Shown in pieces: positions 1 to 32,000 of a stretch of 32,000 nt of DNA. A program made the translations under genes and the position numbers. This stretch comes from Acaryochloris marina MBIC11017 (GTDB lineage: Bacteria; Cyanobacteriota; Cyanobacteriia; Thermosynechococcales; Thermosynechococcaceae). Under the pieces are notes generated by a model, which was given only the letters and a program-made list of their open reading frames with translations, made no database searches and was not told the DNA's origin. The stretch is taken from contig NC_009925.1 in assembly GCF_000018105.1 (NCBI RefSeq), forward strand, positions 1,980,001-2,012,000, read 5' to 3'. Within the stretch, counting starts at the first letter, position 1. Every line of letters starts with the position of its first letter.

Positions 1-207
1 CTGCAAGCTACGGGAAAAATCAATTCATCTAGAGAAATATCGCAATGTGTGATTGGCCTCTCGATATTAGCTGCGCTCATATCTAGAGTCTATACAAGTA
101 GCCTCAATATTTGGATATTTGAATGGATGGAAGTGTTAGCCATTCTCCTATTCTGCTGGTTTGGCACCAAACTTTACTTCATCACGCTAGAGAAGTATCA
201 GCTTTAG
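1..207 (+). CDS. 3' end of a CDS entering from upstream of the window (hydrophobic C-terminal fragment, function unknown)
   Basis: Frame 1 is open from base 1 to TAG at 205-207. My translation is ...CVIGLSILAALISRVY...WMEVLAILLFCWFGTKLYFITLEKYQL*, with two helix-like hydrophobic stretches. It is absent from the ORF track because no start codon lies in the window. Confidence 0.3.
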   Translation: MQATGKINSSREISQCVIGLSILAALISRVYTSSLNIWIFEWMEVLAILLFCWFGTKLYFITLEKYQL

Positions 208-261
208 TGAATATCTCGCCGTTTTTAGCCTAAGAGAAGATCGCTCACAACATATAGATCG

Positions 262-603
262 ATGAAAACCTCAGATCGACAAAGCCATTTTTATCAACAG
301 ATCTATCAGTTAGTACGCAAAATCCCTCCTGGCAAAGTCGCCACCTATGGCCAAATTGCGGAACTACTCGGCAGACCTCGCCATGCCCGTCAGATTGGCT
401 ATGCCCTGTATCGAGTGGCACCGGATTCAGATATTCCCTGGCAGCGGGTCGTCAATGCCCAGGGCATGATTTCCCATTCCCCTCAACGTCAGGGGAGCGA
501 TGACCTACAGCGCATTTTGCTGGAGCAAGAAGGCATCACCTTCAATAGCCAAGAGAAACTGGACCTGCGCCGCTATCGTTGGCAGCCGGACCTACTGGAG
601 TGA
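262..603 (+). CDS. Alkyltransferase-like (ATL) protein: MGMT-family DNA-binding domain without the catalytic cysteine
   Basis: 113-aa ORF. It has TYGQIAELLGRPRHARQIGYAL (MGMT HTH region) and IPWQRVV where MGMT has PCHRV (Cys replaced by Trp), followed by LLEQEGI. The size fits a stand-alone ATL. Confidence 0.8.
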   Translation: MKTSDRQSHFYQQIYQLVRKIPPGKVATYGQIAELLGRPRHARQIGYALYRVAPDSDIPWQRVVNAQGMISHSPQRQGSDDLQRILLEQEGITFNSQEKLDLRRYRWQPDLLE

Positions 604-1782
604 CCCTCTAGGGTCCAAGATATCTCGTAGGGTGTCCCCCAAGAGGTTAAAGGACAACACCGTCAAGATAATCAAAATAGCGGGGGGCCACACCAACCAG
701 GGCTGCAAAATCAAAATGGAGGCATTGGTCGATAGGGACAGCAAATTGCCCCAGGAGGGATCAGGCTGTTCAATGCCCAGGCCAATCAGGCTTAATACCG
801 ATTCCGCCACGATAAAACTGGGAATAGCCAGGGTAGCCGAAATAATCACGTAGGTGGCAGTTTGGGGGAGAACATGGCGGGTAATGATATACAAGGGCCT
901 AGCTCCCATCACCTTGGCCGCTTGGATAAACTCCTGCTCCTTAATCGACAGGACCTGACCGCGAATCACCCGAGCTAGCCCTGCCCAGCCCACAAATGAG
1001 GTAATTAAGACAATTAACAAAAAGCGCTCACTACTGGACAATCCTGGTGGCAAAATAGCGGCCAGGGCCACCAGTAAATACAGGCCAGGAATGGTCATTA
1101 AGACTTCCACTAGACGCATCAAAATGCTATCCACCCAGCCACCGAAATAGCCAGAGATACCACCAACCAGCATCCCTAACGGGAGGGAAATAGCGACCCC
1201 TACTAAGCCAATACTGAGGCTAATCCGGCCGCCAAAGAGGATTCGGCTGAGTTGATCACGAGCCTGGTCATCCGTACCAAGGACGTTGAGATAGCCTGGG
1301 CCAGTGGTGCCAAACAAGTGACGGTTAAAGGCAAACCCTGGAAATACCGTGACCTGATCGATTTTGGGGTCGGACCAAGACCATTGAGTCGGTAGGGGGA
1401 GCTTTAGCTGCAAAAACTGATAGTTCCAGCCTTTGACAAACAGGCGAATGGGAGACGGTTGGGTCCGATCGACTTGTAAATCACGGATGCCGGTTTGCCA
1501 GGCTTTGGATTCCTTGTTGCGCCAGTCAATGGGTTCAAGGGTGGTGGGATAGACATGGGGGCCAATCCATTGCCCATCAGCGTTGTTCCAATAAATCTGG
1601 GTCGGCGGTAATAAAGCGCCATTGACTTGGGGCTGGCAGGCCCCAGTATTAATGGTTTCTGTATCGCAAGGAGCATAGGGGGCAACAAAGTCTGCTCCGA
1701 TCACTAACAGGTAGAAGGTAATCAGAATAGCGGCCCCAAATCGAGCCAATTTTTTCTGACGAAGCTGCTGCCACCAACTCAT
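592..1782 (-). CDS. ABC transporter permease, OppC/DppC type (peptide/nickel family) with a long periplasmic loop after TM1
   Basis: 396-aa ORF. It has an N-terminal TM helix, a loop of about 130 aa, then multiple TM helices. The block IKEQEFIQAAKVMGARPLYIITRHVLPQ is typical of Opp/Dpp C-subunit permeases. Confidence 0.85.
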   Translation of the reverse strand: MSWWQQLRQKKLARFGAAILITFYLLVIGADFVAPYAPCDTETINTGACQPQVNGALLPPTQIYWNNADGQWIGPHVYPTTLEPIDWRNKESKAWQTGIRDLQVDRTQPSPIRLFVKGWNYQFLQLKLPLPTQWSWSDPKIDQVTVFPGFAFNRHLFGTTGPGYLNVLGTDDQARDQLSRILFGGRISLSIGLVGVAISLPLGMLVGGISGYFGGWVDSILMRLVEVLMTIPGLYLLVALAAILPPGLSSSERFLLIVLITSFVGWAGLARVIRGQVLSIKEQEFIQAAKVMGARPLYIITRHVLPQTATYVIISATLAIPSFIVAESVLSLIGLGIEQPDPSWGNLLSLSTNASILILQPWLVWPPAILIILTVLSFNLLGDTLRDILDPRGSLQ

Positions 1783-1906
1783 AATGTCTCGTCCTGGGTG
1801 CTGAAGACTTCCACATTGTAGGTCCTGGCATGATTAAACCATGCCAAGCAAGGGGGCACAGACGAGGTTGACCCCATGTTGTGACACAACTTGGCAAATT
1901 TCAGAG

Positions 1907-2767
1907 TTAGTAATGGAAGGGGATCGTCAACAAAGGGGCAGCAGTAACCAATAAGCCGCTCCAGGTCCAGGGATAGGAAGGAGGAGCCGTTCCCCTGGGG
2001 GCAAGCAGGGCATCGATTCGCTCTGATAAGCGATGGCCCGTTGCCGTCTGCATGGCGGCACAAATATTTTCCGCAAACTCTGCCGGATAGGGATTGACCA
2101 TCAACAGCAAGGATTCCGCTAGCACCAACGGATCAACCTGCTGGGCAGCCCACTGATCGGCGCGCAATTCCCGCAGCAGCAAGAGTTCTTGCCACAGTTC
2201 TGTGGAATGGGGCAGCCAAGCCGTCAGCCGACGCAGCCAGCCCCACCAGAAAAACCAAAAGGTATCGCGATACTGCTGATGGGCTTGTTCATGGACCAGT
2301 ACTGCGGCTAGCTGATCCGCAGACAGGGCCTGCACTAACCCCTTGGTAATCACTAATTCAGACTGCCAAAACCCGACTTGAGCGGCATAGGGCAAGGCAT
2401 GATCGATTTGGTAGGCTGCATGGCCTTGAATATGGGTTTGGGGACAGGCATAAATGCGCTGTAAGCTCGACCATCCCTCCATCAGGAGCTTGAGATTAAG
2501 GCAGGCCGCTACTCCCACAAATCCAGCAGCGACACCATAACTCCACCCATTTTCTCGAACCCAAACCATATGGCCTTGAGGTCCCATGTATAGAACTGCG
2601 ATCGCAGTCATTAACAACAGCAAGGGGGACCATAAAAAGACCAGTAAATTCCCCTGCCACCTCTGGGCCCAGGTCCATTGGTCTCGATTGGATTCCAGCC
2701 AGCGATAGCCATAGGTTCGGCACAGCCAGGCCAAAGACAAGGCACTGAGAATCATCAGCAAATGCAT
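1907..2767 (-). CDS. M56-family (BlaR1/MecR1-like) membrane zinc metalloprotease, short form with no recognisable sensor domain
   Basis: 286 aa with several hydrophobic helices. The HEXXH motif occurs as VHEQAHQQYRD. The start ATG shares one base with the stop of the upstream BlaI-like gene (TAATG on the minus strand at 2765-2769). Confidence 0.8.
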   Translation of the reverse strand: MHLLMILSALSLAWLCRTYGYRWLESNRDQWTWAQRWQGNLLVFLWSPLLLLMTAIAVLYMGPQGHMVWVRENGWSYGVAAGFVGVAACLNLKLLMEGWSSLQRIYACPQTHIQGHAAYQIDHALPYAAQVGFWQSELVITKGLVQALSADQLAAVLVHEQAHQQYRDTFWFFWWGWLRRLTAWLPHSTELWQELLLLRELRADQWAAQQVDPLVLAESLLLMVNPYPAEFAENICAAMQTATGHRLSERIDALLAPRGTAPPSYPWTWSGLLVTAAPLLTIPFHY

Positions 2768-3186
2768 TACTGATCCTCCCTGGCTTTGCGAGCGGCCCGT
2801 ATCTTATCTGCGATCTCTTCCAGTTGCTCGACGCTGGCCTGATCGAGATGATCGGCAAAAGCAGCAACCGTATCAGGATTCCCGACGGCTAAAAACTGCT
2901 GAAGTTGGTCGTAGGCCCAAAGAGAGTTGGCCTGGGCTCGGGAAACCAGAGGACGCCAAACAAAGCTGCGATTTTGCTTATCGCAAGCTAACCAGCCTTT
3001 TTTAGTCAGGCGATTAAGAACGGTGGTAACGGAGGTGTAGGCCAATTCGCGATCGGGATTGGTCAAAATCTGTTCATGCACCTGTTTGACGGTGGCGGTC
3101 CCTAAATCCCAAATCAAGTTGAGAATTTCGAATTCTAAGGGGCCGAGAGAAAGCTGCTTGGGACGAAAGTCCGGGAGCGATGCCAT
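2767..3186 (-). CDS. BlaI/MecI/CopY-family winged-helix transcriptional repressor
   Basis: 139 aa. LGPLEFEILNLIWDLGTATVKQVHEQI...YTSVTTVLNRLTKKGWL matches the BlaI/CopY penicillinase-repressor fold pattern. It is paired with an M56 protease gene. Confidence 0.85.
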   Translation of the reverse strand: MASLPDFRPKQLSLGPLEFEILNLIWDLGTATVKQVHEQILTNPDRELAYTSVTTVLNRLTKKGWLACDKQNRSFVWRPLVSRAQANSLWAYDQLQQFLAVGNPDTVAAFADHLDQASVEQLEEIADKIRAARKAREDQ

Positions 3187-3205
3187 CGCTGTTATATCCT
3201 GCTGA

Positions 3206-3228
3206 TTGGTTAGCTACTGACCAAGGTA
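3206..3228. promoter_or_regulatory. Candidate operator upstream of the BlaI-like gene
   Basis: Imperfect 19-nt palindrome TTGGTTAGCTACTGACCAA (3206-3224, 7 of 9 arm pairs), overlapping a TAC-N8-GTA dyad (3215-3228). It lies 20-40 nt upstream of the start at 3186. The BlaI/CopY family binds TAC...GTA-type dyads. Confidence 0.25.
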
Positions 3229-3310
3229 ACGTATCGTCTAACGACTAAACGCTTTAAACACAAGACTTTTTAGGATTAACCGCTACTCAGTGCTGCAAAC
3301 CAGAGATTAT

Positions 3311-3724
3311 CTAGTCGAAGACGATAAATGGATTCATCTCAGCCGGAGTCATCCACTCAATGCCATACTTTTCTCGCAAAATCCGTTTCATCACCAACCA
3401 TTGTTGATGGCAGAGTCCCCTCCCGGGGTGGCACAAATCGGCAGCTTTAGGTGAGGTGTTTTGCAGCTCAATCATCCGCTGCCGATGCTCACGATCTACT
3501 TCTTGACGCGCTTGTAATCGCACGTCTTCAAATATTGGCTGCAAGTCAGGATCATCTTCAAGAGGATCATGTAATTCAGAAGTGCCCGATTGATGCGCCA
3601 CTTGCAGTGCATCAATCATCTTGAATCGTTTTTCAAAGGAGAGGTTTTGAAGATAAAACTTCCCTTGCGCTATCGGGCAGCCAGTAACCCGATGGAAAAG
3701 CATGACATCAGAGTTATCTAACAA
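3311..3724 (-). CDS. Hypothetical protein (small-ORF array member F)
   Basis: 137-aa ORF with a conserved-looking C-terminal block GLCHQQWLVMKRILREKYGIEWMTPAEMNPFIVFD. I cannot name a family. Confidence 0.55.
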   Translation of the reverse strand: MLDNSDVMLFHRVTGCPIAQGKFYLQNLSFEKRFKMIDALQVAHQSGTSELHDPLEDDPDLQPIFEDVRLQARQEVDREHRQRMIELQNTSPKAADLCHPGRGLCHQQWLVMKRILREKYGIEWMTPAEMNPFIVFD

Positions 3725-3897
3725 GAGCGAGTATTGAAAAACGTAGTACAGCCCTATGCTAGCTTGCCATTTGCTTAAACAGTTGATGTATCCAAGTGCT
3801 CAAAACACCCACTTTGAAACAACGCCTTGATTTATCGTTTGCTTAAGTCGTGTTTGGTTGTTCCGTATGCTCACAGCAACCAGCGAGTCATTGAGTA

Positions 3898-4257
3898 TTA
3901 GCTGATGCAAACACCAGCATTTCGCTGCTTGGCTAAGTCTATCGCGGAGAGAAAACGCTTCATATATGTCTGAATCCTCGCCGACTGTGCTTTATTACGC
4001 CAAATTTCTTGGGCAATAGCCACAGAATCTGCATAAATCATGTGACACTCAGCAGCAAACAGATCTAATTCCTCAGGGTAAACAAATAAGTCACCATCAT
4101 TGAGTTGGGGGAAGTACCTTGCGCCACGCCGAATCAGTGATTGCGCCCCCCATAACTGTGTACGATATGACTCAAATCCAGCCATATCATATTCAATTGC
4201 ATTGAGATAGGAGTAGGGACCTGAACTTGGATCGAAAAGGTCTATAACAAGGGTCAT
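3898..4257 (-). CDS. Hypothetical protein (small-ORF array member E)
   Basis: 119-aa ORF on the same strand as its neighbours, with a 20-nt gap to the upstream ORF. No recognisable motif. Confidence 0.55.
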   Translation of the reverse strand: MTLVIDLFDPSSGPYSYLNAIEYDMAGFESYRTQLWGAQSLIRRGARYFPQLNDGDLFVYPEELDLFAAECHMIYADSVAIAQEIWRNKAQSARIQTYMKRFLSAIDLAKQRNAGVCIS

Positions 4258-4278
4258 ATTTCCTTTGTGACTTGCACT

Positions 4279-4716
4279 TCAGCAAGAAAGATATGCGTTC
4301 GAATGGAGGCCAATCACTTCAGTTACGATTGCTACGGCGACTAGTCTACCTCCTTCCATAAAGTAGCCTTTTACACCTAACTGAATTCTTGAACAGTGAA
4401 TCTGTCGGCGCATTTCAGGTGACACAATCCACATGGTTGCCATACCAGTCATGGGGACAGGAGTATCTTGAGGAAAAACAGAACCGTCTAAAGCCAAAAA
4501 CTGAGGCCAAATCATATAGATGCCAGTTTCTGAAATATCGTCCCCTTTATACGACCAGTCACAGCGACAGCCCTGATAATATTGGCGACCACCCTCTAGT
4601 AGCAATCGATAACGAACCTTAAAGTCTGGCAACCTACCCGACACTTTGGCATAGCTGGTCATACTAGATACTTTAGTCTTGATTTCTGTATTTATTGGCC
4701 AGTTAAAGTTCAGCAT
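4279..4716 (-). CDS. Hypothetical protein with an EF-Tu domain-III-like beta-barrel signature (small-ORF array member D)
   Basis: The ORF 4279..4773 overlaps the upstream gene. Likely starts are Met20 (4716) or Met38 (4662). FKVRYRLLLEGGRQYYQGCRCDW...GMATMWIV...GVKGYFMEGGRLVAVAIVTEVIGL parallels EF-Tu domain III (F.aeVY.L.k.EGGR...F..GYRPQF...PGD...v.L..P...G.RFAIREGGRTVGAGVV). Confidence 0.5.
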   Translation of the reverse strand: MLNFNWPINTEIKTKVSSMTSYAKVSGRLPDFKVRYRLLLEGGRQYYQGCRCDWSYKGDDISETGIYMIWPQFLALDGSVFPQDTPVPMTGMATMWIVSPEMRRQIHCSRIQLGVKGYFMEGGRLVAVAIVTEVIGLHSNAYLSC

Positions 4717-5278
4717 CACTGATGCTCTGCTGTTGCCGTGCTCGATTACGCACAGCACTATTACAGCCTTCATGCACCAACCTATCGAGTTGCTGACGGG
4801 TGATTTCCTTTGCCACGATGAGTGATTCCTGGACCATTCGATCTTTGCTCGCTAAGCACCGTTTCACTAATTCATCGCTAATTGGCCCAGTTTCAATCGC
4901 CAGGGTTAGTCGTCGCCGTCTCACCAGCCTTTGATGACCGTCGCTCTGAAAGGCTGAATGTGTCGCAATGTGCTCAACTTGATCCTGACTTAAACGATGC
5001 CCAGTCAGGAGGTTCGCAAGTGCCGCTCCAGCCATCGCCTGATCAGGGTCAAGCACAGCCAATTCAATGTATTGCGCCAATTCTTCATTAGCCAAGAACA
5101 AATGCCTATCTAGGATGCGGAGAAATGAAGCATAACGATAGTGTTCAGCATTTTGATCGTCAGAGGACTCAAAAGTCTCATGTTGGCAGGCCAGCTCTTC
5201 TAGAGATAGAAATCCATAAACGAGCCATCGCCGATCATAGCCCAGTAATTTCAATGACTGTTCCGTATCCTGCATCAT
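4703..5278 (-). CDS. Hypothetical, predicted all-helical protein (small-ORF array member C)
   Basis: 191-aa ORF starting with a double Met. No motif recognised. Confidence 0.55.
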   Translation of the reverse strand: MMQDTEQSLKLLGYDRRWLVYGFLSLEELACQHETFESSDDQNAEHYRYASFLRILDRHLFLANEELAQYIELAVLDPDQAMAGAALANLLTGHRLSQDQVEHIATHSAFQSDGHQRLVRRRRLTLAIETGPISDELVKRCLASKDRMVQESLIVAKEITRQQLDRLVHEGCNSAVRNRARQQQSISDAEL

Positions 5279-5364
5279 CGTTGCGTTTATCCGCCCAATA
5301 TCCTAGCTCACCATCACTGGTTCAGAATGCAGCTTCATGAGAAGGAAGTAGATTGTGATAACCT

Positions 5365-5649
5365 TCAGTTCTGAAGCGAGATGCGCAATGGTTTAAGTCC
5401 CGGAGTTCTTGGCTGCCAACCCTTCTGAAGCGCCTCTTCAATGCATGTCACTACAAAGCCTGGGGTGATTTGCCGATATTGTTGATGTTCAGACGGATCA
5501 CTGTAATCCATCTGGACTTCCAATTTTTGGCCTGACGATTCATCATCTATGACAACCAGAATCATAAAGCCACTATCAGGCGACACGACCCAGCGATACC
5601 GGACATCGCCCGTTACTAGCGTTCGACTTTCTTTTTTTGCTAGAGCCAA
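5365..5649 (-). CDS. Hypothetical protein (small-ORF array member B)
   Basis: 94-aa ORF with a TTG start. On the minus strand it is preceded by GAGG five nt upstream (AGAGGTAATCTTG). Confidence 0.5.
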   Translation of the reverse strand: MALAKKESRTLVTGDVRYRWVVSPDSGFMILVVIDDESSGQKLEVQMDYSDPSEHQQYRQITPGFVVTCIEEALQKGWQPRTPGLKPLRISLQN

Positions 5650-5757
5650 GATTACCTCTATCTAATATTTACGATCATCAAATCCAGAATCACTCAAATA
5701 CTTTTTCAACAAGCTTTCCAGGCTTATGGACACCAGAATCATTTTTCCACAGAGTTT

Positions 5758-6516
5758 TCAACAGCAAGAGGAGACCATTCCCAACCCTTGATCAGCAGTA
5801 ACCTGATAGAAAAGCTGAATCTCTTGCAAAAACTCTTGCAGGAATGGATATTGATCTTCTGACCATCCGCCTCGGTAAATTGGTGGATTTATTTTCGCTG
5901 CTTGCTCAAACCGTCGCCGAACCTCTTTCTCACCAATTGCTGATAACACTCGTGAAATTTCTGCCACTTCACTCACGTCCTGGTACCAACAGCAAGGGTA
6001 TGAATCTGTTGGATCAACAGGTTTACCAGCAAAAATATTAACGCGGTTTAAATCATTAGCTACACATATGCAATCCAAATGATTCATCGCTTGACCATTC
6101 CTCAGCACATAGCTGCCCCAATCCCATGCCTGCCCTAAATACAGATATGAACAGTTTTTTTCACTACAAACAATTGAATATAGGCTCTGTTTCCAACGCT
6201 CATAATTCTTTGGGCAGTCACGTTTTAGGTCAACTAACATTTCAACGTCCCATTCCGTCCACACATTACAAACCTCATTTGCATCTGATGTGATTTCATC
6301 CAGGATTTGCCTTTGCTCTAATGTCAATTCGGAAATATCTGCAATCAAAGGTATATCAGTATTTTTAGGAGCTAGCTCTGCAATTATGTCTTCATAAATC
6401 TCTAAATCTTTCTGGAGAATGTCTAATCCAGTTTTAGTAATTTGTCTTAGCAATGCAGTAACTGACATATTTTTAAAAGCTGCTAATTCTGCCCAATATA
6501 TCTTTTGCACAACCAT
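5758..6516 (-). CDS. Hypothetical protein with a YfbM/DUF1877-like C-terminal region (small-ORF array member A)
   Basis: 252-aa ORF. LYLGQAWDWGSYVLRNG and EVRRRFEQAAKINPPIYRGGWSEDQYPFLQEFLQEIQLFYQVTADQGLG resemble, as I recall it, E. coli YfbM (LDIDKRWDFLHFGLTG ... ELRKQF...IYPG...LISAYRRMLRQGN). GC is markedly low in hand-counted blocks. Confidence 0.55.
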   Translation of the reverse strand: MVVQKIYWAELAAFKNMSVTALLRQITKTGLDILQKDLEIYEDIIAELAPKNTDIPLIADISELTLEQRQILDEITSDANEVCNVWTEWDVEMLVDLKRDCPKNYERWKQSLYSIVCSEKNCSYLYLGQAWDWGSYVLRNGQAMNHLDCICVANDLNRVNIFAGKPVDPTDSYPCCWYQDVSEVAEISRVLSAIGEKEVRRRFEQAAKINPPIYRGGWSEDQYPFLQEFLQEIQLFYQVTADQGLGMVSSCC

Positions 6517-6557
6517 AGTCGCTTGCTTTCACATACTTCAACCATCAAATTGACGCT

Positions 6558-6594
6558 GCTCCATAGGGCTTGCTAGACTCAAGCCCTATGGAGC
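6558..6594 (+). promoter_or_regulatory. Perfect 15-bp inverted repeat (7-nt loop) immediately upstream of the macro-domain gene; operator, RBS-sequestering hairpin or terminator-like element
   Basis: GCTCCATAGGGCTTG (6558-6572), loop CTAGACT, CAAGCCCTATGGAGC (6580-6594), followed by TTTT. The right arm contains GGAG (6590-6593), 7 nt before the TTG start at 6601. The loop contains TAGACT, 18 nt after TTGACG (6550-6555). Confidence 0.5.
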
Positions 6595-6600
6595 TTTTAG

Positions 6601-7191
6601 TTGACAAAATTAATCCTTGTAGCGCCTGCAGCTAAGCTGTACGGGGCGTTTCGCAAATCCTTCGAGCATTTACCTAACGTTGAAGTCGTTCATAATTATT
6701 TTGAGTGGTTAACCGAGTTTGACTGCCTGGTGAGTCCTGCTAATTCCTTCGGCATGATGGATGGCGGTATGGACGCCGCGATCACGAAATTTTTCGGCGT
6801 GGAACTGGAATGGAACGTTAAATCCCAAATCCTAGAAACATATTTGGGAGAACAGCCCATTGGCACCTCCATGATCGTTGAGACTGGACATCCCCAACAT
6901 CCTTACTTAGCCCATACCCCAACCATGCGGGTGCCCATGATTATCAAAGGCACAGATATTCCCTATAGCGCTATGTGGGCCATGTTGCTAGCAGTCCGAC
7001 AACATAATCAACAGTCCCAAACCCCGATACGGAGTATTGCCTGTCCTGGTTTAGGAACAGGGATTGGCCGAGTTCCCTATGCCGAAGCCGCTCGGCAGAT
7101 GGCTGTTGCCTATGACCACTTTCTCTATCCCCCCAAAGCGCTCAATTGCTTCGTTGCCGCATCCAGACAACTGCAAATTTGGGAAGGTTAA
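6601..7191 (+). CDS. Macro-domain protein (putative ADP-ribose / O-acetyl-ADP-ribose hydrolase)
   Basis: 196 aa. VSPANSFGMMDGGMDAAI followed later by CPGLGTGIGRVP fits the macro-domain ADP-ribose-binding loops. TTG is the first codon after an in-frame TAG (6598-6600), and there is no ATG before the conserved core. Confidence 0.75.
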   Translation: MTKLILVAPAAKLYGAFRKSFEHLPNVEVVHNYFEWLTEFDCLVSPANSFGMMDGGMDAAITKFFGVELEWNVKSQILETYLGEQPIGTSMIVETGHPQHPYLAHTPTMRVPMIIKGTDIPYSAMWAMLLAVRQHNQQSQTPIRSIACPGLGTGIGRVPYAEAARQMAVAYDHFLYPPKALNCFVAASRQLQIWEG

Positions 7192-7356
7192 GGGCGCCCA
7201 TTCCGTTAGCAATTCATCCATCTCCATGTACGACAGACTGTCGTTTGACTTTTTCAGAACGCTTCACCCAGGATAGTTGTGGCAAATGGTTTGCCAGTCA
7301 AATTTGAAGTTGTTTTTGACTTGCGATCTCATCTCACTCCACTGGGGAATCTGATT

Positions 7357-7848
7357 ATGACTTCTGTTCGGAAAGGGGCTTTACTAGCGGTTTATATCGG
7401 GGTCGGGACTTTGGTGACACCCCAAATTGTGCAATCCCACCATACTCAGCCCCAAACCGTCTCATCCGCCGATCAGAAAACCAAACATCATCACCACAAG
7501 CACCATAAACAACTCGAAATTTCCGCCAATCAAGCCCCACCCACGGTCGAGTTAGTCGCTCATCCTGATCAGGTCCAGGGCTGGAATTTAGAACTAAAGG
7601 TCACTAACTTTAACTTTGCCCCCACCAAAGTCAATGCCCCGAGTAAAATCTCCGAAGGCCATGCTCACCTGTATATCAATGACAAAAAAGTAACTCGTCT
7701 TTACGGCAATTGGTACTATCTCTCTGAGTTACCCACAGGCACGAACACCCTCAAAGTCACCCTCAACAGCAACGGCCATGAAGCCCTCGTGCGTCGAGGC
7801 CAACCCATCAGCGACACTGCAGTGATTCAGGTTGCGCCCCGACCCTAA
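7357..7848 (+). CDS. Secreted/periplasmic His-rich protein, possibly metal-binding
   Basis: The ORF is open from GTG 7279. ATG 7357 (MTSVRKGALLAVYIGVGTLV...) gives a signal-peptide-like N-terminus and is preceded by GGGGA. It has a His cluster KTKHHHHKHHK and EGHAHLYINDKKV in a beta-rich C-terminal domain. Its stop lies 1 nt before the next ATG. Confidence 0.7.
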   Translation: MTSVRKGALLAVYIGVGTLVTPQIVQSHHTQPQTVSSADQKTKHHHHKHHKQLEISANQAPPTVELVAHPDQVQGWNLELKVTNFNFAPTKVNAPSKISEGHAHLYINDKKVTRLYGNWYYLSELPTGTNTLKVTLNSNGHEALVRRGQPISDTAVIQVAPRP

Positions 7849-7849
7849 A

Positions 7850-7981
7850 ATGCTAGACCTGTTGCTCGTCACAGCCCTGGGATTTGTCGGCAGCTTTGGC
7901 CATTGCGTCGGTATGTGTGGACCCTTAGCCGCCAGCTTTGCCCTGACCTCCGGTGGATCCCGAACGTGCGACAACAACTAA
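7850..7981 (+). pseudogene. Detached N-terminal fragment (HCxGMCGP motif) of the downstream DsbD_2-type gene; apparent 1-nt frameshift
   Basis: ATG 7850 lies 1 nt after the upstream TAA (7846-7848). My translation is MLDLLLVTALGFVGSFGHCVGMCGPLAASFALTSGGSRTCDNN*, with TAA at 7979-7981. The next conserved block of this family (LLLNLGRSLSYGLIGAAIG) continues in the -1 frame, in ORF 7903..9069. Confidence 0.5.
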
Positions 7982-9069
7982 CCTTTCATCTTCTGCTCAA
8001 TCTGGGACGAAGTCTAAGTTATGGCCTGATCGGAGCAGCCATTGGTGCCCTTAGTTCTGTCCTGGTTGCGGGGGGAGAGCTGGCGGGCATCGATAGTGTT
8101 CTTCGTCGTAGCATTGCCTTTTTGATGGGTGGCTTGTTGATCTGGCTGGGAGTTCGGCAAATTCGTCCCGGCTGGCTACCTAAACTACCCTTGCCGCACC
8201 CATTATTGAAATTGGGGCTGCATGAGCGTTTCAATCGAGCCATGGCAGGGTTGGCCCATCAACCCCACTGGTGGACGCCTGCGTTACTGGGCATGGTTTG
8301 GGGACTCATTCCCTGTGGCTTTCTGTATGCAGCCCAAATTAAAGCCGCAGCCACAGGGGACTGGTTACTCGGAAGTGCCACGATGCTGTGTTTCGGGTTG
8401 GGAACGATGCCAACCTTGTTAGGAGTGGGGCTTTCCACTGCCATTCTTAGCCAGGATCGACGCAGCCAGCTCTTTCTGTTAGGGGGCTGGCTGATGCTGA
8501 TCATTGGTGTGCTGACCGTCCTCAGAACGGGAGAAATGCAGGACTACAGCAGCCATACCGCCTTGTTGTTATTAATGTTGGCCCTCCTCGCCCGTCCCAT
8601 CCAACCTTTGTGGTCAGCTCCACTGCACTATCGACGGTTATTGGGGGTTGGGGCCTTTATCCTCTCACTCATCCATGTATTGCGGGTACTCGACCATTCC
8701 TTTCAGTGGTCTCTCACAGCGGTTCCCTTTATGCTGCCCCTCCATCAAGCAGGTCTCTGGACAGGTATCGCTGCATTAACCTTGCTCATTCCGTTAGCTA
8801 CAACCAGTACCAATTGGATGGTGCAACGATTAGGTTCCCATTGGCGACGACTCCATCTTCTCAGTATCCCTGCTCTCCTATTAGCAGGCAGCCATACGGT
8901 GATGATCGGATCCCATTATTTAGGGGGGCTGGAATGGACAGGGGTGCATTTGGGGAGAACTGTTGCGATCACAACGGCAATCCTCCTGGTTTTACTGATC
9001 CGCTGCCGTTGGGTATGGGCCTTGTTCTCACTGGAGAAATTTTATGGTGCGTCTTCTCCATTGCGGTAG
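7903..9069 (+). CDS. Membrane protein: DsbD_2/TauE-like TM domain fused to an MsrQ/YedZ-like (ferric-reductase-type) heme-b domain; N-terminus apparently lost by frameshift
   Basis: 388-aa ORF. TTG is the first in-frame start and the frame is open from 7849. NLGRSLSYGLIGAAIG, GLIPCGFLYAAQ and FGLGTMPTLLG fit the DsbD_2 type. The C-terminal third has RRLLGVGAFILSLIHVL...LIPLATTSTNWMVQRLGSHWRRLHLLS...GSHTV. This matches the MsrQ/YedZ signature as I recall it (..TSTN..RRLG..W..LH.L..). Confidence 0.7.
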   Translation: MRRYVWTLSRQLCPDLRWIPNVRQQLTFHLLLNLGRSLSYGLIGAAIGALSSVLVAGGELAGIDSVLRRSIAFLMGGLLIWLGVRQIRPGWLPKLPLPHPLLKLGLHERFNRAMAGLAHQPHWWTPALLGMVWGLIPCGFLYAAQIKAAATGDWLLGSATMLCFGLGTMPTLLGVGLSTAILSQDRRSQLFLLGGWLMLIIGVLTVLRTGEMQDYSSHTALLLLMLALLARPIQPLWSAPLHYRRLLGVGAFILSLIHVLRVLDHSFQWSLTAVPFMLPLHQAGLWTGIAALTLLIPLATTSTNWMVQRLGSHWRRLHLLSIPALLLAGSHTVMIGSHYLGGLEWTGVHLGRTVAITTAILLVLLIRCRWVWALFSLEKFYGASSPLR

Positions 9070-9619
9070 TTTAGCCTTCTTAGCAGTTGGATTATTGGGC
9101 GGCCCCAGCCAGGCCCATACGGTCAAAGCATCCGACTCAGTTGCCGTCACCTTTCATTTAGAACCTGATCACAATCCAAGGGCAGGAGACCCTGCTCAAG
9201 TCTGGTTCGTCCTTACCCAAAAGGGGGGCAGTACCATCCCTCTCTCCCAATGCGACTGCCATCTGCAGGTGATTGCAGAGGAAAATGGACAGACAATTGC
9301 CCAACCGCCTTTAACCGCCGTCTCCGCAGAGCAATACCAAAATATTCCTGGCGCTGATGTGACGTTCCCAAAACCGGGGGCATACCAATTGAGCATTCAA
9401 GGCCAGCCACAAACAGGCGATGCATTCCAGCCATTTCAGTTTAGTTTTCCCGTCACTGTCGCTAAAGGCAGTAGCCCAAAGCCCTCTCCACCTGTCCAGT
9501 CAACAGATACGCCCTTGTCTTCGTCAAAATCAGGTCTACCCAAGGTTGTATGGATCAGCATCAGTATTGGCGTAGGACTCAGTTTCGTGATGCTAGTTCT
9601 TCGACTGCGCAAAAAATAG
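9044..9619 (+). CDS. Secreted protein with a C-terminal membrane anchor; predicted mature N-terminal His (possible Cu/metal-binding Ig-like domain)
   Basis: 191 aa, overlapping the upstream gene by 26 nt. Signal peptide MVRLLHCGSLAFLAVGLLGGPSQA|HTVKAS. It has a beta-rich domain, a Pro/Ser linker, a terminal TM helix VVWISISIGVGLSFVMLVL, then RLRKK. Confidence 0.7.
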   Translation: MVRLLHCGSLAFLAVGLLGGPSQAHTVKASDSVAVTFHLEPDHNPRAGDPAQVWFVLTQKGGSTIPLSQCDCHLQVIAEENGQTIAQPPLTAVSAEQYQNIPGADVTFPKPGAYQLSIQGQPQTGDAFQPFQFSFPVTVAKGSSPKPSPPVQSTDTPLSSSKSGLPKVVWISISIGVGLSFVMLVLRLRKK

Positions 9620-9678
9620 TGAATAGCCCATTGAGAGCATCCCGCTTCCAGAGTCCTCCAACAGAAGGGGGACAACAC

Positions 9679-10077
9679 TTACCCTTCTTCCAAGTAAAAC
9701 CGGTCGTTGCTCTGGACAGCATCACGCAGAATTAATTCTAGAGCCCTCAGATCCCATAAAACCCAATGGACCCCCTCCGGACTTTTATCGACTTCTGGAT
9801 AAGCCAGTAGATAATTCAAAAGCTTTTGAACGGTGTCCAGCCCTTGGTTAGGGTCATACCATTCAGGACTAGTTTCTAATGCTTTTCCGCCATCGTTTTC
9901 TTCAAGCATAAAGGCACTGAGAGGTGTAATGTTTAAGTCTTCTGCAATATCTTCCAACAAAAGACTCGCAGCAGGCAGATTGCCCCCAAACATCAGCTCT
10001 TCACCTTTGAGATCCATCTCAGCAGGTAAAGCACAGAATCCAGTGTTTTCTAGAACGATATCTAGGCATCTAGACAT
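9679..10077 (-). CDS. Small, strongly acidic hypothetical protein
   Basis: 132-aa ORF. By hand count it has about 26 Asp+Glu versus 8 Lys+Arg. No family named. Confidence 0.55.
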   Translation of the reverse strand: MSRCLDIVLENTGFCALPAEMDLKGEELMFGGNLPAASLLLEDIAEDLNITPLSAFMLEENDGGKALETSPEWYDPNQGLDTVQKLLNYLLAYPEVDKSPEGVHWVLWDLRALELILRDAVQSNDRFYLEEG

Positions 10078-10486
10078 GGACTGATTTTCTCCGAAAATTT
10101 AGCGACATCAATTTTCTATCGCCCGCTCACCCAGCATTTTGAGCAGTAAGGACCGCAAGACGCCTGAATCGCGCTGGTGACTAACCAACACAATGGGCTT
10201 TGCATCGGTTTGATTCTGCGATCGCAACCACCTTTACCAACCTCCGTCTTTTTCCCAAGATTCCCAAAACATCAGTGGCCTCTGACGACGTAGGAGGAAG
10301 ATTGCACACTAGCTATGCTCAACAACACTCTACGGGAAAAAGCGCTTTAGGTGTTTACGCTATGTGTTGTCGATGTTCACTAGATCCATTTCAGCACCAA
10401 TCACTTTTTGCGTTTGGAGCCGTCAAACTGGCATTCATCCTCCTCTAGAAGGGCACGCTAAGGACACCCTTCATCGTCCTTGCTTT

Positions 10487-11170
10487 ATGCCTAGCCCTCT
10501 TCAGAGACGAAACTTATTTCGTAAGTGGCTGACCCACACCATGTTGGGATTAATCGGTGGGGGAATCCTTTGTCTCCTGACCGTACCCGCCGGATTTTTG
10601 TTGCTGGGGGATCTGCTCATCAGGGTGAAGTTCTGTGGTTACGGGCAAAGTGCCATCGGCTGTTTGTTCTTTGGTGCAATCTTTGCAGGCGGACTGACAG
10701 TTGGATTTAGCGTGGGCCTAGCGCAGTGGTTCGTCCTAAAACGATTCCTTCAGCGGGCACGATGGTGGATTCTGGCGTCAACCCTAGGTTGGATGGGCAT
10801 CTTTTTCACCTTGTGTAACCTGTTTTATACGCCCATCCTCAACAATGGAGTGGTATTGCAAGCGATCGACGCAGACGCCCTCTCCGGAGTAGCAGGACTA
10901 CTGGGAGCTGGAGCATTAATGGGACTCTTTCAATGGCTGCTGATGGATCTCCCGTTAGTTCGCTCCTGGTCATGGATTGCACTACATATATGTCTGGCAC
11001 TTTTAGCAGCTTTAGCCGTAACATCGGGGCTTCATCCCGGCGGTGGAGTGACAGGAGCAAGCGTATTTATGGTTCTGTCATTCCCTATGTATGCAGTGAT
11101 ATCTGGAGCCGTGCTCAGCAGATTAATGGGGAACTTGAAAGTGGTCAATAGGCTGAGCCAAGCCACATAA
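10487..11170 (+). CDS. Integral membrane protein, function unknown
   Basis: The ORF is open from GTG 10364. Met42 (ATG 10487, MPSPLQRRNLFRKW...) precedes at least 6 hydrophobic helices. The start is uncertain. Confidence 0.6.
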   Translation: MPSPLQRRNLFRKWLTHTMLGLIGGGILCLLTVPAGFLLLGDLLIRVKFCGYGQSAIGCLFFGAIFAGGLTVGFSVGLAQWFVLKRFLQRARWWILASTLGWMGIFFTLCNLFYTPILNNGVVLQAIDADALSGVAGLLGAGALMGLFQWLLMDLPLVRSWSWIALHICLALLAALAVTSGLHPGGGVTGASVFMVLSFPMYAVISGAVLSRLMGNLKVVNRLSQAT

Positions 11171-11378
11171 GTGACTCAACCCGAGTGGCACTGGCCTCAA
11201 GCATCCCAACCACTGATCACCCTATCCAGGACCAAGAGGCCATCCAATCGTATGCTGGCAAGGGACGTACGCAAATAATCGTCCCTCATCTCCATCTGTA
11301 CAAGATAGCCCGCACTCATGCCAATACAGAAGGTTGAATATGGGTGACTCCATAAACCGAAGCACAAGCCCCCCCGAT

Positions 11379-11720
11379 CTATGCACCTGATTTTGGCGTT
11401 TCATTCGGGTCAATTTTGCAGACAAGTTCATAGACAGAGACTTGAGGCGACTCAGAGAAAAAGGGAGCCATTTTACTAAGAATCGCTTTTTGTTCTTCGC
11501 CCTCATGGGCTTCCATATCTTCTAGGTTGTCCCAAAGAATCACCGATACACCTTTGTCTGTACCGGGTTCTTGGAAGAGATAGGCTCCTTCAAAGCCATC
11601 AGAATAGGTTGCGATCGCTTGTTCATACAGATGTTGAACCTCGGCAAACTTACCTGGTTTGAACTCACCAATCGCCACTGATGCAAACCGCCGCTTCAAA
11701 CAATCCTGAAAGTCTGACAT
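11379..11720 (-). CDS. Hypothetical protein, possibly an ABM-like (dimeric alpha-beta barrel) fold
   Basis: 113-aa ORF. The pattern GVSVILWDNLEDMEAHEG...PQVSVYELV resembles small ABM/ferredoxin-like barrels. This is a weak call. Confidence 0.5.
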   Translation of the reverse strand: MSDFQDCLKRRFASVAIGEFKPGKFAEVQHLYEQAIATYSDGFEGAYLFQEPGTDKGVSVILWDNLEDMEAHEGEEQKAILSKMAPFFSESPQVSVYELVCKIDPNETPKSGA

Positions 11721-12032
11721 TGTTTACTCCTTTCGCCATTTTGAAGATATTTGGCTGGGGTTTGGGGGTGACAAAACGAACCCCAACAATTGATCAATGC
11801 TCAGTCTGGGTAATCAAGTTGACCAATATTCATAGGGTAGAAGGTGGTCGGATCAATACCGGGGAACTTAAACAACATCTAAGGAAGTGCTAGGGCTCTA
11901 ATGATCCCCAGCCGTTCATATTTGTTCACCTTTTTGCCCAAAATCATGAACTTTATTTATCTTGAGAAGTAAAAAGCAGCCAGCCGGGAATGCTGAAACT
12001 GAGACTTCCTTACTGCTTTTACCTCAGAATTG

Positions 12033-12614
12033 ATGAATATCAGCATCTCAGACTCATTTTTAAGCAAAGGATTGCCATTTTTAGACCGATGTCTCATGGG
12101 TCAAACCTCCTTCCACGGAATCGATCTAGCAGAAGTTCACTTAGATGGCGTGGTCCTTAAATACCTGGACTTAACTGCTGTAAATATGCAGGCAGCCAGT
12201 CTACAGCGAGCTAACCTACAACGATCTATTCTCACCGCTGGATGCTTAGACCAGGCAAATATGCAGGGATGTTACCTCTACCGTAGCCACTTGGAAAGGG
12301 CTTCGATGCAACAAGTCCAGTTACAGCGAGCCAATTTATCCCATGCTTACTTGAGGGGGGCCAATCTCCAGGGAGCGAATCTCCACCAAGCTCAACTGAT
12401 GGGCACCGATCTTCGGGACGCTAATCTCACGGATTGTCTACTCCAAGATGCGAATTGTAAAAGTGCCCTCTACAGTGCCAACACTCAATTTAGTCCATCT
12501 TTCGATCCAGTCCTTGCAGGCATGAAACTATGGACAGCAAAAACCTTGGTCAACTACAGCCACCAACGGGTGAGGGGGCAGAGAAATTGGGATTGGGGCT
12601 GGCAATGTTCGTAA
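12033..12614 (+). CDS. Pentapeptide-repeat protein
   Basis: Consecutive A(D/N)LXX-type pentads: ANLQRANLQRSIL...ANMQGCYLYRSHLERASMQQVQLQRANLSHAYLRGANLQGANLHQAQLMGTDLRDANLTD. ATG 12033 follows TTG 12030. Confidence 0.85.
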   Translation: MNISISDSFLSKGLPFLDRCLMGQTSFHGIDLAEVHLDGVVLKYLDLTAVNMQAASLQRANLQRSILTAGCLDQANMQGCYLYRSHLERASMQQVQLQRANLSHAYLRGANLQGANLHQAQLMGTDLRDANLTDCLLQDANCKSALYSANTQFSPSFDPVLAGMKLWTAKTLVNYSHQRVRGQRNWDWGWQCS

Positions 12615-12700
12615 TCCTCATTTAATGTCACCACTACCCCGGTCGGGGTAGGTTAACGTTATAATTTTATTAAGAAATGTAACAAACCCATCTCTCCCCC

Positions 12701-14224
12701 ATGTCTAAGTCACCCCACGAAACTGATGTCGTTGTCATTGGTGCAGGCATTGGTGGCTTAACGGCTGGAGCACTCTTAGCGAAGCGCGGCTATCGCGTCA
12801 AAGTCTTCGACCAAGCCTGGGTGCCAGGGGGCTGCGCCTCTACCTTTAAACGGCGAGGGTTCACCTTTGATGTGGGGGCAACCCAAGTAGCAGGTTTAGA
12901 ACCTGGCGGCATCCATCATCGGATTTTTCAGGAATTAGGGGTTGAGATCCCAACTGCAAGCCATTGTGATCCGGCATGCGCTGTCTTTTTGCCGGGAGAA
13001 ACAGAGCCCATTTCTGTCTGGCGAGACCCAGACCAATGGCAGGCAGAACGGGAAAAACACTTTCCCGGCAGTGACGGATTTTGGCAACTTCTGGCGAACC
13101 TATTTCGCTATAACTGGGGGTTTCAATCCCGCGATCCGGTGATTCCCCCACGTAATCTCTGGGATGGCTGGCAGCTCTTACAAGCCGTGCGTCCCGATAC
13201 CTTACTGACGGTTCCTCATCTATTTACAACGGTAGGGCAACTCCTCAGACTCACAGGTCTCGGAAATCAACGCCGCTTAAAAACGTTTTTGGACCTCCAA
13301 CTCAAGCTTTATTCCCAGGTGAATGCAGACCAGACTGCCTTACTATATGCGGCAACGGCATTAGGCGTATCGCAAGCCCCTCAGGGCTTGTTTCATTTGC
13401 ACGGCAGTATGCAGGTCCTGAGCGATCGCATCGTCGAAGCCCTGAAAAAGCATGGCGGTGAACTGCATATGGGCCATAGCGTTGACCAAATTCAGGTGCA
13501 TAGTCAGGAATTGTTAGGTGTATTAATCCGTCAGCAAAAAACAGGTGAGACTTGGACGGAATCGGCGGACCATGTGGTGGCCAATGTAACAGTGCAAAAC
13601 CTCGTCCGTTTGCTGGGAGAGGATGCCCCCAGACAGTATCAACAGCGAGTCAAAAAACTGCCGCCCTCCTCTGGGGCCTTTGTGATTTATCTCGGGGTAG
13701 ACGCGGCTGCCATTCCCGAGAACTGCCCGCCCCATCTGCAGTTTCTCTATGACTATGACGGCCCCATTGGCGAGAATAACTCCCTATTTGTATCCGTCAG
13801 CCGACCGGGGGATGGCCGCGCCCCCGAGGGCAAAGCCACGATCATCGCGTCTTCTTTTACAGATCCAAAGTTGTGGGATGAAGCCGAGGATTATGATGCG
13901 CTGAAGCAGGAGTATACGGAGGGTGCGATCGCACGTCTGAGTCAATACTTCCACCTTACTTCAGACACCATCATTCACCAAGAAGCAGCAACCCCCAGAA
14001 CCTTTGCCCACTTTACAGGTCGTAGCCAAGGCATAGTCGGGGGCATCGGTCAGCGTCTATCTACCTTTGGCCCTTTTGGATTTGCAACACGGACTCCGAT
14101 TAAGCGGTTATGGCTAGTCGGGGATTCAACTCATCCCGGCGAAGGCACGGCAGGAGTGAGCTATTCTGCCTTGACTGCCGTCAATCAATTGATGGCAATG
14201 GACGGTACACTCTCGATGGAGTAG
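12701..14224 (+). CDS. crtD: FAD-dependent carotenoid desaturase/isomerase family protein, most like cyanobacterial C-3',4' desaturase CrtD
   Basis: 507 aa. It has the N-terminal dinucleotide fold DVVVIGAGIGGLTAGALLAKRGYRV and GGCASTFKRRGFTFDVGATQVAGLEPGG, plus the C-terminal LWLVGDSTHPGEGTAGV typical of the CrtI/CrtD family. The specific CrtD assignment is from memory of cyanobacterial homologues. Confidence 0.7.
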   Translation: MSKSPHETDVVVIGAGIGGLTAGALLAKRGYRVKVFDQAWVPGGCASTFKRRGFTFDVGATQVAGLEPGGIHHRIFQELGVEIPTASHCDPACAVFLPGETEPISVWRDPDQWQAEREKHFPGSDGFWQLLANLFRYNWGFQSRDPVIPPRNLWDGWQLLQAVRPDTLLTVPHLFTTVGQLLRLTGLGNQRRLKTFLDLQLKLYSQVNADQTALLYAATALGVSQAPQGLFHLHGSMQVLSDRIVEALKKHGGELHMGHSVDQIQVHSQELLGVLIRQQKTGETWTESADHVVANVTVQNLVRLLGEDAPRQYQQRVKKLPPSSGAFVIYLGVDAAAIPENCPPHLQFLYDYDGPIGENNSLFVSVSRPGDGRAPEGKATIIASSFTDPKLWDEAEDYDALKQEYTEGAIARLSQYFHLTSDTIIHQEAATPRTFAHFTGRSQGIVGGIGQRLSTFGPFGFATRTPIKRLWLVGDSTHPGEGTAGVSYSALTAVNQLMAMDGTLSME

Positions 14225-14293
14225 TCATTTCGGCTCTCTCAATCTGTCTTAGCTGTTATATATGTCAGAGTGGAGAGAGCAACGGTAGCCATC

Positions 14294-14761
14294 ATGACCA
14301 GCCTACAGAAGCCCACTACATCCCATCAGCGACTCTACAACGCTGACTTTGCCCAATGGGTTGCTCAAGCCACCCTGCTATTACAGCAAGGCAAATTTGA
14401 TGAATTGGATATTGAGAACCTGATTGAAGAGGTGGAAGACTTGGGGAAACGCGATCGGCGTGCGCTCTGTAGCAATTTGGAAATTGTGCTGCTTCACTTA
14501 CTCAAATGGCAATTTCAGCCAGAGCAGCGATCTACCAGTTGGCGGGGGTCTATCCGTGAACATCGACGACGAATCGCCCGCATTCTCAAAGACTCTCCTA
14601 GTCTGAATCCATACCTTCAGCAGGAATACCAAGACTGCTATTTAGCAGCAAGGTTACAAGCCGCTGATGAAACAGGCTTACCCCTCAAAACTTTTCCTGA
14701 AGAGTGCCCCTATTTTCTTGAACAAGCTCTTAATGAGGCGTTCTTACTGGACACAGAGTAG
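14294..14761 (+). CDS. DUF29 domain protein
   Basis: LYNADFAQWVAQATLLLQQGKFDELDIENLIEEVEDLGKRDRRAL...LLHLLKWQFQPEQRSTSWRGSIREHRRRI is the classic DUF29 signature, a family expanded in cyanobacteria. The ORF is open from 14270; Met9 at 14294 is the likely start. Confidence 0.85.
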   Translation: MTSLQKPTTSHQRLYNADFAQWVAQATLLLQQGKFDELDIENLIEEVEDLGKRDRRALCSNLEIVLLHLLKWQFQPEQRSTSWRGSIREHRRRIARILKDSPSLNPYLQQEYQDCYLAARLQAADETGLPLKTFPEECPYFLEQALNEAFLLDTE

Positions 14762-14881
14762 AAACAAGTGGGGCATCATTGACGAGACTATAAGCAATCT
14801 CTTTGAGTCAGCTGTTCAATTATTCGTTCTTCTAGGTCAGCTCTATAGCCTAGCGTTTCTTGGTCATCTCAAACATTATCA

Positions 14882-15589
14882 TTACCGTTCAAAAATCTGA
14901 GTCATTTCCAGCAGAGAACGGATTTCATAGGTGGGTATAGCATGTGATGTATTTTCTTCATCATTTCGATTGAGCCATACTGAAATAGCCCCAACACCAT
15001 TTGCCCCTACAACATCTGAATCCAAAGAGTCACCAATATGCATCAATTGTTCAGGTGCACAACCGGCTTGAGCACAAGCAGAAAGAAATATTTCAGCTTG
15101 GGGCTTTTCGACCCCAATATCCTGTGAAAAAATTACGAAATCAAAATAACCAGACAAACCACACCGTTCTGGATAGCTGTTCCCATTAGAAATCAGACCA
15201 ATGGCAAAGCGATCCTTGAGGACATCTAAGCAAGGAATGACATCAGAATAGAGTTCGATAGCTTCAAATCGATGTTTGAGGTAGAGCTGATTCAAAGCAG
15301 CCGCCAGGGCTGGATCATCCCAATGAATAAACTCCAATGTTCTTTGAAAAGCTTTTAGCCTTATTTGTTCGAGATTAACGGTTGTTCCTTTCAACTCAGC
15401 TGCAACTGTCTTGCGAATGTCGATCATTTTGTCTATGGTCAACTGGGCTGAAGCCCGATCAGGAACGTGACGTTTCAGTTCCTGGAGCGTGAGAGCTAGA
15501 GAATGGCGCATGACTTTCTCGAAATCCCACAACGTCATATCACCATCAAAAGAAATGACTTTGATCTTGTCTAGGTCATGTGCAGCCAT
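14882..15589 (-). CDS. HAD-superfamily hydrolase
   Basis: 235 aa. Motif I is ISFDGDMTLWD (DxDxT), followed by LISNGN and a late GDSLDSDVVGA motif. Confidence 0.85.
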   Translation of the reverse strand: MAAHDLDKIKVISFDGDMTLWDFEKVMRHSLALTLQELKRHVPDRASAQLTIDKMIDIRKTVAAELKGTTVNLEQIRLKAFQRTLEFIHWDDPALAAALNQLYLKHRFEAIELYSDVIPCLDVLKDRFAIGLISNGNSYPERCGLSGYFDFVIFSQDIGVEKPQAEIFLSACAQAGCAPEQLMHIGDSLDSDVVGANGVGAISVWLNRNDEENTSHAIPTYEIRSLLEMTQIFER

Positions 15590-15622
15590 AATGCAGTAAG
15601 ACCATCATCGCCTCTTGGGAGT

Positions 15623-15922
15623 CTAGAGATTGTTAGAAGCTGGTTGTTCCAATAACTCCAATAAACCCACCGTACCGACAAAAAAAGTGTACAGCCCATA
15701 AGGAATGGGAGACTGCTCACGAGACTTGGCAAATAGACTCGCCACAACTCCTTCCACAGCATGGGCCGTTAAGGCAAATCGTTCAAACCAAAAGAGGCCC
15801 ATGGGCAACGGCGGTAACGGTTTTCCGGTCTGCAGGGCATAGAACGTCCATATTTCCAAACCGATAGCAGCGCAAATCAGGATGGGGGCAAGAACTTTGA
15901 TTATTGGGTAAAACTTTTTCAT
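15623..15922 (-). CDS. Small integral membrane protein, function unknown
   Basis: The ORF runs 15623..15964. Met15 (MKKFYPIIKVLAPILICAAIG..., start 15922) avoids overlap with the upstream gene. It has three to four hydrophobic helices. Confidence 0.55.
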   Translation of the reverse strand: MKKFYPIIKVLAPILICAAIGLEIWTFYALQTGKPLPPLPMGLFWFERFALTAHAVEGVVASLFAKSREQSPIPYGLYTFFVGTVGLLELLEQPASNNL

Positions 15923-15942
15923 TACTTTCAGTAGTGAGTGGT

Positions 15943-16410
15943 CTAAGAGGCTCCTTGACGCCAAAGCATCACAGTTAACCAGAACAGGAACAATTGAATC
16001 TTCAAATCCAGAGGAGCATTGACTGCAATCGTTGCCTGTCTCGATGAAAAACTATCTGGACGAATGCGTCCCAAGACCTGACTACCTTGACGAATTTGGA
16101 ATTCCCGCCGGAAAGGTGAGACTGCCTGCAAAACGAGCTTTTGAGTCCCAAAGGTTAACTCAAGTTTACGCCTCAAAGGATTTGGCTTCCGGGCTTGAGC
16201 AACAATTGATTCCTCGCGATCTTGCTTCAAGCTCCATTCCCCAGACAGCATCGGATGTGTAATGGTGTAACTTGCGTCGGGTAGGATTATTTCACCCTCA
16301 TCCTTCATCACCTTAAGTTCGATCCTGGCGGTTCCTTGAGAAGTCTCAATTCTATAATTCCAACCCCACATAGAAGCAGGAATACACTGCAGTTGAGTCA
16401 TCATGTCCAC
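15943..16410 (-). CDS. Hypothetical protein; beta-rich with a terminal hydrophobic helix (possibly a tubby/LURP-one/YxjI-like fold)
   Basis: 155 aa. It shows an alternating beta-strand pattern (WNYRIETSQGTARIELKV...YTITHP...GEWSLKQ...LVLQAVSPFRREFQIRQGSQVLGRIRP...ATIAVN) and ends in LKIQLFLFWLTVMLW. It overlaps the upstream gene by 10 nt. Confidence 0.55.
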   Translation of the reverse strand: MDMMTQLQCIPASMWGWNYRIETSQGTARIELKVMKDEGEIILPDASYTITHPMLSGEWSLKQDREESIVAQARKPNPLRRKLELTFGTQKLVLQAVSPFRREFQIRQGSQVLGRIRPDSFSSRQATIAVNAPLDLKIQLFLFWLTVMLWRQGAS

Positions 16411-17222
16411 ACCCGATGCAAGATAAAACCCATGAGCTGTCCTTGGGAATCCAGCCCTCCAATTATATGAACGGCATCCACACTATTTTCCAAAGCCTGA
16501 TCATGAATGGCGAGAACCGCAATCTCCCCCACACAGGCTTGCATGGTTTTGAGTAAAGACACACCTGAGACAATGATGCGATCGCTCACTGCATCAAAAT
16601 CCCAAGCAAACTTAGATGCCTCTAAAAACTGATACCACCCATGATTCGGCTCTTGGGCATCTAACAGCGTAAAGTCTGCCGACACCTTAGCTAACTGGCG
16701 AGCCGAGTAGCGCCGAGGAGCCTCTTCCATAATGCGTTGGACAATCTCTGACTGCCGTGCATAAGCCAATAGCGCGGAGGACAATTCAGTACTCTCTGTT
16801 GACCACTGGAAAGTCGTCTGAAATCCATCTCCTTCATTCGACCGATAGGTAATATCAAACCCTTCTGCAATCAGGCGATCAATCAACGCCGGGAACGACG
16901 GTGGTACCCAATCGGTTAGGTTCAACAACTCTGCTTCTGAACAGGCCGTAGCGCTAGTTTCTATAGTTGGGGCCTGATTTCCCACCACTAAAAGGGTGAT
17001 TTCATCTTCAAGGTCCGTCACCACTTCTGCTTCAAACCGCTCACAAAACGCTTGTAGGGTCTCTAGGGTCGCATCGAATTCCTCTACGAAGGCAACAGAC
17101 GCCCCCCACAAAGGGATTGACCGATAAGGGAGCGGTGTCTGACTTCCCCCTACTCCTGAAACGAGCGAATCTTCTGCCGCTTGATAGTAAGGGGAGTGAG
17201 TTGGCTTTATCATGGTGAGCAA
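16401..17222 (-). CDS. Hypothetical protein, function unknown
   Basis: 273-aa acidic ORF, first gene of a co-directional overlapping set. No motif recognised. Confidence 0.6.
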   Translation of the reverse strand: MLTMIKPTHSPYYQAAEDSLVSGVGGSQTPLPYRSIPLWGASVAFVEEFDATLETLQAFCERFEAEVVTDLEDEITLLVVGNQAPTIETSATACSEAELLNLTDWVPPSFPALIDRLIAEGFDITYRSNEGDGFQTTFQWSTESTELSSALLAYARQSEIVQRIMEEAPRRYSARQLAKVSADFTLLDAQEPNHGWYQFLEASKFAWDFDAVSDRIIVSGVSLLKTMQACVGEIAVLAIHDQALENSVDAVHIIGGLDSQGQLMGFILHRVWT

Positions 17223-17262
17223 GTGTGCAATCTGGGTATAGTGGCCTGTTAACGGCGTTGGC

Positions 17263-18177
17263 TTGGGTCTAACCTGGACTGATAGATCAGCCCACCGATT
17301 GACTCACTTCACTGTAGACGACAACCCCAGGATTTTGAAGACGACGGTACCTCAGGCCCTATGGCAACTTTGTGTAAAAGGATTTGTCCGCATCCTGATT
17401 GGTGCTGATAATCAAAACCAATACGATACCTATGATTGGGAAGCAGGATGTCATGCCCTCAGAAATCCAGATCTAGCCTACCCTCAGTACTACCGCATCC
17501 CCAACTTTCATGGGGTCGAAGGGGGTTATCTCTGCAAAGAAGCTGCGGTCACCTACGATGCGGTTACGGCCTTTGCCTGTCCTCCCCATGAAATGAATCT
17601 GCGACGAGAAGTCTTGAAATCTATTCAAGGGCAACCTCAACGAATTCTGGACTTAGGCTGTGGAACCGGTTCCATGACCTTGATGCTTAAAGCTACCTAT
17701 CCCCAAGCGGAAGTCATTGGCCTAGATTTATCGCCCTATATGTTGTGTCACGCCCAACATAAGAGCCAAAAGGCTCAGCTCACCATCCATTGGCTGCATG
17801 GCTTAGCAGAAGCGACAGACTTAAAGGCTCACAGCTTTGATGTGATCAGTATTTGCATGGTCTTCCATGAAATGCCTCCGCGCATTTCACGGTTGGTCTT
17901 GCAAGAATGTCGTCGCTTACTGAAATCGGGTGGTCAACTCATCATTTTGGACGGTAATCAAAACCGCCTCCGCCATGCAGACTGGCTGATTCGACTATTT
18001 CGAGAACCCTATTCTACGGTTTACGCCAAAGAGAGCATCCACGACTGGGTCACCGAAGCTGGCTTTGAAAACGTCAGCACCCGATACCTCGGCTGGATTC
18101 ACCAACTAACGGCAGGGACAAGCCCTCACCACCGAGATGAGCCACCCCTTAGACAGTTACAAACCCACGCAGTTTAA
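17263..18177 (+). CDS. Class I SAM-dependent methyltransferase
   Basis: Motif I is [14 protein letters not shown], followed by [25 protein letters not shown] and [11 protein letters not shown]. There is no ATG near the N-terminus. The TTG 17263 start is uncertain. Confidence 0.85.
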
Positions 18178-19208
18178 GGTACTTGCCAAATACGATTGTG
18201 GTAATCCGCTTCTTTATCCACATTGATAGTGGCGTGGCTATGCCCGTGACCATGATGGCCGTGATCGTGGCTATGGCCATGATCATGACTATGGCTATGG
18301 GGTTCTTCACCATTGAGAGCTGCCAGCCGAAATTTACATAGCTCACAATTCATCTGGACTTGCCCTAACTGAGTTTCCAATTCCCGCTGGCGCAACACCT
18401 GAACCAAGGCCGGATGCAGCCCCATTTCCGGCAAGCAAGTCACTTGAATATCTGGATAGGCCACTTGCTGATGGGCTGAGATATCAAAAATCTTTTCCAC
18501 CAACGTGCCCGTAAACAGAAAATAGGGCAGTACAACAATGCGCTTAGGCTGATACAGCCGTGCGCGTCGGAATCCTTCTTCCAATCGGGGATGGGTAATG
18601 CCAATAAAGCAGGTTTCCACAGTCTGATAGTTACTGCCTTCCCAGAGGATGCGGGCCATTTTACTGACATCGCTATTGGCATCAGGGTCGCTGGAGCCTC
18701 GTCCCACAAATAGCAAAACAGTCTCTTCACGGGAAATGCCTTGAGGATTATGCTCGGGGTTATCCAGTAGTTCTAACCGTTGTTTCCATAGGTCTAAAAT
18801 CCCAGGCGTAATCCCAAAATGACGGCCATAGTGATATTTCAACTGGGGATGGCGTTTGCGGGCTAGATCGAGTTCGTTGGTGACATCAAACTTGTTGTGG
18901 CGGGCGGCAAATAGCAGAATCGGTAGCGCCGAGAGTTCCGTATAGCCTTGCTCAACACAGTGATCGACGACTTCTTGAATACTGGGTCCCGTCAGTTCTA
19001 AAAAGCAGGGAAACACCGGTCTTGATCGATCGAGTTCCTGGTAGAGGGTTGCAAAATCTAGGAAACATTGTCTGCCGTTGGGATTTCGGGTGCCATGGCC
19101 AATCATAAGTAAAGGTCTTTGAAGGGGTAATGGCGTTAGATCACCAGCGATCGGCAAACTGAGGGGGGCAGGTCTGACCACCAAGTCTGGCATATGAGCA
19201 ATGGACAT
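18174..19208 (-). CDS. cbiX: Sirohydrochlorin chelatase, long form (CbiX-L type) with a C-terminal MxCxxC and His-rich tail
   Basis: 344 aa. [11 protein letters not shown] and [14 protein letters not shown] mark the two CbiX half-domains. The C-terminus has MNCELCKF followed by [22 protein letters not shown]. Confidence 0.85.
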
Positions 19209-19523
19209 TAAAGAACTCCCTGCCTGTGAATCACAAGCGTTGACTGAGGATTCCCCACGAGATGGCTAAGCAATCTTATGGGTTAAAAAATAGGCCGTAA
19301 CAGAGTGGTTTGATCGGACCTGGGCATTTGCCCACCCCCCACCATACAAAGTCAGCTCTCCAAACCAGGACAGTCACAGCATTCTTTTAAGATCGCCTCG
19401 GGGCAATCTCTGTCAATCAAGAGCATGGCGGACGAGTATTTGAAGGGTTGATTTGAGGTAGAAGGCGCTTAAACCTAGATACTCATCCATTCTCACGCTC
19501 TTTAGCTAACAGCGGAGCCAGAT

Positions 19524-20789
19524 TCAAGCATGGTGTAATTGTTGCTCAATGGCATCACACGCTATCTTGACTCCATTCTCTGATCGGATCCTGGCCCCCA
19601 CTTGTGACGCTTGGGCTGCATATTTGGGGTTTTCGAGTAGCTCACCTAGCTCTTTAATGACTCGTTTAGCCTGATACTGCTTTCTGGGAATCGTTTTGGA
19701 CGTACCCAAGCGTTGAACTCTGGATGCATTGTCCGGTTGGTCGTGACTGTAAGGCACAATCAGCGTTGGGCAACCGGCACGGAGTGCCTGGGCAGTGGTC
19801 CCCACTCCCCCTTGATGAACCACTGCACAAGCACTGGGAAAGATTTGTGAGTAAGGCGCATAGCGCATGGCAATGATGCTGTCTGGCAGATGGTCGGGTG
19901 GAACGTTCTGGCCTATCAATAACACGGCTCGACGGTTCAAGGCTTGTGTCGCCTGGATACTTTCTAGATAAAACCGTCCTGGATCCATCACTGCAGCAGA
20001 ACCTAAGGTAAATACGATCGGTGGTTCCCCTGCATTTAGAAATCGAACCAGTTCGGGTGAAAGTTTTTGGCCTCCAGCACTACCATCATAAAAAGCAAAC
20101 CCAGTCAGCATCGCCTTGTCTGGCCAATCCAATTGTGGCTTAGCCAGCACCGAGGAGAACATTGCCAACACCAGATGGGGTGAGTATTTGTCATCCACTA
20201 ATGGATTGCCCTTAAGGGCAGGCAGTCCAAGCTCTTGTCGAAGCTGATGAATTGGTTTCACCCAAGACTGGGTCATGACTTTTGCCAGTTGTCGAATGGC
20301 GCTTTGAGCGACAACATTCAAGCCCGGTAGTTGAAAAATAGACGGTAAGCCCGGTGCAACAGATGCATCTTTAGCAGAGAGAAACGCAAGGGGTTGCAGA
20401 ACCGTGAGCACCCAGGGAATTCCTAATTTCTCTGCTACTAATCGAGCTGCCAATACGCCTTCACCGTTGATAATCAGATCAGCATTTTGGGCAGCGTTCA
20501 TTAAGTCAGCATAAGTCTCTCTTAAACTGGCGCATACCCAATTTCGAACGACGTACTCTGTTCCCGTCTTCAAATCCATCATCCGTGCCATTTCTTGCGG
20601 ATCATGAAGGGCGGTATTGTCAGGGCGCATTCGGTGAAACTCAAATCCTAAGGTTTCGATGCGGTCTTGATATTCTTGATGGGTGGCAAATACAACCTCA
20701 TGCCCCCGATGGCGTAGCTCAATTGCGATCGCAATCTTAGGATGCAAATCCCCCAAAGAACCAATCGTCGTCAATACAATCCGACTCAC
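19524..20789 (-). CDS. GT1-family (UDP-glycosyltransferase/MGT-like) glycosyltransferase
   Basis: 421 aa. The N-terminus is IVLTTIGSLGDLHPKIAIAIELRHRGHEV. The C-terminal nucleotide-sugar motif is VVHQGGVGTTAQALRAGCPTLIVPYSHDQPDNA. Confidence 0.85.
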   Translation of the reverse strand: MSRIVLTTIGSLGDLHPKIAIAIELRHRGHEVVFATHQEYQDRIETLGFEFHRMRPDNTALHDPQEMARMMDLKTGTEYVVRNWVCASLRETYADLMNAAQNADLIINGEGVLAARLVAEKLGIPWVLTVLQPLAFLSAKDASVAPGLPSIFQLPGLNVVAQSAIRQLAKVMTQSWVKPIHQLRQELGLPALKGNPLVDDKYSPHLVLAMFSSVLAKPQLDWPDKAMLTGFAFYDGSAGGQKLSPELVRFLNAGEPPIVFTLGSAAVMDPGRFYLESIQATQALNRRAVLLIGQNVPPDHLPDSIIAMRYAPYSQIFPSACAVVHQGGVGTTAQALRAGCPTLIVPYSHDQPDNASRVQRLGTSKTIPRKQYQAKRVIKELGELLENPKYAAQASQVGARIRSENGVKIACDAIEQQLHHA

Positions 20790-20798
20790 AACCTAGCT

Positions 20799-21326
20799 CT
20801 ATCCATTAACCCGAAAACTTTGTTTGGGGCCTGTGGGTTGATGCTCACTGAACCCTTCTTGATAATGTCCGTTCGTATAGTCGGCAATCACTTTTCTCCA
20901 GAATATCTGGCCGGGTATATTGCCAGCCTGTTGAGCAACATGCCATTCCGCCGAGAATGTCCGAAATAGATGAAAAGCGGCCCGCTTTCCAATCCCTAAC
21001 CAACGGTACTTCCGAAGCACAAAAAATTCGGCAATTGCATATTGATCCACGTTCAATTCTCGAACTAACGCAAAACCAACTAACTGTTGATCCAGATTAA
21101 TCCAGAACGGGTGGCGATTTGGATCGGTCCAGTAGTCATCAAAATAGGGATACTTCGCAAACTGACCGGAGGCATCCAGGGCATCGTCATTAAATTCACT
21201 GAGGTCGTAGCGATACAGCTGCATTAAATGGGCCAATGTGATTTTTTCCGTCGCCGGGATTCTCGTAATACGAACCTTGTGTAAAAGATCTGCTAATTCA
21301 TCTTTTGCCGCACTAAAGTCATGCAT
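20799..21326 (-). CDS. GNAT-family N-acetyltransferase
   Basis: 175 aa. VGFALVRE...IAEFFVLRKYRWLGIGKRAAFHLF is an acetyl-CoA-binding (R/Q-x-x-G-x-G/A) type motif. There is a 9-nt gap to the downstream GT1 gene. Confidence 0.8.
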   Translation of the reverse strand: MHDFSAAKDELADLLHKVRITRIPATEKITLAHLMQLYRYDLSEFNDDALDASGQFAKYPYFDDYWTDPNRHPFWINLDQQLVGFALVRELNVDQYAIAEFFVLRKYRWLGIGKRAAFHLFRTFSAEWHVAQQAGNIPGQIFWRKVIADYTNGHYQEGFSEHQPTGPKQSFRVNG

Positions 21327-21459
21327 AGCACCTGAAACCTTTGGGTAGCGAGGTGTTCGGTTAGGGACCCATATGGGCGTGGAGACAGTTGATTTGTTCG
21401 TAGACTAAGCTAGACCTATAGCAGGTTTTTTGATACTGCCTTTGTCGAGGATACAAATT

Positions 21460-22149
21460 ATGTTAAGCGTTGCCCAGTCAAGGCCATCTGAACGCGCCAT
21501 TTTTATTCAGAAAACCTATCTGCATCTTGCAGGGGCCATTGGTGCGTTTATTGTCGTCGAATTTCTACTGTTCCAATTGGGGATTGCTGAAGCAATGTTC
21601 CAATTTGTAGCCGGAGGTCGTTTTAGCTGGCTGTTAATTTTAGGTGCATTCTCACTCCTCGGCTGGATGTCTCGGGGACTGGTTGCCAAAGCGGATCAAG
21701 TGGGTACTCAGTACGCAGGGCTAGGGGTTTATGTAGTTGCCCAAGCCTTGATTTTTGCCCCCATGCTTTACATGGCTGCGGCTTTTTCAGACGCTAATGT
21801 CATTCCCACAGCAGGTATCTTAACCCTGACTATGTTTGGGGGACTGACTGCGATCGCTTTCACTACCCGAACAGATTTCACCTTTCTCGGTGGCATCCTT
21901 AAAATTGGTAGCTTTGTCGCTCTGGGACTGATCGTTTGCAGTTACATCTTCGGCTTTTCCCTTGGATTATTCTTCTCCGTTGTGATGGTCGTGTTTGCCT
22001 CAGCAGCGATTTTATACGACACCTCTAAGGTGATGAAGCACTATTCCACCAGACATTATGTTGCGGCATCCCTAGAATTGTTCGCGTCTGTGGCTTTGCT
22101 ATTCTGGTACATCCTTCGCATCGTGATGTCCATGTCATCTCGCCAATAA
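21460..22149 (+). CDS. BAX inhibitor-1/YccA family membrane protein
   Basis: FIQKTYLHLAGAIGAFIV followed by 7 hydrophobic helices; length and pattern fit BI-1/YccA. The ORF is open from 21430; Met11 (21460) is the likely start. Confidence 0.85.
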   Translation: MLSVAQSRPSERAIFIQKTYLHLAGAIGAFIVVEFLLFQLGIAEAMFQFVAGGRFSWLLILGAFSLLGWMSRGLVAKADQVGTQYAGLGVYVVAQALIFAPMLYMAAAFSDANVIPTAGILTLTMFGGLTAIAFTTRTDFTFLGGILKIGSFVALGLIVCSYIFGFSLGLFFSVVMVVFASAAILYDTSKVMKHYSTRHYVAASLELFASVALLFWYILRIVMSMSSRQ

Positions 22150-22156
22150 CCCCACT

Positions 22157-22220
22157 CCTCTGACATATCAGCATCATCGGTACAAGGTTGAACGTACGGA
22201 TGATGCTGATATGTCAGAGG
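22157..22220. terminator. Long hairpin (22-bp perfect stem) filling the gap between convergent genes; possible bidirectional terminator or RNA-stability element without a U-tract
   Basis: CCTCTGACATATCAGCATCATC (22157-22178) pairs perfectly with GATGATGCTGATATGTCAGAGG (22199-22220). An inner GTAC/GTAC pair lies at 22180-22183 and 22194-22197. There is no flanking T-run on either strand. Confidence 0.45.
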
Positions 22221-22222
22221 TA

Positions 22223-23518
22223 TTAAAGATCTTTGTGGGTAAACGGGCGAGCATCTGACCCCGCATAGGTAGCAACAATCTGGCCTTGGCCTTTGAGCTG
22301 ATACTTATAGGTAACTAATCCTTCTAAACCGACGGGGCCTCTGGGGGGCATCCGCTGGGTGCTAATACCCACTTCCGCGCCAAAGCCATAGCGGAAGCCG
22401 TCGGCAAATCGAGTAGAACAGTTGTGGAATACCCCGGCTGCATCCACCTGGTTCATAAACACAGCTGCTGCTTGATCGTCTTCAGTGGCAATGGCATCCG
22501 TGTGTCCCGATCCGTATTGATTAATATGAGCAATGGCATCGGATAGAGACGCCACCACTTTAATAGAAACAATTAAATCCCCATATTCTGTCGCCCAGTC
22601 CGTCTCCGTTGCGGGGCCAACATCCACAATGGCCTGAGTTTTGGCATCCCCTAGAACTTTGACGTGGTTATCCTGTAACGCCGCCGTTAGTTTGGGTAGG
22701 TATTGAGGTGCGATCGCATCATGCACCAAAATCGTTTCCACCGCATTACAGGCCGCCGGATATTGTATCTTGGAATCCACTGCAATCTCTACCGCTTGGT
22801 CCAGCTTGGCTGCCTGATCTACATACAGATGGCAGATGCCTTCCGCATGGCCCAACACCGGAATACGAGTATTTTCTTGCACAAACCGAACAAAGTCATT
22901 GGAACCACGGGGAATAATCAGGTTCACATCCTGATCGAGGTTCAGCAATTCTAGGGTTTCTTCTCGGCTAGTGAGTAACGCCACTACGTTGGGTGATACC
23001 GCTGTGTTGGAGAGACCTTGATGAATGGCCTTGACTAATGCCTGACAGGAATGAAGAGCTTCTTGCCCCCCTTTGAGCAAAACGCCATTACCAGACTTCA
23101 TGGCCAACGCTGCAATTTGCATCACTGCATCGGGTCGGGCTTCAAAAATGACTCCGAGTACCCCCAACGGACAGCTAACCCGACTCAGAACAAGATCTGT
23201 ATCTAGCTCTCGCTTCAGCTGCACTGTCCCAACTGGATCCTCCAGAGTGGCAACACTGCGTACCCCTGCGATCGCACCTTTGAGCTTGGTGGCATCCAGC
23301 TTTAACCGAGCATAGAGGGCATTAGCAATGCCTGCTGCTTTTGCCTGCTGACAATCCTGCACATTCGCTTCTAAAATCTCTGGCGTTGCCGCTTCTAGGG
23401 CTTGGGCGACGGCTTCTAAGGCTTGGTTTTTTGTTTCTGTAGAAGCCCCTGCCAGTTGGATTGCCGCCTGTCGCGTTTGCTGGGCGACCTCAGTCAAAGA
23501 ATTCGTTAGGACAGTCAC
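22223..23518 (-). CDS. proA: Glutamate-5-semialdehyde dehydrogenase (gamma-glutamyl phosphate reductase)
   Basis: 431 aa. It shows full-length ProA-type aldehyde dehydrogenase patterns: [70 protein letters not shown]. Confidence 0.95.
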
Positions 23519-23544
23519 AGTTCTAGTGGCTTAACAACAGGGTT

Positions 23545-24450
23545 TTAAAAATCTTCGCGTTCGTACTCGGCAATTTTTTGCGGTTCAGGGATTTTCAGCT
23601 CTTGAGGCTCATAATCATCATCCCAGACATCTCCTTCCCGCTCATATTTCGGATCTGGAGCACTGGGAGGGGTAGAAGACCCACTATCACTCCAGTTATC
23701 CTCCTCTTGATATGCATATTGTTGCTGAGGGGCTTCTTGACGCTCTACGGGGACTGGTTCCGCTTCCCAGGCTTCTGTTTCCCAGGCTTGTTGAGCAGGC
23801 GCAGCCTGACGGGCAGGTGCGTAAGCAGTGGTCGGTTCTCCAGGGCCAAGCTGGTTCGTGGTAGACGCCGTCTTAGGGATATAGTCTTCTTCATCGCTTA
23901 ATTCCCAAGGCGGAATCCCTAAACCCATCCGCTCCAGAATACCGACCGTCAGCTGATTCAGGCGTTCTTCCGCCCCTTCAAAAACGATCAAGCGATCAGG
24001 CCCTGTACTGACAATCTCTTCCACAGGCAGCTCGTAGGTGCTCAACACCTGGGACGGAATCAAGGGTACTCCAATCGATGCGATGACTAAAGAGGCGACT
24101 TCTCCTGTGCTGGTGTCAAACTTAAACCCTCGGACTTTGCCTAAAAGTTCTCCAGCTTCGGTAATGACTTCGTTATTAATTAAAGTGCTGAAATCGAAGG
24201 TATCTATTTCTTCAATCGCGGTCTCATCATCGACCAGAATCACATCTCCAATCTGCCGAATATTACTGAGATACATGTAGCGCTCATCGCCAGTAACTAG
24301 GGTATTCCGCAAACCCACGACGGCGACTTCTCGCTGATCGACATCTACCCAAAGCTGAGTAATCACCCCCAGCTTTTTACCCGTACTGCGGGTAATAACT
24401 TGAGTACCTATAAAGTCAGCGCGTTGTTGAACTTGTTCAGATATTGCCAT
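23545..24450 (-). CDS. PRC-barrel domain protein (two barrels) with an acidic, Pro/Glu/Trp-rich C-terminal tail
   Basis: 301 aa. GTQVITRSTGKKLGVITQLWVDVDQREVAVVGL and VITEAGELLGKVRGFKFDTSTGEVASLVI are PRC-barrel repeats. The tail is low-complexity and acidic. There is a 26-nt gap to proA. Confidence 0.8.
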   Translation of the reverse strand: MAISEQVQQRADFIGTQVITRSTGKKLGVITQLWVDVDQREVAVVGLRNTLVTGDERYMYLSNIRQIGDVILVDDETAIEEIDTFDFSTLINNEVITEAGELLGKVRGFKFDTSTGEVASLVIASIGVPLIPSQVLSTYELPVEEIVSTGPDRLIVFEGAEERLNQLTVGILERMGLGIPPWELSDEEDYIPKTASTTNQLGPGEPTTAYAPARQAAPAQQAWETEAWEAEPVPVERQEAPQQQYAYQEEDNWSDSGSSTPPSAPDPKYEREGDVWDDDYEPQELKIPEPQKIAEYEREDF

Positions 24451-24783
24451 GCGTGAATCCTGAGCCGAATTCTTGAGTTTTCGGGTGGGGTAAATTTTGT
24501 TAATCGTACCTTTACAATGTCACAAAAACTATCGCACACGGTACATTTTTACACCTTAACCACTCTATTTTAGTGCCTTGAGGAAGTGGGCACCTCTTTT
24601 ATAAGGTGTTGATATCACCCCAAGACCGTTGCCGTTCAAGGCTTATATCTCCCAGAATTTCTGATGGGTTCATACTTCGATGGGGTAAAACTAACCAGCA
24701 AACTTCATGTGACCGCTTTATCGCTCCAGCTATATTTAAGTCAGATCCCTAGCGTTAGCTCAGACCTCTCATACATCAAGATT

Positions 24784-25374
24784 ATGGTCAGCATAGCTTC
24801 ACCCCCCATCGCATCCGCCTTAACCCTCCGCATCAACCTGAGTGATGAGCAGTTTTTTCAACTCTGCCAGGACAACAGCGATTTAAAATTTGAGCGCACC
24901 ACCCTAGGAGAAGTGATTATTATGCCCCCTACCGGTGGAAATACAGGTCGGCGTAATATCAAAATCACGACCCAATTAGAAGTTTGGAATAGTCAAACCG
25001 GTTTGGGAGAAGCCTTCGATTCCAGTACAGGATTCCAGCTCCCCAATGGAGCCACCCGTTCTCCTGATGCCTCTTGGATCACTAGCGAGCGCTGGGAGAC
25101 CTTAAATCCTTCAGAACAAGAACGATTTATCCCCCTCTGTCCCGATTTTGTGGTGGAATTACGGTCAGCGGGAGATGCATTGGCCCCTCTACAGGCCAAG
25201 CTGCAAGAGTATATGGATAATGGGGTGCGGTTAGGCTGGCTGATTGATCCCAAACAACAGACGGTCGAAATCTATCGTCCTAATCAGGATGTTGAACGAC
25301 TTCAAACCCCCACCAAACTCTCTGGGGAGACCGTTCTACCAGGTTTCATCTTAGATTTATCCACGATTTTCTAA
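24784..25374 (+). CDS. Uma2-family (DUF820) putative endonuclease
   Basis: FERTTLGEVIIMPPTGGNTGRRNIKITTQLEVW...SSTGFQLPNGATRSPDASWI...PDFVVELRSAGD...KLQEYMDNGVRLGWLIDP is the typical Uma2 PD-(D/E)xK pattern. The ORF is open from 24664; Met41 (24784) is the likely start. Confidence 0.85.
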   Translation: MVSIASPPIASALTLRINLSDEQFFQLCQDNSDLKFERTTLGEVIIMPPTGGNTGRRNIKITTQLEVWNSQTGLGEAFDSSTGFQLPNGATRSPDASWITSERWETLNPSEQERFIPLCPDFVVELRSAGDALAPLQAKLQEYMDNGVRLGWLIDPKQQTVEIYRPNQDVERLQTPTKLSGETVLPGFILDLSTIF

Positions 25375-25449
25375 CGCATCTTTCAGGATATGCCTTCTAG
25401 GGGTAGAGTCGAGAGGACCGCTTAAGTATGACGATCTCAGGTAATTCCC

Positions 25450-26379
25450 TTGACTTCTACTCCTCAGCCTTTAAGCCAACGTGGACATCTTCTCACCGAA
25501 CAGATTAATCCCAACAGCCAAAATCTCGATCAGTTGACGGCATTAGAGCTAGTCGATCTATTCAATCAGGAAGATCAGCAACTGATCAGCGCCATTGCCG
25601 CTGCTCGGGAACCCTTGGCAGCAGCAGTCGAGAAAACGGCTCAAGCCTTGAGACAAGGTGGACGGTTATTTTATGTCGGGGCTGGAACCAGTGGTCGTTT
25701 AGGGGTCTTAGATGCAGCCGAATGTCCCCCTACTTTTTGTACACCACCTGAAATGGTCCAGGGCATCTTGGCAGGGGGAGAAGCTGCCTTAGTCAGAAGT
25801 TCAGAAGCGTTAGAAGATCGGGCCGATGATGGTGCGGCTGCCATTGCAAATCGAAACGTTTCCCCAACTGATGTGGTGGTGGGCATTACGGCAGGTGGAA
25901 CGACTCCCTTTGTCCATGGTGCCTTGCAAGCCGCCAATGAGCGAGGAGCAACCACTGTTTTTATGGCCTGCGTTCCTGCCGAACAGTTTTCCATCAATGT
26001 CGATATCGATGTGCGGCTACTCGTAGGACCCGAAATTTTAGCGGGCTCCACCCGCCTTAAAGCCGGGAGTGTCACCAAGTTAGCCCTAAATATTATCTCC
26101 ACGGGGGCGATGGTCCAAATTGGTAAGGTGTATGGCAATCGGATGGTGGATGTCTCGGTCACAAACAGCAAGTTAGAAGATCGAGCCCTGCGAATTATTG
26201 CTGATCTGACGGAGCTATCCCGAGACCAGGCAGCTGAGTTGTTAGGGAGATGCGATCGCAAAGTGAAACTAGCCCTACTTGTCCATTGGACAGGCCTCTC
26301 TACCGATCAGGGCCAAGCTCTGCTAGACCAACATCAAGGCAATCTACGGCAAGCGGTTCAAAGCCAATCTGCACCTTAA
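25450..26379 (+). CDS. murQ: N-acetylmuramic acid 6-phosphate etherase
   Basis: 309 aa. It has LTEQINPNSQNLD and the SIS-domain core GGRLFYVGAGTSGRLGVLDAAECPPTF, then VVGITAGGTTPFV, STRLKAGS.TK and NRMVDV. TTG start. Confidence 0.9.
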   Translation: MTSTPQPLSQRGHLLTEQINPNSQNLDQLTALELVDLFNQEDQQLISAIAAAREPLAAAVEKTAQALRQGGRLFYVGAGTSGRLGVLDAAECPPTFCTPPEMVQGILAGGEAALVRSSEALEDRADDGAAAIANRNVSPTDVVVGITAGGTTPFVHGALQAANERGATTVFMACVPAEQFSINVDIDVRLLVGPEILAGSTRLKAGSVTKLALNIISTGAMVQIGKVYGNRMVDVSVTNSKLEDRALRIIADLTELSRDQAAELLGRCDRKVKLALLVHWTGLSTDQGQALLDQHQGNLRQAVQSQSAP

Positions 26380-26395
26380 ATGTTATGAATCGGCT

Positions 26396-27337
26396 TCACA
26401 ACCAGGGACGACTAGCTTCTTCTAAAGCAGTCACCTCTTCAGGCGTTAAGGACCATCCCAAAGTCCCCGCATTTTCTATGGCTTGCTGTGCCGTTTTCGC
26501 CCCTGGAATGGGAATAACACCTTCTTGAGCAATCAACCAATTCAGCGCTACTTGCGCCATCGTTTTGTCATGGGCTTCCGCAAATTGACGCAGCAAGTTA
26601 GTAACTGGAGCCACTTTTCGTAATCCCTCAGGTTTAAAGCGCTGATCGGCTTTGCGAGCACCTGTCGGGAGCTGTTCAGGCGTATATTTACCCGTTAGTA
26701 ACCCCTGGGCTAGGGGGCTATAGGCCAAGATGGTGACCCCTAATTCTCTGGCCTTAGCTATCAATCCTTGACTCTCCACTTGGCGAGTAATCAGAGAATA
26801 TCGCACCTGGTTCACGGCGAGAGACACCCCTTGCTCGGCCAATAAAGCATGAGCTGTATGCATTTGCTTAGCACTGTAGTTGCTTACACCAACGGTTTTA
26901 ATCAGCCCTTGATTAACCGCCTTCGCCAGGGCTCGAAATAGAGTCTCATAACTCATAAAGAAATTGAAAGGCCAATGAACCTGGTATAAATCAATCACAT
27001 CTACCTGCAATCGTTTCAGACTGTCTTGAACCGCCTGAAGAACTGCGTCTTCACCCAAACGCCAAGGAACCGGACCATATTTAGTCGCCAAACAAACTGG
27101 ACGCTGACAGTCCCGACAGAACTGACCTAACAGTCGCTCAGACTCACCCCATCCATAAATTTCAGCTGTATCAAACAAGGTAATTCCAGCCTGAACCGCA
27201 GATTGAAACGCATCAGCAACTTCAGCCTCACCATACTGATCGCCATAGCCCCAAAAGATCCGATCGCCCCATGACCATGTGCCAATGCCCACAGCTGACA
27301 CCAGAGGCCCACTAGGGCCAAGTTGTTTCGTTGTCAT
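26396..27337 (-). CDS. Aldo/keto reductase
   Basis: 313 aa. Motifs are GIGTWSWG, FDTAEIYG, IDLYQVHWP, GVSNYS and IPIPGAKT. Confidence 0.9.
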   Translation of the reverse strand: MTTKQLGPSGPLVSAVGIGTWSWGDRIFWGYGDQYGEAEVADAFQSAVQAGITLFDTAEIYGWGESERLLGQFCRDCQRPVCLATKYGPVPWRLGEDAVLQAVQDSLKRLQVDVIDLYQVHWPFNFFMSYETLFRALAKAVNQGLIKTVGVSNYSAKQMHTAHALLAEQGVSLAVNQVRYSLITRQVESQGLIAKARELGVTILAYSPLAQGLLTGKYTPEQLPTGARKADQRFKPEGLRKVAPVTNLLRQFAEAHDKTMAQVALNWLIAQEGVIPIPGAKTAQQAIENAGTLGWSLTPEEVTALEEASRPWL

Positions 27338-27788
27338 TGATAAACACTTCTTAATATTTCTACTTCTAGTTTAATAAAAACCACTTTAGATAGGAGTACT
27401 TTACCGGCTTCATCAACAGGAATCTCCAGCCGTAAGTAGGGCCTAGATTTAACTTTTTATTACTAATACTCAGATGAAGGCAACTATTTTAGATTATTTT
27501 CTTCATGCGCGAGGAAAATAGCTATAAAGCAATGAAAATCATATATAGCAAAGACTATAGACCATAAGCGAGAAGACAATACCAACTAAGATCCAAAGGC
27601 TTTATTAAGACTTTATCGCTTCGGGCAATGAAGGACTATGGTAAGGCTGAAATAGTCTGTTATAAATAGTCAGCATTAGCAAACAAAATATGTTTGCTTT
27701 GTACATATAAATGGCATAACGAAATTTTTCTTGAACCAGGTTCCAAATGGTTCCCTATTGCAGATATTGAACTTAGAGCTAGAAATCA

Positions 27789-29417
27789 ATGGATGCCTTC
27801 TTAAATATATTCACCAACCCGTTGGTGACATCAGTTAACACGAGCAGCCTCATATTAGGTCAAGCTGCTTCTAACCCCTTGGACACAATCACAAATGGGG
27901 TGAGTCAATCACTGCCTGCAATCATTGGGGCAGCCGCTTTTCTGATTATTGGTGTCATCGTCGCCTATTTCGTTAAGTGGTTTGTGCAAGCCCTTCTGTC
28001 CAAAACAGATATCGATAACCGTATCGCCCGCTGGTTATCGGGTTCTGGTGACTCACGTGTGGCGGCCAACGTTGAGAAACTGATTGGATCGATCGTTTTT
28101 TGGATCGTCGTCCTCATTGCAGTGGTCGGCGCTCTAGATTCCTTAAAACTCGAAAATATCTCTGCCCCTCTTAATAACCTCCTCAGTAAAGTCTTGGGGT
28201 ATCTCCCCCAAATTGGAGGAGCCATCGCTTTGATGGGAGTGGCATGGATTATCGCCACACTGGTCAAGATGGTTGTGATCAGGGTCCTACAATCCTTATC
28301 AATTGATGAGCGATTAAGTGCAGCATCTGGTCCGGAAGATGCCAGTGGACAGCAGCCTATCTCCATCAGCGAAACCCTAGGCAACACCATTTACTGGTTT
28401 ATCTTCCTGCTGTTCCTCCTCCCCATTTTAGAAACCCTAAAATTGCAAGGGCCATTACAGCCTGTACAGGCAATGGTTCAAGACATTTTGGAAGTTTTAC
28501 CTAATGTCTTGGGTGCTGTTCTGATTGGCGTAGCTGGCTGGTTTGTAGCCCGTATTGTTCGCATGATCGTTACCAATTTGCTAACAGCGAGCGGGGCCGA
28601 TCGATGGGGGCAACAACTCGGTTTAACGCAAGCCATTGGTGGTCAGAGCCTCTCTACTTTGGCAGGCAGCGTTGTATACGTCTTTATCCTCATCCCATTC
28701 GCAATTTCTGCCTTTCAAGCTTTAGGGATTGCGGCTATTTCTGAACCTGCCGTTGAAATGTTGCGGGATGTCCTGAGAACAATCCCTCGCATCTTCACAG
28801 CTGCCGTCATTTTGGGTGTGGCTTACATCCTTGGAAAAATTGTGGGCGACTTGGTTTCTGGTTTGCTCGCCAATTTTGGATTCAACAATATCTTTCAAAT
28901 TTTGGGACTCCAAGCAGCCCAAGAACCCACAGATAGCATTTCTGAAGATGGCCCCATCAACACGTCTTCTGGTAAAACTCCCTCTGAGATCGCTGGAATC
29001 GTCGTTTTGGTCGGCACCATCTTAGTCTTCTTAATCCCTGCCACGGATGTTCTTCAATTCCAACCCCTAACTGGCGTTATTACTGAACTCCTCAGGATTT
29101 TGGCCCAAGTTCTAGTCGGGGTATTGGTGTTTGGAATTGGTCTCTACCTGGCCAATATGACCTTCAATATTGTCTCCAGCTCTGGCGGAGCCCAAGCTCG
29201 CATGGTCGCTCAAGCGGCCCGAGTCGCCATTATCGCTTTAGTGTCCGCAATGGCTCTACAACAAATGGGCATTGCCACGAATATTGTCAACCTAGCCTTC
29301 GGTCTCCTATTGGGTGCCATTGCAGTTGCCTTAGCACTGGCATTTGGCTTTGGCGGTATGGACATCGCTGGGGAACAAGTGCGTAAATGGCTGAATAATT
29401 TCGAATCACGGCGCTAA
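27789..29417 (+). CDS. Polytopic membrane protein built from tandem conserved-TM-helix (MscS-associated TM_helix type) two-helix modules
   Basis: 542 aa. About five repeats of a roughly 100-aa unit: a helix of the type LP.I.GA...L..G...A..V...V, a short polar linker, then a second helix ending near L..L.L. No MscS beta-domain is visible. Confidence 0.75.
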   Translation: MDAFLNIFTNPLVTSVNTSSLILGQAASNPLDTITNGVSQSLPAIIGAAAFLIIGVIVAYFVKWFVQALLSKTDIDNRIARWLSGSGDSRVAANVEKLIGSIVFWIVVLIAVVGALDSLKLENISAPLNNLLSKVLGYLPQIGGAIALMGVAWIIATLVKMVVIRVLQSLSIDERLSAASGPEDASGQQPISISETLGNTIYWFIFLLFLLPILETLKLQGPLQPVQAMVQDILEVLPNVLGAVLIGVAGWFVARIVRMIVTNLLTASGADRWGQQLGLTQAIGGQSLSTLAGSVVYVFILIPFAISAFQALGIAAISEPAVEMLRDVLRTIPRIFTAAVILGVAYILGKIVGDLVSGLLANFGFNNIFQILGLQAAQEPTDSISEDGPINTSSGKTPSEIAGIVVLVGTILVFLIPATDVLQFQPLTGVITELLRILAQVLVGVLVFGIGLYLANMTFNIVSSSGGAQARMVAQAARVAIIALVSAMALQQMGIATNIVNLAFGLLLGAIAVALALAFGFGGMDIAGEQVRKWLNNFESRR

Positions 29418-29438
29418 ACCGTAAATTTAGTCATCCCA

Positions 29439-29487
29439 ACATCTACAAAAGCCCCGCTGAGTTAATCAGCGGGGCTTTTGTAGATGT
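29439..29487. terminator. Bidirectional intrinsic terminator between convergent genes
   Basis: ACATCTACAAAAGCCCCGCTGA (29439-29460), loop GTTAA, TCAGCGGGGCTTTTGTAGATGT (29466-29487). This is a 22-bp perfect stem whose GC-rich core GCCCCGCTGA/TCAGCGGGGC is flanked by A4 and T4. Confidence 0.75.
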
Positions 29488-29498
29488 CAATATCTATG

Positions 29499-30890
29499 CT
29501 AAAACTCAGCATTCAAGGGGGTACGAGGGAACGGAATCACATCTCGAATGTTCGCCATCCCCGTCATAAACTGAACCAATCGTTCAAAACCCAGCCCAAA
29601 GCCCGCATGGGGAACCGTGCCATAACGGCGAAGATCGAGATACCACCAATAATCTTCTAAGGGCAGCCCTTGAGCGACAATTCGTTGCTCCAATAGATCC
29701 AAACGCTCCTCTCGTTGAGAGCCACCGATAATCTCGCCAATTTTAGGGACCAGAACATCCATGGCGGCGACTGTTTTATCGTCATCATTCATCCGCATAT
29801 AGAACGCTTTGATCTGTTTGGGGTAATCCGTAACAATAACTGGCTTTTTGAACAGTTCTTCGGATAAATAGCGCTCATGCTCAGACTGTAAATCCAACCC
29901 CCATTCCACAGGGAACTCAAACTTGCGGCTGGCTTTCTCTAGCTGATTCACGGCCTCGGTATAGGTAATCCGCTCAAACTCACTGTTGATAATTGTGTCA
30001 GCCGTCTCTAAAACAGATTTATCAATTCGCAGATTGAAAAATTCAAAATCTTCAGGACACTGCTCTAATACCGATTTAAAAACATGTTTGAGAAAGGCTT
30101 CTGCCAGATCCATATCCCCCTGTAAATCACAGAATGCAACCTCTGGTTCCACCATCCAAAATTCTGCTAGGTGCCTTGAAGTATTGGAATTTTCTGCTCT
30201 AAAGGTCGGACCAAAAGTATAAACATTACAGAAGGCAGAGGCCATAATCTCTCCTTCTAACTGTCCGCTCACCGTCAAATAGGTCGGTTTGCCAAAAAAG
30301 TCTTGACTGTAGTCAACCGTTTGATCTTCCGATAGGGGAACATCCTGAAGATTTAAGCTGGTGACCGCTAATTGCTCTCCTGCCCCCTCACAGTCACTAG
30401 CCGTGATGATAGGTGTGTGAATCCACATAAAGTCCCGGTCTTGGAAAAATTGATGAATGGCCTGGGAACAGGCATTACGGATTCTGAAAACTGAACCCAA
30501 GGTATTGGTGCGCGATCTCAAATGGGCAATCGTCCGTAAAAACTCAAAAGAATGTCGCTTTTTCTGGAGTGGATAGGTCTCTAAATCCGCTGTTCCCCAC
30601 ACTTGCACCGCCTTGGCGACTAGCTCAACACGCTGATTTTTTCCTTGAGATGCCACCAACTCGCCCTCAATAGATACAGAGGATCCAGTATTTAATAATT
30701 TGAGGGTTTGCTCATACTCTGGCAGGTTTTGGTTGACAACCACTTGCAGTCCCTGTAGCGATGACCCATCGTTCACATCTAGGAATGCAAACTCTTTTAG
30801 CTCTCGTTTTGTACGAACCCAACCTTGCACTTTAATGCTTTCGCCCGGTGTCCCATGACGAAGTAACTCAATAATCCGTCTAATTTCCAT
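29499..30890 (-). CDS. asnS: Asparagine--tRNA ligase
   Basis: 463 aa. The N-terminal OB domain is [39 protein letters not shown] and class II motifs ([28 protein letters not shown]) match AsnRS. Confidence 0.95.
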
Positions 30891-30977
30891 GCAGAAATGC
30901 CACTTTTTTTATTACCAACACTGTCATCAGTCTAATCTGCGAATACTGTGGTCGGTATACTGGCACAAACTTCAATC

Positions 30978-31005
30978 AATCTATATTTCTAGGGATTATT
31001 GTCAA
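30978..31005 (-). promoter_or_regulatory. Candidate sigma70-type promoter for asnS
   Basis: On the minus strand: TTGACA (31005-31000), a 16-nt spacer, then TAGATT (30983-30978), about 90 nt upstream of the asnS start. The -35 element is half of the palindrome TTGTCAAcTTGACAA. Confidence 0.25.
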
Positions 31006-31160
31006 CTTGACAAATCAATAAAATTGCCAGAACAACTGTCTCTATGTCACATTAGTGACTACTAGAAACATACCGACCTGCACAACGTCTCCAGATAAAC
31101 AATCGTTTATAATAATTGTTTTCTTCTAGGTATATAAATTAACTAGGGTTTTAACTAACT

Positions 31161-32000
31161 ATGATTAGGCCTCTTCACTCTGCAGCTCTGATTGCTATTG
31201 CAGCCTCGATAACCCCCATGTCTGCCGTAGCTCAAGTATCAACCTCAGAAGCCAACCAAACTTCTGAAGTTTTAACCGTTGCTCAAAATGCTGTAACCCC
31301 TAACCGTAATGCCCTAGCTAATCAGCAAGCTTATGTATTAGGACCTGGAGATGAAATCCAGCTCACAATGTTTGGGCAGCCTGAACTGTTTACCACTAAC
31401 TACCGGGTGTTAGTAGATGGGACGGTCAGCCTACCCTTAATCGGTCGGGTTCCGGTCGTCGGTCGCTCGATTGGCCAGGCTGAACGAGAAATATCTTTGC
31501 GCTACACACGCTTGTATCGACGCCCTTACGTCACCATGGTTTTGGTGAGAGCAAGAACAGTCACCCTAGCCGTAACAGGTGAAGTTAGACGGCCTGGGAC
31601 TTACCCAGTGGAATCGCCTAATCAAATCCCTACTGTGACCCAGCTGATTCAGTTAGCAGGTGGTGCATCACAATCTGCCGATTTAAGTAACGTCATTGTT
31701 AGACGCCCTCAATTGAATGGATCCGTACAGAACATCCCAGTAGATTTACTCAGGCTACTCCAGGAAGGTGACTTAAGCCAGAATCTAGAGTTACGTGATA
31801 AAGATACCGTTGTCATCAATGCCACTACAGAAATAGATAGACGGAACTCCTTACTGGTCAGTAATGCCAGCTTTTCCGCAGATCGGTCTGAGCCGATCAA
31901 TATAGCCATAGTGGGTGAGGTGTATCGTCCCGGTCCTCATACCATACGACCAGGTAGTGCTGACGTTAGAGATGCAGGAACCCTTGGAAATTCCAGGGCA
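31161..32000 (+). CDS. Polysaccharide export protein (Wza/Poly_export + SLBB type), 5' part; continues beyond the window
   Basis: ATG 31161 opens a frame that is uninterrupted for 280 codons to the window end. My translation is MIRPLHSAALIAIAASITPMSAVAQ... (signal peptide), then YVLGPGDEIQLTMFGQPEL...YRVLVDGTVSLPLIGRVPVVGRSIGQAEREISLRY and TVTLAVTGEVRRPGTYPV...TVTQLIQLAGG. These are typical Poly_export/SLBB motifs. It is absent from the ORF track because there is no stop in the window. Confidence 0.85.
   Translation, partial: MIRPLHSAALIAIAASITPMSAVAQVSTSEANQTSEVLTVAQNAVTPNRNALANQQAYVLGPGDEIQLTMFGQPELFTTNYRVLVDGTVSLPLIGRVPVVGRSIGQAEREISLRYTRLYRRPYVTMVLVRARTVTLAVTGEVRRPGTYPVESPNQIPTVTQLIQLAGGASQSADLSNVIVRRPQLNGSVQNIPVDLLRLLQEGDLSQNLELRDKDTVVINATTEIDRRNSLLVSNASFSADRSEPINIAIVGEVYRPGPHTIRPGSADVRDAGTLGNSRA

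Follow-up and report, generated by a model that had tools for sequence, protein, structure and literature searches.

A strain-variable islet of six unrelated small genes and a divergent macro-domain gene in Acaryochloris marina

Positions from about 3272 to about 7227 of the window (the whole 32-kb stretch of Acaryochloris marina DNA analysed here) very probably represent a horizontally acquired, strain-variable accessory islet that entered an Acaryochloris lineage by one insertion at a hot-spot site. The islet comprises six small genes, ORF1 to ORF6, and a macro-domain gene transcribed away from them (Table 1). As an accessory-gene islet it is of an ordinary type, found in only some Acaryochloris strains, and it is not an integron, a prophage or a known defence system. 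This ordinary strain-variable islet is plausibly a bank of stand-alone neutralisers.

Table 1. Features of the islet and its flanks (window coordinates).
Feature	Position	Strand	Basis or family
M48/BlaR-like peptidase	1907-2767	-	Peptidase_M48 E 3.9e-6
BlaI-like repressor	2767-3186	-	Penicillinase_R E 1.7e-29
Islet, single insert of ~3.95 kb, ORF1-6 and macro gene	about 3272..7227		empty-site alignment
ORF1, 137 aa, acidic, soluble	3311..3724	-	large unnamed family
ORF2, 119 aa, acidic, soluble	3898..4257	-	orphan, Acaryochloris islets only
ORF3, 127 aa, basic, start revised	4279..4662	-	orthologue alignment
ORF4, 191 aa, acidic, soluble, motif NTEHYRYA	4703..5278	-	
ORF5, 94 aa, acidic, soluble, motifs YRW ... 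GWxPxxPG	5365..5649	-	
ORF6, 236 aa, pI 4.4, lowest-GC islet gene, start revised	5758..6468	-	DUF1877/YfbM-like
Central 132-nt region between the islet's two divergent transcription units	6469..6600	.	
Macro-domain protein, 196 aa, islet member, transcribed away from the six ORFs	6601..7191	+	Pfam Macro
Palindrome ACGACAGnCTGTCGT, conserved, between the islet edge and the His-rich gene	7230..7244	.	
Core operon: His-rich 189-aa protein, DsbD_2/Ferric_reduct fusion, 191-aa ORF	7279..9619	+	

The empty site of the Acaryochloris MAG L020 (L numbers denote the related loci compared with the window) matches the window up to ...CTGTCGTAC (7228), and the alignment picks up again at AAAAAGTCTTGT (about 3271), with an uncertainty of about 15 nt at the right-hand junction. 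The junctions are identical in the window, in L029-L033 and in L034, and both islet edges are formed by 3' ends of genes. The adjoining genes, BlaI and His189, have no islet between them in L020, L021, L022, L023 and L028, and only 0.2-1 kb separates BlaI from the His-rich/DsbD operon in other Acaryochloris and in more distant cyanobacteria. The insertion point lies where the promoters of the BlaI/M48 pair and of this operon diverge. The comparison, which the first-pass annotation had proposed as a test, shows an indel between the window and related genomes at this place. It also corrects the first-pass annotation on one point: the macro gene, described there as a flank of the array, shares the same insert with the six ORFs and is missing together with them from L017-L021.

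Besides the window, the islet is present in six further assemblies (L029-L034), which keep its gene order, and it is absent from L017-L021. It is thus syntenic in one subclade and missing from others. The L034 copy is part-deleted: ORF2 and most of ORF1 are gone, the other four ORFs are kept, and the macro gene runs off the contig end. A truncated, decayed ORF1 remnant also adjoins BlaI in L017. Elsewhere, the cargo upstream of BlaI consists of AIPR with a MazE-like gene, a TacA/GNAT pair, which is a toxin-antitoxin pair found in another lineage, or NADAR with YbjQ; the AIPR abortive-infection gene of L018 occupies the same site as the islet. The first-pass annotation had expected that the six ORFs would not all be syntenic and conserved in related genomes, and this stands only in part, as a whole subclade keeps the array under purifying selection. 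The islet resembles hot-spot cargo and defence islands lodged between core genes in that the core flanks are the same while the cargo differs by strain, the GC content is below that of the surroundings and no dedicated mobility gene is present. Unlike defence-island cargo, it matches none of the catalogued defence systems, and nearly all of its products are small proteins without enzymatic signatures.

The low GC content claimed for the region is real but modest (44.1%, versus 48.8% in the rest of the window), and the 3.2-kb stretch of lowest GC in the whole window begins at 3501. Mean gene GC is 45.4% versus 49.4% (Mann-Whitney p = 0.005) and GC3 is 42.1% versus 49.0% (p = 0.0015), and this GC3 difference argues for a foreign origin of the islet. 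ORF6 is the extreme, with 40% GC and a GC3 of 34%. The earlier observation that HIP1 sites are lacking between 2606 and 10217 is also true (the bounding sites are at 2598 and 10218), but the argument built on it is not significant: with 11 sites in the 32-kb window, there is a ~60% chance of at least one gap of at least 7.6 kb, so the gap carries no weight.

All six minus-strand ORFs were found where they had first been called (3311-3724, 3898-4257, 4279-4773, 4703-5278, 5365-5649 and 5758-6516, the last of 252 aa), and the start codons of ORF3 and ORF6 were revised from orthologue alignments. The most likely start of ORF3 is at 4662 (MTSYAK), which abolishes its overlap with ORF4. For ORF6, the start at 6468 (MSVTA) is the most likely one, because the upstream extension has stop codons in sister strains. 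With these starts the spacers measure 108, 86, 40, 21 and 173 nt, which agrees closely with the range of 20-173 nt first given. An all-against-all hhalign profile comparison returned probabilities of at most 2.4%, in agreement with the proposed mutual unrelatedness of the ORFs, and none of them has a housekeeping signature, again as proposed. Their dN/dS values against orthologues are 0.2-0.45, well under 1 across several strains; most genes of the flanks lie at 0.03-0.15, and the His-rich gene reaches up to 0.22. ORF1-6 are therefore real genes under relaxed constraint. Their products are real, soluble, mostly acidic proteins (five of the six) of six unrelated families.

Among 58 non-Acaryochloris loci holding one islet family, none holds a second. 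The independence of the genes is thus supported by their unrelated profiles, by the losses in L034 and by this lack of co-occurrence. A scan for promoter-like sites yielded 4, versus 7.5 in shuffled sequence, and so speaks neither for nor against the internal promoters suggested in the first-pass annotation. The 32-kb window contains no gene for a toxin, a recombinase or a secretion system, no polymorphic toxin or delivery system such as Rhs, CdiA or T6SS is present in the window and its flanks, and the claim that it contains no toxin, integrase or transposase held among the families listed by Pfam for the rest of the window.

ORF1 belongs to a family with relatives in 631 representative clusters at E<=1e-3, in very varied contexts, and with the motif LHDPxEDDP ... 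RGxCHxxW ... GIxWxTPAEMNPxxxFD. It has no match in Pfam, NCBIfam, PADLOC or PHROG. Its AlphaFold2 model is all-alpha and confident (pLDDT 97.1, pTM 0.87), and a Foldseek search with this model found no match in the PDB or BFVD. Its dN/dS is 0.21-0.22. In Janthinobacterium, an ORF1 relative (hhalign 99.4%) closes an array with Tdi1 and CDI immunity genes, with PAAR, VRR-NUC and T6 immunity genes nearby. The wider sample consists of 115 neighbouring genes at 31 metagenome loci. No family recurs there more than twice, and the 25 families listed for these neighbours include no toxin or immunity family, with restriction-modification genes and one phage portal gene among the neighbours. One further relative lies in a ThyA/DHFR small-gene array that is possibly phage-like.

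ORF2 has no family match in Pfam, NCBIfam, PADLOC or PHROG, and no relative in plasmids, phages or viral contigs; its orthologues are 87-89% identical, with a dN/dS of 0.23-0.34. ORF3 (dN/dS 0.21-0.26) has conserved motifs and no profile match in the PDB. In tblastn searches it matched Leptospira plasmids (43.6% identity, E 6e-20) and an unnamed ORF between dfrA1 and aadA5 on enterobacterial plasmids (30.5%, E 2e-9). In class 1 integrons carried by conjugative plasmids, IncC among them, this ORF3-like ORF comes after dfrA1, and a dfrA1-gcuC array has been described among gcu integron cassettes (PMC7695199). Through this match ORF3 resembles the gcu cassettes, whose function is unknown; unlike them, the islet has no attC sites or integrase. 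IMG/VR holds one locus with an ORF3 relative, beside a SRAP gene and a Glyco_hydro_19-domain gene, possibly an endolysin. These relatives of ORF3, found in a cassette, on a plasmid of Leptospira and on a single viral contig, speak for mobility of individual families, as do the varied contexts of the ORF1 family and the identity of about 50% between the macro protein and enterobacterial prophage genes. ORF4 (dN/dS 0.22-0.31) is 30% identical over residues 8-100 to a hypothetical protein of a Chondrinema litorale plasmid (E 7e-8), and ORF5 (dN/dS 0.23-0.45) weakly resembles hypothetical proteins of Streptomyces plasmids (34%, E 0.05). Neither has a match in Pfam or the PDB. Around the relatives of ORF3, ORF4 and ORF5, the gene contexts are uninformative on toxin or immunity company.

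By its sequence profile, ORF6 is the only ORF of the islet in a named family, DUF1877, a domain of unknown function. It passes the Pfam gathering cut-off for PF08974 (37 bits versus 22, E 4.7e-9, profile positions 43-161 of 163), and a precomputed DUF1877 domain is also present on six of its homologues. In a fold search with its low-confidence model (pLDDT 61), Escherichia coli YfbM (PDB 1RYL) ranks second and third, which lends the assignment weak support from the fold. ORF6 differs from YfbM in having about 100 extra N-terminal residues. Its dN/dS is 0.31-0.41. A homologue with 52% identity lies in a stretch of small genes with Barstar, an RHH/PIN toxin-antitoxin remnant, Uma2 and DUF6508.

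The macro protein (Pfam Macro E 8.4e-14) has a dN/dS of 0.09-0.14, and its rate of evolution is a third of that of the ORFs. It matches phrog_2613 (E 7.4e-68) and is 48-53% identical, over all of its 196 aa, to the product of a macro-domain gene located between stf and tfa in the Salmonella prophage Gifsy-1, in SEN4/5 and in Escherichia phage-plasmids. The Gifsy-1 protein (STM2588.1n) has 274 aa, with a C-terminal extension, and belongs to a tail-fibre module, whereas the islet copy is free-standing. The Gifsy-1 record names an Acaryochloris marina protein as similar.

The islet is very probably self-contained, with the central region driving the macro gene one way and the six-gene string the other. 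We propose that the six proteins act singly, with no joint function. Each may be a binding-type neutraliser, comparable to an orphan immunity protein or antidote, directed against effectors from competitors or mobile elements, and the macro enzyme may strip ADP-ribose marks. Lone neutralisers and a macro enzyme that removes ADP-ribose would thus form a small 'bank' of conflict genes, held at a recombination hot spot and expressed largely as one message. As a whole, an acquired islet that serves as such a bank is our best explanation, and a tentative one; the neutraliser function of the six proteins taken by itself is, if anything, slightly more tentative. An immunity role of the six ORFs is a reasonable guess.

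The first-pass annotation had compared the six ORFs to an orphan immunity-gene array. This comparison is favoured by the ORF1 relative in the Tdi1/CDI array, the ORF6 relative near Barstar and the conflict genes found upstream of BlaI. It is weakened by the lack of any Imm or SUKH match among the six and by the absence of a recurrent toxin or immunity family around ORF1 relatives. A Pfam search that had been proposed for these families returned, at E<=1, DUF1877 on ORF6 only, and no Imm, SUKH or SuFu family; NCBIfam immunity models gave no match for ORF1-6, and neither CdiI, Barstar nor any of Imm1-74 was recognised in them. Zhang et al. 2012 (PMC3482391) describe the heterogeneous polyimmunity loci of polymorphic toxin systems as co-directional, structurally unrelated, strain-variable genes. 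The islet resembles these loci, which hold at least four such small genes in tandem, in its six unrelated soluble products of 94-236 aa, its spacers of 21-173 nt and its probable single message. Its content also differs by strain, being present in L029-L034 and absent from L017-L021, and no toxin gene lies inside the locus. Unlike polyimmunity loci, it contains no described immunity family and no adjacent recombinase, a divergent macro enzyme belongs to the unit, and the wider ORF1 sample lacks a toxin association. Inheritance of the islet is stable in its subclade, unlike that of the fastest-turning immunity loci.

DUF1877 is absent from the main-text account of Zhang, Iyer, Aravind and colleagues (Biol Direct 2012, PMC3482391), and their survey, as given there, reports no extended polyimmunity locus from cyanobacteria. 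That the islet is a first extended heterogeneous polyimmunity locus in a cyanobacterium, made entirely of undescribed immunity families and accompanied by a macro enzyme that undoes the action of ADP-ribosylating toxins, is distinctly unlikely. If true, the polyimmunity reading would give a first function to DUF1877/YfbM. The ORF1 family, with its 631 clusters and a fold without any match, would then gain a function as well, as would the unnamed companion ORF of dfrA1 in class 1 integrons from the clinic.

Several other explanations were weighed against the bank of neutralisers. The hot spot might simply be a miscellaneous 'junk drawer' that gathers small mobile genes for regulators, stress proteins, niche factors and the like, which are unrelated in function, not necessarily involved in conflict, and weakly selected or slowly decaying. 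We consider this somewhat unlikely. Five of the six ORFs have no family assignment and the sixth only a domain of unknown function, the relatives of ORF1, ORF4 and ORF5 occur in heterogeneous, mostly ordinary contexts, dN/dS is above that of the flanks, and L034 already shows losses. However, dN/dS is far below 1 for all six in several strains, conflict genes (AIPR, TacA/GNAT, NADAR) occupy the position upstream of BlaI in other strains, and two of the families, ORF1 and ORF6, have been seen in immunity-type company. A co-operating machine of the macro enzyme and six proteins, acquired as a unit, would account for the single junction pair, the compact arrangement of divergent genes around a central control region of the islet's own and the conserved gene order. 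It is nevertheless quite improbable, since none of the 58 other loci holds more than one of the seven families, four ORFs survive in L034 without ORF2 and with little of ORF1, and the macro protein evolves at a different rate from the ORFs.

An anti-phage defence or phage-derived anti-defence islet, in which the macro protein and some of the small proteins are protective or are former prophage morons countering host defences, is unlikely. The phage relatives of the macro protein, the AIPR gene of L018, the viral-contig relative of ORF3 and the restriction-modification and portal genes near ORF1 relatives are compatible with it. Against it, none of the six ORFs matches a PADLOC-DB 2.0 model at E<=1, which rejects a catalogued anti-phage defence system, and the macro protein matches DarG at no better than E 0.043, with no DarT partner. 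IMG/VR holds no relatives of ORF1, 2, 4, 5 or 6, and no phage structural or integrase genes lie nearby. A prophage or prophage remnant was rejected: the six ORFs have no tblastn match in 50,697 phage records, their PHROG matches all have E>=0.1, and among the islet genes phage relatives were seen for the macro gene alone. A degenerate integron cassette array, that is, an attC cluster without an integrase, is very improbable. Small, unrelated, co-directional genes with short spacers, and the class 1 cassette relative of ORF3, recall such an array, but no attC core pair (RYYYAAC ... GTTRRRY, 55-141 nt apart) occurs on either strand between 3187 and 7278. The spacers contain no repeated imperfect palindromes, those of ORF3-ORF2 (21 nt) and ORF4-ORF3 (40 nt) are too short for attC, and no intI is present in the window among the Pfam results returned.

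The flanks of the islet are conserved. The BlaI/M48 pair (1907..3186) is made of core genes kept in all 12 related loci. The His-rich/DsbD operon has a dN/dS of 0.08-0.22, and its 191-aa ORF has one strongly hydrophobic segment by hydropathy. The central region of the islet contains a perfect 15-bp palindrome at 6558-6594; a conserved function of the full hairpin is doubtful, because sister strains retain only its 6-bp core. The ACGACAGnCTGTCGT palindrome lies at the same place in L018, L020, L021 and L022, insert or not, and is probably the operator of the BlaI-like repressor.

The six small ORFs and the neighboring macro-domain gene form, as comparison with related genomes supports well, a self-contained, horizontally acquired and strain-variable islet at a hot spot. 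Its content is equally well supported: one macro enzyme together with six small, soluble proteins that are independent of each other. The nearest relatives of the neighboring M48 peptidase are all from Acaryochloris, and the proteins of the window were mapped onto the loci of related peptidases to compare gene order. In two metagenome-assembled Acaryochloris genomes (L020 and L021), the BlaI-like gene directly adjoins the divergent His-rich/DsbD_2-Ferric_reduct operon, and the same adjacency is found in the more distant cyanobacteria L022, L023 and L028. The gap between the two flanking units measures 0.2 to 1 kb at these loci versus 4.1 kb in the window, where it contains the six ORFs and the macro gene. 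These loci lack the insert, and the check proposed in the first-pass annotation, whether the region is an indel relative to related genomes, came out positive. In a base-level comparison with the empty site, homology runs to ...CTGTCGTAC (7228) and is found again from AAAAAGTCTTGT (about 3271, ±15 nt). Because homology breaks at these two points, the macro gene, previously regarded as a flank of the array, lies inside the same insert, which measures about 3.95 kb. Its ends fall a few tens of bases past the stop codons of the macro gene on one side and of ORF1 on the other, and the two transcription units run in opposite directions from a 132-nt region in the middle. Neither a target-site duplication nor an integrase or attC site was found at the insert. 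Shortly before the start codon of the macro gene there is a perfect 15-bp palindrome (7-nt loop), with TTTTAGTT next to it on the downstream side. Only its 6-bp core is retained in sister strains, the full hairpin being specific to this strain, and it was not treated as functional because of this lack of conservation.

Features of the islet, its surroundings and the comparison loci
Sequence	Feature	Position	Strand	Remarks
Window	BlaI-like repressor and M48 peptidase	1907-3186	-	flanking unit
Window	Islet	~3272-7227		insert
Window	ORF1	3311-3724	-	
Window	ORF2	3898-4257	-	
Window	ORF3	4279-4662	-	MTSYAK start, 127 aa
Window	ORF4	4703-5278	-	
Window	ORF5	5365-5649	-	
Window	ORF6	5758-6468	-	MSVTA start, 236 aa
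Window	Central divergent region	6469-6600		
Window	15-bp palindrome	6558-6594		
Window	Macro gene	6601-7191	+	
Window	Conserved palindrome	7230-7244		ACGACAGnCTGTCGT
Window	His-rich/DsbD_2-Ferric_reduct operon	7279-9619	+	flanking unit
Window	Small orphan ORF	9679-10077	-	132 aa, pI 4.05, GC 44%, no family match
L014	ORF between dfrA1 and aadA5	5956-6420		class 1 integron
L017	NADAR gene	7677-8132		E 4.7e-41
L018	AIPR gene	6001-7488		E 7.7e-52
L019	TacA and GNAT-family genes	6883-7673		TacA, E 1.1e-30
L029	Cassette between M48 and OppC	12716-14081		three genes

The islet occurs with identical junctions and gene order in at least six further Acaryochloris assemblies (L029 to L034). The region is thus syntenic in some related genomes, a finding that the first-pass annotation had set against its own reading, but it is still accessory, being missing from the Acaryochloris loci L018 to L021. 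Within L034, ORF2 is lost and ORF1 is reduced to its last 35 codons. In L017, whose flanks are nearer to those of the window than are the flanks of L030, L031 and L034, what adjoins BlaI is the C-terminal remnant of a divergent ORF1, interrupted by stop codons, and the remainder of the islet is replaced. Upstream of BlaI, the cargo differs in other lineages: a NADAR protein and a YbjQ protein in L017, and a toxin-antitoxin pair (TacA antitoxin and GNAT-family gene) with a trypsin-like protease in L019. NADAR, like macro, is tied to ADP-ribose metabolism. The cargo of L018, an AIPR abortive-infection protein and a MazE-like fragment, is the only case of a different insert between the same two flanks. 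Such varied cargo is the mark of a recombination hot spot at which accessory genes, several of conflict type, accumulate. This explains the odd composition of the region, which no longer looks like a mystery operon. In kind, the finding is an ordinary one: the islet is one more case of the familiar hot spot in which conserved genes flank strain-specific accessory or conflict genes.

All six minus-strand ORFs of the first-pass annotation are present at their positions, with two starts moved on the basis of alignment with sister-strain orthologues. The new ORF3 start leaves no overlap with ORF4, and that of ORF6 was adopted because stop codons break the upstream extension in other strains; the spacers become 108, 86, 40, 21 and 173 nt. 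The ORFs had been called mutually unrelated, and this holds at the sensitivity of all-pairs profile-profile comparison (probabilities ≤2.4%). A by-eye likeness of ORF2 and of the small orphan ORF downstream of the His-rich operon to the YfbM C-terminus was unsupported by profile comparison. All six products are predicted to be soluble, with no 19-residue hydrophobic segment, and five of them are acidic. The reported dip in GC is real but modest (44.1% in the region versus 48.8% in the rest of the window), and the 3.2-kb stretch with the lowest GC in the window starts at 3501. Mean GC3 is 42% in the islet genes versus 49% in 28 other genes (p = 0.0015), with ORF6 at the extreme (34%). The HIP1-free gap is also genuine but not significant: with 11 sites in 32 kb, we calculate a probability of about 60% for a 7.6-kb gap somewhere in the window. 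No toxin, integrase or transposase family was among those that Pfam listed for the remainder of the window, in agreement with the first-pass annotation.

Compared with orthologues from three strains, dN/dS is 0.21 to 0.45 for all six ORFs and 0.09 to 0.14 for the macro gene; most genes of the flanks have values of 0.03 to 0.15, with the His-rich gene reaching 0.22. The six ORFs are therefore translated and constrained, yet evolve several-fold faster than their neighbors. Against L029, L030 and L034, dS is mostly 0.17 to 0.44 for islet genes versus 0.45 to 0.90 for flanking core genes, a difference that may stem from dissimilar codon usage or from strains having exchanged the islet more recently.

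ORF1 belongs to a large, unnamed family of 631 representative clusters (50% identity, E ≤ 1e-3), mostly of 70 to 160 aa, that is without a Pfam entry and carries the motifs LHDPxEDDP and RGxCHxxW...GIxWxTPAEMNPxxxFD. Its AlphaFold2 model, built from a 45-sequence alignment, is all-alpha (pLDDT 97.1, pTM 0.87), and Foldseek returned no match in PDB or BFVD. The sole sequence hint, and the best of the PDB searches, is that its N-terminus weakly resembles the corresponding domain of EF-Ts, the N-terminal one (E 0.028). Long members are fused to Mrr_N, TPR or Kunitz domains, which offer no coherent functional clue. The family is a candidate new domain or fold, and such widespread small proteins, with a very confident predicted fold lacking a structural match, are worth following.

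For ORF2, no relative was found outside the islet among plasmids, phages and viral contigs. ORF3 is 44% identical to a Leptospira plasmid gene positioned after an RHH-PIN pair, and 30% identical to an unnamed ORF of class 1 integrons that is flanked by dfrA1 and aadA5 and carried by IncC and other conjugative plasmids of Klebsiella, E. coli, Salmonella and Providencia. This ORF may be the one called gcuC in the literature. ORF3 ties a cyanobacterial gene to an uncharacterized cassette that clinical plasmids carry together with resistance genes, a link that also deserves pursuit. The match of ORF4 is a hypothetical protein of a Chondrinema plasmid, and ORF5 weakly matches hypothetical proteins of Streptomyces plasmids. 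ORF6 scores above the Pfam gathering threshold for DUF1877/YfbM; YfbM (1RYL) ranks second and third in its fold search, which is only weakly informative because the query model is of low confidence (pLDDT 61). Word-indexed searches with ORF6 and ORF1 yielded only Acaryochloris orthologues and one 52% identical ORF6 homologue. PDB sequence and profile searches with ORF1, ORF3, ORF4, ORF5, ORF6 and the macro protein gave nothing significant.

Along its whole length, the macro protein shares 48 to 53% identity with the macro gene product of Gifsy-1, SEN4/5 and Escherichia phage-plasmids, where the gene sits between the side-tail-fibre (stf) and tail-fibre-assembly (tfa) genes. This identity is unusually high for a cyanobacterium and an enterobacterial phage, and the Gifsy-1 record already points to a similar protein of Acaryochloris marina. 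The relatives in this prophage tail-fibre module are another point worth pursuing. A DarTG-like toxin-antitoxin pair was rejected, as there is no DarT and the DarG match reaches only E 0.043.

Among 58 loci outside Acaryochloris that carry one of the seven islet families, none holds a second, and L034 shows that retention of the other islet genes does not require ORF1 and ORF2. Judged from these sequence comparisons, the absence of co-occurrence and the losses in L034 argue that the islet genes act singly. An integron or CALIN was rejected for want of attC core pairs, a prophage by PHROG, phage-record and viral-contig searches, and a known defence system because no PADLOC model matched any of the six ORFs.

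The six ORFs may form a bank of stand-alone neutralisers, that is, orphan immunity or antidote proteins, with the macro protein acting as an ADP-ribose eraser. We regard this as the single most likely functional reading, although it falls short of being probable. The layout of the islet fits heterogeneous polyimmunity loci as they are described in the survey of Zhang et al. (2012, PMC3482391). In a co-directional array with Tdi1 and CDI immunity genes, and with PAAR, VRR-NUC and T6 immunity genes nearby, the final position is taken by a Janthinobacterium relative of ORF1 (hhalign 99.4%), and the 52% identical ORF6 homologue has Barstar and a toxin-antitoxin remnant among the small genes next to it. 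Several results count against the immunity idea, which the first-pass annotation had raised as one possibility. None of the six ORFs matched an Imm, SUKH, SuFu or PADLOC model, and the survey reports no extended polyimmunity loci for cyanobacteria. When 48 metagenome loci of ORF1 relatives were fetched and 115 of their neighbors scanned, no Pfam family occurred more than twice, and housekeeping, restriction-modification and phage genes were mixed. The sole long small-gene array among these metagenome loci begins with ThyA and DHFR and is, at a guess, phage-derived. Two other explanations are serious: a functionally mixed set of accessory genes, a junk drawer, and a phage-related defence or anti-defence role. 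If the neutraliser bank proved true, it would assign a function to several orphan families in one step.

Further variation was observed around the islet. Between M48 and OppC, L029 to L034 carry an extra cassette, absent from the window, that encodes a 95-aa protein, a 292-aa MbnB_TglH_ChrH/DUF692-like protein and a 66-aa protein; this makes another indel, at a distance of 1 kb from the first. The small orphan ORF had no tblastn match in L018, L029 or L030, though the surrounding genes are shared, and is a separate strain-variable gene. The divergent layout of the BlaI-like/M48 pair and the His-rich operon is kept across cyanobacteria (L020 to L023, L028), with the conserved palindrome ACGACAGnCTGTCGT between the two units. 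The operon comprises the His-rich 189-aa protein, the DsbD_2/Ferric_reduct fusion and an ORF of 191 aa in which a single segment is strongly hydrophobic. The two units look like a metal- or redox-responsive regulon, and the islet in the window has moved the BlaI-like repressor gene 4 kb from its likely operator at 7230-7244.

What the first reader, a model, noticed from the sequence alone, without database searches (positions are those of the whole stretch)
7357..9619. Three-gene operon: His-rich periplasmic protein, DsbD_2::MsrQ-like heme-b fusion, anchored protein with N-terminal His; candidate uncharacterised periplasmic metal/redox system
The genes are tightly coupled, with a 1-nt gap and then a 26-nt overlap. 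Gene 1 has a signal peptide, a KTKHHHHKHHK cluster and a GHAHLYI motif. Gene 2 fuses a DsbD_2-type Cys-motif TM domain to a C-terminal domain matching the MsrQ/YedZ ferric-reductase-type heme-b signature (LIPLATTSTNWMVQRLGSHWRRLHLL, with conserved His in flanking helices). No MsrP-like molybdoenzyme partner is encoded nearby. Gene 3 is predicted to be cleaved at SQA|H, giving a mature N-terminal histidine on a beta-rich domain tethered by a C-terminal TM helix. That architecture recalls histidine-brace Cu proteins such as YcnI and CopC. Together this suggests quinol-driven electron delivery to a periplasmic metal-handling module, for example Cu(II)/Fe(III) reduction or metallochaperoning. I do not know of a characterised system with this composition.
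Basis: partly seen in the sequence, partly recalled or inferred. Interest (0 to 1): 0.7.

Follow-up and report, generated by a model that had tools for sequence, protein, structure and literature searches.

The report
Copper-starvation operon with membrane metal reductase
Three adjacent cyanobacterial genes (two secreted histidine-rich proteins and a membrane protein that fuses a metal-transporter-like domain to a heme reductase domain) sit behind the DNA site used by the copper-sensing regulator PetR, so they are probably an uncharacterised copper-scavenging system switched on when copper is scarce; in this particular sequence the middle gene is broken by one missing base.

Summary
The three co-directional genes are real: g1 7357-7848, g2 7850-9069, g3 9044-9619, with a 1-nt gap and a 26-nt overlap. 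One G is missing next to 7968, whereas three other assemblies of the same Acaryochloris locus encode an intact 406-aa protein.

The intact g2 is a DsbD_2 domain fused to a ferric-reductase domain of the MsrQ/STEAP type. This fusion is widespread in cyanobacteria. g3 lies next to g2 in 53 of 65 fusion loci; g1 does so in only 10. g3 has an invariant mature N-terminal His and a beta-sandwich fold. Its nearest structural matches are the periplasmic Cu/Fe proteins FetP/P19, CrdA and CopC, and it belongs to no Pfam family.

New finding: a petJ-type PetR box (GACN5GTC-N-TTTGAC) lies 115 nt upstream of g1. The same box precedes the operon in 27 of 65 loci (about 0.1 expected by chance) and precedes g1-only loci. 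The operon often also contains cytochrome c6 and a TPR gene.

Best reading: a PetR-activated operon induced by copper deficiency that carries out reductive copper acquisition (confidence about 0.4). Rival readings are cytochrome c6 maturation, iron uptake, and MsrPQ-like electron delivery. No characterisation was found in the literature.

The parts
7232..7249 (+). Predicted PetR operator of the petJ (activator) type: GACAGACTGTC-G-TTTGAC. The second half-site overlaps a -35-like TTGACT at 7245-7250. It lies 115 nt upstream of the g1 ATG.
   Evidence: Only 2 GACN5GTC sites occur in the 32-kb window, and this is one of them. The extended motif occurs once in the window. It occurs in 27 of 65 homologous loci, always on the operon strand and upstream of the first operon gene. 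It also precedes g1-only loci. The motif definition comes from bioRxiv 10.1101/2020.07.31.226407.
7357..7848 (+). g1: a secreted 163-aa protein with a His-rich linker (KTKHHHHKHHK) and an Ig-like beta-sandwich. Invariant residues are H50, D71, GWNL, G101-H102-x-H104-L105, N139 and H141. It is an accessory member of the regulon.
   Evidence: ORF. 135 homologous clusters, all cyanobacterial and all named 'hypothetical'. Conservation. AF2 model has pLDDT 81. Only generic FN3/CARDB/PKD fold matches with E above 5e-3. Sub-threshold Pfam hits to DUF2846, TcaA_3rd_4th and DUF4399. Adjacent to g2 in 10 of 65 loci.
7850..9069 (+). g2: membrane protein of 11 predicted TM helices. The N-terminal DsbD_2 (UreH-like) domain carries H18-C19-x-x-M22-C23-G-P and P155-C156-G-F. 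The C-terminal ferric-reductase domain is of the MsrQ/STEAP type (R262-R263, H276, H336, H349). In this window the gene is interrupted by a frameshift.
   Evidence: two frames; Pfam and NCBIfam; one G missing only in the window; more than 120 cyanobacterial clusters of about 406 aa; invariant residues; MsrQ comparison; topology.
7966..7969 (+). Site of the 1-nt deletion. The window reads GTGC where three other assemblies read GTGGC. The deletion truncates the ATG-7850 frame at the TAA at 7979-7981.
9044..9619 (+). g3: a secreted 191-aa protein. The signal peptide is predicted to be cleaved at SQA|H, leaving His25 as the mature N-terminus. The beta-sandwich carries invariant H38-x-E40-P-x-H43, W54, C70-x-C72, E96 and Y98. 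A Pro/Ser-rich linker and a C-terminal TM anchor follow. It is the constant partner of g2.
   Evidence: 66 clusters by word search; 1411 representative clusters; AF2 core pLDDT above 90; fold matches; adjacent to g2 in 53 of 65 loci.
2767..3186 (-). BlaI/CopY-family repressor (Penicillinase_R), PetR-like; the likely regulator of the operon.
   Evidence: Pfam Penicillinase_R, 1.7e-29. In L006 the same gene pair lies divergently next to the box-bearing cyt c6-TPR-g1-g2-g3 operon.
1907..2767 (-). BlaR-type membrane metalloprotease (M48/M56, with HEQAH), PetP-like. It overlaps the PetR-like gene by one base.
   Evidence: Pfam Peptidase_M48 4e-6 and M56 7e-4; ORF.

Best explanation
g1-g2-g3 is a copper-status-regulated operon, and I read it as a reductive copper-acquisition module.

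Proposed mechanism:
1. When copper is scarce, PetR accumulates and binds the box at 7232-7249. It activates the promoter in the same way as it activates the cytochrome c6 gene petJ.
2. g3, and where present g1, are exported. They capture Cu(II) through His/Glu/Asp sites, including the free N-terminal His of g3.
3. The MsrQ/STEAP-type domain of g2 carries electrons from a cytoplasmic flavin or NAD(P)H donor, through a bound flavin and one heme b, to the outer face of the membrane. There it reduces Cu(II) to Cu(I).
4. The fused DsbD_2 (UreH-like permease) domain has intramembrane His-Cys-Met-Cys and Pro-Cys motifs suited to a soft metal. It passes Cu(I) across the membrane.

Shown: gene order; domain identities; conservation of the g2-g3 pair; conserved ligand-type residues; the conserved PetR-type box; physical linkage to cyt c6, TPR and PetRP genes.

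Inferred: regulation by PetR and its direction; the metal; the direction of transport; which membrane is involved (plasma membrane or thylakoid).

In this window g2 carries a 1-nt deletion. The system is therefore either inactive in this strain or, more likely, the assembly has an indel error.
For: Regulation:
- The published PetR core is GACN5GTC. The petJ-type extension is TTTGAC-N9-TTTGAC, centred on the -35 box.
- The window has GACAGACTGTCGTTTGAC 115 nt upstream of g1.
- The strict pattern GACN5GTCNTTTGAC occurs 29 times in 756 kb of 65 fusion loci. My estimate of the chance expectation is about 0.1.
- 27 of those hits are on the operon strand, upstream of the first operon gene. That gene is g2, g1 or cyt c6 depending on lineage.
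- The second TTTGAC(A) is followed 17 nt later by a -10-like hexamer.
- The box also precedes TPR-g1 in L089 and cyt c6-g1 in L090, which lie away from g2.

Copper context:
- PetR/PetP-like genes lie 4 kb upstream in the window and directly beside the operon in L006.
- Canonical cytochrome c6 genes share the operon in L006, L030, L060, L061, L078, L087 and L090.
- A CopZ-like protein plus a P1B ATPase follow g3 in L057, and SodC sits inside the operon in L078.
- DsbD_2-only relatives sit between FixH and CcoI in cbb3 oxidase copper-delivery clusters of Bacteroidota.

Reductase:
- FRD Pfam hit.
- The MsrQ-like Arg-Arg/His/His/His spacing.
- STEAP relatives are both ferric and cupric reductases (PMC3591440).

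Metal binding:
- g3 has an invariant N-terminal His plus H, E, H and CxC residues.
- The g3 fold is nearest to FetP/P19/FtrA, CrdA and CopC.
- g1 has invariant His and Asp residues and a His-rich linker.
Against: - No expression, binding or transport data exist for any member.
- The metal is inferred only from context.
- PetR-box assignment rests on a motif described for petJ and petE. Synechocystis, the only organism where the regulon was mapped, showed just petE, petJ and slr0601/2. By their description, slr0601/2 are unrelated to g1-g3.
- 38 of 65 loci lack the strict motif, although some carry degenerate versions.
- DsbD_2 is homologous to CcdA/DsbD thiol-disulfide transporters and has cysteines at equivalent positions in TM1 and TM4.
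- The presence of cyt c6 and a TPR protein in the operon fits a cytochrome-maturation role equally well.
- The g3 fold matches are modest (E about 1e-4, TM 0.55-0.76 on the target). There is no sequence-level link to P19 (1% probability), CopC or YcnI.
- A Cu,Zn-SOD inside an operon induced by copper starvation (L078) is awkward.
Confidence: 0.4

Rival explanations
1. A dedicated cytochrome c6 maturation helper. The DsbD_2 domain would work like CcdA, moving reducing equivalents across the membrane to keep the apocytochrome CxxCH thiols reduced. The heme-b domain would keep the heme iron ferrous, as proposed for the b-heme of CcmF. The TPR protein would chaperone apocytochrome, and g3/g1 would handle heme or thiols.
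For: The operon is co-transcribed with, or carries the same box as, cytochrome c6. Pfam describes DsbD_2 as a cytochrome c biogenesis transmembrane region, and g2 has a weak DsbD_TM hit. Cysteines lie in TM1 and TM4. The operon's TPR proteins give sub-threshold hits to TPR_CcmH_CycH. g3 has a conserved CxC. The cbb3 clusters that hold DsbD_2 relatives also encode c-type cytochromes.
Against: Neither g1 nor g3 has a thioredoxin-like or CcmE-like fold. The invariant His and Met flanking the TM1 cysteines, and the many invariant His/Glu/Asp residues in g1 and g3, look like metal ligands. Most loci (Nostocales) have g2-g3 with the box but no cytochrome gene next to them. Cyanobacteria already have a constitutive System II pathway that matures cytochrome f (established knowledge). 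Copper genes are neighbours in L057 and L078.
Confidence: 0.18
2. Reductive iron uptake, switched on with cytochrome c6 because replacing plastocyanin raises iron demand. The FRD domain would reduce Fe(III), g3 would act as a P19/FetP-like periplasmic iron-handling protein, and the DsbD_2 domain would be the Fe(II) permease.
For: The Pfam family is Ferric_reduct, and some sources name the protein 'ferric reductase'. The best named fold matches of g3 are the iron-uptake proteins FetP/P19/FtrA. The HxE motif is superficially like the HLE motif I recall in P19.
Against: No Ftr1/FetM/EfeU-type permease or Fur-type context was seen in any locus. P19 and FetP need copper themselves, which is odd under copper starvation. 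There is no sequence-level similarity to P19. The Cys/Met-rich intramembrane motifs suit Cu(I) better than Fe(II). DsbD_2 relatives sit in copper-delivery clusters.
Confidence: 0.12
3. An MsrPQ-like electron-delivery system. The MsrQ-type domain would feed electrons to g3 or g1, which would act as a small periplasmic or lumenal redox enzyme or carrier, for example repairing or reducing an oxidised target. The DsbD_2 domain would have a separate or regulatory role.
For: The FRD domain aligns with MsrQ (NCBIfam 5.7e-8; BLASTP 31% identity) and keeps the heme and FMN residues. A secreted partner is encoded in overlap with it, as msrP is with msrQ.
Against: The MsrQ model score is 32 bits against a cut-off of 130. 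There is no molybdopterin partner. g3 is a 120-residue beta-sandwich with no recognisable redox cofactor site other than metal ligands. This reading does not explain the PetR box or the fusion to a permease-like domain.
Confidence: 0.1
4. Import of nickel or another metal by a UreH-like permease. The link to copper would then be only regulatory cross-talk.
For: Sources name the protein 'urease accessory protein UreH domain-containing'. From my own knowledge, Bacillus UreH is a nickel-uptake protein. His-rich stretches such as the one in g1 are typical of Ni/Zn proteins.
Against: No urease, hydrogenase or Ni-regulator genes lie nearby. Ni(II) uptake needs no reductase. The regulatory and genomic contexts point to copper.
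Confidence: 0.05

Closest known systems
E. coli MsrQ (YedZ) and the eukaryotic STEAP metalloreductases (single-heme, flavin-binding branch of the ferric reductase domain superfamily)
   Same: The C-terminal domain of g2 matches Pfam Ferric_reduct. It aligns with MsrQ and conserves the Arg-Arg pair and three His residues with identical spacing (14, 60 and 13 residues). Its predicted topology puts the heme towards the periplasm. STEAPs reduce Cu(II) as well as Fe(III).
   Different: The first MsrQ helix is missing, and the domain is fused behind a six-helix DsbD_2 domain. It scores far below the MsrQ equivalog cut-off. There is no MsrP molybdoenzyme and no NADPH-binding domain.
DsbD_2 / UreH-like membrane proteins (PF13386), including the copy inside Bacteroidota ccoNOP-ccoG-fixH-X-ccoI clusters
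   Same: The N-terminal 225 residues match the full model (150 bits), with the HCxxMCGP and PCGF motifs.
   Different: Only the cyanobacterial proteins carry the C-terminal reductase domain and the g3 partner. No member of this family that I could find in the searchable literature has a demonstrated mechanism.
PetRP regulon of Synechocystis (petE, petJ, slr0601-slr0602)
   Same: The same operator architecture as the petJ promoter (GACN5GTC inside TTTGAC-N9-TTTGAC, at the -35 box). PetR/PetP-like genes are nearby. In several genomes the genes are in one operon with cytochrome c6.
   Different: g1, g2 and g3 are not among the four published targets. By their description, slr0601/2 (a small two-TM protein and a coiled-coil protein) are unrelated. 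Regulation here is predicted, not measured.
   Same: g3 is a secreted small beta-sandwich. Foldseek matches FetP/P19/FtrA and CrdA at E of 1e-4 to 1e-3 and CopC at 8.5e-3. Like CopC and YcnI, it exposes an N-terminal His after signal-peptide cleavage. Like YcnI, the window copy has a C-terminal membrane anchor.
   Different: No profile or sequence match to any of these families. Its partner is not an Ftr1/FetM or CopD permease. The anchor is absent in many homologues. YcnI is not among the top 50 fold matches. The best single match is the uncharacterised DUF4426 protein PA0388.
Reductive copper uptake in eukaryotes (yeast Fre1/Fre7 plus Ctr1; the Chlamydomonas Cu-deficiency regulon that co-induces cytochrome c6 and Cu assimilation) - from my own knowledge
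   Same: The same logic: a heme-containing FRD reductase on the outside face coupled to a Cu(I) permease, induced by copper deficiency together with the cytochrome c6 substitute for plastocyanin.
   Different: The permease is unrelated (DsbD_2 rather than Ctr). Reductase and permease are fused in one polypeptide. The system is bacterial, with extra secreted metal-binding proteins.

Membership tests
Pfam DsbD_2 (PF13386) | Full-length match above the gathering score | tested here: met
   150.4 bits against 24.9, residues 8-222, on the frame-repaired or intact protein. In the window itself the domain is split by the frameshift.
Ferric reductase domain superfamily (PF01794) | Match above the gathering score, with heme-ligand histidines on two helices | tested here: met
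   35.0 bits against 28. H276, H336 and H349 are invariant in 21 sequences.
MsrQ (NCBIfam NF003831 equivalog) | Score above the curated cut-off | tested here: not met
   32.5 bits against a cut-off of 130.
MsrQ (NCBIfam NF003831 equivalog) | Heme ligands His91/His164, and FMN-site His151 and Arg77/Arg78 | tested here: met
   R262-R263, H276, H336 and H349 are invariant with the same spacing.
MsrQ (NCBIfam NF003831 equivalog) | Adjacent MsrP molybdoenzyme partner | tested here: not met
   No Oxidored_molyb-type gene in the 20-kb locus or in three other annotated loci.
CcdA/DsbD thiol-disulfide transporters | One essential Cys in each of TM1 and TM4, plus a thioredoxin-fold partner outside the membrane | tested here: inconclusive
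   Cysteines are present in TM1 (C19, C23) and TM4 (C156). DsbD_TM scores 19 bits, below its 27.1 cut-off. g1 and g3 are not thioredoxin-like. Thiol exchange cannot be tested here.
YcnI (DUF1775) | Profile or fold match to DUF1775 | tested here: not met
   No Pfam hit at E up to 10 in 34 family members. No YcnI among the top 50 Foldseek PDB matches.
YcnI (DUF1775) | Mature N-terminal His and a C-terminal TM anchor | tested here: inconclusive
   Ala-His at the predicted cleavage site is invariant. The anchor is present in the window copy but absent in about 15 of 34 aligned homologues. Cleavage itself was not tested.
CopC (PF04234) | Profile match; Cu(II) site formed by His1, Asp and His | tested here: not met
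   No Pfam hit. Foldseek rank 49, E 8.5e-3, TM 0.57 on the target.
P19/FetP/FtrA periplasmic Cu-dependent iron-uptake proteins | Sequence or profile homology, and an Ftr1-family permease partner | tested here: not met
   Only a fold-level match (E 1e-4 to 1e-3, TM about 0.55). PDB profile search found nothing. No Ftr1-like neighbour.
PetR regulon | GACN5GTC core within TTTGAC-N9-TTTGAC at the -35 box of the promoter | tested here: met
   Window 7232-7249. Conserved in 27 of 65 loci plus 2 g1-only loci, with a -10-like hexamer 17 nt after TTGACA.
PetR regulon | PetR binding and copper-repressed, PetR-dependent transcription | not testable with these tools
   Needs EMSA and RNA measurements. No published data were found.

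The most novel reading that the evidence does not exclude
The DsbD_2::FRD protein and its secreted His-protein partner(s) would be the long-missing high-affinity copper importer of cyanobacteria. It would be a single polypeptide that both reduces Cu(II) and conducts Cu(I). It would form a conserved, previously unrecognised arm of the PetR copper-deficiency regulon, which would then control copper supply as well as the plastocyanin/cytochrome c6 switch.
Probability: 0.35. Interest if true: 0.85.

Novelty: new variant of a known kind. Interest (0 to 1): 0.72.

Why it matters
How cyanobacteria bring copper in for plastocyanin and cytochrome oxidase is unresolved. As far as I know, no dedicated importer has been established. 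The only mapped PetR regulon has four genes.

A conserved operon carrying the petJ-type operator, often in one transcript with cytochrome c6, gives a concrete and testable candidate for copper acquisition under scarcity. It would also be the first functional assignment for three things: the widespread DsbD_2/UreH-like family, a bacterial FRD fused to a permease, and two cyanobacteria-wide families of 'hypothetical' secreted proteins (the g3 family alone has 1411 representative clusters).

If the function turns out instead to be cytochrome c6 maturation, that would add a new component to System II cytochrome biogenesis.

Tried and rejected
- **Programmed frameshift in g2.** Rejected. Three other assemblies of the same locus have the extra G and a plain ORF. 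All homologues are about 406 aa in one frame.
- **slr0601/slr0602 as homologues of g1-g3.** Rejected on the paper's description: a small two-TM protein and a coiled-coil protein.
- **Sequence searches of g1, g2 and g3 against PDB.** Nothing significant. The g1 hits are His-tag artefacts.
- **Pfam and NCBIfam on g1 and g3.** No family above threshold.
- **hhalign of the g3 family against P19.** 1% probability.
- **Domain fusions in long g3 homologues.** The extra length is only low-complexity tails.
- **g1 fold search.** Only generic Ig-like domains.
- **Literature searches.** I searched for DsbD_2/PF13386, PetR plus ferric reductase, the PetR regulon, TauE plus petJ, and UreH/DsbD/cbb3. None returned a functional study. 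The 2004 YedZ-fusion paper cited in PMC3591440 is not held in the library.
- **The second GACN5GTC site in the window (17603).** It lies inside a methyltransferase gene and lacks the TTTGAC extension, so I treat it as chance.


Full report
**Observation**

The window contains three co-directional genes at the stated coordinates.
- g1 (7357-7848, 163 aa) carries KTKHHHHKHHK and EGHAHLYIN.
- One base separates its stop from an ATG at 7850.
- g3 (9044-9619, 191 aa) overlaps the end of the middle gene by 26 nt. It reads ...GGPSQA|HTVKAS... and ends in a hydrophobic helix followed by RLRKK.

The middle gene is not intact in this window.
- The ATG-7850 frame encodes MLDLLLVTALGFVGSFGHCVGMCGPLAASFALTSGGSRTCDNN and then stops.
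- The remaining roughly 365 codons are in the -1 frame.

An exact-protein look-up of g3 found the same locus in an NCBI Acaryochloris chromosome (AP026075.1) and in several read-archive assemblies. Over 19.6 kb the window is 99.99-100% identical to them. The single indel is one G missing next to 7968, where GTGGCG has become GTGCG. All three other assemblies that cover the site encode a plain 406-aa protein. The frameshift is therefore an assembly error or a strain-specific lesion. It is not a programmed event.

**What the proteins are**

*g2.* The intact protein matches Pfam DsbD_2 over residues 8-222 (150 bits) and Ferric_reduct over 239-346 (35 bits, cut-off 28). It hits the NCBIfam MsrQ model at 32 bits, far below the 130-bit cut-off.

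In 21 diverse homologues the invariant residues are:
- H18-C19-x-x-M22-C23-G-P in helix 1;
- P155-C156-G-F in helix 4;
- R262-R263, H276, H283, H336 and H349 in the reductase domain.

In E. coli MsrQ the heme ligands are His91 and His164, while His151 and Arg77/Arg78 hold the FMN (PMC12525009). The spacings 14, 60 and 13 are identical in g2. The FRD survey PMC3591440 states that YedZ and STEAP1 keep three His residues plus an Arg, and that STEAPs reduce both Fe(III) and Cu(II).

A hydropathy analysis gives 11 helices with the N-terminus outside and the C-terminus inside. The Arg pair faces the cytoplasm, and H276 and H349 lie in the outer half of the membrane.

*g3.* It has no Pfam, NCBIfam or PDB sequence match. 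Its family is cyanobacterial and large: 66 clusters by word search and 1411 representative clusters by exhaustive profile search.
- The Ala-His junction after the variable hydrophobic leader is invariant. So are H38, E40, P41, H43, W54, C72 (C70 nearly so), E96 and Y98.
- Many homologues of about 145 aa lack the linker and the membrane anchor.
- The AlphaFold model has a confident core (pLDDT above 90 for residues 30-140) and is a nine-strand beta-sandwich.
- The best PDB matches are DUF4426 PA0388 (4e-5), FetP/P19/FtrA (1e-4 to 1e-3), H. pylori CrdA (1.5e-4) and, weakly, CopC (8.5e-3). YcnI is not in the top 50.
- A profile comparison with P19 gave 1% probability, so the resemblance is at fold level only.

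*g1.* It also belongs to a cyanobacteria-wide family of 'hypothetical' proteins (135 clusters). Invariant residues are H50, D71, GWNL, G-H102-x-H104-L, N139 and H141. It has an Ig-like model, only generic fold matches and sub-threshold Pfam hits to DUF2846, TcaA and DUF4399.

**Conservation of the arrangement**

A scan of one genome per species returned 547 relatives of g2. The best 80, together with the loci fetched by exact-protein look-up, give 65 distinct fusion loci. Nearly all are labelled cyanobacterial; a few are unclassified metagenome bins, and L008 is binned as Acetobacteraceae. The remainder of the 80 are DsbD_2-only genes in Bacteroidota, Holophagae and others.
- g3 is next to g2 in 53 of the 65 loci, usually immediately downstream on the same strand. 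Four of the twelve exceptions are contigs that end right after g2.
- g1 is adjacent in only 10 loci.

The conserved unit is therefore the g2-g3 pair, and g1 is an accessory.

Other recurrent neighbours are a canonical cytochrome c6 gene and a TPR protein of about 300 aa. For example, L006 reads petP-petR (divergent), cyt c6, TPR, g1, g2, g3. L060 and L061 read cyt c6, g1, g2, g3. L030 and L078 read cyt c6, (SodC), g3, g2. In L057 a CopZ-like protein and a P1B ATPase follow g3.

In Bacteroidota the DsbD_2-only relative sits in the order CcoNO, CcoP, CcoG, FixH, DsbD_2, CcoI. That is inside the copper-delivery and assembly cluster of cbb3 oxidase.

**The regulatory clue**

The BlaI/BlaR-type pair next to cyt c6 in L006 recalled PetR/PetP, the copper-sensing system that switches Synechocystis between plastocyanin and cytochrome c6. 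The paper gives three motifs (bioRxiv 10.1101/2020.07.31.226407):
- the PetR core, GACN5GTC;
- an extended petJ (activated) motif, TTTGAC-N9-TTTGAC, centred on the -35 box;
- a petE (repressed) form, GACA-N3-TGTC.

The window has only two GACN5GTC sites in 32 kb. One is GACAGACTGTC-G-TTTGAC at 7232-7249, 115 nt upstream of g1.

Across the 65 fusion loci (756 kb) the strict pattern GACN5GTCNTTTGAC occurs 29 times. My estimate for 12 specified bases on two strands is about 0.1 by chance. Of these hits, 27 are on the operon strand and upstream of the first operon gene. That gene is g2 in Nostocales, g1 where present, and cyt c6 where present.

The aligned sites read agTTTGAC(A/G)nnnTGTCtTTTGACa. 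A -10-like hexamer follows 17 nt after TTGACA, which is the petJ architecture.

The same box precedes TPR-g1 in Pleurocapsa (L089) and cyt c6-g1 in Leptothermofonsia (L090), where g1 is far from g2. L087 has a second box between g2 and g3.

The window itself encodes a Penicillinase_R repressor (2767-3186) and an M48/M56 protease (1907-2767) 4 kb upstream.

Reviews up to mid-2026 list only petE and petJ (plus slr0601/2) as PetR targets. By their description, slr0601/2 are unrelated small proteins.

**Interpretation**

I consider three points well supported:
1. g2 is a permease-like DsbD_2 domain fused to an MsrQ/STEAP-type transmembrane electron-transfer domain.
2. g3 is its constant secreted partner, with a metal-ligand-like conserved surface and an exposed N-terminal His.
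3. The operon, and g1 wherever it lies, carries the petJ-type PetR operator. It is therefore expected to be induced when copper is scarce.

The mechanism I favour (about 0.4) is reductive copper acquisition. Secreted g3 and g1 capture Cu(II). The heme domain reduces it at the outer face, using cytoplasmic electrons delivered through a bound flavin. The Cys/Met/His-lined DsbD_2 domain conducts Cu(I). The steps from 'PetR box' to 'copper import' are inference.

The main rival (about 0.18) is a helper for cytochrome c6 maturation. It draws on the CcdA homology, the cysteines in TM1 and TM4, the operon link to cyt c6 and the TPR protein. Reductive iron uptake (about 0.12), an MsrPQ-like electron-delivery system (about 0.1) and Ni or other metal import (about 0.05) remain possible.

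'Quinol-driven' is not favoured, because ubiquinone cannot donate electrons to MsrQ.

**Novelty**

[quoted passage not shown] I could not read that paper.

I found no functional study of the fusion, of g1 or g3, or of any link to PetR. I therefore rate this as a new variant of a known kind: reductive metal handling by an FRD protein. It comes with a new and testable regulatory assignment.

In this particular window g2 is disrupted by one base, and that should be checked against the reads.

Noticed in passing
window 7966-7969: A single-base deletion (GTGGC becomes GTGC) relative to three other assemblies of the same locus breaks g2. It is the only indel in 19.6 kb of shared sequence.
   Followed up: yes
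window 1907-3186 (minus strand): A PetP-like M48/M56 protease gene and a PetR-like BlaI-family repressor gene overlap by one base, 4 kb upstream of the operon. They are separated from it by unrelated small genes and a macro-domain gene.
   Followed up: partly
window 6558-6594: A perfect 15-bp-stem hairpin followed by a T-run (GCTCCATAGGGCTTG...CAAGCCCTATGGAGC TTTT). It lies between the DUF1877 gene (minus strand) and the macro-domain gene (plus strand) and is probably a terminator.
   Followed up: no
window 3311-6516 (minus strand): A run of six small or medium genes of unknown function (137, 119, 145-164, 191, 94 and 252 aa; the last is DUF1877). It sits between the PetRP-like pair and the operon and looks like an insertion into an otherwise syntenic PetRP-operon neighbourhood (compare L006).
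   Followed up: no
L087 9249-9266: A second full PetR-type box (GACAGCGTGTCGTTTGAC) lies between g2 and g3, suggesting that g3 can be transcribed from its own copper-responsive promoter in that genome.
   Followed up: partly
L078 4797-5351: A Cu,Zn superoxide dismutase gene (Sod_Cu, 2.7e-29) sits between cytochrome c6 and g3 in an operon that carries the PetR box. A copper enzyme under a promoter predicted to respond to copper starvation is unexplained.
   Followed up: partly
L057 8187-10852: A CopZ-like HMA protein and an HMA-bearing P1B-type ATPase lie immediately downstream of g3 on the same strand.
   Followed up: partly
L008 (CAZZZY010000256.1): A contig binned as an Acetobacteraceae MAG carries a cyanobacterium-like g2-g3 locus (57% identity to g2, with a g3 homologue). 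It is probably mis-binned.
   Followed up: no
L070 675-9128 and L079: In Bacteroidota a DsbD_2-only gene sits between fixH and ccoI within the cbb3 oxidase gene cluster. This recurrent but apparently unstudied member of the cluster may be worth following for cbb3 copper delivery.
   Followed up: partly
alignment A3 (g1 family), N-terminal region: Many g1 homologues also have a His immediately after the predicted signal-peptide cleavage site (...A|H..., ...S|HH... in the window). g1 may therefore also expose an N-terminal His. The region aligns poorly.
   Followed up: no
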